Shown here: positions 1 to 51,537 of the stretch, in pieces | Position numbering within the stretch: the stretch's first letter is position 1 | Layout: each line of letters starts with the position of its first letter | Assembly (NCBI GenBank): GCA_001179505.1 | Contig: CDMY01000563.1 | Coordinates: 1 to 51,537, forward strand | Direction of reading: 5' to 3' | Length of the DNA: 51,537 nucleotides | Source of the DNA: Vitrella brassicaformis CCMP3155 | Lineage: Eukaryota > Protista > Chromerida | The notes under the pieces: model-generated | Told to the model about the DNA's origin: nothing | Database searches by the model: none | What the model saw: only the letters and a program-made list of their open reading frames with translations | Position numbers and translations under genes: made by a program

Positions 1-413
1 GCTCGATGTCTTCGGCATCGCCGGCCCTGAAGACCCCAAATACATCACGGTACCGTGCGGCGTGAATAGCGCACACTGGTTTGCATCCCGTTTGCGGTTT
101 CCCTGTTGCACGTGTGTGCAGTTGGTGAGTTTCCTCGCGATGGACCACCACTTGAACGCCTTTGAGAAAAACACGGCGCAGCTACAAACCAACACCGACA
201 CACGGCTCAGGTACGCCACCCACACCACCCCCGCTGACGTGATAGCCCTCATGTGTCCATGTGTGTGTGTGTGTGTATGTCAGGTATGCGCAGCAGAAGT
301 ACAAGATGCGTCTGGAGGAGCTGGGCGAGGCTGAGAGGGTTGAGGGGCAGCTCAAGCTGGTCGAGGGAGGGGGCAGCGATGAGGAGAAGGAGGCTCTCAG
401 CAGACTCATATGA
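1..413 (+). CDS. 3' end of a spliced gene, product unknown (partial; runs off the window start)
   Basis: Three exons join in frame across GT-AG introns (50-121, 211-283): LDVFGIAGPEDPKYIT|LVSFLAMDHHLNAFEKNTAQLQTNTDTRLR|YAQQKYKMRLEELGEAERVEGQLKLVEGGGSDEEKEALSRLI*, with TGA at 411-413. No family recognised. Confidence 0.6.
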
Positions 414-789
414 CCTGTAACTACGAGGAGATGGGAGGGAGATGTATCGGCTTTTTCGGTGAGTCGGTTGGTGTGGTGTGATGTGATGTGATGTGACGCG
501 AGTGCAAGTGGCTGAGTGAGTAGTCAAGTCAAGTCACATGGTATTGTACTGTGAGATACATCTACGCACCCTCAAACCCACCAGCCAACCAACCACACAG
601 GCAGGTCACACTCACTATCCCTTGATGCACGTCATGCCATGTGATTGCTGCTATCTCTCTGGCAACAGTACACTCGCACACACACTAGACTGAAGGCCCC
701 ACTTCACACACACACCGACTATCGCCCCCGGCATACACGTGTATCAGTGTGACAGTGTGAGTACCCGCCCAAGCCCACGTGTATCAGTG

Positions 790-1183
790 CCAGAAACTCC
801 CCTTTCCTTGATACACCTGTACAAGTGGCTTCTTCCACGTTTTTTTGCCCACCGCACAAGTGCGGCGGGCATTCACCTTGTGCGGTGGTATATGTCCCTT
901 TGCCATGCTGCTTGCCGTCCTTCCACTCGCCCTGATATACCAGAAAGGGGACGTGCCACATCGAATGGGTTTAGTGACGTATGTGTGTCTCATGCACCTG
1001 GTAAGAGCGGCCGTCGGACCACGAGAACTTGCCAGGTGCATTTTGTTGCCCTTCCACTGCATGTACAGCAGACAGATCCTCGCGATGGTGTATTGGGTGT
1101 GCTGTGTATGACCTGTCCTTTGTAGCGGCGTCCGTCGCTCCAATTGCAAGTGCCTTCTCCGTCAACACACCCTTACCGTGCTT
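790..1183 (-). pseudogene. MORN-repeat (MORN1-like C-terminal) unprocessed pseudogene fragment
   Basis: Intron-separated pieces read DGEGTCNWSDGRRYKGQ|WKGNKMH-[frameshift, CAC CT GGC AAG]-GKFSWSDGRSYQ|GEWKDGKQHGKGTYTTAQG|VSRKGEF. These match the MORN consensus YxGxWxxGxxHGxG. No start codon is evident and both ends are degraded. Confidence 0.75.
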
Positions 1184-1941
1184 CTAGATCTTGCTGCCCC
1201 TGCATCCACGCAATTAAACATGTCCCCACTCTGGCACAGCCAACAGCCACAGCCACAGCCATTAGGCGACCACCCAGACACCCATACACACACATACATA
1301 CAGTTGTTATTTTCACAGCGGGAGGGGAGAGAGAGTTTCCTACGACAGGCAGGCGGCCATGTGTGTGGACTGTGTGCTTGTGAGATGCCGCACACCAAAG
1401 ACGGCAGAGAGGGATGTGAGAAGACAGAGATGGCCTGTCTGCTGGACTGCGTGGTTTTGTGTTTGGATGATGTCAGAACAGACACAGCAGTGGCTGATGG
1501 TAAGAGACAACAGTGCGACATGTATGGCTGGTTGCTTTGTATTGTCTGAGCCCAGCCACACAACCAAATCATACCCAACATTTGCCGACCAACCAAGGGA
1601 CAACATAATGCCTTCTCGAGGGGTAGAACAGAACACAATAGATGTGGTGTGGGTGTCCGTATGTCTGCCTGTCTGTCTGTCTGTCTGGGTGTGTGTGTGT
1701 CGGAGACGCGACGACGAATTCCCCGACCCGTTCAAACAAGTTTGTTGCCTGCGTGGGAGCTCAGTTGACCGATAAGCATATGCTCAGTAGTCACAAAGCC
1801 GATCGTCCCTCCATGTGCCGCTCCCAAGACAAGAGTGGCAGCTGCTGTCCATCAGACACACCCCAAAATGCACATAGACGATCTCTCCACACTGGACAGG
1901 CACACTTCACACCCTCCATACGCCACAGTGACATTGAGTGC

Positions 1942-4900
1942 CTATCGCTTGTACTTCTGCATAATCTCTCTGACCTTCGGATACTTTTCCGCTTCATCCC
2001 ACGGGGTCTTGCCCTGTTGTCATGAGATGAGATGGGAGCATCACTCACCCCATCGATGTGTGCACACCTGCGTGTACTCACCTCATTGTTCTTGATGTTG
2101 AGAAGCGACGATCCGGCCCAGCAGCTGACTGGCCACCTCAACAAACCCCTTCCTGGCGGCCCAGTGCAGGGCTGTCATACCATTCTGCATGGCGTCATGC
2201 ATACATGAACGTGTGCAGAGAGCGTTAAGAGAGTTAAGAAGATCACCTTGCTCTGGTGATTTAGAATGGCCTTGCCGCCTTTCGAGAAAATCACACGGAC
2301 GACATCCACGTGGCCCTCAAAAGCAGCACAAAGCAAAGGCGTTGCGCCATCCTGCACCAACAGTTCGTGCATGTGTATGGGGTCAAAAGCGGTGTATCTC
2401 CTTTACGTTGATTTGCATGGTAAGCTGACTGTCATGACTCCACTCTAGCAGTTTGTTGAAAGCGTCAACACGCCCCCACTGATTGATACAAAATAGTGGA
2501 CAGCATGTCGGAATCCGCGTGTATCCGCCTACCTGTGCAGCGACGTGGATGGCAGCATAACCAGTCTGTGGCAGACACAAACTACATGTCGCATGGCCCG
2601 TTTGAGACAAGCTGTGTTGTTCCCTACGGTCCCGGTTTGTTCCAGGAGGGCTTTCCCGCCCATCTCGTACATCACTTCAAGGACTTCCACACGGCCATAC
2701 TCGGCAGCCTGATTCACAGAGTGCGGACAGAAGTGAGCGTCGTAGTAGCGGCATCTGGCAGCTAGTCGACACAGTCACCTCCATGAAGGGCGTCTTTCGC
2801 CACTGCACGACATCAACAACACCGCATTCTCGTACAAAGGCAATGATTGTTTCATCCATACGTTGCTGAATCCTTCGCGTTCGTTGAGAATGGTAGGCCC
2901 TTTCGCCTTCAACAATGCTGATACTGCGGACACGTCCCCGGCCGCAACCGCATCGAAGATGTCAGTCTGCACACGACCAACAAGGATAGCGGCCCATTGA
3001 CGTGTGGAATTCAGCTGCTGTCTCCCTGACGTATTTGATCTGCCGCTGTCGGGCGCTCGGCGGTGTCCTCAGTGACGGCTGCTGGGCGGGGGGCGCTATA
3101 AGACACACACAGAGCATCGAAGGGTGTGGCTCCCTCTGTGTATCTGTGTGTGTGTGTTCCGCCGACCGATGTGCTGTGACGGCGGCTGAGAGGTCTTGCT
3201 CATCCTGCTCGGCGGCCCTGTCGTGGTGCTGGCCGTGCTCATGTGGACACCCGATGAACGGCCGACGGGAGACACATCGGCGGGCGAAGCGGCGCCTGTA
3301 GTCAGGAGAAGACACAATCACGACGGCGTACCACTATTTGTGTGCTACTGAAGATGATAGATGTACCTTGTTGTGTGAAGCCTCCAAACAGCCACCCCAG
3401 AGGGCCCTTCAGTGATGGCTCAGCAGCGGCCTTGCCCGGTTGACTTGCGCCCGGAGTCGAGATCCCCAGTTTATCGAGAACCTGCCATCAAGACGCGTCA
3501 AGCGTGTGCGCCTCCCTCTATTTGCCGTCTCTGATGCCATGTGCGTCACCTGTTTGGCTGTCGGACGGTCACTCGCTTTGTAGGCGAAACAACTCTGATC
3601 CACAAAGGGAGAAGAAGACATGTAGTGCATGGGGCCTCTCTGTGTTGTCTGTCGGTTTGCCTTGATGGCACTCTTGATGTGCGGCGGCAGAGATACCGGG
3701 ATGTCAGGAATCTGACACCATGAGAGGGAGACACGAGTGAATAAAAAGACTGAGGTGACTGCGCCCCGGGTACCTCTTTTTTGTCGACAACCTTCCGACT
3801 GATCTGCAGGATACCTTTGCCCTCAAACGCAGGCCGACCTGCAGATTATGCCTGTTGTCTCATATTGTGTCTTGCCTATCCTTGGATCTGCTGCTGACCT
3901 CCGTGAATCTGGCCCAGTACTGGAGACGCACACATACACAGATGCACAGGAGAGAGGGGATGAACTACTGCTTTTGACATGTCTGTTTTGTGCATGAGAT
4001 TGCTTACTGCGGCCCAAAGCCCATATGGCCGCCTTGACGGTCAGCTTGTCCACTGAAAAACACAACAATACGGCCCTTCAGTAGCATTGACTCCCTTTGC
4101 TTACAGTCTACTTCGAAGCCCTCGGGAGGCATAAAGTTGGGAGTCCCGCCAACTGCAGTACATGAGTCATTTCTGCTCTCGTGAGCCGCACTGTGAAAGA
4201 TCTATCTGCGTGTGACTACCTGCAGTCAGCGTTGTTTTTCTATCAGAGCTGCGAATCATGCCGAAGTCAGAAATCTTGATGTTGTGGCCTTTATCCAACT
4301 GACAAACAAGTGGGGCAACAACAAGAGTCCTGAAACTGTGTGGAAGAGAGGGTCTCTGTCTTGGCCGACCAGTATGTTCTCGGGTTTCAGGTCTCTGTGG
4401 ACGATGTGGTTGTCATGCAAATACTGCACGCCCTCACATATCTGTCAGCGAAACACACACACACATAGACAGGGGCACACACAAATGATATGGAGACATC
4501 AGAGACTCTGCATGTCTGCTCTTCTGGACCTGCTTGGCGAATCTGTCGCGCACATCGGGCGGCAGCGGTCCGTTCTTGGCCAGATAGGACGCCAGAGAGC
4601 CTCCCTCGCACAACTCTGATGAGAATGACAAGCAGACACAAGAAAGGACAAGGCGGATGGACGAAAAGTGCGAAAACTCACTACCTATGACGATCATGAG
4701 GCCGTGTTTGTCGTGTCTGCATATGCCCAGCAGCTGCACTATGTTGGGGTGTCGCAGCTGGATCATCGGGAGGGCCTCTCTGAGCACCTCCATGAACTGC
4801 GACTGCACACACACACACACACTCATGGAAACAACAGACACAGGGAGACTTCCGAGCAGCACCTCTCGGTCGAGCTCTTCATTTCCCTTATAGATTTTGA

Positions 4901-5091
4901 CCGCCACGGGCCGCCCTCGCAGCTCTCCTCGAAAGACCACTCCGAATCCACCACTCCCTAGGGAACAGGATAAAACACACACACACACGGCATCCAATGC
5001 CCGTGGACTCCCCGTGGAGGTGAGTGTGCTGACCGAGCTCCTTGTCGCCCACAGTGAGATCCTTCGGGTCGATCACCAAATCAGCAGCCAT
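1942..5091 (-). CDS. Tyrosine-kinase-like protein kinase with C-terminal ankyrin repeats, copy 1 (frameshift in penultimate exon, stop at 2083-2085)
   Basis: Spliced motifs: [76 protein letters not shown]; then a Pro/Ser linker; then ankyrin exons ([41 protein letters not shown]). The last exon is [23 protein letters not shown]. Confidence 0.85.
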
Positions 5092-5189
5092 TGAAGAGGG
5101 CTCGGAGGCCGACAAGGGCCGGGAACCTCTGGAGGCCGAGCTTCGAAGTTCCCTGGACCCCAGCTCGCACGTAAACAGGACGAATCGGG

Positions 5190-8100
5190 ATGGATGAGTT
5201 GTGCCGTTGCAGCTTCCTTCCCCGTCTGCCTCGCGGCCTCCGCCGAACGCCATATGATGCTTCGCTGCCAGATGATGAGACGGACGACGACCTCGAGCTC
5301 ACCTCTCACAAGTGGTGGGTGCCGTGTGCGGGCTGCTTGGATGTGGTTCTTCATCTGTGTGAGAAGTTGGCCACCTTGACGGAGTGCCCACGAGGTCAGC
5401 CAGCAGACACACTCACGCGGATGCATAGATCTGTCTGTCTGTCTGTGTCTGCCTGTCTGCCTGTCTGCCTGTCTGTCTGTCTGTCTGTGCTGCAGAGCTG
5501 CTATGTGTGTATTTGATTAAGTCGGGCGAATCATTCGCTTACTTCTCATTCAGCTTCATCCTCGTCATATGGCTCAGGTGTGTGCGTGAGCAGGCAGGCA
5601 TTTTCCCTCCTCTCTGTGTGTCATCTCTCTGTCTGTGTGCCGGATGGGTGGTATACAGCGAGGAGTATGGCCTTGACGACAAGCAGGCGGGTTGGCTATA
5701 CGGTCTGTACGGCATGCTCACCTCACTCATGGGCATTCTGGTCGGCGTGGCCGTCGACAACATGGGCGTCCGCATCTCACTACTCATCGGCATGACCGTG
5801 CTCGCAACCAGCAGGTCAGAACGCACCTGTAATGGACCAGTGGCATGGTCATGCTCCTCCCGCCGTCATGTGTGTGTATGTGTGCTTCTCGTGTGCAGAG
5901 GTCTTTTGTGTTTCGTCTATTCGGTTCGCATGGCTGTTGCTGTCCTGGTGAGTGGAGTGATACACTTCCCTCACCCTCACCGTGGTGACAGGCAATTGCT
6001 GCTTGTTGGGCTGCAGTTGGTTGGTTTGCCTTTGGGTACTGCCCTCGGCATTCCCGTGCTCACGCTGGGCATCAGGAGGTCAGCACAGCCAATCGACACG
6101 ACACACACATGGACGCAACTACGTCCAACTGGCTGCGATGTTTGTGTTGTGTCAGGTATACCACCGACAGGACTCGGGCTTTCGCGTACAGCGTCTACTA
6201 TGTTGTCATGAACATCTCTGCTTGCCTGGCAGGTCCGTGCCCATGCACAGGCAGCGTAGCTACACTTGCAATGACGAAATCGTCCTTCACTGCCTTCAGG
6301 CATCAGTGCCGATTTGGTGCGCAAGACGTTCAAGGAAGGCCTGACAGTCCATGTGCCATACGTTCTCAACACACACCTGACCAACTACCGAGTGCTCCTT
6401 CTCATCGGCACACTGGTAGGAAGGGAGAGAGATGGGGGCAGACAGCACATGGGCGGAATGGCTGCGTGTGCTCGTCATTGCTGCGGGTGGTGTACAGGCG
6501 TCCTTTGCCAACTTGTGTGTGGCCTTTTTCGTGAGGGAGATCAACGTCATCGACCACAACGAACCTGTCGTCGCATTCAAGCCCAAGACGTAGGCCACCC
6601 ACACCATGCACCCACAGGCAACAAGATATTCGCCTTGTGTGAGCCTGTAGTGCGTCTGCGTGGAGCATATTCTGGGAAGTGGTCAGGCAAGGCAGCTTCT
6701 GGAGGTATGCATGCATCTAGATGTTTTGACCGACGACAGAGGGCCGCACCGAGGGCACATGGCGTTCCTTCGTCGTTTGTCCGGCGCACGTGAATGGTGC
6801 AGGTTTGTGACTCTGATGACGCTTTTTGTCGGCGTGCGGATGGTCTTTCGCCATATGGTAAACACACACACATGCCACAAAAAAGAAACTCCCATCAGAA
6901 TTCCCCGCCTTCTGTGTGTTCTCTGTGGGGGCCTGTGTACCAGGATGCCACGCTGCCCAAGTATCTGACCCGTGTGCATGGCGAGGACGCCCCCTACGGC
7001 ATCCTCATCTCCATCAACCCGACACTCATCTTCTTCCTGGTGCCGCTGGTGACGGTGTTGGCCGAGCGGTGGTCGGTTGCTGCAGTCCACCTGCTGCAAG
7101 TAGACATGTAACGCACTATCGATGGAAGCAGACCATACACACAGACACGCACAGCAGACAGGAGCCATCCGCGTGTGCCTTGATGGCTGCTCTCATGTCG
7201 GGCTGTGTTGCTTGCTCCGTCTGTGCAGGTAGGCAGCCTGCTGTCAGCAGCATCGCCCTACTTCGTTGCGGTAAGTTCGTGGCCTTACGAGTCCTGCATT
7301 TGTCCATCCATCCATCCATCGGCGGCCGATGTGTGCATGTCTGCCGGCAGGTGTCTGACGCATATTGGGCGTCGATCACCTTTGTGGTGGTGCTGTCCGT
7401 CGGGGAGGCCATGTGGTCCCCCAAGCTGTACGAGTACAGCGTCACAATCGCACCTGAGGTAAAGGCAGACAAACACACGAACGATGAATGGATGGATGCG
7501 TTGACTGCGCGGATGGCAGGGTCGTGAGGGCACCTACATGGCGCTTTCGAGCGCCCCCATCTTCCTCTCGAAGCTGTTTGTGGGTCCCATGTCTGGCTAC
7601 TTGCTGGACGCATATTGCCCTGAGGAGGGACCCAAAAACACCCGGTGCGTGTGTGTGGACTGCTGCAAGGGGTGGACAAACACGCGAGCCCCGACACACA
7701 GAGAGTGGACGGATGTAATCATCTTTGTCTGTGTGTGTGCAGGTTTTTGTGGCTGATCATCGGTTCGTCCAGCATGGTGTCGCCCGTCGGCATGGTCTGT
7801 TCAAGAGAGAAATACAAACCACATACACAAGAGAGAAATACAAACCACATACACACTCTTACACTTTGACCACCTGTGCCATCCATCTGTCGTTCAGTTT
7901 TTTCTGAAGCGGTGGATCTTCCGCCCAGAGGACTACGGCATCAAACCACACAAACACAAACAATCAGGTAGGTACCCCGCCCCACCCCTCCACACACAGG
8001 GGCCACACACCTCCTTTCTGTCTCGTTTAGTATCTGACGCCAAGTTCACCCTGGTGTCCTCCACCGAGCTGGAAGACGCCCACACCGAGAGCGCACTCAC

Positions 8101-8428
8101 GCCCGAGTCAGACGCCGGCAGCGACACCAACCCATCGTCCAAATCCGGCCGCATGAGGACGGCATACGCCCCCCGCTCGAGCGAGGCGGCCATCGTGGAC
8201 ATTCCTCCCCGGGTCGTTGGCAAGGTGGCCAGGTCGAGATCAAGGTCACCATCCGACAGCCCGATGATGGGTGGTGCTGACAATGGGTGGGCGACTGACG
8301 GGAGGGGGCTGGGGATGGGCCGCGGGCGAAAAGGGGATGATCGCTCTATGGGGGAAGAGATGAATGGGAGGGGGAGTGATGGGCAGCGGAGAGATGGAGA
8401 CGACGGTGTGCGAGGAGCTGTCGCGTAG
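5190..8428 (+). CDS. MFS transporter, POT/PTR (proton-dependent oligopeptide)-like
   Basis: Multi-exon hydrophobic protein: PRELLCVYLIKSGESFAYFSFSFILVIWL (resembles the POT ExxERFxYY motif in TM1), GVAVDNMGVR loop, RAFAYSVYYVVMNI, ISINPTLI, SVGEAMWSPKLYEY..APEGREGTYMALSSAP, then a hydrophilic tail ending TAG 8426-8428. Start codon not certain. Confidence 0.85.
7802..7853. repeat. Perfect 26-bp tandem duplication inside an MFS intron
   Basis: caagagagaaatacaaaccacataca x2 (7802-7827, 7828-7853). Confidence 0.95.
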
Positions 8429-9513
8429 ATGAGATACACGATGTGTATGCCTTCCTGGAGAAAGTGGTCAGCTACTGACTTAATTCAGCCTGACGGGTAG
8501 GTGTCTGTGCGTGGGTGGAGTGGGAGGGGTGTGGGTGTGAGGTATGTCTGTCGAGAAGAGAGCGGTGATGTCTTCCCGTCCGTCAAGTGATTCGTTCGCC
8601 TCACCATGCCATGACAGGATTAAAAATCAATCCCTATCGCCGCCCCGTTTTGTTTGAGTCCCAAACCCCACGAGCGATAGACAGACAGCCGTACACCATC
8701 TCGTCGAAAAGCAACACACACACACACACACACAGATCGTTCGCCCACTCGCCCGCATGACACCCCCGACTTCCCCCAACCATGTGTGCATGCGTGTGCG
8801 AGTCCATCCCACGATCAGTCACTGCACTGGTGTGTCGGACCAAAGCTTCACCTTGGCCCCGCTTCGAATTCCGCCACCCGCCATAACACCCATACACCCG
8901 CCCACATCCATCCATCCACGTCATGGCTCGGCCACGAAAGAAACGTTGGGCCATTCTTCTTAACTCACCAGGTGTCTGCTCAGGCCGTCTCCTTCTGCTG
9001 CCCTTCCCCTCCGTCGTCTTCCGCCTTCACAAAGGTCGTGATCTTTTGGTGTGAAGATCATGACCCGTGTGACGGCACGTGAGCACGAAACGGATGGGGC
9101 AGCAAGAAGAAACGCGCCATGAACAATCACCGATGACAGACAACAACGAGCCACCCCTCCCCCCTGTGTGTTATCGTGCCTTCCTCTCATATCCTCTCTT
9201 GCCAAACTTCTCTCTCTGGTCTCTGCTTGCCTGCCTGCCTGCCGGTCTAGGAAAATCTAGCTGGCGGCCATGATCCAATCCAGACATGCACATATTGGCG
9301 AGTCAGTCGTCAAAAACTCCCTAGTACCCCCATGCACCCCCATCCATCCAGACAGACAGAAACAAACAAACACACGTTCGCGCATCCACTCGTTGACGGA
9401 CAGACACATCTCTGACGGACGGGACAGCAGCTGGCCGTCATCGCTCCCTCACGCTCTCACACACTCGCACCCAGTCAGGGAGAGGCCGGTTGGTCAGCTA
9501 GTCAGTTAGCTAG

Positions 9514-10076
9514 TTAATCAGCGCTGGCCTCCTTGAGGTAAGCGATGAGGTCTGCCCTCTCAGCCTCCTTCTTGATGCCCGCGAACACCATCTTGGTGCC
9601 GGGGATGTACTTCTTGGGGTTGATCAGATACTCCCACAGATGCTTCTCGCTCCAGATGATCCCTGCCACACACAAACCACACACCATGACATACACACAC
9701 ACTTGCCATCCATCCATCTGTGGGCCTCCCTCCCTCCCTCGCTGTCTGTCTGTGTGTCTGTGTGACCTGAGAGCTTGTTGGCTTCTGAGTACGCGAAATC
9801 GGCCTGGCCCGACTGCTTGCCGATGAAGCCATACAGATTGGGACCCTGCTTCTGGCCGCCACCTGCACACACACAGACGGAGATCCACACACAGAGAGAC
9901 ACACCGAGGGATGGCGGGTCGATCTCGCGTGTCTTCGCCCTCCCACTCGCCCCTCTGGCTGTGGGCTTACCCTTGTTGAGGGTGTGGCACTGAGAACACT
10001 TGGACTTGAAGACCTTGGCTCCCTTCTTGGCGTCGCCCTCAGGGACCTCCACATCTGGCTCGGGACGAGTGCTCAT
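9514..10076 (-). CDS. CYCS: Mitochondrial cytochrome c (3 exons)
   Basis: [35 protein letters not shown]|[32 protein letters not shown]|[49 protein letters not shown]. CxxCH and the PGTKM axial Met are present. Confidence 0.97.
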
Positions 10077-10845
10077 TCTGGTGCTTGATAGCTATCTGCA
10101 CAGAGGGAGCAAGGGAGGGCTGACTGGGGCGTTGCCGCTCAAAAATCTCAAACTCTCACAGAACAAAAGGCGAGGAAAGGGGGTGCGAGCTCAAAGTACT
10201 GTTCCTCCAGCTCGCATTTCTTGATTGGGATTGAAGACGATGGGAAGGCGTCGCAAGAGCCGTCACTGTGTCTGTCCACGACAATGGAAGACGGTTGAAG
10301 CGGAAAAACAGGGTTGCAATTAGATGCATACGCTCACACACGAAGGCGTGGGTAGCCGGGTGTGGCTGGTTTCTGTCTGTTTGTTGTCGCCCTTGAACGG
10401 TTGTTCGCTGACGTAACGCCACGGCAGCGAACAGACGTTCATGGACGACTACACACACACAAGAAACAACACCGCACTACACGCCTTAGCCCGCGGCCCA
10501 GACACTCTTTCTCTCATCCCACATCATGAGTGTCAAAACCGTCAGTCTCTCTCTCGCCTTCGCTACTGAAAAAGTCATGCCACGTGACGCAGATCACCAT
10601 CTCTCTCCCTACTCTCGGCCCCGTCGGCACCGCTAAGGTGCTGTCAAACACTCTACAGCTGAAACCAACCACACACACGCCATGCAATGAAGGCGCACAC
10701 ACACGCACGTCGGCCAGGCTGGCTGAGCGAGCTGTCGGGTTGTTCAGACAGTGCACTCACTGCCGGCTGGCCGGCCGACAGACAGCAAGAAAAGGCACCG
10801 GCGGGGCGCTGCGGTGCGGTGTGTGTGGGGGGGTCAGGTGGTTAG

Positions 10846-11967
10846 CTAGGTCTTGACAGGGACGACACTGGAGACGAGCTCGAAGATCTGTGGCTTCGTG
10901 AGGGCGCCCTCAGCCGAGTTGAGCACCTTGCCGTCCTTGAACACAGCTGGTGGATTGGATGGATGACACACGAACGAGAAGAAACAGAGGTAAAGGAATG
11001 ACCGATTGTGCGAGTGTGTGCATGGTATGGGTCGCAGACACATACCGAGCATGGGAAGGCCTCTGATGCCGTAGTCCTTGATGCAGAACTTGTGCTTGTC
11101 TGTGTCACAGACACACATAAACACAGATGCACACACATGGAGCGGATGCGTCTGACGCCGCTGGAAATGTGTGCGGGCGTGCAAGACAAGGAATTCCACT
11201 GACCGGTGTCGACCTTAACGACCTTGACCTGCCCCTGCAGCTCGTCGCCCAGCTGGTCCACAAAAGGCGCAATCAGCTTGCAAGGACCGCACCACGTCGC
11301 TGCACCACACCACACCACATCCCNNNNNNNNNNNNNNNNNNNNNNNNNNNNNNNNNNNNNNNNNNNNNNNNNNNNNNNNNNNNNNNNNNNNNNNNNNNNN
11401 NNNNNNNNNNNNNNNNNNNNNNNNNNNNNNNNNNNNNNNNNNNNNNNNNNNNNNNNNNNNNNNNNNNNNNNNNNNNNNNNNNNNNNNNNNNNNNNNNNNN
11501 NNNNNNNNNNNNNNNNNNNNNNNNNNNNNNNNNNNNNNNNNNNNNNNNNNNNNNNNNNNNNNNNNNNNNNNNNNNNNNNNNNNNNNNNNNNNNNNNNNNN
11601 NNNNNNNNNNNNNNNNNNNNNNNCACACACACACAGTCACCTGTTCAGTAACGCCTCATGCGACCATCCACCTCACCCATCCCCGCCACACGCGATGCTC
11701 ACCAGTGAAGTCGACGAGCACAGGCGTGTCGGCCTCCAGCACCTCCTTCTTGAACTCGCCCTCAGGCACCTCTGCCGCCGCACCAAACACCCTCGTCCGC
11801 CCGCCGCCCCTCGCCCGAAGGCTCTGCTGGGAAGGCCTGAGGACCGATGAAAGGCGGGATGGTGCGATCTGGAAAGAGAGGGCGGGGGTGAGGGCAAGCA
11901 GGAGGGCCGACACAAGGCAGCACAGGGCGGCCAAGGGACGGTGGAACGGGGAGGCGTGTGCCGTCAT
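10846..11967 (-). CDS. Thioredoxin with bipartite signal+transit leader (probably plastid)
   Basis: PVLVDFT|ATWCGPCKLIAPFVDQL..VKVVKVDT|DKHKFCIKDYGIRGLPML..VFKDGK. The N-terminus has a hydrophobic signal, then ALS/FQIAP (Phe at +1) and an Arg/Ser-rich transit region. The first intron contains an N gap. Confidence 0.93.
11324..11623. other. Assembly gap (300 N)
   Basis: Run of N inside a thioredoxin intron. Confidence 1.
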
Positions 11968-12185
11968 GGTGCGAGGCTGAAGGAAACAGGACGTGGTGGT
12001 AGACGGGCACCTGCAGCTGCCTTGTGTAGATCTGGCTGGTGTTGCTCCTGACGGCAGGTGTGTCTGCGGCTCTGATCTGCAAGCTTCGCAACTTCGCCGA
12101 GTTTTCCAAGCAACTCCCGTTCGCGACTTCTGAGCCTTTGTTTGGCCTCAAGCGTTCGGTGTTCGTTGACTTTGCATCCTCCGAC
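11968..12185. promoter_or_regulatory. Probable bidirectional promoter, thioredoxin / Fe-SOD
   Basis: 218 bp between divergent ATGs; contains AGATCT at 12028-12033. Confidence 0.6.
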
Positions 12186-13088
12186 ATGGCATTTCAGCTC
12201 CCCGCTCTCCCCTGGGCCAAGAACGGCCTCGCCCCGCACATCAGGTGAAGTGACGCATGCGCCACTCACACGGGCACACACATGCATGCACCAGCAGCCG
12301 CGGGCAGACAGCATCTCGTCGGCCAGATCTGCCGACGCATCCACCACCTCCCTCACACACGCATGTGTCTGTGTCCGTTGTCTGTCTCTTCGTCTTGTCT
12401 TTGTGTGTGTCGTGATCAGTGAGGAGACGATCAACTACCACTACGGCAAGCACCACGCCACGTACGTCACCAAGCTCAACGGCCTGGTGGAGGGCACGGA
12501 GAACGCCAAGAAGGACCTGGCGGACCTCGTCAAGACCACCGACGGCGGGCTCTTCAACAACGCCGCGCAGCACTGGAACCATTCATTCTACTGGAACAGC
12601 CTCTCGCCCAGTGGCGGCGGCGAGCCCAAGGGAGCCATCAAGGCGGCCATCGAGCAGGACTTCGGATCTTTCCAGAAGTATGTAACACACACGCGCACAC
12701 ACTCAGAGAGAGGACACCCACTTCTGTCTGTATGCGTGTGGTGTGGTGTTTAGGTTCAAGGATGATTTCTCTGCCAACGCTGCGGGTCACTTCGGCAGCG
12801 GGTGGGTGTGGCTGGTCAAGGGCACCGACGGCAAGCTCAAGATCCACCAGACTCACGACGCCGGCAACCCGCTCCGCGACGGCGCTGGCGTGCCCCTGCT
12901 CACATGCGACGTCTGGGAGGTCAGCCAACCACACCACACCCACACCCACACACGCGCCATTCCCTTGTGTGTGATGTGTGCAGCATGCCTATTACGTTGA
13001 CTACCGCAACGACCGTCCGTCGTACGTCAAGGCGTGGTGGAACCTCGTCAACTGGGACTTCGCCAACAACAACCTCGCTAAGGCCTGA
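12186..13088 (+). CDS. sodB: Iron superoxide dismutase, no targeting leader (probably cytosolic), 4 exons
   Basis: [19 protein letters not shown]|[30 protein letters not shown]..|[17 protein letters not shown]|[14 protein letters not shown]. The AAQHWNH signature is Fe-type and the DVWEHAYY metal ligands are present. Confidence 0.97.
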
Positions 13089-13410
13089 GTGAATGAATTA
13101 TCACTCACACCGACCGACACCCACACCCACACCTGCACACATCCCGAGAGCTGAGATGCATTCACACGTGTGACGTGTGGGGCCGGGCTGCATGTGGCTG
13201 GCTGATGGGCTGATTGGGGGGACGGGTGGCTGGGGGGCGGGCGGTTTTCCCTTTATCCGTGCCGGTTGTTGACGGAGGCGACACACACGTGGCGCACACA
13301 TGAGTAGCGGGTAGCTAGCTGGTGCCAAGAGTAGGTAGAAAGCAGTGTGTGTGACGGACTTTCTGTTATCCCATCTAAGTACTCTCGCTGTCTGTCGCCC
13401 GGAGGGACAC

Positions 13411-13506
13411 CAAGTGACCACTTGCAGCCGCCTGCACCAACAGGACGGTACCGGTGATGACCACCGGTGTTGTCCGGTTGGACAGTCGTTGGCGAGTGGT
13501 CACTTG
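13411..13506 (+). ncRNA. Candidate structured RNA: 96-nt long imperfect stem-loop
   Basis: caagtgaccacttgc...accggtg[atgac]caccggt...gcgagtggtcacttg. About 40 pairs by hand pairing, including five G-U pairs on the + strand. Family unknown. Confidence 0.4.
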
Positions 13507-15743
13507 AGGGATGCCCATTCAGGTGGAAGCGGCAAGCGATGAGTGTTCTTTCCCGTGCGTGGTGGAGTGAGATTAGCGACTCCCAAGACATCATGTGTGC
13601 GGTGGGTGGGGGGATATGTGTATGTGTGTGTGTGCCCGTTTGCGTTGTGTGCGAGGAAATGGGCGCCAAGCGTCCTCTCCTCTCCTCCCCTCTCTCTCCT
13701 TCGCCTTCGTGTGGGGTGAGGTGGGATGGGATTGGACGCATCGCATGTGTGTGTGTGTGGTGGTGGACAGACAGACAGATGGACTGACACTAACAGCTCG
13801 GCTCGGCTCTCGCAGTGAGTGACATGGGACTAATCAACCAACCGACCTCATTTTGTGTACGCCCCGGTGGTGCGCTGTTGCAATGAGTCAGTCAATCACT
13901 CCATGAGTCGTCATGCCATCGATCCACCATGCATATGCATGGCAACAGCATGCCATGCAGTGTCCCCTCCCCACGTGGTATGTCTATCGATGGGTCGATG
14001 GATGGAGAAAAAAGGCGTGCTTCCTTTCTCGCCCGTCCGCCCGCCCAGAACACCCCCAGGAAGCCAGCCAACACTCTCGCGGTCATTCGGGTAGAGAGAT
14101 ACAGACAGACGGGCAATGCACAGCATAGAGGCTTCATTCAGACCTTAAGGACCAACAGCCTATCTCCCACTCTCACACAGGACACCACACCACACCACAC
14201 CACACAACTCAACAGAACATAACCCACCCCATACGCCCTCTCTGCGCATGTGTGTGTGTGTGTGTGTGTGTGTGGCCGCTCAACCGCACGGGTCATCTGT
14301 CGGCAGCTGACCTGCCCCAACCGAAACAAGACAGGACCAATGGTGATAGGTGCTGTCATGTTCACGCTGGCTCAGGTCAGTGACCAACACACCACGCCTG
14401 GGAAAGAGACGACGAACACCCCCCCACACACACGTGCTCTCTGTTCTCGTCTCGTCCACCCCACCCGCCCTCTCGTCATCACACACGAAGGGAAACCGAA
14501 ATGGATGGATGGATGGATGAATGGAACGAACAAACCACACACACACACACACAGACTCGTCCTTCGTGTCTGTCTGTCTGTCTGTTCTGTCTATCCGTTG
14601 TGTCTTGCTTGATTCAATTATGGCGCACGCACAACGATATGGCACAGCCAGGAATGAATGAATGAATGAACACAAATGAATGCATTCAGGGTATTAATAT
14701 CGATAGCTAACAGGGAGGATGGATCACGACCCGAATGAAATGCGATGCTGGTGTCATGTGTGTCATGTGGGGTGGGGTGGGCTGCACTCGCTGCTCATTG
14801 GGCACGCAGGCAGCCGTGCCGGCCGTGGTTGGTTCGTCTGCCCGCCTGTCTGTCCGTCACCCAAATGCGGTGCAATGGATGCATGGATGGGGGAAAAGAT
14901 GGGTGGCTCACTCTCTCACTCAGTCGACCAGGGCAGGGCAGGGCTAGGCAACACACACGCACCCAGATCCACACGCAAGCCCACACAGTGTCCAGAAACA
15001 AAAGGGGGCCGGCCGTGGCCGTGTGTGGTGTGGTATGGTCTGTGTCGTATCAACAGAACAAAATACAAATGGGGGTGGGGTGGGGTGGCTGGGGGGATGG
15101 ATGAATGAATGGCGTCCGTCCGTCGGGGAAAACCAAACCAAACATGAGGCATTTTCGGTCGTGGCTACACGCATCAGCATCATGCAGGCAGGCAGGCAGG
15201 CAGGCAGGCAAGCAGAAAGCCGGGCAGGCAACACAGCTCTCATCCTGTCTATCTATCTGTCCCTCCTAGCGACCCCTCTCTGTCTGCTGCGGATCCGTCA
15301 AAAAATGCGGCTTCTCCTCTCGCCCTCTCCACTCTCCCCGTCTCTCTCTCACTCGTGTTTCTGACTTCCTCTCTCTCTCTCTCTCTCTCTGAGCGAGCGT
15401 GTCTGTCTGCGTTTCTGAGATACAGCACATCAACCGCTGGGTCGTTCGGCAGTTGTTTGTGCTGGCAGCGGGCAGTCAGTTGCGATCTGCCCGGCCCTGC
15501 AGGCACTGATGTCCCCTATGTGTCCCCCTCTCCCTCTCTCCCCCCCTCATATTTCGCTCTGCTTCACTTCGGAATGACACACACATGCGCACACGCACGC
15601 ACACACACACAGACATACAGACAGACAGACGCATAGAGACAGAGAGGGCAATACAGCGATAGAGAGAAATGAATGTCCCTGCCCCTGTAAGGATGGAAGG
15701 ATGGAGGTGTGAGCATGTAAGTGTGGATACCCCCCCCCCCCCC

Positions 15744-16043
15744 NNNNNNNNNNNNNNNNNNNNNNNNNNNNNNNNNNNNNNNNNNNNNNNNNNNNNNNNN
15801 NNNNNNNNNNNNNNNNNNNNNNNNNNNNNNNNNNNNNNNNNNNNNNNNNNNNNNNNNNNNNNNNNNNNNNNNNNNNNNNNNNNNNNNNNNNNNNNNNNNN
15901 NNNNNNNNNNNNNNNNNNNNNNNNNNNNNNNNNNNNNNNNNNNNNNNNNNNNNNNNNNNNNNNNNNNNNNNNNNNNNNNNNNNNNNNNNNNNNNNNNNNN
16001 NNNNNNNNNNNNNNNNNNNNNNNNNNNNNNNNNNNNNNNNNNN
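15744..16043. other. Assembly gap (300 N) flanked by poly-C
   Basis: N run bordered by C homopolymers on both sides. Confidence 1.
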
Positions 16044-17106
16044 CCCCCCCCACCCCCGCCCTCCCTGTCCCTCCCGTCGCTGCGAAAATTGCAGTCAGTC
16101 ACTTTGACGGGCGGACAAGAACCACGTGCACTTCATTGGGTGGGCAAAGTCGAAGGAGCCATACACACACACACACACACACACACGGACATGCACAACA
16201 CACGCAGAGAGAGAGAGAGGGAAAGAACAATACATACAAAAAAAGATACCGCGAAGTGAGACAGACAGAGTGTCGGCACAGCTCAGCCCGGCGCCTCAGT
16301 GGGAGTCATGCACGGCACTCGTGTGCATGCCCACTGCAGGCGGGCAGCTGACCATCCCGGCCGCACACACGCACTGCACAGGCACAGGCATAGGCACGAG
16401 CTGACTGATGGTATATATGCAGCGAAAAAGCCTCACCCATCCCTCCCCTCACCCCACAGGCAGGAGCGCGTGTGTAAGATAAAGAAGACAGACAGACACA
16501 GACAAAGACAAGAACAAGGACGACAGCATAGATGGCATAGGATGGCGGGGCAGAGGGGAAACGTTCACCACCCAATATACCCACCCATACCTACCCCCAA
16601 AAACAAACCATGCGACAGCAAAGAAACAAGAAGAGACTGATGGATGGATGGATGGAGAGGAGGGAGTGGCTGGATGGCTGGGATGCCATGGTCCCATCGG
16701 AAGCGGTGGGTCGGTGCGTGGGCAGAGAGCAACGGGGCGCGCCTCCTCGCCCGCTGTCTCGTCTCGCATACACACCCCTGGGGTGGGTGCGGTGCACTGC
16801 ACTGACTGACAAGAAATATCCATGTGTGTGTGAATGCATCACAGACCATAGAAAGTACAATCCACTGATCCATCCATCCGTCCATCCACTGCGTTGCATT
16901 GCACATATCAGCAGTGAGTGCCGCCGCCCCTCCCTCCCCTCCCCCATCCATCCAGACACACGTAAACACGCAACCACACACAACCACACGCAACACGCAA
17001 CACAGCATCCCCAAAATTGCCGCACCCTCCCATCTTCTGTCCGTCCGTCCGTGTGAACAGCCCCAAAACCTGGCCCCACCCTGCATCCAATCCATGTCCC
17101 CTCCCT

Positions 17107-17406
17107 NNNNNNNNNNNNNNNNNNNNNNNNNNNNNNNNNNNNNNNNNNNNNNNNNNNNNNNNNNNNNNNNNNNNNNNNNNNNNNNNNNNNNNNNNNNNNN
17201 NNNNNNNNNNNNNNNNNNNNNNNNNNNNNNNNNNNNNNNNNNNNNNNNNNNNNNNNNNNNNNNNNNNNNNNNNNNNNNNNNNNNNNNNNNNNNNNNNNNN
17301 NNNNNNNNNNNNNNNNNNNNNNNNNNNNNNNNNNNNNNNNNNNNNNNNNNNNNNNNNNNNNNNNNNNNNNNNNNNNNNNNNNNNNNNNNNNNNNNNNNNN
17401 NNNNNN
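17107..17406. other. Assembly gap (300 N) flanked by C-rich tracts
   Basis: N run. Confidence 1.
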
Positions 17407-17526
17407 CCCCCCCCTCCCAGCCAGCCATCAAGCGGCACATTCATGACGATACTTTACACACATACACACACAACACAGAGAGAGAGACATAAGGAAGGGA
17501 TAGAGCGAGAGGAGATGTATGTCTGT

Positions 17527-20500
17527 CTAGCCTCCCCGTGTGGCCGTCATGTAGACGGGAGTGTCGTCCATCACGAACTGGGCGCGCCGGGCCGTCTTCC
17601 GCACTCCCTGATGTGACACAATGGAGCGAAGGTGTGATGATGTGATCTTTCGTGCATCGGGCTGTGATGTGACTCACCTCCCAGACTGCGTGGTTGGTGT
17701 GCGCGTGTGCAGTGGTGTTTGAGTTTTTCCTGGGCGCGCCGAAGCCCTTCTTGCCGTGCACGAGCTTGTAGATGGCGCGGGAGGCCTCGTTGGCATGGTA
17801 GTGCGGCACACTGACAGACACGAGGGGAGGGAACACATTGGAGGATGGTGTTGTGTTGTGTGTGTGTGTGTGTGTGTGTGTGGCCATATATGCCTACCGC
17901 AGCTGCAGGTGTGTGAGCAGGGAGAGGCTCATGAGGTTGTGGTGGAGCGCATCGAAGACCCACAGCACATGCCTGCACACCACACACCGAAGGAAGAGCC
18001 ATTCACACACACAGGGTCACATCGGCCCAGCTGGGTGCGCGCGTCTCTAGCTCGGCAGAGCTGTCGTACGTGTTGGATCTGAGCCTCTCGGTGGCGTGTG
18101 CGAGCCACTCCCACGTGTAAAACTCGCTCTCATCGCCCTCCTCCTTCTTGGATGATGCCCCTAAACCACACACAACACAACACAATCACCACGTGCTGCC
18201 CGCCATCCAGCGAACGGTCCCACCTTTTCCAGAGTAAGCCCTGAGCAGCCTGGCGTACACACACAGCCACAGGTGCACCACCAGCAGGGGGCCACCGTGC
18301 CACAGCAGCAGCGGCGTCCTGCACACAGTTGACACAACCACACACACAAATGTCTGACTTCTTCCCCCTCCCTCCCTCTTTTTGCCAGACGGACCATCCG
18401 AGTCTGGTGCCGATGTAGTAGTTGACAGTGAGCGACAGCAGCATGCCCACGAAGCTGAGGAGCCCCTTGGGCAGGTTGAGGAACCCGAATGCATCCCACT
18501 TGAGGGCGGTCAGCAGGGAGTCCCGCGGCTTGAGCTTGGCCGTGTCGGGCACAGCCACAGCGTGGTTCCTGTAGGGGATGAGGAAGGCCGAGTGCACCAG
18601 CCACCCCAGGGTGTGGTCCACCACCTCGTAGCCGGAGAAGCGCACATTGCCGCACTCGTAGCCGATGACCCACAGACCCAAAGCTGCCGTGCCCTGAGAA
18701 TAAGAAACGCATTAAGGCAGGCACCCTTGTGTGTGTGTGTGTGTGTGAGGAGTGTGAGGGGTACCTGGACGAGGGCGTAGATGATCCAGACGGCCACTTT
18801 GACGGCGGCCATCCACTGGCTGGTCTGCGGGCCTTCCTGCAGGATGATGCTTGAGAAGACCCCCAGGCTGAGGTGGAGCACCGCCATGACCGACACCACC
18901 GCGCCGATGGCCACCACGTCACGCACAAAGGTGAACTGCATCAAACACACACACACACACACATCCATCCATCCATCCATGTGTGTGTGTGGTCTGGTAT
19001 CTCACAGAGCTGAGTAGGAGTGAGGTCCTCTGGCAGTGTGGCGGGATGACCGACTGCAGGTCCTGCTCACTTGGGATCTGCACACAGCACACCGCGTTCA
19101 CACACTCAGCAGCCTGTGTCTGTGTTGTGTGTGTATACCTTCTCGAGTGTCTGCTGCTGCGTCTCGGCTGACGTCTCGGCATTGACGGCGAGCTTGCTCT
19201 TCCGCTGCTCCCAGAACTTGGTCGCCCGCTTCCTGTCCGTCACCCAGCCAATGGCCGCCATGCTGTCGATGAAGATCTTCGCAGTGTTCCACTGACACGC
19301 CATCCCCAGCTCACTGAACAAGCACGCACACACGCTCAGGAATCATCTCACTGAGATGAGAGCTTCTCTTGACCTGGCGGCATAGTCGAAGGGATAGACG
19401 TGGTGCCAGTTGTGCCATCCCTCGCCGGTGGTGAGCCAGGCCACGAGAGCGCTCTCAGCGGGGTTGATCTGGTCGTCGTAGGGCCGCTCGCCCCACAGGT
19501 GGGCCACGCTGTTGACGCACCAGGTGGCGTGCAGCTCCACGATCCAGCGGAAGATGCCCAGCACGAAGAACCCAAGCCAGAAGCTCCCGTACACGGCCAT
19601 CGTGTAGTAGCCAGGCACAACTGCACCCACCCACACAACAACACGACGCAGTGACGTGACGGGGGGAGGGGAGGAAGGTGGAGAATGGCGGTCGGTGCTC
19701 TGCTCACTGTAGCAGAAGAAAAAGGCGAGCCACGGGTCAGCGTTCTTCTGGAAGACCACCACGGGGTCCTGCAGCAGGTCTGAGCAGTCGATCTCGCGGC
19801 CCGCCTGCTTGACGGCGTCGGGCTTCTTGAGGATGAGCCACCCCATGTGGGAGTACCAGAAGCCGCGCTTGGCGTTGTGCGGGTCCTTCTCCGTCTCAGA
19901 GTGCTTGTGGTGCGTTCGGTGGTCCCGCGCCTGCACCCACCACATACACAGAGAGAGAGGGAGAGAAAGGTTGTGCACACACACATGGGGGAAATGGGTG
20001 TGCGGTGTCTCTGACCCAGTGGTAGATGGATCCCTGGTTGGCGATGGAGTTGAGGACCATGAGGACGATGCGGGCGGGGAGGTTGGCCTTGTAGCTGCGG
20101 TGGGCCCACAGCCGGTGGGCGCCAGCTGTGATGCCCAGCCCCGAGATGTTCCAGATGAGGATCACCTCGATCAGCAGCCGCACGCGGGACGGGTGGGCGA
20201 GCATCATCATCAGGCCCACCAAAGCCAAGAAATGCATCGTTGACAAAAACACGGTCATGCCGCTGCGCACGCTCTGAAGGACGAGAAGAACAAACATCGG
20301 TTTTAACACACCACACCAACACATGGGGGTGTGCCTCACTCATTCACTGACTCACCGGGACGTAGTTCTTGAGGTAGAAGTGTGCGAAGAGGATGGTGTA
20401 TGAGAAGTACATGAGGAGTGCGCCCATGGCGTTGTTGTAGTGGGAGAGGTCGCCCGTCACCGCGGGGTTCAGCAACGCCGCGATCGTTATCGCCAGACCG

Positions 20501-21583
20501 ACAAACATCTGCACATGCAGCGCACCACACACACATGGCATAAGCGTCGCGTGCGACGTGTGCTGTGTGTGTGGGGGCATCCCCCCTCCCTCACTTGGCT
20601 GAGCTGGGCGCCGGTAATGTATGGCCGCAGCTTATACAAAATCCTGACCGATCATCACAGTACACAGACAGACAGACAGACAGACAAAGATAGATGGCAC
20701 GGATCTGTGTCGGTGGGAGTGTGTGTGTGAGTATATGTGTGTCGTTTACTTACTTGTTCCTAGCGAAAAGGACAGAGAGAGCGTAGTAGAGGTACATGAC
20801 GCCGTGGATGCAGAGGTTGATGAAGACGAACAGGTGGGCGAAAGACACATTCAGCGACTGCGCGTGCCAGCAATACAGCGCCTGAGAGATAAGATAGGCC
20901 AGCACACCCATCACACCCATCACACATGACACAATTGATTGACACAGCCGGCCTGTCGGTGCTGACCACTGTGAGGTGGTGGTAGGCATGCAGGAACGTG
21001 ATCGGCCGCTTCCGCAGCGCCAGCAGCACCGTGTCGCCGAACTCCAACGCCTTGGTCAAGGTGAACAGCGTCACCACTGCACGAGTGTTGGGCTGATCCA
21101 TCACACAAAACACAGCGACACTCACAAGTGAGACACTGTCTTTCGCCGCATAGTGCGTGTGTCGGTCTGTCTCCTCCCTGCCCACCATGTAGTCCCTCTC
21201 GTGGGCAAACGGCGTCAGAATCAGCCGCCAGTCGTCCAGAAGCTGCACACACAGCACACAGCCAGCCCACACACACACACACACAAGGGAGACAGAACAG
21301 TCACTCGACACCGCCCAGCCCAGCCACCCCCCTGTCTCGTGTGTGAGTGCTGGCTGACGATGAGTATGGCTCCGAGGATGGAGAGGACGGCCAGCACGAA
21401 GTTCCAGGCAAAAATGAAGGGCTTGATGGGCAGCGGCTCCCGCTTCCTCATCCAGTGCCGCAGCGCCATGATGACCGGCAGGTACAGCACCATCGACGCC
21501 AGTAGCGGCCACTTGAGGTCTGCCGCCAGCTGTGCGCCGCGGCCGGGTGTCCAGTACCCCTGGCTCACTGGAGAGGGCGCCAT
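17527..21583 (-). CDS. Fusion protein: ELO-family fatty-acid elongase + delta-9 acyl-CoA desaturase + FAD2/omega-6-like domain lacking His boxes (about 900 aa by hand count)
   Basis: ELO motifs: [38 protein letters not shown] motifs: [35 protein letters not shown]2-like segments: [41 protein letters not shown]. The domain junction introns 20274-20355 (CCG|GTGAGT..TTCAG|AGC) and 19078-19138 (AAG|GTATAC..TGCAG|ATC) are both phase 0 to phase 0. All introns join in frame from ATG 21583 to TAG 17527. Confidence 0.9.
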
Positions 21584-21773
21584 GGTGGTTGAGATGTGCT
21601 CGGCCGAGAGGGAGGCGCAGATCCCCAGAGAGAGGACGGGGGGACAGACAGAGAGGAGGGAGGCACAGCCAAACACAAGAGGCAGAGATCCACGTTACCC
21701 CAGCTCGCAGATCTGCGAGCTGTCCTGTGCCCGAGAGACGGCGTGTTTGGAAGCTCTACTACCGCCTAACACC
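21584..21773. promoter_or_regulatory. Probable bidirectional promoter, ELO-SCD fusion / PGM
   Basis: 190 bp between divergent ATGs; CAGATCTG at 21708-21715. Confidence 0.6.
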
Positions 21774-23233
21774 ATGCTGTCATCGTTTCTTACCTTGGTC
21801 TCGGTTCTTGTGGTGGAATTCAGTGTGACGCCATGCAGCGGGTTCGTGCTGCTGAGGCGACCCTCTGCACGGCCGTCGTCGCGGGCAGGTCTGAAGATGC
21901 AGCTGCAGTCGGTGCAGCCACTAGAGAGGGAGATCCAGCGAGTGGAGGAGGACGAGGCCAATGCGGCGGCAGGGAGGAAGGTGAAGCATGTGCTGACGCT
22001 GATCCGGCATGGGCACTCGGTGTGGAATCAGGACAACATCTTCACCGGCTGGGTGAGCTGCTGTGCGGGCAAACCCACACATCAGTGCATGCACTGCTGT
22101 CTGTGAGTGACAGCTGTATGTGTGTGTGTGTGGTCGGTGACATCAGGTTGATGTGCCTTTGGCCAAGGACGGTGAAGCAGAGGCTCGCGAGGCGGGTCAG
22201 ATCATGAAGGCGGCCGACATCAAGCCGGACAAGGTGTATGTGTCGGTGCTGAAGCGGGCCATCCAAACCACCTGGATCGCTCTCGAGGAGATGGACAGGA
22301 TGTGGCTGCCGGTCGAGTGCAATTGGCGGCTCAACGAGCGGCACTACGGCGGCCTCAGTGGACTCAACAAAATCGAAACGGTGCAGAAACACGGAGAGGA
22401 ACAGGTTAGTGAATGAGTGGAGGGAGGGAGGGATGGACAAGGGATGGAGGGAGGAAAAGGCAGCATGGGATGGAGGGTGTGTGTGGTGTGTGTCAGGTTC
22501 ACATCTGGCGTCGGTCGTATGACATCCCACCGCCCCCTGTGGACAAACACAGCCAGTACTGGCCGGGACACGACGAACGGTGACTGAGTCAGTCAGTCAG
22601 CAGGCAGGGATGACACCACACGCGCCAGCCCAGCCATCGTGCACATGTTGGTTGTGTGGCTGCACATCATCTCATCCGTGTGTGCATGTGCAGGTACAAG
22701 TTGGTGCCCGAGGATGAGCTGCCGCTGAGCGAGTCCCTCAAGCTCACCAAGGACCGCTTCATGGTGGCCTGGCAGGGCAACATCGTACCCGACCTGATGG
22801 TATGGCCGGCCAGGAACCAACACACGCTCCAGTAGCTAGCTACTTTTGCCCTTGTGTTGCCCTTGTGTGGTCTCTTGTTTCATTCATTCAGGCGGGCAAG
22901 AGGCTGCTGGTGTCGGCACACGGCAACTCGCTGCGAGCACTCGTCATGCACCTGGACGACATCAGCAAAGAAGTCATACCCTCCCTCAACGTAGGCAGGC
23001 ACACCAGCACAGCACTAAATGCTGTGTGCGCCTGCACCGGGAACGGCTCTTCATGTGTGTGTATGTGTGTGCAGATCCCGACGGGTGTGCCGCTGGTGTA
23101 CTACCTGGACAAGCAGTTGAAGCCCCTGAGGCATCCCGACGCCATCGAGCCGCTGAGCGGGCAGTATCTGGGTGACCAGGAGAAGATCAAGGCTAGGATC
23201 GGCGCCGTCAAGGCACAGACGGGGGCCAAGTGA
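21774..23233 (+). CDS. gpmA: 2,3-BPG-dependent phosphoglycerate mutase with bipartite (plastid-type) leader
   Basis: [18 protein letters not shown]|[48 protein letters not shown]|IPTGVPLVY. Leader [39 protein letters not shown]. Confidence 0.95.
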
Positions 23234-23861
23234 GGTGAGAGAGTGCGACGAAGCTGTGAGGGGGGTGGGTGGGTGGGGGGTGGTTAGTAGGGCACTGAGG
23301 CAGACTGTGGTGTGGCGTGATGGTGATGTGATGCGATGCGATGCGATCTGTTTGTAGAAGTGGTCGGTCAGTTTGTTGTGTGCGCATACGCCACGCCCCG
23401 CTGTTTTGCTGTTGGTGTTTTGTGTGTGTTGTGTGTATATATTGGTCTATCTAGTCTAGCGCTCAGGTAGGGGGGTATTTCTCGTGCTCCCGTCCCGTCC
23501 CATCCCTGCCTCGCCTCCCGGCCTGACAGCCTGCCTGCCTTTCGTGTCAATATGTGTGTTGTGTGATGGTGTCTGTGCTGTACGTGTCCCTCTCCCTCTC
23601 TCTCCTGGCGTGCGCCTTTTAAGTTTTCTCTTGTTTGAACGATCGCAGTTGGGGTGTCTGTCTGTGTCTGTGTATGTGGTGCGACCGAAGCTCAATCCTT
23701 CATCCATGGTGGTGCTCTGCTCTCGGTCCGCTGCATCTGTCCGTCTGTCCGTCCATCCCGTTACTCAAGGGGCCCACACACACACCAGCCCGCATCTGGC
23801 TCTACCGCCAAGTGTGGCCATCCCATCCCATTCCATCCCATGGATCGGATCCATATGTCGA

Positions 23862-26800
23862 TCAGCCGTCCCCCGCCCGCCCCGCCATCTTATCCAGCAG
23901 GTCATCCTCAAACGACTCGCTCACCGCGCTGCCGTTCTCGCGCACAAAGGCCGCAGTCTGAATGAAGCACATGTGCAACACAGACACAGACACAGCATCA
24001 TGGTCATTGTCCCCTTCTCAGATCTGCGTTGTGTGTGTGCCTGTGTGTGGGGCGAACGGACCTGGAGGACGTATGCGCGTGTGCCATGTGGCGGTTTGTA
24101 GTACCGCTCGCCCGCGTCCCCCTTGTCGAACATGTGCTGGCACCCGCTAATGTACACGTGCTGACACACACCACGCCACACACACAGCCCGGGACACACC
24201 GAGTACAGTCAGTCGCTTGCCCATCATATGCATACCTACCTGGCTGCCTTTGGCCACGGTGTTGAGTTTGAGGAAGGGCGCGCACTCCTCCGACTCCATG
24301 AACGCCAGCGCATCAGCGGGCGGCGAGCTCCAATCCGGCACGAACACTACAAACGACATCGGGCGGTCCTCTGACTCGGCACGCACCAGCAGCTGCACAG
24401 ACACACATGAGGGATAAAAGGATGGAAATCCGGTGCGTGGGAGCGTTGCTCCGCCGCTACTGCTGCTGACCTTGTGCAGGTGTTTGGCGCATTCGAGCAT
24501 CACCTCCTCGGTGTAGGGAGGGCCCACCTCAAACGAACCTGTCACACACACAAACACACAGAGGCAGGATGCGCACAAAATCGCACCACACAAGCGCCCA
24601 CCACAAGCTCACCTGCTCTAGGGAAGAAGTCAAAGACGCTGCCCATGGAGCCGAAGAACCGGTCTGTGTCTGGGAAGGCCGAGCAGAAGCGGCGGAAGTA
24701 GCAGTTGAGTGGCGAGGCGAAGAACTCCATCCTGACGCCCAGCCGCTGATGCAGAAACAGGAAGACCGACTCGGGGGCCGCTGCGTGCATGTTGCCACCC
24801 TGACAGTGCTCCGAGAACGGATCTACGCCTGTGGAGAGGTGTCAACAGGCGTCTATCCATGTGTGTGTTTGGTTGGCTTTGCTGAGTGTGGTGTGGTGTG
24901 CGTGGGTACCGATGAATGTGATGTATCGCTGGAGCATGCAGAAGAGCCGTCGCGGGAAGAGGTCGCTCCTGGGGTCGGTCTGGGCGTTGTGGATGGAGTA
25001 GAGCCGCCGCAGCTTCTGGTAGTGCATCGCCGACAACGGCAGCGCTGCACACACCACACACCACACCACCCGGAGAGAGGAGAGGGCACACGTGATTCGA
25101 TTCCCACCTCCCTCCATCCATCCCACTGCTCTGCATACATACTTGTGTTGTTGTACGTCACTTGATAGTAGGTCACGTCCCCCTGTCTGGCCTCCTCCAC
25201 ACGCACCCCGTCACGCCGCGCTATGCGCCCGTTCGCCCTCGCCAACACATCAGCAGCCCTATCGCCCCCACCACCACCCCCACCACCAGAACCAGAGCCA
25301 GGGCTGCTGCTGCCGCTCCCTGCCGCCTCTTTCTCCATCTGCTTGCGCTTGTGTGGTGGGAGGTAGATCTGCATCGGCTGCCGGATGGCGGGGGAGGGAG
25401 GGGTGCGGTCGTGGGCGTGTTCGCGGGCGGTGATGGCGGCGAGTTCTGAGCAGAGAGTGTGGCTCTTGGCGACGGTGCGGCGGACGACCTCCTGGACGAA
25501 GGGGTGGGTGAGCTGCCTGAAGAGCTGTGAGATGTTGTAGTGGACGTGCTTGCTCTTGTCCTGGTAGACGCAGGGGCCCGCCTCCCACTCGACGCCGTTG
25601 GGGCCGGTGCAGGGGAAGTCGCGGGGAGGATCGGCCAGCCGCACCCAACGGTTCAGACCCTGTGAGTACGTGAGTGAACACAAGGAAGGCAAAGCGTGAT
25701 ACTCATTCAGCCCAGACCGTCTGGTCTGCCTGGGTGTGTGTGGCGTACCTCTACTTCCTCCCTGAGCGACCGCAGCTTCTCCTTAGCATACTCGACGACC
25801 GTCTCGTCGCTCTGGCCGCCGTCGCTGCCCCCTGCCGCCTCCCCCATGCCCTCCCTCAGGTCCCTCATCCCCACCTCCCACTCGGCATCGCTCTCGCCAC
25901 ACGCGCCAACGCCACTACGAGCCGTCGGGGGGCCGCTCACATTCGCACTCGCACACACACTGGCCGTTGTGCTGGTGCTGTTGGTCGCCAGAGTGTTCTG
26001 TGGGGAGGGTGCGGTCAGTTGAGCGGCGAGGGCTGTGAGTTTCCTGTCGATGCGCGATAGCCAGGCGTTGGCGCGGCGGGCGTAGCGCTTGAGCTGCTCG
26101 CTGGCGTAGCTGCCGGTGGAGCGGAGCTTGCAGCGGAGAGGGATCTCGGCAAACAACTCGCGACGCAACGACTGAACACAACACACAAACAGACGGATGG
26201 ATACACTGACAACGTCCCAATCTCTCTCTGTGTGTGTGCATACCTCGGACCTCAGAGCGAGATCCGGGTCGCGCAGCAGAGGGTCACGTGACGACGGGGA
26301 GGCGCTGCCATCGCTCTCCTGCGGCGTGGTGTTGGTGTTGGTGTTGGTGTGCGGCATGGCGAGCTGCTCGAGCAGCCAGCGGTCCATGGAGCCCTCGGGG
26401 GGATGCTCCAAGTACAGCAGCTGGGCACACAACGCGCGGTAGGTCTCGCGCAGATCCCTGAACTGAATAATGAGGGAGGCGTAGGAATACGCAAAAGGGA
26501 TGCCAATGCACCATCTCGACACGTCTTACCATCTCTGCCCTTCTGACTTCGATGAGTGGCGTCGGTTCGAGCAGACTGTTGAGGTACGCCAGGATGCGTT
26601 CGCAGCCCTCTGGGATGGGCACATCCACACTGAAGTTCCACAGCGGCACACCTGCAGCAAACAAATATCACACACAGAGCCGTCCCTCAGGATGCATCCA
26701 TCCATTCATTCATCCATTCATCTGTAAGATGTTCTCACCTCGCCGTGTGGCCGGTTGGTCATCATTGCTGACCTCTATGTGGCCGAACTCAGCCCTATCG

Positions 26801-26871
26801 TTATCCCTCCAGCTCCCGCTGCCGCCCCCCCATCCGCTGCCTCTGTGGTGACCGAAGCGACCTCTCGACAT
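23862..26871 (-). CDS. PCIF1: PCIF1/CAPAM-like mRNA cap-adjacent N6-adenosine methyltransferase homologue
   Basis: In-frame exons: RETYRALC..PPEGSMDRWLLEQ, MLQRY, GNMHAAAPESVF, MEFFASPLN..FCSAFPDTDRFFGSMG..FDF, GSFEVGPPY, SFVVFVPDW, YISGCQH. This is the characteristic PCIF1 motif series. No WW domain seen. Confidence 0.85.
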
Positions 26872-27185
26872 CCCAGAACGATCAACAAACCATTGGAGCA
26901 ACCCTAGAGGCGCTTTCTACCTGCAGTTGTGCCTTGGTTGGTTGGTTATTGTGTTTAACGAGCCTCGTGTCTGTAACCCCGAGGGCCTTGGCAGTTGTGT
27001 TCTTCATCCCTGTGAAACACTTCAAGTTCACGGCGAGCTCCCCAACTCCTTGAGGCTTCCAGAGACGTTGACGCCTTCATTCTTGCCCAGATCTGCTTGT
27101 GCTTCGTCGACCAGTCGTTTCTCGTCTGACCCGTCAAGCCCCTCTCCTCTCCAACTGAACAGCGATGGCAGGCGTCCGGCAGACG
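26872..27185. promoter_or_regulatory. Probable bidirectional promoter, PCIF1 / ADH
   Basis: 314 bp between divergent ATGs; CAGATCTG at 27088-27095. Confidence 0.55.
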
Positions 27186-29148
27186 ATGAAGGCAGCCCAA
27201 GGTGGGATGAATGAATGAAGAAAGCATCTGCATCATCGTCCGTCCCACCGGCGCCTGCCTTATTGGGGTGTGCCCGGATGTGGATGTCTGTCTGATCAGT
27301 GCGTGAGTTTGGCTCCAAGTTGGAGATATGCGATGTGCCCATCCCCGAGCCGGGCCACGATGAAGTGCTGATCGAGCTCAAGGCCTGCGGCGTCTGCCAC
27401 ACAGGTTGAGTGGGGGCGGCAGAAGGATGATTTAAGCTCTCTTCTCCACTCGTTGTGTGTTGTTCTTGCCTGCCTGCCTGCCTGCCTGTCTGCCTGTGTG
27501 TCCTGTGTGTCCTGTGTGTGTGTGGGTGCAGATCTGCACGTGGTGGACGGCGATTGGGAGGTCAAGGCCGACCTGCCGCGCACTCCTGGGCACGAGGGCA
27601 TCGGGGTGAGTGACGACAGACACACCGACACATCTCTACCTGGGTCAGAAGGGTGGTCCTGATGCTTGGGTGTCTGTCTGATTTGTTGGGTCGTTGGGTC
27701 GGTCAGCATGTGGTGTCGGTAGGCTCCTCCGTGACCAATGTGAAAGTGGGGGAACGGGTCGGTGTCCCCTGGCTCTACAACACCTGCATGGCCTGCCGTG
27801 ACTGCCTGGGGGGAAACGAAAATCTATGCGCCAAGGGGGTGGGCAACGGGGGCACGGATAAGAAAGAAAGAAACACACACGCACACATGGCCGATGGATG
27901 GATGCTCTCATGGGATCTCATCCACTCCCTGGTGTGCTGTGCTGCCTGCAGCAACAACAGGCCGGCTTCTCAGTCAACGGATGCTTCGCCGAGTTCGTTG
28001 TCGCCAAGGGACTCTTCGTCGCCAAGTAACAGAGGCCGACTATGCCGCGGCATCATGCTGCGCTGCATGCTTGGCATCTCCGTGGTGTAGAATCCCCGCC
28101 AAGCTGAGTGACATCGAGGCTGTCCCCATCATGTGTGCGGGGGTCACAGTATACCGTGGGCTCAAGGAGACCAACGTGAAGCCTTTCCAGACCGTCGTCA
28201 TTGCTGGTGCTGGTGGTGGACTGGGCCACGTGGCGGTGCAGTACGCCAAAACCATGGCCTTGGTGGGGTGCCTTTCCACACGAGTGTTCCATTGGTATGA
28301 GTGCATTTTTGTGTGTGTGTGTGTGTGTGTGGTGCAGAGAGTCATCGGCATTGGTGAAGAACAGCACCGATAGCCACGTGTTGGTGTTGTGTGTTATGCG
28401 TAGGCCTGTGTGCTCGCCCTGTGTGTGTCAGACGGTGGCGATGAGAAGATGAAGCTGCTCAAAGACCTCGGCTGCGACGAGACCATCGACTTTATGCAGG
28501 TCAAGGACGTGCCGGCGAGGGTGCTCGAGCTGACCCACGGCGACGGTGCTGAGGGCGCCCTGCTCGTGGCCGCCTCGCCCAGAGTGTTCTCACAGGCCAT
28601 CGAGTGAGTGTGTGAGTGGAGGAACTGAATGGCAACATCACAGCAGCTGGAATGAACGCTTATCTGCGGCTGTGTGTAGATACCTGCGACCTGGAGGCAC
28701 TGCTGTTGTCATTGCGCTGCCGCCGGGGACCTTCCCGACGCCCATCTTCAAAACCGTCCTCAAGGGACTGAACATCAAGGGCAGGTGCGTGTGCCAGTAG
28801 GGAACACCACAGGACACCCCACCTGCTCGCCATCAAACACCGTCTGCTGTCTGGTTGTTGTCCATCAGCATCGTGGGGACACGCCTCGACCTGCAGGTCA
28901 GTCAGGAGATGAGTGAGATGAGCCCCACTCAGCCGTGAATTGTCGGGCTCTGTGTGTGTGTGTGTGTGTGTGTGTTGTCCGGCTGACCCCAACATATACC
29001 ATTCATTCAGGAGGCGCTGGATTTGGCGGCGAGAGGCGGAATCCGCGCCCACATCGAGACCAAGAGGCTCAGCGACGTCAACGACGCCCTGGACATGCTG
29101 CGGCAGATGAAAGTGAGCGGCCGACTCGTCCTTGACTACACCACGTGA
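27186..29148 (+). CDS. Zn-dependent (MDR) alcohol dehydrogenase, AdhP/yeast ADH1 type
   Basis: MKAAQ|VREFG.., CGVCHT|DLH, PGHEGIG, structural Zn [50 protein letters not shown]|EAL, GRLVLD. Includes a 16-nt microexon at 28338-28353. Confidence 0.95.
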
Positions 29149-31078
29149 GCTACCGAGAGGCCTGCGCTGACGACATTGAAGCATTTCCAGGAGTGGCTGT
29201 CGCATGCTTGGGCGGGCTGGGCGGGGCTTGTAAGTGCTTTACTTGTGTGAATGTCTGTCTGTCTGTGTCTGCACGTGTGTGTGTGTGTGTGTGTGTGAAC
29301 GTGCTCCTGCCTGCCTGCCTGTGCATTTGGGTGTCTTTTTCTTGGCACGTGTATCCAATTAAGCGGTGCTGGCAGGTAGGTAGGAAGGCAGGCAGGCAGG
29401 TGCGTGTCAGCGTGCGTCTTTTTAGCCCGATCGAAGAGGCTTTGGTCGTCTGAGACAGGACGGCCTTTAGCTGTTGAGTGAGTGAGTTGTAAGTCAGTGT
29501 TTCTGAAGGAAGGGCATGCAGACTGAAGCAGTCAGTGGCGGGGTGTTTTTTTTGGTGGTTGTAGCAAGCAGTGTATTCAGTCCATCGCGCCATTGGCTGG
29601 CGTCTTTTTCTATCTAGCGTTGCTCCGCTCCCTGCAGGCCTGGTTGCCTGTCTTTGCTATGTATGTTAGCATGCGAGAGACCGTGCGACTGTCTGTGGTG
29701 TGAGGGGGGGACGCTGCCGGGTTGGTTGGGTGTGGGAGAGTGTAGGAGTGTATGATGTGTTGCATCGCGCCATTGGCGTTGCTCTCTGTCTGTCTGTCTG
29801 TCTGCCTGTTTTCCTAAACATGCGAGAGACCCGTGCGACTGTCTGTGTGTCCGTCGATGAATGTGTGTCGGCCGATTCACCGTTCATCGAGATGTGCACG
29901 GCTGTTGGAACCAATACTGCATGACATGAATTCAATTCATGGTGGTCAGGTCAGGGATGCATTGATTGTCCATGGGAGCGTACAAAGTGTGGCATACGAG
30001 TCAAAAATGCATGGCCATGGATGGGCCACCCGGGCATGCGAAGTTCACACCGATGAACGCACTCGCAGCCAGGCAATCGACAGGTCATTCGATACGCAGG
30101 CAGGTAAATCAGTTGCGGTCTGTGCACCGTCTGGCGCTTGCTATGTTGAATCCTACAAAGTGTAATCATCTCACAGCCACGTACTCAGCTTCTAACCTGC
30201 ACACTGACTGACCCCATCGGGCATGGCATGCGTGCAGGATTCCCCTCCCCTCTCTCTCGATGAAAATGCACCGACAGTAAGAGAGACAGACGACGTCTGT
30301 GGATAACGTCGTACGAACATGATGTGATGCATACATCTTTCTCTCCATTGAAGGCACAAATTACATGGAAGCACCATACATGCGAGAGACACCCAAAACA
30401 CACATGCGCAGGCGTGTCATCTGTCCTCTCTCCACAGATGCCTGCTCATCTCTCTATGTCTGCAGCACCGCACCGCCCTTGCTCTTGACCTTGGCCTTAT
30501 ACACTTGCTTCTTGACGCGACGAGCGTCACTTGCCTCCTCCTCATGTTCACCAGCAGCAGCAGCAGCTGAATGGCCAAGACACACACATATACATGGGCA
30601 TACGCGTGTGAGCCAATGCGTGGATGAATGTGTGTGTCAGTCTGTATGCATCTCTTCTGTCTCACTTGAGCGGCGTCGGCGACAAGGGCAGCTACGTGTA
30701 CAGCGGCCGCAGGTGCCTCTTCCTCGTCCTCCTCTTGGCCACCACGGCAGCAGCAGCCTCCTCCCCAGCGCCTTCCCCAGCCTCAGCAGCATGCGATACA
30801 GCGGCGTGAGCGTTTCCTTGCTGTGTCTATCTGCGGGGGACATGTCGATGTCGGGTGGTGTGAAAGGCTGCTGCTCCTGCTGCTGGTGATGTTCAGATAG
30901 AGCTGGGGGTTGCAGGAGTGGTGCGCGAATGCCTTGTATCTCCTCCTCCATCTCGGCATCAGCTGTCGTCATGTGGCCAAGCTTGGGTTTCTTGGTGGAT
31001 GGAAACTCCTCCTCCTCGCGCTGGCGTTTATGGCAAAGAGACTCTTGGGGAGGGACAAATGGCGGGGCGGCGGGGGTT

Positions 31079-31109
<31 letters not shown>

Positions 31110-31256
31110 TGCCAGCAGGGGGCGGTGCGAGAGGAGACGGAGGAGACGCCGGAAAGAGAGACCTCCAGTCGCCATTGTGGGCTTCCTGACGCGACACGTA
31201 GTCATTCTCTTTTTTGTCATCTCTCATCCATCCATCCATCCGTTCAGCAGTCTCTC

Positions 31257-34200
31257 CTATCCCGGGCAGCTGCTCCTGCTGTGGGTGCTGCTGCTGCTGT
31301 GGCTCGTCTTTCTCCTCTTGCTCGTCGGTGTATAGCGGCTGGCCCGGTGGGGGAGCGAAGGGGCCGGGAAGGGCTGGTGGGGAGACACCGCAGCTTGGTC
31401 CATAGAAGGGGCGTCTTGCTCCTCTTGCTCGATCCTTTCGTCCTCATCCGGCTCCTCTTCCTCGCTGTCCTCGTAGGTGTCTACCGGCTGACCCTCATAG
31501 CCCTCCCTCTCGCCACCAACATCCTCAGGCTGAGGCGGGGGTGGGTAATTCAGTGAGGCGACAGATGCCGCTGCAGCAGCAGCAGCAGCAGCAGCAGGGT
31601 GTGGCACGGCAGGAGGCGCCACGAATACAGATGCGGCAAACTTCTCGGCTTCGTCATCCTCTGCTTCCTCGTGGCCCTCTTCACTTTCCTCCTCGCTGCC
31701 CGACACTTCTTCCCATCCACTTCTCGGCGCACCAGAGTACTGGAAGGGCGTGTCACTGACAAACGAACAGACGACACAATGAAGGACAGTGATTGGTTGG
31801 CAAGTAGGTGCCTAGGTAAGTCTTACGTGGATTGCGAGCATGCGGTGACAAGTTGTTGGTGCTGTTGGAGAGCCTGCTCTGCTTTCCCTGGATCTACCTC
31901 ATGAGAATAGACACGTTGAGTGGGGGTGTACATGAGGGCTTTGACATGAGCCGCCACGCTTTGCGCCAGGGGGGATAGCGCGTTACCGCGAGTGCTATAT
32001 CCACCCTCCAGAACCGACACTGATGGATTGATACATACACAAGCAAGGCGTGCATCGCGAGTGTGGGCCTTCTGTTTCTGCTGGTCGTCGCCGGCCTACC
32101 AACTCTGGCATTGCTGTTCTCGTTTGCGATGGTCATCAGCTTTTGGGTGGCCCACTCATAGTCCCATTCAGATAAGATGGACCGCCTGCCGCCGCCCAGG
32201 TCATCTCTCTTATGACCATCGAAGCCCGCTGAGATGAAGATAATGTCTATACACCACACAGAGGCGGAAAAGAGGAAGAATGAAAGACTTCCTGTCGTCG
32301 CTGTCTGTCTGTCTGTCTCTGTCTTTTGTCTGTCTGTCTCTTTGTCTTACCTGGTTTAAACTCCCTGAGTGGCTGCAGCACTTTGGTCTCAAAGTGAAGT
32401 CTGAACCCGAACACCTTTTCCCTTAAGGCATGCGTCGTCCGCTCCTCCAGCCAGTGTCGCGCCATCCTCTCTTCACCAGCATTCTCCGCCTCCCCCTCAT
32501 CAGCGTTCCTCACCGCCCCCTCAGGCCGCTGTGGTGCATCAATCTCCTCAAGGCCGGCCAGCTTGCACATCTCCGGCCGTCTCTGCTGGTCGTAGATGTT
32601 GGTGCAGTGCCTGATGGGCCGGAGGGGTACATTGATGACGGTAGGGGAGGGCCGAAGAGCTGGCGAGTCAACACGGTCGCTGCCGCCCTGCGCCTCAGGG
32701 AGGTCATGGGTGGGGCCGCCAGTCCCAGGATAGAATTCCGTCGACGGATCGTAGACTGAACAAAGAGCAAAAGGCACCGGAGACAGACCAATCAGATGGT
32801 GATGCTGTGGCTTGCTTGTGCGCTGCGGTTACCATGTATCGATGCGAAGAAAAGGTTGGATGTATCCGTCTCATCAAGCCACATCTGGACGGCGTCTTCC
32901 GTCAAAGTGAGGCCTTTAGCCTGCACAAACCGACCTGAACCAACTGGGAACGACACCTGCACACATCCATCGCAACAAGACGAGATAGCGACGGATACAG
33001 TGAGGGTCAATGAAATGTTCGTCCTGGCTACGAGGGAGGATTGAGTTGAGCTCACCTGGTGTTGCCTGACACGTCTTCGGACGTTTCGCACGATGATCTC
33101 AGTTCCATTGCCGTGGTGGACGTCGAAGTCCACGATAGCTATCCGCTCCACACCTACACATACACTCACGCACATACATACATACATACGGGTGATCACA
33201 AAAGTTGAGAAGCGTACCCCGCCTCCAGTGGAATGCGCGGGCGTACGCGGCCCCGATGGCCACATTATTGAGCAGGCAGAAGCCCTGGCTGCCCGTACTG
33301 CATTCAGTGATACAGGCACAAACATCCATCCATTTGCCCATTGTCTGTGGTTGGTATTGATTCATACATGCGGTCTTCGTCCTCTGTGTCCTCGACATTA
33401 GCCCCTGCTGGACCCAAATGATGACCCGGCGGACGGACTGCACACAGCAAGCAAGGAGGAACAAACAATTTGCATTCATCCACGAATGGATGGCATGTCT
33501 CCTTGTACTGGCGCAAAAGGCATTTCTGATGTTGGTTGTTGGGTCCATGACCTTATCCACCTGTATATTACGGCACATGACTTAAGTGAGCTTTAGCCTT
33601 TTAGGGGAAGTCTCTAACTATAGCGTTCTGCAACAACCTACCGCATCAATGACCGCACCCGCAGCACACATGGCCGCATTGAGCGAGTGGGAGCTCAACG
33701 GAGTGTCTTTGTCGAAATCTGCATGAACAACCATACAGCACACAGAGGAAAATGTACGGTTGCCAAGGCTGTTGCTGTCGGTGTGTGCGGTGTGACATTC
33801 TACCTGTCCGACCACCCAAGTGGTCACGAAGCTGCTGGGTGCTGACGGATGAAGAAAAAGAGAATAGGTGCGTATGTTCATTGCTTTCTTTACGTCTCCT
33901 CGCTGTTGATGGCTTACGCTTTTTTGAGGCTGTCGACGTATTTGAGTTCGTGCACGCGGAGGATGTCTGCCAGACGGACGGGTGGCGGGTCACTGGTGAA
34001 CACGGTGCTCTGGAAGTCGGCCGTGCGCAAGACACCGAGCTGCTCCTTCACCAACACCTGACGGCAGATACAATACTCAGTCATTTGTCGCTGTCTGTCT
34101 GTCTGTCTGTCTGTGCTGTCTATCTTACCTCCATTCTTGTGGCATTTTCCGGCGTGTCACTGATTTGCTGAAGCCGCGTACTGGGGTCGTCCGACGGCTC

Positions 34201-36323
34201 GGGCAGCTCCAGATGCTTGCTGCACACAAATGCATGCACCCAGAGCGACAGTCGATATAGCCGCATCATTTTAGGGGAGCTTACGGGCACTCTGGATGGG
34301 TGATGATTGCAGTGCGGAGTTTGGTGGGGATGCCCGACTCTGGGTTGCTCCCTGCCCCTTCCAGCAGCAGAGGGCCGTCCTGCCGCAATTGGCACACCTT
34401 GGACTCGATCATTGACATGAGACAATCGGAGGCTCCCTTTCCAGCTGATTGACCAGCTTCAGCTGCCCCTTGCTGCAAGACGCCAATGACGTGGTCGAAC
34501 TCATCTTGGTAACCACAGTGCAGAGCTGCCTGGCGAAACTCATCCATCATTTCCTGAACACATACATGTCCAACAACAGGAATCACAGTGAGGGCGCCAA
34601 ATCAAAGTATCTGCTCCTCACGGCCTCCACCTCCTGCTCGCGCAGGGCGAAGAGCATCAACAAGGCCATCAAACAACGCCACGCACCCCTGTTGACCACA
34701 AATGGGTCAATCAAGCAGTCAGTTGGCATCCATGAAATATTCACGTGCCATGTGCCTCATCATCGTTATCTTGCCTTTCGATGGCTCTGAGTATGTGCGC
34801 CTTCGTAACTTGGATGCCTCCCCCCGTCACGAGCGCCTTGACGCACATCCATGCACCCGATGTCCGCGAGTCAATAGCGTAGTCAAGCGCCAGGTTGCCG
34901 TGGTAGTCCTGACAAACAGAACACGACACAACACAACACAATCTCATCTGATCTGGCTTCATGCACTTTGTTTTCATACCGGTACGTCGGCCTCGACGTG
35001 CTTGATCAAAAGTTCCACGATGTCTGCGGCGCCGACCTGGGCAGCCCGGTGCAGGACAGTACAGCCGTTGTAGTCTCTGGCGTTGCACGAAGGGCTGGGG
35101 TGCTCGAAAGCGATCAACAATTGTAGGCACTTCAACACATCGGCGCGGCACTCCTCGAACCCTGACAGATACATACACAGATACGTGCACCCAGGCAATT
35201 CATGCCAGGTACCCGTGTCATGTCATTCCCTCCTTTTCTGACGCACCAGCCATTGCCAGAGGAAGAATGATGGTGGGTATGTTGTTGTAGCCCCCTTTCA
35301 GACTGAGAATGTCCTCGTCCAGCCACTGGCACGCCCCCTTGCCCTTGCCCTTGCCCTTTCCCAGGCCGCCGCTGGTATCGATTTGGGCCGCACGAAGGAC
35401 CTCTACTGCTGCGCCCATGAGCGCCTCGAGAAACTTGGGCTTGGCGTGCAATAGACACAACTTGGCCGGCGGCAGCTCAGCGCGGTCCGCACCGTCACCC
35501 ACAATTCCAATACCTGCAAACAAACAGACGACGAAGATAAGAAGACCCGTGTCTCTGTGAGTCGTGCTTTTTTCCCTTCCATTATGAGATTGGTAATGTG
35601 GCAGCCCGAGTGCTGTCTCGAAGTCCTCGAAGTTGTCGGAGTATATCGTGTCGCCGAGCTCTCGTCCGTGGATGAATCGAAGTTGTCTCGCGTGAGGAAC
35701 TGGAGCACGATGTCGTCCTCAGTGATGCCACTGGCGGTGTCGTCGAAGAGTCTGCGGCCGGGTGGGGGAGGGATGAGGCTGGGAAAGGGCTGGTGGGGAG
35801 GCATCTCATGTTCCATGGGAGAGGTCTCCTCCTCCTCCTCCTCTTCCTTGATGCTCTCGTCCTCCTCCTCCTCCTCCTCTTCCTCCTCTTCCTCCTCTTC
35901 CTCGATGCTCTCGTCCTCCTCCAGCTCCTCTTCCACGTTGTCCTCGTGTGTGTCTGGCGGCTGGCCCTCATAGCCCTCCCTCTCGCCACCCACATCAGGC
36001 GGAGGCTTGTGCTCCTCCTCGCCCACATCCTCCACCTGCTCATCCTGGACAGCCTCGTCCACGATCTCGCCACTCGGGTGGTCCACTACTGGCGCAGCCG
36101 CCTCGTACTCGACATCCATTAGATTCTCCTCACTGGTGCCCACGTCTGCATCCATGTCCTGTTGGGGTGGGACTTCAGCATAAGCCGCCTGGTTCATCAT
36201 GCTTCCAGCAGCAGAGGGCGTGGGGGACGATTGCGGCGGGGGAAGCGGGGGGGGCTCATCGCAATCGAAGAACTGCTCAGAATGTTGCCTGCTGGCCATC
36301 GGAGAGGAGAAGTTGTGACCCAT
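31257..36323 (-). CDS. Ankyrin-repeat class II-like histone deacetylase with acidic termini (ends uncertain; apparent frameshifts near 35660 and 31360; coding-like tail to 30454)
   Basis: Ankyrin exons (NGCTVLHRAAQVG, GNLALDYA) followed by an intact HDAC core: RPPGHH, GFCLLNNVAIGA, IVDFDVHHGNGT, FASIH, YPGTG, SAGFDGH, VLEGGY. Core exons all join in frame. An ankyrin+HDAC architecture is known in apicomplexans (Plasmodium Hda1 type). Confidence 0.85.
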
Positions 36324-36768
36324 CTTTCTTCTGGAGCGATGAGCAGCGCGAGACTGCAAGCTTGGACCACTCCCCCTGCAGAGATCTGCGACTTGTTGAG
36401 GCCGCAGGGTGCTGGCAGACGCACCTCAGCCGCTGATCTCTGCCTTACTGTCCTCAATTCGTCTCTAATGTGTTTCGCTTCGGGCTGCGGTGCTGTCTGA
36501 GGTGGCAGGAGGACCGCCGGTACGACTGCTGATCACACAGGGACCATTCGAATGACACACTGGCGAGAGGGGCTATCAGCGGAGGCAGGAACGTTGCGCA
36601 TCTGACGAGGGAGGGTGACGAAGGCGGGGGCTCTGCTTGAGCTGAAAGATCTACCGGTGAGGCACTGAAAAGGACCACAGTCCGATGCATCATCCACTGC
36701 TACTCTTTTCGTTTGTTTCGGTTCGGGTGCGTCATTCAGGTTGTCCCTTCACACCAACCGATCCAGCG

Positions 36769-37982
36769 ATGAGCGCGGCTTTCAGCTCCCACCCGCAGGC
36801 GCACACGCCCTCCTCTGCCTCCCCGGCCCACATGCACACCCCCACTGCATCCACCCCCATGAACGTCGACAGCACACACCAGGTCGTCGCCAGCCATCAG
36901 CAGCCGGTGGCAGGCAACGTGCCGCGGATGGACAGGGCGGGTTCCAGTGAGAGCAATACGGTGTCGAGTGGGGGGCGGTCGTCGAGCATCGCCAGCCGCA
37001 AGTTCACTTCCCGTCCCGGCATCATCGCCGAGCCAAAACGCAGCCTGCTGGTCGACACTCTGGGCGAATCGTCGCCTGCCCGCCCCCCCATCCCTCTCAA
37101 CCACACTGCGTCCACCGCACCGCCACCACGACCACCACTACCAAAAAAGAGCGGCTGTCCGTCCGACTACTCGATGTTGCTCTCCAACCCGGAGCCCATC
37201 TTCCGCCGCTCGCACAGTGGGCTGCAGTCACACCCGCCGCTTCCCCCACTTCCCGTGCTCGCCAAGATGCACCTGCACCCCTACCTGGCTTTCCGGGCGC
37301 CCGCAGCATGTCACACGAAGCCGGCCGCAGCAGGAGAGGGAGGGAGAGATGGCAAGGCTGACCGGACAAAGAGGCGGCTGCAGCTGGAGTTGAGGCGGCT
37401 GGGCGGTGACGACGTGCCGTCCATCAAGAAGGAGCCGCCGCGTGATCGCGTCAAGAAGGAGGGGAAGCGAGAGGCCAAGTGGCGGATCGGGGAGGCCAAC
37501 CGCCCACGACTCATCCAGACATCCACCCCGTAGGACAGACACGCAACGGCAATACCCATGCATACGCACATCGCTACCTGTCTGTCTGTCTGTCCTTCAG
37601 TCCCCACATTGTGCCTCTCGCCTCCCCCTCCATCCTCACGCCCACCTCGCCATTCGGCCCCTTCGACCTCTCCCCCCCGCCATTGGCATTCTCATCACCC
37701 ACCCAGTGGCCGGCTGTGACGCGCAGCAAGCGCACCAGCATCAAGAGGAAGCCCCCGGTGCGGCAGCGTCTGCGCAGAGAGGACGGCTGGCAGGATGTGT
37801 ATGAGGGCAGTCACGCTGCCGAGAAGGGGTGGCTTGCACATGCTTGCGGCGAGGATGAGTCGTCTCTGAAGGTCCGTCGCGGTGTGCGGTGGACGGAGCT
37901 GTCGCTGTTTGTGCGCGTCCAGAGCTCGGCGAATGAGGTCACCCTGGTGCACATCCCTCCCTGCAACCAGTCGTTCGAGTAA
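36769..37982 (+). CDS. Pro/Ser-rich disordered hypothetical protein (2 exons)
   Basis: A long ORF from ATG 36769 (or 36685) splices (CC|GTAG..TTCAG|T) in frame into the 37479-37982 ORF. The exons lack microsatellites. No family recognised. Confidence 0.6.
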
Positions 37983-39250
37983 AGACATACGGCGAGAGAA
38001 ACATGACGAGGTCGGCCGTCAGATGGCGGAAGTGGAGACGAGGGTGCAGCAGCAGGAAGGCAGCGAAGGATCCGCAGCGCCTGCTGCTGCCCCCTCGTCT
38101 CCATGTCTACTATCATGCGGTCGACCTTGATCTTACTGCACTGTCCTGTGGCATGTGTATGTGTGTGTGTGTGTGTGTGCTGTGGTGGTTGGCGTTTTGG
38201 GTTGGGTGCTGCTGCCTGTGTTGGTGTTTTGCGTTTTTGCGGCTACGTGCATGTGTGTGTAGTATTACTGTCTATTTGGATACCATACAATTCGACCTCC
38301 CGTACTTGGGGAGGGGGAAGGGGAGGGGGCTGACTGCTGACAGACAGAGACAGAGACAGAGAGAGAGAGAGAGAGAGAGAAAGGCAGACAGACAGAGAGA
38401 CAGAGATGAAAGAGACAGGCTGTCCGTTGAATCATGGCAGCATCCGGGTGTGACGCAAGACAGACGAGATCGGCCAGCGTCACGCATCTGTCTGGTCAGA
38501 GTTGCGTGTCACGAGTGTGTTGGTTAGTTAAGCCGCAAGTGTGACATCGTGTGCGCCGCTCTGAGTGAGTCGGTTGGCCAGAGTCTGATAGATAGTGCCC
38601 TATGAGTCGAGCGAGAGAGAGCCAGCAGCGAGAGAAAGATGGAGGATTTGAGTCTTATCGTAATTAAGCCTGTCTTCTGGATGGGAGGGGATCTTGTGCG
38701 TGGGTGCGTCTGATGGCCCACTTGGACTACAAAAGGGACATAACAGACAGATGAATCCGAAATATAGTGTCACGCAGAAGCTCGTTCTTCCTTCTCAAGC
38801 ACACATATGCTGGCAAACCTATCCACCCAAAGACAGCCCAATATGAGGGATTGGCTGATGTTGACTCATCTGCTTGAGCACAAAGGCCCGAAGGCTTACG
38901 GATCGATAGTGTCACAAGGCCCTTACAGGGGTCGGTCATCATTCTATCCTATACACACCAACCAATGTCGACGCCTCTTTCTTGCTTCCCCTGCACACAC
39001 CCCACCACGGAAGCGACAGATACGGAGCAGAACGTGTCCCCTAGCAGAAGCGTCCGGAAGAGGTGTACAAGAGGAATCAAGGAAAAGTGCGTACCACCTT
39101 GGCGAGACAGACGCTCACACGACACAAAGACTACCTCCAGCTAGCTATGGTCTTGTCTCACACTTGCATGGGATAGCCCACACGCGACACGACAACAAGA
39201 ACACCACGATAAAAACCACGGTCACGGGGGGCACGCAGCGCGCAACATCA

Positions 39251-42200
39251 TCATTCAGCAGTAATGGCTGCCTTTTCCTCCTCTCCCTCTTCCTCTGGCT
39301 GCATCGCCCCCTTCTCCACCGTGAAGACCAGCCTTGTCGGGGCCCGGTACTTTTCGATCGACTCGAGGGTGCCGTTCCACGTGCCCTCTGCATCGCTCTC
39401 CACCTGCACTCTGTCGCCCTCTTTCGCCTCACCACGCAGGATCAGAGACGCAATGGGGTTTTCCAGCTCACGTTGAACCGTCCTGCGATAGACAGACAGA
39501 CAACGGGATGGATGGCAGAGAGCCTTTGACAGACAGACAGACAGACAGACAGACACATGGATGGATACACGTATGGCTATTTGCATACCGACGAAGCGGT
39601 CGGGCACCGAACTGAGGGTCGAAGCCTCTGGATGCGAGGAAGCTCTTTGCCGCATCGGTGACCTGCAGACCGATACGACGGTCGGACAGCCGATTAGACA
39701 CCTGCAACACACAGAGAGCACAATGAGCAGTAAGCGCACACCAATGCACCCATTCATCCACTGCTGACATATACCCTACCTTGTTGAGCTCCAGGTTGAC
39801 GATGTTGCGCAGCTCACGGCGGCCAAGGGCGCGAAACACCACAAACTCGTCAATGCGGTTGACAAACTCGGGTCTGAACTGGGCCCTCACGGCCGTCATG
39901 ACTCGCTCCTTGATCTCCTCCTGGACGGTATCGTCGGCCTCGGCCTCCCCGGCCAGCTCCAGGATGGACGACGAGCCGATGTTGGACGTGAAGACGCATA
40001 TGCAGTTCTTGAAGGACACCGTGTTGCCTTTGCCGTCGGTCAGGATGCCGTCGTCAAGCACCTGCACAGGGAGATCGTTCAGACATGTGTGGCCGGATGA
40101 GGTGTGATGTGCTGTGTTCGTCGGTGCACCTGTAGAAGTATGTTGAAGACGTCTGGATGCGCCTTCTCCATCTCGTCGAACAACAGCACCGAGTAGGGTT
40201 TCCGCCGGACGGCGTCGGTCAGCTGCCCGCCCTGATCGTACCCCACATACCCAGGCGGCGCTCCAATCAACCGCGACACCGTGTGCTTCTGCATGCCCAG
40301 CAATACACACACACGACAGCATCATAGACACGCTTTCTCCCTTGTCTCTTTCTGCCCGTTCTGACCTCCATGTATTCGCTCATGTCGATGCGGACCATGG
40401 CGTCAGGGGACGAGAAGAGCGACTCGGCCAGGGCCTTGCACAGCTCCGTCTTGCCCACACCAGTGGGGCCCAGGAAGACAAGCGAAGCGATGGGGCGGTT
40501 GGGGTCAGAGAGGCCGGCCCGTGACCGCTGGATGGCCTCGGCAGTGACCCTGACTGCTTCCGCCTGCCCCACCACCCTCTTTTGCAGGATATCATCAAGC
40601 TGCAGAATCCTCTCGCGCTCAGAATCAACCTGACCAACGACAGAACAGTCCACATGGTGTGTTCATATTCAAATTTCATATCTCACATAGTACCAGTTTG
40701 CTGACGGGTATTCCTGTCCAACTCGAGACGATGGCAGCGATGTCCTCCGGCACCACCTCGTCACGCAACATGCGGTTCGGCCCTGCGCTGTACTGACGCT
40801 CCAGCTCTGCCAGCTTCTTCTGCAGCTCGGGGATGCGACCGAAACGGATCTCAGCCGCCTTATTCAGGTCATAAGACCTGCAGACGAGAGGAGGAGTATG
40901 TGCATAGTGAGTACGCATGCGTGTGTCCTCTGATCGCTTGCCTTTCGGCCTTTTCTTGCTCGAGCTTGGCTTCATCCAGTTGCTGCTTGATGGACCGGAG
41001 GTCCGTGATGGCCGCCTTCTCGCCCTCCCATATCGCATTCAGACGAGACTGCTCCTCCTGACGAGTGCATGAAGACAGAGCGAAGGGCACAGACGCTTTT
41101 CCTTTTATGTCTTTTGCTCACTTTGAGGTCAGATAGCCTTCTCTCGAGCTGTGCGAGCCGGGCCCTCTCGTGCGGCGCCAGAGTGGACGCCTCGCTGTCC
41201 TCCTTGATGCTGATCCGCTCCATCTCCAGCTGCACTATCTGGCGGTCAATCGCGTCAAGATCCTCTGGGCGGCTGGTCACCTGAACGTTCAGCACAACAT
41301 GACTTCAGCACATGTGTGTGAGCGGGTACTGTGTGCGTACCTGGACTTTGAGTTTTGCGGCGGCCTCGTCGACGAGGTCGATGGCCTTGTCGGGCAAGAA
41401 CCGATCGCTGATGTATCGATTAGCGAGATTGCTGGCGGCCACCAGGGCCGAGTCGCGGATGCGCACACCATGATGCATCTCATACCGCTCACGCAAACCT
41501 GATGTATCGCACAGATAGAGGTAGTTAACAACAGATCCATAGAATGGAAATGTGTCTGTCACCTCTGAGTATGCTAGTGGTTGCGTCCACGGCCGGCTCG
41601 TCCACATAGACGGACTGGAAGCGGCGGGCGAGTGCTTTGTCCTTCTCGATGTACTTGCGGTACTCATCCATGGTCGTCGCCCCAATGCACCGCAGCTCGC
41701 CGCGTGCAAGCATGGGCTGACCAACACAGACAGACAGACAGACATGCTGGTATCATATAAGAGTGAGCAGATGGTTTGGTTGCACTAACCTTGAGTATGT
41801 TGCTTGCATCCATGCCGCCCGACTCGCCGCCCCCGCCAGCCCCCACGACGGTGTGTATCTCGTCGATGAACATGACGACCTGCCCCTGGGCGTCACTCAC
41901 CTCCTTCAACACGCCCTTGAGCCGCTCCTCAAACTCGCCACGGTACTTGGCACCTGTATAGAAGTGTATATGCATCGGTCAGAGCGCGCGCGTGTGCGCG
42001 CGCGTGTGTGTGTAGGTGTGTGCACCTGCGATCATGGATGCCATGTCGAGGGCGATGAGTCGTCGGCCTTTTAGTGAGTCGGGGACGTCACCGAGGAGGA
42101 TCCGCTGCGCCAGGCCCTCAGCGATGGCCGTCTTGCCCACACCAGGGTCACCCAGGAGAATCGGGTTGTTCTTGCTACATGGACAGTGAGCAAAGACGGG

Positions 42201-43311
42201 TTATCTAATGAGCCGAAATGGACCGTGTTGTCTGCTTACGTGCGTCTGGAGAGAATCTGCACCACCCGCCGGATCTCCTCATCACGCCCGATCACGGGGT
42301 CCAGCTTGCCCTCGCTCGCCAGCTGAGTCAAATCCCTGCGCCGACACAGCTCATTCATGCCAGAGAGAGCATCAACACCTGTCAGTGTGTGTGCCTCGAT
42401 TCGTACCGGCCGTACTTCTCCAGTGCCTGGTATGATCCCTCGGCCGTCTTGGTCGTCACGCGACGAGAGCCGCGCAGCTGGCTGACCGCCTGAAGGAGTG
42501 CCTCCGGCGTGATGCCCTGGTGCTGCAGAGCCTCTTTTGTGAAGCGAGTGTCGGCCTCGGCTAGCGCCAGCAGCAGGTGCTCAACAGAGATATACTCGTC
42601 TGTGAAGCGGCCCTTGATTGACTTGGCCGTATTCAAGACCTGCCCACACACACACACTTTTCCACATTCCTCCTTCAGTGACAGACCTCCCTCACCAACT
42701 CACGTTGATGAGAGACCTTCCAACCGGCCTGTCTGACGCGCCGCGTGCTGTGGTGACCCGCGGCTGCTTCTCGAGAAACTCCTTGAGCTCTCGCAGCAGA
42801 CGGGCAATGTCGGCACCACCTAATGGCAGAAAGACAAATGCATCAACCCTTTCCTTGCCCACCGGTCCGCCAACTCACCCTTGAAGAGAATGCGCTGCGC
42901 CAGCCCATCTGGTCCCTGGTTGAGCAAGGCTTGCAGCAGCAGCTCCGCCTCAGCAGACGGCGGCTGATACCTCTCTATCAGCGGAATGACCTCTGTGATC
43001 GCCTCCCAGGCCTTCTCAGTATAGTCATTGGCATTCAGAGAGACCGACCCGCCGCCCGGCGGCCCCTCGGCGCTCGATGAATAGCCCCGACAGCCGCTTG
43101 GTGGACCAGACGCATTGTGCCGTGTTGTCGACCGCCATGCCGACTCATGGAACGGCCACGCATTTCCGTTGGTGAAGTCGCTGCGTTGAGATGGATGGGA
43201 CGTGGCGAGGCATCTGGATGCGGACAGCAGCCACGGGCGCCGACTGTGGGATACCCAACTTCTGCAGATGGGATACGTGTTTTGTGCAGAGATCTTCAGT
43301 CTTGACAGCAT
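39251..43311 (-). CDS. clpB: ClpB/Hsp100 disaggregase with Arg/Ser-rich presequence (probably mitochondrial)
   Basis: N-domain ([18 protein letters not shown]), [13 protein letters not shown], Walker [48 protein letters not shown]-domain coiled coil, [34 protein letters not shown]. Confidence 0.96.
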
Positions 43312-43649
43312 GACCACCCCATAGAAAGCAGAACAGTGATGTTTTCTCTCCAAGATCCCCGGGCTTAGCTCGCACAGATTGATTAGGGCAGGTTGTGTTA
43401 GACGAAAGATCTGAATCTTTCTCAGATCTGCCGTCTGTTCTCTCCTCCTGTCGCGTGTCGCAGTAGCCCACCTTTCTCGCCAACTTCCATTGATCGTCCG
43501 CGCTCTCCACACTCACTTGAGGTACGCAACACGTCAGACTCTTTCGCACCTTCCTTCTCGTTCTGGTGCTCCTGTGGGCTATGCACAGGTGTCTGCTGCA
43601 GCGACTATCTGCCTCCTTTCTGTTTCCGCCGCACCCGTGGTCCATCGTC
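43312..43649. promoter_or_regulatory. Probable bidirectional promoter, ClpB / LEA-like copy 1
   Basis: 338 bp between divergent ATGs; AGATCT at 43407 and 43424. Confidence 0.55.
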
Positions 43650-44305
43650 ATGTCGAGCGAAAACAAGGAGGGGCAGCAGCAGGGCGGGCCGAGCGTCATG
43701 GACCAGATCAAGGGTGGGTGGGTGGGTGGGTGGGGATGCACACACCATGAGGGGGCATTCTGGACGATTTGTTGCCATGTTCGTGTGCACGTGCGATGGT
43801 GTGTGTGTGTGTCAGGCGGTGCGGCCTATCTTGGCGACAAGGCCCAGCAGGCGCTTGACGCTGGCAAGCAGGCCGTCTTCGGCAGCGACGACACGAAGGA
43901 CCCTCAGGGAGCCGACAAGGTACCATCCGCGCAAGCCCTTCCGCCCACGCAAACACGCCTCCGCTATGCAAGCGATGTGATGGCTTCCTCTGTGCAGGTG
44001 AAGGCCGACCTGGAGCGTAAGGAGCAAGAAGCCAAGGATGCCTTGGAGAAGACGCGCCAGCAGGCCGACGAGCAGCTGCGCAAGATGGGTGACGCCGCCA
44101 ACGAGGCGAAGGACAACGTCAAGGACACCGCCAAGGGCGCGCTTGACCAGGCCAAGCAGATGATCGGCGGCGACAAGGAGGGCGCTGGGGAGAAGAAATA
44201 GATAGACTGACTGCATGAGTCGCTTTCTGAGTGACTGAGCTGAGCTGCGTGTATGTGTGTGGAGAGCTGACTCCGGTTGGCTGCTGCGTGTTGCGTGTTA
44301 GCTGT
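43505..44305 (+). repeat. Segmental duplication unit A (paired with 46537-47362)
   Basis: Colinear similarity across a 5' UTR intron, three exons, both introns and the 3' UTR, with sharp ends (ctccacactcacttgagg ... gttagctgt). Confidence 0.95.
43650..44201 (+). CDS. LEA (group 3)-like hydrophilin, copy 1 (123 aa, 3 exons)
   Basis: MSSENKEGQQQGGPSVMDQIK|GGAAYLGDKAQQALDAGKQAVFGSDDTKDPQGADK|VKADLERKEQEAKDALEKTRQQADEQLRKMGDAANEAKDNVKDTAKGALDQAKQMIGGDKEGAGEKK*. Rich in A/K/D/E/Q, no Cys or Trp, with 11-residue periodicity. Confidence 0.78.
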   Translation: MSSENKEGQQQGGPSVMDQIKGGWVGGWGCTHHEGAFWTICCHVRVHVRWCVCVSGGAAYLGDKAQQALDAGKQAVFGSDDTKDPQGADKVPSAQALPPTQTRLRYASDVMASSVQVKADLERKEQEAKDALEKTRQQADEQLRKMGDAANEAKDNVKDTAKGALDQAKQMIGGDKEGAGEKK

Positions 44306-44981
44306 AGATACTTCATATGCTTGTTTATCGACAGTTTCTGAGGCCGCCAGTGGCCGTGAGGATGGTGGGAGAGCTGGGTAGATTGGTAACAGACTTTCTC
44401 GACTTTCTGAGGCGTGAAAGTGATGTGTATCCTGTGGACACCATTCAACATGGGATGAACGAGAAGAAGCTTCTCCCTCTCCTAACTCTTTCCTGTTGAG
44501 GATTCCTGGTTTTGAGTGCACTCAAGTTGACCGTAATGAGCATTTTCACCATGTACGGTCTGTGTCTGTCTGTGTCTGTGTGTGTCCCATGCAGGTTTGA
44601 GTGTTTGCAGTTCCTGTTGCACAACAAGTGTCCCTCCTACCACTGCCCCTTCATAGACGCGGTATGTACCCACACGGACTCAGCAACATCAGCCTGTCCC
44701 ATTTCGCGAAGTAGGAAATGACGCTGCATTGACGCAGACGAGAAAAAGGCGCCTTCCTACTGATGGGAGGAAGACTGATGTGTCGGCCTGATGGACTCCT
44801 TTGTTGTGTCTGGTAATACTGGGGGTGGCTGCGCAGACGTCATGAATGGTGTTGTGTCGTGTATGCAAGTGTCGTGTCGTCTGCTTAATGCCGCCGTGAC
44901 TTTAGCAGGGCCTGAGGAGCTCCCTCGTTCATTAAAGCACGCTTGCTTGTCTTCTGCTTGTCCAAAACCGCCATTTTTGCG

Positions 44982-45133
44982 TCAGCTTTCCGCATGGAAG
45001 GCTGGCTTTCCGGGTGGAAAGCTGGCCTTCTGCACTGCAAAGCTGGTTTTCCGTGGCGCTGGCTGGCTTTCCGAGTGTCTGTCCAGCTTTCTGACTGGTA
45101 GGGCCAGCTTGCCGGACGAAGCACCAGCTTTTC
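44982..45133. repeat. Phased array of eight degenerate palindromic units (consensus GGAAAGC-TG/CA-GCTTTCC)
   Basis: Cores start at 44982, 45002, 45022, 45043, 45063, 45083, 45104 and 45124 (spacing 20,20,21,20,20,21,20). Confidence 0.75.
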
Positions 45134-45593
45134 GCCGCACCTCGTCGGGTAGTGTGGATGGATGGATGGATGAATGTAATTGTGGATGTGCCCTCACCCC
45201 ACGCGCACTCAGTCTGCAAGTCTGCAACACACACACACACACATATGGGTGGATGGAGGAGATAGCTTTTGGATTATGTAGCAGACTTGTGCGTGGTAGA
45301 AATGTGAGACAAGTGGAAAGAGGGTATAAAGAGAAAGGAAGAAGCGAGCTTTCGCGAGATGAGTTGCCCTCCTCCGTCGGGGGGTCGGGACTCGCTTCGC
45401 GTTCGCCGCAATGCATGCAAAGCCCCCAAGCTCGCATGAGGCCCCCAAAAAAAGACGGTACCGAATGAAAGTCTCGAGGCCCCAATTACAAACGAACAAA
45501 CACGAACTTCGGGTAAGAGCGTGCCTCGCTCGCAGGCTTCGCGAGTCCCGAACGATCGCGAGATTCTTGAAGGAGTTTTCTCTCAAAACAAAG

Positions 45594-46366
45594 ATGGGTT
45601 CGTGTTATAGCACACTGAGCGGGTATATACGTCGCTGGTGGCGCAACCGTTGCGTGAGGAGGAGCACACTGGTCGCTCTCCGGATAAGGGTGTTCTACGG
45701 TGTCTGCAACGTGTACGGGACGGTCCCAGAATGGGTGTTCAGCATCCCAGATCTCCCTTACGTACGCAACACGAAGAGGGAGCGAGAGAGAGAGCGACAC
45801 ACACGTACCTACCGCTGGCTGGCTATCCTTGGCGCTCTGTGTGTGTGTGTGTGTGTGCAGGTGCAGCTATGCGCGGTGGCGAAGCACCTCGGAGAAAACG
45901 GGGAGCTGGCGGACGACGACGCGAAAGGGGCGTTCAGGGCTGCGGTAAGATGTCAACCCCGACAGACAGGGCAAACAGACAGGAGAATGTGTACGTCGTA
46001 TGTGTGTTGTGTGTGCGCAGGTGGTCCGCATGTCGTGCCAAGTTCGGTTCATGCGTGTGTATTGGGCCAGGACGATTCGGGGAGAACCCTTCGGCCAGTA
46101 CGCAGTGGCACTCACCCGCCAACCCACCCACCCACCCCATGCGCAAGTGTCAATGCTGGCGCTTACTTGTGTCCTTGTGTGTGTGCGCTCATGCATGCAT
46201 TCATCCAAACAGGGAAATGGAGAAGACGCTGCCGAAACCGCCCCACTACCCCGACATCCTCAATCGCCCCCTATCGGAGGCCATTTCAATATGTAGAGAG
46301 AATGGCCCTGGGAGAGGCCAGGTCGAGGACGCGCCAGGTGGACTGGGTCTTAGGGAATACAAGTGA
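45594..46366 (+). CDS. Hypothetical protein with N-terminal MGSCYS acylation motif (4 exons)
   Basis: Three GT-AG introns join in frame: MGSCYS..PDLPY|VQLCAV..FRAA|VVRMSC..EPFG|QEMEKTLPKPP..LREYK*. Confidence 0.6.
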
Positions 46367-46536
46367 CGCGTTAGTCGGCTCATTTCTACTGGGTGCATTT
46401 GTACAGAATTGTGATGAGAGAGGTTGTGAGTGCATTTGAGCTCGCTCCATATGTGTCCATGTGAGCGGACCGTGCGCCGAAGTGGATGGCCTGGTGGAGA
46501 TACATGCGTCATGTATGAAGCGTCTTGGCGACAGCA

Positions 46537-47362
46537 CTCCACACTCACTTGAGGTACGCAACTCGTCAGACTCCTTCCGCCCAAATTGTTCTGCTGCTCC
46601 TCTGGGCTATGCACAGGTGTCTGTCACAGGTGTCTGCTGCAGCGACCATCTGCCTCGTTTCTGTTTCCGCCGCACCTGTGTGTGATCCCTCGTCATGTCG
46701 AGCGAAAACAAGGAGGGGCAGCAGCAGGGCGGGCCGAGCGTCATGGACCAGATCAAGGGTGGGTGGGTGAGGGGGGATGCACACACCATGAGGGGGCATT
46801 CTGGACGATTCGTTGCCCTGTCTGTGTGCATGTGCGATGGTGTGTGTGTCAGGCGGTGCGGCCTATCTTGGCGACAAGGCCCAGCAGGCGCTTGACGCTG
46901 GCAAGCAGGCCGTCTTCGGCAGCGACGACACGAAGGACCCTCAGGGAGCCGACAAGGTACTATCCGCGCACACAAGCCCTTCCGCCCACGCACACACACC
47001 CAGGCCATGTACCCTGTGATGTGATGGCTTCCTCTGTGCAGTTGAAGGCCGACCTGGAGCGTAAGGAGCAAGAAGCCAAGGATGCCTTGGAGAAGACGCG
47101 CCAGCAGGCCGACGAGCAGCTGCGCAAGATAGGGGACGCCGCCAACGAGGCCAAGGCCAACGTCAAGGACACCGCCAAGGGTGCGCTTGACCAGGCCAAG
47201 CAGATGATCGGCGGCGACAAGGAGGGCGCTGGGGAGAAGAAATAGATAGACTGACTGCATGATAGACGTGAGAGTCGCTTTCTGAGTGACTGAGCTGAGC
47301 TGCGTGTATGTGTGTGGAGAGTTGACTCCGGCTGGCTGGCCTGCGTGTTGCGTGTTAGCTGT
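46537..47362 (+). repeat. Segmental duplication unit B (paired with 43505-44305)
   Basis: Same as unit A, plus a local duplication of cacaggtgtctg in the 5' UTR. Confidence 0.95.
46695..47245 (+). CDS. LEA (group 3)-like hydrophilin, copy 2
   Basis: Near-identical to copy 1 (V->L, M->I, D->A in exon 3). Splice sites and stop are intact. Confidence 0.78.
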
Positions 47363-47376
47363 TGATAGATAGCGCG

Positions 47377-47647
47377 ATGTCGATGATGGAGACATTGCGT
47401 CTCCAGCGTGAGTTGCAGGCGGCTGCGTTGGAGAATCGGCGGCTCAAGAGCTGCCTCGACAAGGAGAGGACCAGACAGACTGTCAACCAACAGGTGTGTG
47501 AGCCAACGACAAAGGCTGCTAATCGGCGTGAGTGTGTGTCTCCTTATGTCACTGATACAGACGTTCGGCGCTTTGCAAGAGGAGAATCGCAGCCTCCGCG
47601 AGCAGCTGACCAGCCAGCAGGGCAGCGTCAATGCTGAGAGAAACTGA
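47377..47647 (+). CDS. Short coiled-coil ORF or relic (2 exons)
   Basis: MSMMETLRLQRELQAAALENRRLKSCLDKERTRQTVNQQ|TFGALQEENRSLREQLTSQQGSVNAERN*. It starts just after the duplication breakpoint. Confidence 0.35.
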
Positions 47648-47902
47648 GGGCTGGATGCTCACGTGTTTGTGGACATATCCAATCAAGTCTTGATGTCTCA
47701 TGGCAAACGCACAACGCCTCACAGCCCCTCGCAATGGTCCACATGAAGACACAAGAAAGAAAGATACTGAGGGCTACCATTTGTATCCGCGGTGTCATTT
47801 GTGACGACACATGATCGGTCGGGTCTCACTGTCAGATCACCCACTCACAACGCCTCCTAGCTTCTCGTTCGATGCACACCCGAGCGACTGACAGACTCTG
47901 GC

Positions 47903-50900
47903 TCACATTATCACACAGCAAGGCCCACAAGCAGGCTTGTACGGCCGCATGGTCTCTCTGTACTTCTCCATGATCTCTCTGATCTCGGCTTTCTTCTCCC
48001 TGTTCCAAGTGTTAACCGCCGCCATGTCCCAGGGCGTCTGCCCCTGTTGTCATGAGATGAGATGAGCACACCACTCAGCCCATCGATGGTGTGAATGTCT
48101 GTGGGCACTCACGTATGGGCCTTTGATGTCCAGCAGCGCACCGCCGCCCCACTCGAGCCTTTGAGAATGACACACAAGCAGAGAGAGAGTGGATGTGGAT
48201 GAGAAGTTAGCGTCAGTCAGTCTGTGTCGCCCACAGCTGAGACACAGCCGCAGAGTGGCCATTGCCTGCAGCCTTATGGAGTGCCGTGTATCCGATCTGT
48301 GTGTGTCATGCACACAGTGAAAGGCAGTCAATCAGATGAGAGAAGACTGTGTTGTCTCACATTGTCGGTCTGTGTCAGCAGGTCCTTTCGTTTGGCATAC
48401 ATGGCCTCCATCACACCGACATGACCCTCCCAGGCAGCCCTTATGAATGGCGTGGTGCCAAGCTGCAATCAACATACACAGACACGCACACACACTGAGG
48501 CGTCAGAGACATGTGTGTGCTCTCTTACATTGTTGCGTGCATGGATCAGTTTGGGATCCCACGCCAGCAGCTTATTGACCACCGCAACATGGCCCTGCTG
48601 GGCAGCCAAGTGCAGGGCAGTGTCAGCATCCTATTGCATTGCATCACACCCAACACACATTTTCTCCTCATGACCAGCAGCCCAGAAGATGCTTAGGTTG
48701 GTACCGGGCCTGTTTGCTGCAGGATGGACCCGTCCATCTCGTACAGAAACTTCATCGCTTCAATTTTACCAAAGTACGCAGCAAGGTGGAGTGCCGTCCA
48801 GCCGTCCTGTGTGTGTCATGCATACAAAGAAAGGCAATCAATCAGATGAGAGAAGACTGTGTTGTCTTACCTCCCTCGTCTGTGTGAGCAGGTCGTTTCG
48901 TTTGGCATACAGGACCTCCAACACATCGGCCTGACCATTGATGGCAGCCACCATGAATGCCGTGGTGCCATTTTGCAATGAACACACGCACACACACAAG
49001 TGACACACTGAGGCGTCAGAGACATGTGTGTGTTCTGTTACCCAGGTGTGTGCATCGATCAGTTTGGGATCCCACTCCAGCAGCTTGTTGACAGCCGCAA
49101 CATGGCCACTCCCGGCAGCACGGTGCAGGGCATTCGAACCATACTGCATTTCATCACAGCAACACACATCTCTTCACCAGCAGCAACAAAGATGGTTTGT
49201 CTGTGTCAGTACCTTGGTCTCTGTTTGTTTCAGTACGTCAGGTTTGCTCTCATACATGACCGACATGACGCCCACCTGACACTTCTGTGCAGCCAACAAG
49301 AAGGGCGTGATCTACGCGCAGGAGCGAGAACACACAGACAGACCACTGAGTGCATTTCTGCCATCTTCAAAGTTGCATACCTCATAATCGTCTCGTTTGT
49401 CGAGTATGTCCTTTCCCTCCTTGTTGATGAGCAAACGAACGGCCTCGACGGCCTCATCGCCGGCGTTGACGGCATCGAAGATGTCAGTCTGACACACAGC
49501 CAGCACAAGAACAGCGGCCCATTGACGTGTGAGATTCTGCTGCTGTCTCCCTGACGTGTTTGATCTGCGGCTGTGGGGCGCTCGGCGGTGTCTTCACTGA
49601 CGGCTGCTGGGTAGGGAACGCTGCAACACACAAACCATGGATGACCAATCGTATCTCTCTCTGTGTGTTGTGTTCGTGCCTTCCACACGGACCTGTTTGC
49701 TCTTCCGCAACCGCAAGTTTGATCTGTGCGGGAGAGACCGTGCTGGGCGGCCCCGTTGTGGTGCTCGCCATGCTCATGTGAACACCCGATGTGTGGCCGA
49801 CGAGAGACACGTTGGCCGGAGGATGCGAGGCAGCCTCTGCAGAGCACAATGAGGCACAATAACAAGCGCCTATCCAATCGACCTTGTCGGGTGGATCTTC
49901 CAAAAAGCCACCCCAGCGGACCCGTACCAGGTTTCGTAACCACTCTTTCCTTTTCTGATTCCAGATGAGGAGGGGAGGGAGTCGGAGGAGGCGAGATCCC
50001 CAGTTCGTCGAGAACCTGCCATCAAGACGCGTCAAGCGTGTGCGCCTTCCTCTATTTGCCGTCTCTAGAGCTACATGCATCACATGTTTGGCTGTCGGAC
50101 GGTCACTCGCTTTGTATGCGAAGCAACTCTGATCCAGGCAAAGGGGAAAAAAAAAAAATAATAATTGGTACTGTATGGGGCCTCTCTGTCTTGTCTATCG
50201 GTTTGCCTTGATGGCATTCTTAATGTGCGGCGGCAGAGATGCCGGGATGTCAGGAATCTGACACCAAGGGAGGGAGACACGAGTGAATGAATAAGACTGG
50301 GGTGACGGCACAGTACCTCTTTTTTGTCGACGACCTTTCGACTGATCTGCAGGATACCTTGGCCCTCAAACGGCGGTCGACCTGCAGATTATGCCTCTTG
50401 TCTCACATTGTGTCTCGCCTATTGTTGGAGCTGCTGCTCACCTCCGTGAATCTGGCCCAGTACTGGAGACGCACACATACACAGACAGACAGCACAGAGG
50501 CGACGAACTACTGCTTTAGCATGTCTCTTGTGTGTATGAAATTGCTTACTGCCGCCCAAAGCCCATATGTCCGCCTTGGCACTCAGCTTGTCCACTGAGC
50601 GACATAACAGTAAGGCCCTCTAGTAGCATTGTCTCGCTTTGCTTACAGTCTACGTCGAAGCCCTCGGGAGGCATAAAGTTGGGAGTCCCGCCAACTGCAG
50701 CACATGAGTCATTTCTGCTCTTGTGAGCCGCACTGTGAAAGATCTATCTGCGTGTGACTACCGGCAGTCAGCGTTGTTTTTCTATCAGAGCTGCGGATCA
50801 TGCCGAAGTCAGAAATCTTGATGTTGTGGCCTTCGTCCAGCTGACAGCACAAGCGGGACAACAACAAGAGTTCTGAAACTCTGATGGGAGGATCACTACC

Positions 50901-51435
50901 GTGACCGACCAGTATGTTCTCAGGTTTCAGGTCTCTGTGGACGACTTGGTTGTCATGCAAATACTGCACACCCTCACATATCTGTGAGCGAAACACACAC
51001 ACATAGACAGGGGCACACACAAATAATATAGACTCATATATATATTATAGAGACGTGAGAGACCTCTGCATGTATGCTCCTTTCGACCTGTTTGGCGAAT
51101 CTGTCGCGCACATCGGGCGGCAGCGGTCTGTTCTTGGCCAGGTAGGACGCCAGAGAGCCGCCCTCGCACAACTCTGATGAGAATGACGAGCAGACACAAG
51201 AAAGGACAAGGCGGATGGACGAAAATGCAAGAGAAACTGGCTACCTATGACGATCATGAGGCCGTGCTTGTCGTCTCTGCATATGCCCAGCAGCTGCACT
51301 ATGTTGGGGTGTCGCAGCTGGATCATCGGGAGGGCCTCCTTGAGCACCTCCATGAACTGCGACTGCACACACACACACACTCATGGAAACAACAGACACA
51401 GGGAGACTTCCGAGCGGCACCTCTCGGTCGAGCTC
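47903..51435 (-). CDS. Tyrosine-kinase-like protein kinase with ankyrin repeats, copy 2 (5' part absent or replaced; C-terminal CaaX)
   Basis: ELDRE|[42 protein letters not shown]; then the linker; then about eight one-exon ankyrin units. It ends [12 protein letters not shown] (TGA 47903-47905). Same intron positions as copy 1. Homology to copy 1 stops at about 51436. Confidence 0.85.
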
Positions 51436-51537
51436 TGAGCGAAAAGGCCGGTGAGGACCTTTCCTGTAGTTAGCTGAATAGAGGATCTGCTGGGCGGTAA
51501 GTCCCAGAGTAAGAGTGCTTGGTAATAAGACCGATGG

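Follow-up and report, generated by a model that had tools for sequence, protein, structure and literature searches.

Does a stretch of Vitrella brassicaformis CCMP3155 DNA that carries a fatty-acid elongase (ELO), an acyl-CoA delta-9 desaturase (SCD), and a FAD2-like sequence side by side hold one gene, and, if so, what could its protein do? The locus lies on contig CDMY01000563.1, positions 1 to 51,537 of which (51,537 nt) constitute the window analyzed here. A first-pass annotation, made from the letters alone, read it as a single fused gene whose product channels C16:0 via C18:0 to C18:1, with the order of its domains matching the order of the pathway. Here we examine the transcripts, the three domains, the predicted structure of the protein, and its relatives in other protists.

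One gene and one reading frame

We confirmed that this is one gene with one spliced mRNA and one ORF that joins an ELO, a delta-9 SCD, and a FAD2-type domain (Table 1). Transcript evidence comes from cDNA-like contigs of four public runs (X1, X2, X9, and X10), in which both junction introns and 11 further introns are spliced out. The other 4 of the 17 introns lie inside skipped repeats, and these were inferred from the record coordinates; GT..AG ends are present at all 17. The two junction introns occupy exactly the positions first proposed for them, and both are in phase 0 as claimed. For the intron between ELO and SCD, splice support extends over 153 nt on the shorter side, with contigs from all four runs. 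All three parts are linked by a single 2276-nt contig, which extends from the 3' UTR (17424) across the FAD2-like and SCD sequences to ELO exon 20753-20804.

The spliced product is a single 885-aa ORF, identical to annotated V. brassicaformis CCMP3155 protein P0171. The gene appears to be Vbra_9666 (model Vbra_9666.t1), which was assigned via the match in length (885 aa) to the published model. Another 885-aa entry, P0152, was rejected as the protein of this gene; it is a Chromera-like sequence, and the correct match is P0171. The peptides predicted to span the joints, NYVPSVRSG and TLEKIPSEQ, are both encoded in the spliced ORF. Also as predicted, the unspliced frames would terminate, the first directly after NYVPVSQ and the second at a stop following the SCD part.

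The 5' ELO exons have 1.5-3 times less contig depth than the remainder of the gene, which could reflect 3' bias or an additional internal start. An in-frame Met occurs at residue 252, 6 residues into the SCD part. The contigs are assemblies, and as such they prove that the joined form exists while leaving room for a shorter isoform. An apparent joint from 20324 to 18168 (loose ends at 20307 and 18185) was rejected as an alternative transcript, as it stems from an 18-nt CA-rich match of an unrelated contig. The 3' UTR adjoins an assembly gap, a run of N ending at 17406.

Table 1. Coordinates of the three-domain gene and its parts within the window
Feature	Positions	Strand	Description	Evidence
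3' UTR, minimum extent	17424..17526	-		Contig pieces begin at 17424-17496
Complete coding region	17527..21583	-	18 exons, 17 GT..AG introns, 885 aa + stop; start ATG at 21583, stop codon 17529-17527	Contig joints, ORF reconstruction
5' UTR, minimum extent	21584..21693	-		X1 and X2 contigs reach 21693
ELO (GNS1/SUR4) condensing-enzyme domain	20356..21583	-	aa 1-246	PF01151, ELOVL7 match, motifs
ELO exons (6)	21583-21359, 21242-21186, 21092-20967, 20881-20754, 20643-20595, 20508-20356	-		
Junction intron 1 (ELO/SCD)	20274..20355	-	82 nt, GTGAGT..CAG, phase 0	Removed in contigs of 4 runs
Acyl-CoA desaturase (SCD) domain, putatively delta-9	19139..20273	-	aa 247-547	SCD1 structures, PF00487, boxes
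SCD exons (4)	20273-20016, 19930-19708, 19620-19374, 19313-19139	-		
Junction intron 2 (SCD/FAD2-like)	19078..19138	-	61 nt, GTATAC..CAG, phase 0	Removed in contigs of 4 runs
Predicted FAD2-type pseudo-desaturase domain	17527..19077	-	aa 548-885 + stop codon	HMM, Foldseek, histidine table
Third-domain exons (8)	19077-19006, 18935-18765, 18693-18395, 18318-18224, 18160-18070, 17972-17898, 17810-17678, 17607-17527	-		

Two apparently complete enzymes

The N-terminal domain matches PF01151 at 180 bits (cut-off 27) over residues 24-246 in a Pfam scan of the spliced protein, and the ELOVL7 structure 6y7f matches it with an E value of 1.9e-12. All four ELO motifs (KxxExxDT, HxxHH, HxxMYxYY, and TxxQxxQ, the last reading TGAQLSQ) are intact, and their columns are invariant in an alignment of 18 ELO domains. 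An AlphaFold2 (AF2) model places about 7-8 long helices between residues 24 and 244. We predict from these features that domain 1 is a complete condensing enzyme of the S/MUFA elongase type.

The second domain matches the SCD1 structures 4ymk (E 1.5e-73 over residues 258-522) and 4zyo (E 2.4e-73), and FA_desaturase (PF00487) at 52 bits (cut-off 29.7) over residues 292-483. The boxes HRLWAH, HRTHH, and HNWHH and the motif NSVAH are all present, at columns that are invariant or nearly so among 54 aligned sequences. Judged by its sequence, the domain is a complete acyl-CoA desaturase, with delta-9 regiospecificity and the acyl-CoA substrate assigned by family membership only. The first-pass view that the catalytic motifs of both enzymes are intact thus holds in the ORF and at the conserved columns. 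It was also right that no cytochrome b5 is attached: scanning the full-length protein with Pfam, at E values up to 1, identified none.

In mammals, ELOVL6 and ELOVL7 elongate C16 to C18 and SCD1 performs delta-9 desaturation of acyl-CoA, all in the ER. At the sequence level, folds and catalytic motifs are common to these proteins (6y7f, 4ymk, and 4zyo) and the Vitrella protein. However, ELOVL and SCD1 are separate genes and proteins in animals, and in Vitrella ELO takes the place of the N-terminal cytosolic tail of SCD1. In a fungal desaturase, too, the SCD catalytic core shares a polypeptide with another domain, but this is a C-terminal soluble electron donor, whereas the domains joined to SCD in Vitrella are membrane enzymes or relics of enzymes and include no b5.

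A FAD2 homologue that has lost its histidines

The third part is invisible to Pfam: no FA_desaturase match was detected between residues 548 and 885 with E values allowed up to 1. Scans of single exons and ORF pieces also recovered ELO and SCD and left the third part without a match. The suggestion that it is FAD2-like was nevertheless borne out by profile and fold. Specifically, an HMM restricted to intact FAD2 domains scores the third part at 92 bits. The third part also scores 80.9 bits against its intact Digyalum counterpart, which itself matches PF00487 at 93.8 bits (DUF3474 stays below its cut-off, at 22.4 versus 27.8 bits). An AF2 model of the domain (pLDDT 77.9, with most blocks above 85) has as its top 30 Foldseek matches in Swiss-Prot exclusively delta-12, FAD2-family, or omega-3 desaturases (best E 5e-10, TM ~0.55). 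The third domain is a true FAD2 homologue.

Its active site, on the loss of which the first-pass annotation is silent, is another matter. Across the eight positions of the histidine boxes, domain 3 has Y, N, T, L, K, S, T, and H, a single retained histidine. Of 15 columns in which intact relatives share a histidine, it has one at 3. YECGN stands in place of box 1, box 2 is missing altogether, and one His of box 3 survives. The alignment reveals two large deletions, one covering the box 2 region and the other a loop of ~50 aa. Given the loss of the di-iron ligands and of two loops, we interpret the domain as a pseudo-enzyme, a catalytically dead desaturase predicted to be unable to make 18:2. 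The notion that domain order mirrors pathway order leaned on FAD2 chemistry, and with these losses it is not sustained.

The closest solved structure to domain 3 is FADL, a subunit of the Chlamydomonas Orf2971/Ycf2-FtsHi motor complex (8xks chain K; Foldseek E 2e-3, TM 0.49; profile E 2.3e-8). FADL is a desaturase-fold subunit of a non-lipid machine and may be a precedent for structural use of the fold. Unlike domain 3, it is part of an unrelated complex in another organelle.

Predicted packing and lipid chemistry

The full-length AF2 model has a pLDDT of 87.3 and a pTM of 0.71, the latter being the sole measure on which inter-domain packing rests. Confidence stays at pLDDT 96-97 across the ELO/SCD junction, where SCD begins ~5 residues after the last ELO helix. 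The model predicts that ELO and SCD are held rigidly side by side, a joint that would be topologically allowed, as ELO is expected to end and SCD to start in the cytosol. At the linker between SCD and domain 3, pLDDT falls to 55, and residues 544-546 are below 50. Domain 3 would be joined via this short, flexible linker and may be retained as a membrane scaffold or partner domain. Such a scaffold role is suggested by retention only, in a domain that is evolving fast.

Overall, we consider it highly probable that this single transcription unit yields an 885-aa polytopic ER membrane protein comprising two complete enzymes and a pseudo-FAD2. The protein may produce C18 monoenes from C16 and C18 acyl-CoA, with elongation and delta-9 desaturation kept in one place and electrons supplied by a separate cytochrome b5. 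Its gene probably derives from one for a protein with elongase, delta-9, and delta-12 activities, a form intact to this day in Pavlovales and other protists and further degraded in apicomplexan parasites. Two routes can be envisaged. ELO could act before SCD, by way of the remaining elongase complex, and lead to 18:1n-9; or SCD could act first and ELO directly after it, converting 16:1 to 18:1n-7.

The two routes differ in what could be passed on within the protein. ELO releases a 3-ketoacyl-CoA, and KCR, HCD, and TER are needed before SCD can use the product. Because three more enzymes are required, the direct C16:0 to C18:0 to C18:1 channeling first envisaged is not tenable: the ELO product does not pass straight to SCD. 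The only direct hand-off possible is that of the SCD product to ELO (16:1 to 18:1n-7), and substrate channeling of this kind is plausible but unproven. Chromerids contain both 18:1n-9 and 18:1n-7 (PMC7464705).

Relatives with the same layout

Chromera has the same layout, in an intron-free 960-aa ORF on a transcript-like contig and in the Cvel_14249 cluster. Between Vitrella and Chromera, identity is 64% for SCD, 54% for ELO, and 35% for domain 3. The joined ORF is present in transcript assemblies of Chromera, Selenidium, Digyalum, Rhytidocystis, Euglena, and Pavlovales, and in genome annotations of Toxoplasma, Besnoitia, Neospora, Cardiosporidium, and Hepatocystis. Forms with degenerate flanking domains occur in Toxoplasma, Cardiosporidium, gregarines, and the Plasmodium-type SCDs. 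The frame of domain 3 is open across chromerids, coccidia, gregarines, Cardiosporidium, and haemosporidia. Forms with ELO and SCD only were identified in Rhytidocystis, in P0006, and in the Vitrella paralogue P0007.

Proteins of Pavlovales sp. CCMP2436 (the P0181 class, 1186-1272 aa) and a metagenomic protein (P0184, 876 aa) have the domain order of Vitrella. Unlike the Vitrella protein, they have catalytic histidines in all three domains (HECGH, HxKHH, and HxxHH) and could in principle carry out elongation, delta-9 desaturation, and delta-12 desaturation. The Pavlovales proteins also have an additional N-terminal region of ~280 aa. In the SCD tree, the SCD domains of both fall in the same half as that of Vitrella, and P0184 lies inside a clade with the chromerid and apicomplexan forms (98% support). 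Fused forms are strongly clustered, yet mapping the labels onto the tree still takes 7-8 changes. The topology would allow the fusion to have arisen once but does not demonstrate it.

Apicomplexan desaturases and a possible stepwise decay

The Plasmodium falciparum SCD (PFE0555w / PF3D7_0511200) was characterized by Gratraud et al. in 2009 (PMC2731242). It is a protein of 949 aa (114 kDa predicted) that localizes to the ER as a GFP fusion, with 18 predicted TM helices and unexplained N- and C-terminal extensions (PMC2731242). Like the Vitrella protein, PfSCD and the Toxoplasma 'fatty acyl-CoA desaturase' have a central, intact SCD flanked by long hydrophobic extensions, and both are located in the ER. 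The C-terminal extensions match the HMM of intact FAD2 domains only, at 46.9 bits in Hepatocystis and 38.9 bits in Toxoplasma. The three-part layout seen in Vitrella probably accounts for the additional regions of these oversized parasite desaturases.

For the N-terminal extensions, an HMM was built from intact ELOs only, with parasite sequences left out to avoid circularity; the Cardiosporidium extension matches it at 52 bits, whereas the coccidian and haemosporidian extensions do not match it. The coccidian extension aligns to the ELO core by hhalign (probability 88%, E 3e-6, 36% identity over 84 columns). No ELO signal was detected in the haemosporidian extension by HMM, transitive phmmer, or hhalign (probability 0.3%). 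Transitive phmmer links of parasite N-terminal extensions to ELO are weak. The parasites have lost the HxxHH box of ELO (it reads THVAGH in Toxoplasma), in contrast to the intact ELO of Vitrella, and with this box lost only SCD can be active in the parasites.

We tentatively suggest, with somewhat less than even confidence, that an ancient three-activity ER protein decayed stepwise, losing delta-12 and then ELO activity, with the dead parts kept as a scaffold for SCD. The origin would be an ELO-delta-9-delta-12 protein, a single chain that could carry 16:0 towards 18:2 and is still intact in Pavlovales haptophytes and some uncultured protists. The delta-12 domain would have died first, the state of Vitrella and Chromera, and ELO later, the state of coccidia, Cardiosporidium, and probably Plasmodium. 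Retention of the dead domains would reflect a present need of the SCD core for a membrane scaffold. Stepwise decay, if true, would explain the extensions and the 18 TM helices of PfSCD and the extensions of TgSCD. If the dead domains are needed for SCD, this would bear on how a malaria enzyme essential in the liver stage is built, and would provide a natural system in which to test whether lipid flux is steered by coupling elongation and desaturation covalently.

Alternatively, the third domain could be neutral baggage, a decaying remnant with no role left that has not yet been deleted. The loss of 12 of the 15 conserved histidines and of two loops fits such a remnant, as do its position as the fastest-evolving part of the protein and its absence from some relatives (the ELO-SCD forms listed above). 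We nevertheless find it unlikely: the open frame, the TM helices, and the motifs LWV..E, LLxPY, and VPHYHA.EA are kept from chromerids to haemosporidia, retention that neutral evolution would hardly explain across so wide a divergence, and AF2 models most blocks of the domain with confidence.

Considerably less probable is a polyprotein cleaved after translation into ELO, SCD, and FAD2-like proteins, the mature state of which would lack functional coupling. The short, low-confidence linker ahead of domain 3 might offer a site for such cleavage. At the other joint, ~5 residues lie between two TM helices in a junction predicted to be rigid, which leaves little room for a protease, and PfSCD is reported as a 949-aa protein, its GFP fusion at the ER (PMC2731242). 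Hardly credible is that three adjacent genes are connected by nothing more than read-through or an artifact of assembly or annotation. The internal Met, the lower 5' coverage, and the NCBI annotation of one Pavlovales genome, which splits the homologue into separate ELO and desaturase proteins, could be read in this way, but splicing takes out both junction introns exactly and in frame in all four runs, the spacers are only 82 and 61 nt, and the joined ORF recurs in transcript assemblies and genome annotations of many relatives.

Prior descriptions

The first-pass annotation took the architecture to be undescribed, and this stands in part. We found no description of a natural elongase-desaturase fusion or of the dead third domain in the open-access papers searched. 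However, the gene model is public, and Vbra_9666.t1 (885 aa) and its Chromera orthologue Cvel_14249.t1 (884 aa) were tabulated by Tomcala et al. in 2020 both as S/MUFA elongases and as delta-9 desaturases, with ER location predicted for both (PMC7464705); the orthologous Plasmodium SCD was, as noted, characterized earlier still. The text of Tomcala et al. makes no comment on the fusion, and the gene is missing from their listing of omega/delta-12 desaturases, so that the third domain and its degeneracy go unnoted there (PMC7464705). Each of the three parts comes from a well-known enzyme family, and in that sense the gene is no discovery. The elements that seem unreported are the predicted rigid fusion of ELO and SCD, the putatively dead FAD2 that Pfam does not see, and a shared plan that extends from apparently fully active forms in haptophytes to the oversized Toxoplasma and Plasmodium SCDs. 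Large desaturase surveys filtered out proteins longer than 550 aa (PMC5037126), which may be the reason that the architecture was missed. The Chromera gene model Cvel_14249.t1 looks 3'-shortened in comparison with transcript ORFs of 960 and 997 aa.

Transcript structure of the fusion gene

The first-pass annotation proposed that a fatty-acid elongase (ELO), a delta-9 desaturase (SCD) and a FAD2-like domain are joined into one gene by splicing. The gene lies on the minus strand in GC-rich eukaryotic surroundings, with short introns that carry many CA and TG repeats, and Pfam matches in raw ORFs fall on separate pieces. A search of public runs identified four small data sets (X1, X2, X9 and X10) that contain about half of the sampled words, as expected for exon-only sequence. 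Contigs from these runs were placed on positions 17420-21850, where they skip 13 precisely bounded segments. These have CT..AC ends in the plus-strand sequence and GT..AG ends when read on the minus strand. Four further introns, inside repeats, were passed over in the placement, and their positions were taken from the record coordinates. After one-base ambiguities were resolved, all 17 introns have GT..AG ends.

Both junction introns are spliced out as proposed in all four runs, and the stop contexts expected without splicing agree with the window sequence at both junctions. A single intron-less contig links all three parts. The joined exons form one 885-aa ORF that contains the proposed junction peptides and is identical throughout to the annotated protein P0171 ("unnamed protein product", Vitrella brassicaformis CCMP3155). 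The initial observation was borne out in all checkable details, and the fusion gene is a real feature with transcript support.

Coordinates of the fusion gene, its junction introns and adjoining features
Feature	Position	Strand	Detail
ORF start (ATG)	21583	minus	885-aa ORF
ORF stop	17529-17527	minus
ELO pieces (raw ORFs)	within 20344-21583		Pfam
Desaturase piece (raw ORF)	19343-19984		Pfam
Junction intron 1 (ELO/SCD)	20273 to 20356 skip	minus	82 nt; absent from contigs of 4/4 runs
Junction intron 2 (SCD/third domain)	19077 to 19139 skip	minus	61 nt; absent from contigs of 4/4 runs
Intron-less contig	17424 (3' UTR) to ELO exon 20753-20804		2276 nt; via third domain and SCD domain
Assembly gap (N run)	17406 and below		adjoins 3' UTR
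Phosphatase-like neighbour	~21990-23233	plus	head-to-head; RHGHS motif
Neighbour exon	22153-22416	plus	Pfam His_Phos_1, 50 bits

Two domains with complete motifs and a dead third domain

One mRNA and one ORF are shown to encode two domains whose catalytic motifs are complete, and a third that is dead. In a Pfam scan of the whole protein, ELO was identified at residues 24-246 (180 bits) and FA_desaturase at residues 292-483 (52 bits), with no cytochrome b5 domain and no match in residues 548-885. In a search of solved structures, residues 31-254 match ELOVL7 (6y7f; E 1.9e-12) and residues 258-522 match SCD1 (4ymk; E 1.5e-73). The ELO motifs ([21 protein letters not shown] and TGAQLSQ) and the SCD motifs (HRLWAH, HRTHH, HNWHH and NSVAH) are complete.

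The third domain is genuinely homologous to FAD2: an HMM restricted to relatives with intact FAD2 gives 92 bits, and comparison with the C-terminal domain from a Digyalum protein gives 80.9 bits. That Digyalum domain matches Pfam FA_desaturase (93.8 bits) and, under the cut-off of 27.8, DUF3474 (22.4 bits), the delta-12 N-terminal module. For an AF2 model of the Vitrella domain (pLDDT 77.9, pTM 0.72), the 30 best matches in Swiss-Prot are all delta-12 desaturases, related enzymes of the FAD2 family or omega-3 desaturases (best E 5e-10, TM ~0.55, ~22% identity). Judged by its residues, the domain is catalytically degenerate: it keeps 3 of the 15 conserved histidine columns of intact domains and one of the eight canonical box histidines, with YECGN in place of HECGH, box 2 missing and box 3 reduced. 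The stretch following box 2 and a loop of ~50 residues are deleted. Since an open frame and helices are retained across very distant lineages, despite only 35% identity between Vitrella and Chromera in this domain, its most likely role is that of a membrane scaffold or interaction surface.

Predicted architecture and mechanism

The full-length AF2 model (mean pLDDT 87.3, pTM 0.71) places the last ELO helix at 216-244 and the first SCD helix at 250-272. The gap of ~5 residues has pLDDT 96-97, and the ELO/SCD junction is rigid in this model; the linker between SCD and the third domain (541-550) has pLDDT 55. ELOVL7 has seven TM helices and a cytosolic C-terminus, both termini of SCD1 are cytosolic, and FAD2-type enzymes are taken to be alike. 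By analogy with these established topologies, the ELO-SCD-FAD2 order would be allowed without added helices, and we infer that the first place is the sole possible position for ELO.

The protein would reside in the ER, receive electrons from a separate cytochrome b5, and hold delta-9 desaturation beside the condensing step of elongation. The first-pass annotation envisaged a C16:0 to C18:0 to C18:1 channel. Its direct-tunnel form is ruled out, because the ELO product must pass KCR, HCD and TER before SCD can act. A direct hand-off would instead run from SCD to ELO (16:1n-7 to 18:1n-7). Either enzyme order is possible, given that chromerids contain both oleate and cis-vaccenate (PMC7464705).

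Distribution and evolution

Relatives were collected in three ways: HMMER was run exhaustively with the SCD exons, the Chromera orthologue served as query in a word-indexed search, and clusters were looked up. The three-part plan occurs in Chromera (Cvel_14249, and transcript ORFs of 960 and 997 aa, with an ORF without introns in a transcript-like contig), Toxoplasma, Hammondia, Besnoitia, Neospora, Cardiosporidium, Selenidium, Lankesteria, the Plasmodium-type SCD of Hepatocystis, Pavlovales sp. CCMP2436 and several metagenome proteins. Digyalum, Euglena longa and Eutreptiella proteins combine SCD and FAD2-type parts, with no ELO domain detected in them; Rhytidocystis, Chlorarachnion and others have ELO and SCD without the third domain.

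SCD is intact in all aligned forms. FAD2 is intact in Pavlovales, euglenids, Digyalum, the metagenome protein P0184 and a further relative, P0196, and degenerate in both chromerids and in apicomplexans other than Digyalum. Among ELO domains, those of chromerids, Pavlovales, P0184 and Rhytidocystis are intact, and those of coccidia and Cardiosporidium are degenerate. A tree built from the SCD domains unites every fused form of chromerids and apicomplexans with the intact P0184 class in a clade of 98% support, and in this tree Vitrella groups with Chromera, Digyalum and a second Vitrella delta-9 gene. These patterns fit an old fusion event, or a few such events, with domains decaying afterwards; a single origin is unproven by the tree.

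The second Vitrella delta-9 gene, a close paralogue (P0007, 565 aa; the length of Vbra_15445 in PMC7464705), keeps SCD intact and lacks the third domain; its ELO part is degenerate, having lost HxxHH and scoring 19 bits with the intact-ELO HMM.

Link to parasite desaturases

PfSCD (949 aa) has a central catalytic domain (366-622), 18 predicted TM helices, and N- and C-extensions that were left unexplained (Gratraud et al. 2009, PMC2731242). Against the HMM of intact FAD2 domains only, the C-extension aligns in register in Hepatocystis (46.9 bits) and Toxoplasma (38.9 bits); on these profile matches, the parasite C-extension is shown to be FAD2-derived. In coccidia, the N-extension can be aligned with the ELO core near the WN, DT and LHxYHH motifs (hhalign probability 88%, E 3e-6). 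Profile, phmmer and hhalign comparisons gave no ELO signal in the haemosporidian N-extension.

Relation to published models

A public gene model already exists, and one paper tabulates it in part: Vbra_9666.t1 (885 aa; assigned by its length) and Cvel_14249.t1 (884 aa) appear in both the S/MUFA elongase and the delta-9 desaturase tables of Tomcala et al. 2020 (PMC7464705). The double listing is unmentioned in its text, and both genes are missing from the omega desaturases. A large desaturase survey was limited to proteins of 350-550 aa (PMC5037126), and we found no description of a natural ELO-SCD or ELO-SCD-FAD2 fusion in the searchable literature. What appears to be new is the interpretation of the gene as a rigid fusion of ELO and SCD that carries a FAD2 pseudo-domain, together with the tie of the Vitrella gene to intact three-activity proteins and oversized apicomplexan SCDs.

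Additional observations

The 17 introns (17608-21358) are polarised: their 5' halves contain 94 nt of (AC)n runs (at least 3 units) and 8 nt of (GT)n runs, against 0 nt and 94 nt in their 3' halves, so the intron ends could pair. At 17456 and 17487, X9 and X10 contigs cease to agree with the window, and an additional C follows 17472 in X9; the 3' UTR region near 17406-17487 may reflect mis-assembly or alternative 3' ends. The neighbouring gene is histidine-phosphatase, phosphoglycerate-mutase-like, its start codon lies just a few hundred bases from that of the fusion gene, and one X9 contig extends beyond 21850.

Cvel_14249.t1 (P0153) includes only roughly one third of domain 3. The transcript-derived Chromera ORFs (P0003/P0151, L001:275-3157; 960 and 997 aa) cover it whole, which makes an error at the 3' end of the published model probable. 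Pavlovales-class proteins (P0181, P0177, P0178 and P0180) have an additional N-terminal region of ~280 aa (residues 1-290), with a sub-threshold FA_desaturase match (16.9 bits at 51-106) and weak matches to the domain-3 profile; this region may represent the relic of a fourth desaturase-like module. SCD-FAD2 fusions of euglenids and relatives (P0170, P0189 and P0192) have N-terminal regions of ~300 aa without a Pfam match, and that of Eutreptiella matches the domain-3 profile. An 815-aa protein (P0126) has a different domain order, with an N-terminal FAD2-like piece ahead of SCD. NCBI annotation splits the Pavlovales sp. CCMP2436 homologue into "ELO family" and partial "fatty acid desaturase" proteins (P0216 and P0217) on one 368836-bp contig, and MMETSP transcripts give one 1226-aa ORF. 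ELO-desaturase fusions are likely under-counted in genome annotations.

What the first reader, a model, noticed from the sequence alone, without database searches (positions are those of the whole stretch)
17527..19077. The FAD2-like third domain has lost all three histidine boxes but keeps an open frame (pseudo-desaturase)
Seen: box 1 HECGH is YECGN (18646-18660). Box 2 (HxxHH plus flanks) is deleted: LIPY is followed directly by RNHAVAVP near 18570. The post-TM QHT His reads LRA. Box 3 HVAHH reads roughly SLLTH before [10 protein letters not shown] (about 17900-17945). Flanking FAD2 structural motifs (IPPHC, GLWVI, HS.LIPY, PLLVV.LWL, WEWL, PHYHA.EA) are preserved over eight in-frame exons. 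Established: the eight conserved His residues bind the di-iron centre and are required for catalysis. Inference: the domain is kept for a non-catalytic job such as scaffolding, cytochrome b5 docking, lipid-substrate binding or handing off 18:1, or product sensing.
Basis: partly seen in the sequence, partly recalled or inferred. Interest (0 to 1): 0.78.

Follow-up and report, generated by a model that had tools for sequence, protein, structure and literature searches.

The report
Dead FAD2 domain on elongase-desaturase fusion
The last third of a Vitrella elongase/delta-9-desaturase fusion protein is a FAD2-type desaturase that has lost its iron-binding histidines, and this dead domain has been kept under purifying selection from chromerid algae to Toxoplasma and Eimeria.

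Summary
Window 17527-19077 (minus strand) holds the last eight exons of one 18-exon, 885-aa gene of Vitrella brassicaformis CCMP3155. My model is identical to database protein P0133 and has the length published for Vbra_9666. Spliced transcript contigs join the ELO, SCD and FAD2-like parts into one mRNA.

The ELO and SCD domains keep their His boxes. In the third domain, box 1 reads YECGN, box 2 is gone within a roughly 65-residue deletion, QHTH reads LRAY, and box 3 reads SLLTH. Only 1 of 9 ligand positions remains.

The domain is a FAD2 homologue (hhalign 100%, E 7e-42; confident desaturase/AlkB-type fold), but Pfam does not detect it.

The loss is old and shared. Cardiosporidium, Toxoplasma, Hammondia, Neospora, Besnoitia, Eimeria, Cyclospora, a gregarine and a chromerid-like transcript carry the same lesions and form one clade (100/100). 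Digyalum, euglenid and giant-virus-like fusions keep every His.

In coccidia the dead domain has dN/dS of 0.14-0.18, against 0.04-0.07 for SCD, so neutral decay is rejected there.

What the domain does remains inferred; I favour a structural partner of the SCD domain. I found no paper describing it.

The parts
17527..19077 (-). FAD2-derived pseudo-desaturase domain (aa 548-885), exons 11-18: 19077-19006, 18935-18765, 18693-18395, 18318-18224, 18160-18070, 17972-17898, 17810-17678, 17607-17527 (stop TAG 17529-17527)
   Evidence: Exon model and translation. Introns confirmed by spliced contigs. Homology to intact FAD2 domains: hhalign 100%, E 7e-42.
18646..18660 (-). Former His box 1: YECGN in place of HECGH (Y640, N644)
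18547..18594 (-). HSAFLIPY followed directly by RNHAVAVP. This is the site of the roughly 65-residue deletion that removed His box 2 (HxxHH) and the following cap segment. The PY-to-TM3 distance is 38 aa here, against 91-156 aa in intact relatives.
18234..18248 (-). LLRAY in place of LQHTH after TM4.
17909..17923 (-). Former His box 3: SLLTH in place of HVxHH. Only the last His (H811) is kept.
17780..17809 (-). [10 protein letters not shown], a FAD2-type C-terminal cap motif that is retained
19139..20273 (-). Delta-9 (SCD-type) desaturase domain with linker, exons 7-10 (aa 247-547). HRLWAH (20117-20100), HRTHH (19921-19907), NSVAH (19513-19499) and HNWHH (19414-19400) are all intact.
   Evidence: Pfam PF00487 at aa 292-483, E 1e-13.
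20356..21583 (-). ELO elongase domain, exons 1-6 (aa 1-246), start ATG at 21583-21581. HAYHH (20990-20976) and the other three ELO motifs are intact.
   Evidence: Pfam PF01151 at aa 24-246, E 8e-53; motif table; spliced contigs.

Best explanation
The stretch encodes the C-terminal domain of one ER-type polytopic protein of Vitrella brassicaformis with the order ELO elongase, delta-9 SCD desaturase, FAD2-type domain. Its length (885 aa) is that of the published Vbra_9666.

The third domain descends from a delta-12/omega-type desaturase that was already fused behind ELO-SCD in an ancestor. Fully intact three-domain fusions still exist elsewhere. It was inactivated once, before chromerids and apicomplexans separated. 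The inactivation replaced the box 1 histidines, removed box 2 in a roughly 65-residue deletion of part of the loop between box 1 and TM3, and replaced the post-TM4 His and most of box 3. The domain therefore cannot hold the di-iron centre and is not a desaturase.

Shown here: the lesions, the homology, a confidently predicted desaturase-type helical fold, transcription as part of one mRNA, the shared origin of the lesions, and purifying selection on the orthologous domain in coccidia.

Inferred, not shown: what it does now. I think it most likely acts as a non-catalytic structural partner that packs against the active SCD domain, like a built-in heterodimer subunit that stabilises or positions it. 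It is less likely to be a substrate tunnel, because the deleted segment lies in the loop that I expect to form the entrance of the pocket in active enzymes.
For: Gene and transcript:
- The 18-exon GT-AG model gives one 885-aa ORF, identical to database protein P0133 of Vitrella brassicaformis CCMP3155.
- Intron-less contigs in four runs carry the exon joints. One 2276-nt contig runs from the FAD2-like 3' end through SCD into the ELO exons.

Lesions:
- 8 of 9 His ligand positions are lost.
- The loop from PY to TM3 is 38 aa, against 91-156 aa in intact relatives.

Homology and fold:
- hhalign probability 100%, E 7e-42.
- AlphaFold2 of the domain: pLDDT 81, pTM 0.79.
- Best solved match is a desaturase-fold chain, 8xks_K, Z 18.8; next is the alkane monooxygenase AlkB, Z 9.4.
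- Pfam PF00487 does not detect the domain, here or in the apicomplexan orthologues.

Shared, single origin:
- The same lesions and the same 36-38 aa loop occur in Cardiosporidium, coccidia, Eimeria and several transcriptome and environmental sequences of unknown species.
- These domains form one clade at 100/100 support.
- A profile built from them scores members at 166-504 bits and intact domains at 153 bits or less.

Selection:
- Toxoplasma/Neospora third domain: dN 0.119, dS 0.77, omega 0.15. SCD domain omega is 0.06.
- The half from TM3 to the C-terminal cap has omega 0.06-0.12 in the three pairs among Toxoplasma, Hammondia and Neospora.

Other support:
- Intact ELO-SCD-FAD2 fusions exist.
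- Delta-12/omega activity in Vitrella is assigned to three separate genes in PMC7464705, Table 5.
Against: - No experiment shows loss of activity or any new function.
- Selection was measured in coccidia, not in the Vitrella lineage. Against its nearest relative (P0142) synonymous sites are saturated, and the domain is only 35% identical, against 67% for SCD.
- The domain evolves 2-3 times faster than SCD.
- Four complete ELO-SCD ORFs from apicomplexan-like transcriptomes end 35-105 residues after SCD and have no third domain, so it can be dispensed with.
- The full-length model has pTM of only 0.65, and no contact map was available, so packing against SCD is not demonstrated.
- Vitrella differs from most relatives at several positions conserved in the dead-domain clade: RNHAVAVP instead of PRRAxxE, LLRAYS instead of LLENGP, and S807 instead of H.
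Confidence: 0.72

Rival explanations
1. The dead domain still binds an acyl chain or lipid. It would work as a sensor, regulator or hand-off site for the 18:1 product of the adjacent SCD domain, or as a docking site for cytochrome b5, rather than as a passive structural partner.
For: - The four transmembrane helices and C-terminal cap motifs that I take to line the former active-site region are the best-conserved parts.
- That half of the domain has omega of 0.06-0.12, as low as a catalytic domain.
- Some positions are conserved only among the dead domains: R in GRF, E in place of the post-TM4 His, Q-A in box 3.
Against: - The roughly 65-residue deletion lies in the loop that I expect to help form the substrate entrance in active relatives.
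- The positions conserved only among the dead domains are not kept in Vitrella itself.
- No binding data exist.
Confidence: 0.17
2. The domain is a functionless relic, carried along only because it is fused to an essential ELO-SCD protein, and is slowly decaying.
For: - It evolves faster than SCD.
- Pfam no longer recognises it.
- Some lineages have ELO-SCD without it.
Against: - The frame is open across eight exons and is spliced into mRNA.
- Length and motifs are retained across chromerids, a gregarine, coccidia and Cardiosporidium, with no stops or frameshifts in any full-length orthologue.
- Omega is 0.14-0.18 at an unsaturated dS of about 0.8.
Confidence: 0.07
3. The domain is still an oxidative enzyme that builds a metal site from other residues.
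For: Vitrella keeps E641, H662, H801 and H811 near the former site.
Against: - Eight of nine ligand positions are lost and box 2 is physically deleted.
- Across the clade no His set is conserved that could replace them.
- According to Shanklin et al. 1994, as cited in PMC2731242, all eight box histidines are individually essential in this enzyme class.
Confidence: 0.03

Closest known systems
FAD2 / omega (delta-12/15) membrane fatty-acid desaturases (Pfam PF00487)
   Same: Clear homology over the whole domain (hhalign 100%, E 7e-42). Shared features are the four long helices that align with the FAD2 transmembrane helices, and the motifs IPxHC, GLWVxG.EC, HSxLxPY, GPxLVxNxWL, LHH and VPHYHAxEA. 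The predicted fold is of the desaturase/AlkB type.
   Different: All three His boxes and the post-TM4 His are lost or deleted. About 65 residues between box 1 and TM3 are missing. The domain scores below the Pfam threshold. It sits as the third domain of a fusion and has no start codon of its own.
Intact ELO-SCD-FAD2 three-domain fusions (P0147-P0163 on giant-virus-like contigs; P0175/P0184/P0202 of marine protists), the SCD-FAD2 proteins of euglenids (P0151, P0169, P0171; no ELO match), and the SCD-FAD2 protein of Digyalum oweni (P0057)
   Same: Same domain order and similar length (843-884 aa for the nearest group). The SCD domains fall in one well-supported clade with the Vitrella protein.
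   Different: Their third domains keep HECGH, HxxHH, QHTH and HVxHH and pass Pfam. They look like complete 16:0 to 18:2 assembly lines; that reading is inference.
Apicomplexan 'fatty acyl-CoA desaturase' / SCD (Toxoplasma TGME49 XP_018637681, Hammondia, Neospora, Besnoitia, Eimeria, Cyclospora, Cardiosporidium)
   Same: These are orthologues with the same dead third domain and the same deletion.
   Different: In these parasites the N-terminal ELO domain has also lost its HxxHH box, so only SCD is left intact. In Vitrella the ELO domain is still complete. Plasmodium SCD is published as 949 aa with unexplained N- and C-terminal extensions (PMC2731242). I could not retrieve it, so homology of its extensions is untested.
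FADL subunit of the chloroplast Ycf2/Orf2971-FtsHi import motor (PDB 8xks_K, 8xqw, 8xqx)
   Same: It is the closest solved structure to the model (Z 18.8, 277 residues aligned). It is a desaturase-fold protein found as a subunit of a non-lipid machine, and its box 1 reads HECAM.
   Different: It is only distantly related in sequence (14% identity). It is a free-standing protein in another complex and organelle. Whether it is catalytically dead was not examined here.
Partnerships of membrane di-iron enzymes: FAD2-FAD3 heterodimers and the CER1-CER3 complex of plants (from my own knowledge, not checked here)
   Same: These enzymes are reported to work as dimers. In CER1-CER3 the His clusters of one partner are reported to be dispensable. 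This is the model for a 'built-in inactive partner'.
   Different: Those partners are separate polypeptides. No interaction was tested for the Vitrella domains.

Membership tests
Membrane fatty-acid desaturase, FAD2/omega type (functional enzyme) | Three His boxes (HxxxH, HxxHH, HxxHH; eight His) that bind the di-iron centre | tested here: not met
   YECGN; box 2 deleted; SLLTH. Only 1 of 8 box His remains.
Membrane fatty-acid desaturase, FAD2/omega type (functional enzyme) | Conserved His after TM4 (QHTHP) | tested here: not met
   The motif reads LLRAYS; R754 stands at the His position.
Membrane fatty-acid desaturase, FAD2/omega type (functional enzyme) | Sequence passes Pfam PF00487 gathering score | tested here: not met
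   No Pfam hit at E up to 0.1 for aa 548-885. The intact third domains of P0057 and P0149 score 69 and 79 bits.
Membrane fatty-acid desaturase, FAD2/omega type (functional enzyme) | Desaturase activity | not testable with these tools
   Needs heterologous expression and fatty-acid analysis.
FAD2/omega desaturase superfamily (by descent) | Significant homology over the domain and the same fold | tested here: met
   hhalign 100%, E 7e-42, 254 aligned columns. phmmer of the whole fusion protein to free-standing FAD2-like proteins reaches E 2e-25, through the third domain. AlphaFold2 pLDDT 81. Structural matches: desaturase-fold 8xks_K Z 18.8 and AlkB Z 9.4.
Pseudoenzyme domain (dead homologue kept by selection) | Catalytic residues lost while the fold and open frame are kept | tested here: met
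Pseudoenzyme domain (dead homologue kept by selection) | Expressed | tested here: met
   Intron-less contigs of four runs cover all eight exons joined to SCD. Evidence at the protein level was not available.
Pseudoenzyme domain (dead homologue kept by selection) | Purifying selection after inactivation | tested here: met
   Omega is 0.14-0.18 in Toxoplasma, Hammondia and Neospora at dS 0.13-0.84. The domain is conserved across deep lineages. For the Vitrella branch itself there is only deep conservation, because dS is saturated against P0142.
ELO-SCD-FAD2 three-domain fusion | One ORF and one mRNA with the three domains in this order | tested here: met

The most novel reading that the evidence does not exclude
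The sole delta-9 desaturase of many apicomplexan parasites, and its chromerid orthologue, would be the surviving core of an ancestral elongase/delta-9/delta-12 assembly line. Its dead FAD2 domain, and in the parasites the dead ELO domain too, would have become obligatory regulatory or lipid-sensing modules that control SCD activity or stability. That would be a new class of membrane pseudoenzyme, and a parasite-specific handle on an enzyme proposed as a drug target.
Probability: 0.2. Interest if true: 0.8.

Novelty: new variant of a known kind. Interest (0 to 1): 0.62.

Why it matters
Dead-enzyme domains are well known among soluble enzymes, kinases and proteases. In the papers I could search I found none described for the membrane di-iron desaturases.

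This one identifies sequence that was previously unexplained. The Vitrella gene is listed in the literature only as an elongase and a delta-9 desaturase (PMC7464705). The C-terminal part of the apicomplexan orthologues gets no Pfam match. The published Plasmodium SCD has long, unexplained extensions and about 18 predicted transmembrane segments (PMC2731242); whether they are the same domains is untested.

The data give a graded series. All three domains are active in giant-virus-like and some protist proteins. Two are active in chromerids. One is active in apicomplexans. This traces how polyunsaturated fatty-acid synthesis was dismantled on the way to parasitism.

It also sets up a simple question for experiment: why does selection keep a desaturase that cannot bind iron?

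Tried and rejected
- **Pfam on single exons** found nothing for the third domain. The whole domain also fails, so homology had to be shown by phmmer and hhalign against fetched relatives.
- **My first exon model** used an in-frame donor at 18007. Transcript contigs showed the real donor at 18070, which removes 21 residues.
- **The exhaustive representative search with exon 13** gave only weak hits (best E 3e-8) and no self-hit, but it did deliver Cardiosporidium and Digyalum.
- **A word search with the Cardiosporidium third domain alone** found only two proteins.
- **Mixing exon fragments into an alignment** (A1) made a useless profile and was dropped.
- **Plasmodium SCD and a named Chromera orthologue** (Cvel_14249, 884 aa in PMC7464705) were not retrieved by any search. 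Their status is untested. P0142 may or may not be Chromera.
- **dN/dS of Vitrella against P0142** is uninformative because dS is saturated.
- **The exact Neospora protein P0138** was not on record as a gene; I used the locus of its cluster mate instead.
- **Foldseek against PDB** gave nothing at E of 0.001 or better. VIA-align was needed.
- **The profile of the dead domains** finds no PDB sequence.
- **Literature searches** for elongase-desaturase fusions, pseudo-desaturases and TgSCD domain structure found no description of this domain.
- **A short joint, 20324 to 18168, seen in all four runs** lies in (AC)n-rich introns. I set it aside as a repeat artefact.
Full report
**What is there.** On the minus strand the window carries one 18-exon gene, from ATG at 21583 to TAG at 17527. 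Every intron has GT-AG borders. The exons join into a single 2658-nt ORF of 885 aa.

I laid contigs of four public runs on 17450-21700. They show intron-less, spliced forms with joints at the predicted borders and no base differences. One 2276-nt contig runs from the 3' end through all FAD2-like and SCD exons into the ELO exons. The contigs corrected one border: exon 15 ends at 18070, not at an alternative in-frame donor at 18007.

The model is identical to database protein P0133, 'unnamed protein product [Vitrella brassicaformis CCMP3155]', whose contig length equals the window. Its length is that of Vbra_9666.t1, which Tomcala et al. 2020 list both as an S/MUFA elongase and as a delta-9 desaturase, without mentioning a third domain (PMC7464705).

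**The observation.**
- Pfam finds ELO at aa 24-246 and FA_desaturase at aa 292-483.
- The ELO motifs (KxxExxDT, HAYHH, HxxMYxYY, TxxQxxQ) are intact, and so are the SCD boxes (HRLWAH, HRTHH, NSVAH, HNWHH).
- In an alignment with 18 intact FAD2-type sequences, the nine invariant His ligand positions read Y, N, deleted, deleted, deleted, R, S, T, H.
- The loop from the conserved PY to TM3 is 38 residues, against 91-156 in intact proteins. About 65 residues that include box 2 are missing.

**Is it really FAD2-derived?**
- Pfam PF00487 does not see the domain at E up to 0.1.
- phmmer of the protein finds free-standing FAD2-like proteins at E down to 2e-25 through this domain.
- A profile of the dead domains aligns to a profile of intact ones with probability 100% and E 7e-42 over 254 columns.
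- AlphaFold2 folds the domain confidently (pLDDT 81, pTM 0.79) into two long helical hairpins plus shorter helices.
- The best solved matches are a desaturase-fold chain (8xks_K, Z 18.8, 277 residues) and the alkane monooxygenase AlkB (Z 9.4). Everything else scores 6.8 or lower.

**Relatives.** An exhaustive search with exon 13, followed by profile searches, recovered two kinds of relatives.

- Dead like Vitrella. These have Y/T/F/Q in place of the first His of box 1, box 2 deleted with a 36-38 aa loop in most, E in most members (R in Vitrella) for the post-TM4 His, and mostly Q-A at the end of box 3. Members are Cardiosporidium cionae, Toxoplasma, Hammondia, Neospora, Besnoitia, several Eimeria, Cyclospora, the gregarine Lankesteria, several transcriptome or environmental sequences, and P0142. 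P0142 is the nearest relative of the Vitrella protein: an intron-less JGI transcript, 68% identical in the SCD domain.
- Fully intact. These are the SCD-FAD2 protein of Digyalum oweni, euglenid SCD-FAD2 proteins, three-domain fusions of marine protists, and a tight group of 843-884 aa ELO-SCD-FAD2 proteins. One member of that group (P0150) lies on an intron-less, gene-dense contig next to Evr1/Pox_E10-like and DUF5760 genes, so it looks like giant-virus DNA.

In a maximum-likelihood tree of the third domain, the 13 dead sequences form one clade with 100/100 support on a long stem. A profile built from them separates members (166-504 bits) from intact domains (153 bits or less). Together with the shared deletion length, this points to a single inactivation before chromerids and apicomplexans parted. 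Whether Digyalum branched earlier or kept a paralogue cannot be decided from these trees.

**Selection.** I rebuilt the coding sequences of Toxoplasma, Hammondia, Neospora and Besnoitia from their genomic loci by exact protein-to-DNA mapping. I then computed dN/dS for each domain.

| Comparison | Region | dN | dS | omega |
|---|---|---|---|---|
| Toxoplasma-Neospora | third domain | 0.119 | 0.77 | 0.15 |
| Hammondia-Neospora | third domain | 0.109 | 0.72 | 0.15 |
| Toxoplasma-Hammondia | third domain | 0.023 | 0.133 | 0.17 |
| all pairs | SCD domain | | | 0.04-0.08 |
| all pairs | N-terminal domain | | | 0.26-0.8 |

The half of the dead domain from TM3 to the C-terminal cap has omega of 0.06-0.12 in the three pairs among Toxoplasma, Hammondia and Neospora. 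Neutral decay is therefore rejected for the orthologous domain. For Vitrella against P0142, dS is saturated. The domain is 35% identical there, against 67% for SCD, so the case for the Vitrella branch rests on deep conservation and the intact, expressed frame.

**Context.** In the apicomplexan orthologues the ELO HxxHH box is also lost (GHGILR, THVAGH, LHCYAR). Vitrella and P0142 keep it. This gives a series:
- all three domains intact in virus-like and some protist proteins;
- ELO and SCD intact in chromerids;
- only SCD intact in apicomplexans.

Four complete ELO-SCD ORFs from apicomplexan-like transcriptomes lack the third domain altogether, so it is not indispensable everywhere. Tomcala et al. 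assign omega desaturation in Vitrella to three separate genes, which fits a redundant delta-12 domain having been freed to change. Gratraud et al. 2009 described Plasmodium SCD as 949 aa with unexplained N- and C-terminal extensions and 18 predicted transmembrane segments (PMC2731242). I could not fetch that protein, so its relation to this architecture is a prediction only.

**Mechanism.**
- Shown: the domain cannot bind a di-iron centre as its relatives do; it is predicted with confidence to keep the family's fold; it is made as part of the ELO-SCD mRNA; and its orthologues are under purifying selection.
- Inferred: it serves as a non-catalytic partner of the SCD domain. I prefer this over a lipid-binding or sensing role because the shared deletion lies in the loop that I expect to help form the pocket entrance. 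But the low omega of the second half and the residues conserved only among the dead domains (GRF, E for His, Q-A) would fit either reading.
- The full-length AlphaFold2 model (pLDDT 80, pTM 0.65) does not settle domain packing, because no contact map or coordinates were available.

**Known or new.** Full-text searches for natural elongase-desaturase fusions, pseudo-desaturases and the domain structure of Toxoplasma or Plasmodium SCD found no description of this domain. The nearest precedent I met is FADL, a desaturase-fold subunit of the chloroplast Ycf2-FtsHi import motor, whose box 1 reads HECAM. I rate the finding a new variant of a known kind: a pseudoenzyme domain in an enzyme family where none seems to have been described.

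An earlier first-stage note of this scan (s1-201623) recorded the three-domain fusion on this same stretch.

Noticed in passing
P0150 contig (JGI sample 3300059473, no DNA served); relatives P0147-P0163: A fully intact 876-aa ELO-SCD-FAD2 fusion sits on an intron-less, gene-dense contig. Its neighbours are Evr1/Pox_E10-like, DUF5760 and SNase genes and a second free-standing desaturase. This looks like giant-virus DNA carrying a complete 16:0 to 18:2 module.
   Followed up: partly
N-terminal domains of P0014, P0134, P0136, P0138, P0144 and others: In apicomplexan orthologues the ELO domain has also lost its HxxHH box (GHGILR, THVAGH, LHCYAR). In the coccidia its omega is 0.3-0.8. Their SCD is therefore flanked by two dead enzyme domains. 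Vitrella and P0142 keep an intact ELO.
   Followed up: partly
PDB 8xks_K / 8xqw_M / 8xqx: The closest solved structure to the model is FADL, a desaturase-fold subunit of the Chlamydomonas Ycf2/Orf2971-FtsHi chloroplast import motor. Its box 1 reads HECAM. It may be another non-catalytic use of this fold.
   Followed up: partly
P0153, P0162, P0164, P0168 (eukprot GHVS/GHVQ transcriptomes and a Logan contig): These are complete ELO-SCD ORFs of 564-650 aa that lie inside the apicomplexan SCD clade. They end 35-105 residues after SCD and have no third domain. Two of the tails end in RVCARG.
   Followed up: partly
window 21833-23233 (+): A multi-exon phosphoglycerate-mutase-like gene ([20 protein letters not shown]...) lies head to head with the fusion gene. 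One transcript contig extends more than 1 kb upstream of 21700, so the two 5' regions may overlap.
   Followed up: no
window about 17300-17405 and about 15700-16050: Runs of N (assembly gaps) begin about 120 bases downstream of the stop codon, so the 3' UTR of the gene may be incomplete in this assembly.
   Followed up: no
window 18168-18185 and 20307-20324: All four runs hold a contig that joins these two intronic (AC)n-rich spots with 21 other letters between them. It is probably a repeat-driven match to another locus. Not explained.
   Followed up: no
window 18007-18069: An alternative in-frame GT donor at 18007 would add 21 residues ([21 protein letters not shown]) to exon 15. The contigs show only the 18070 donor, but contigs cannot exclude a rare isoform.
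   Followed up: partly
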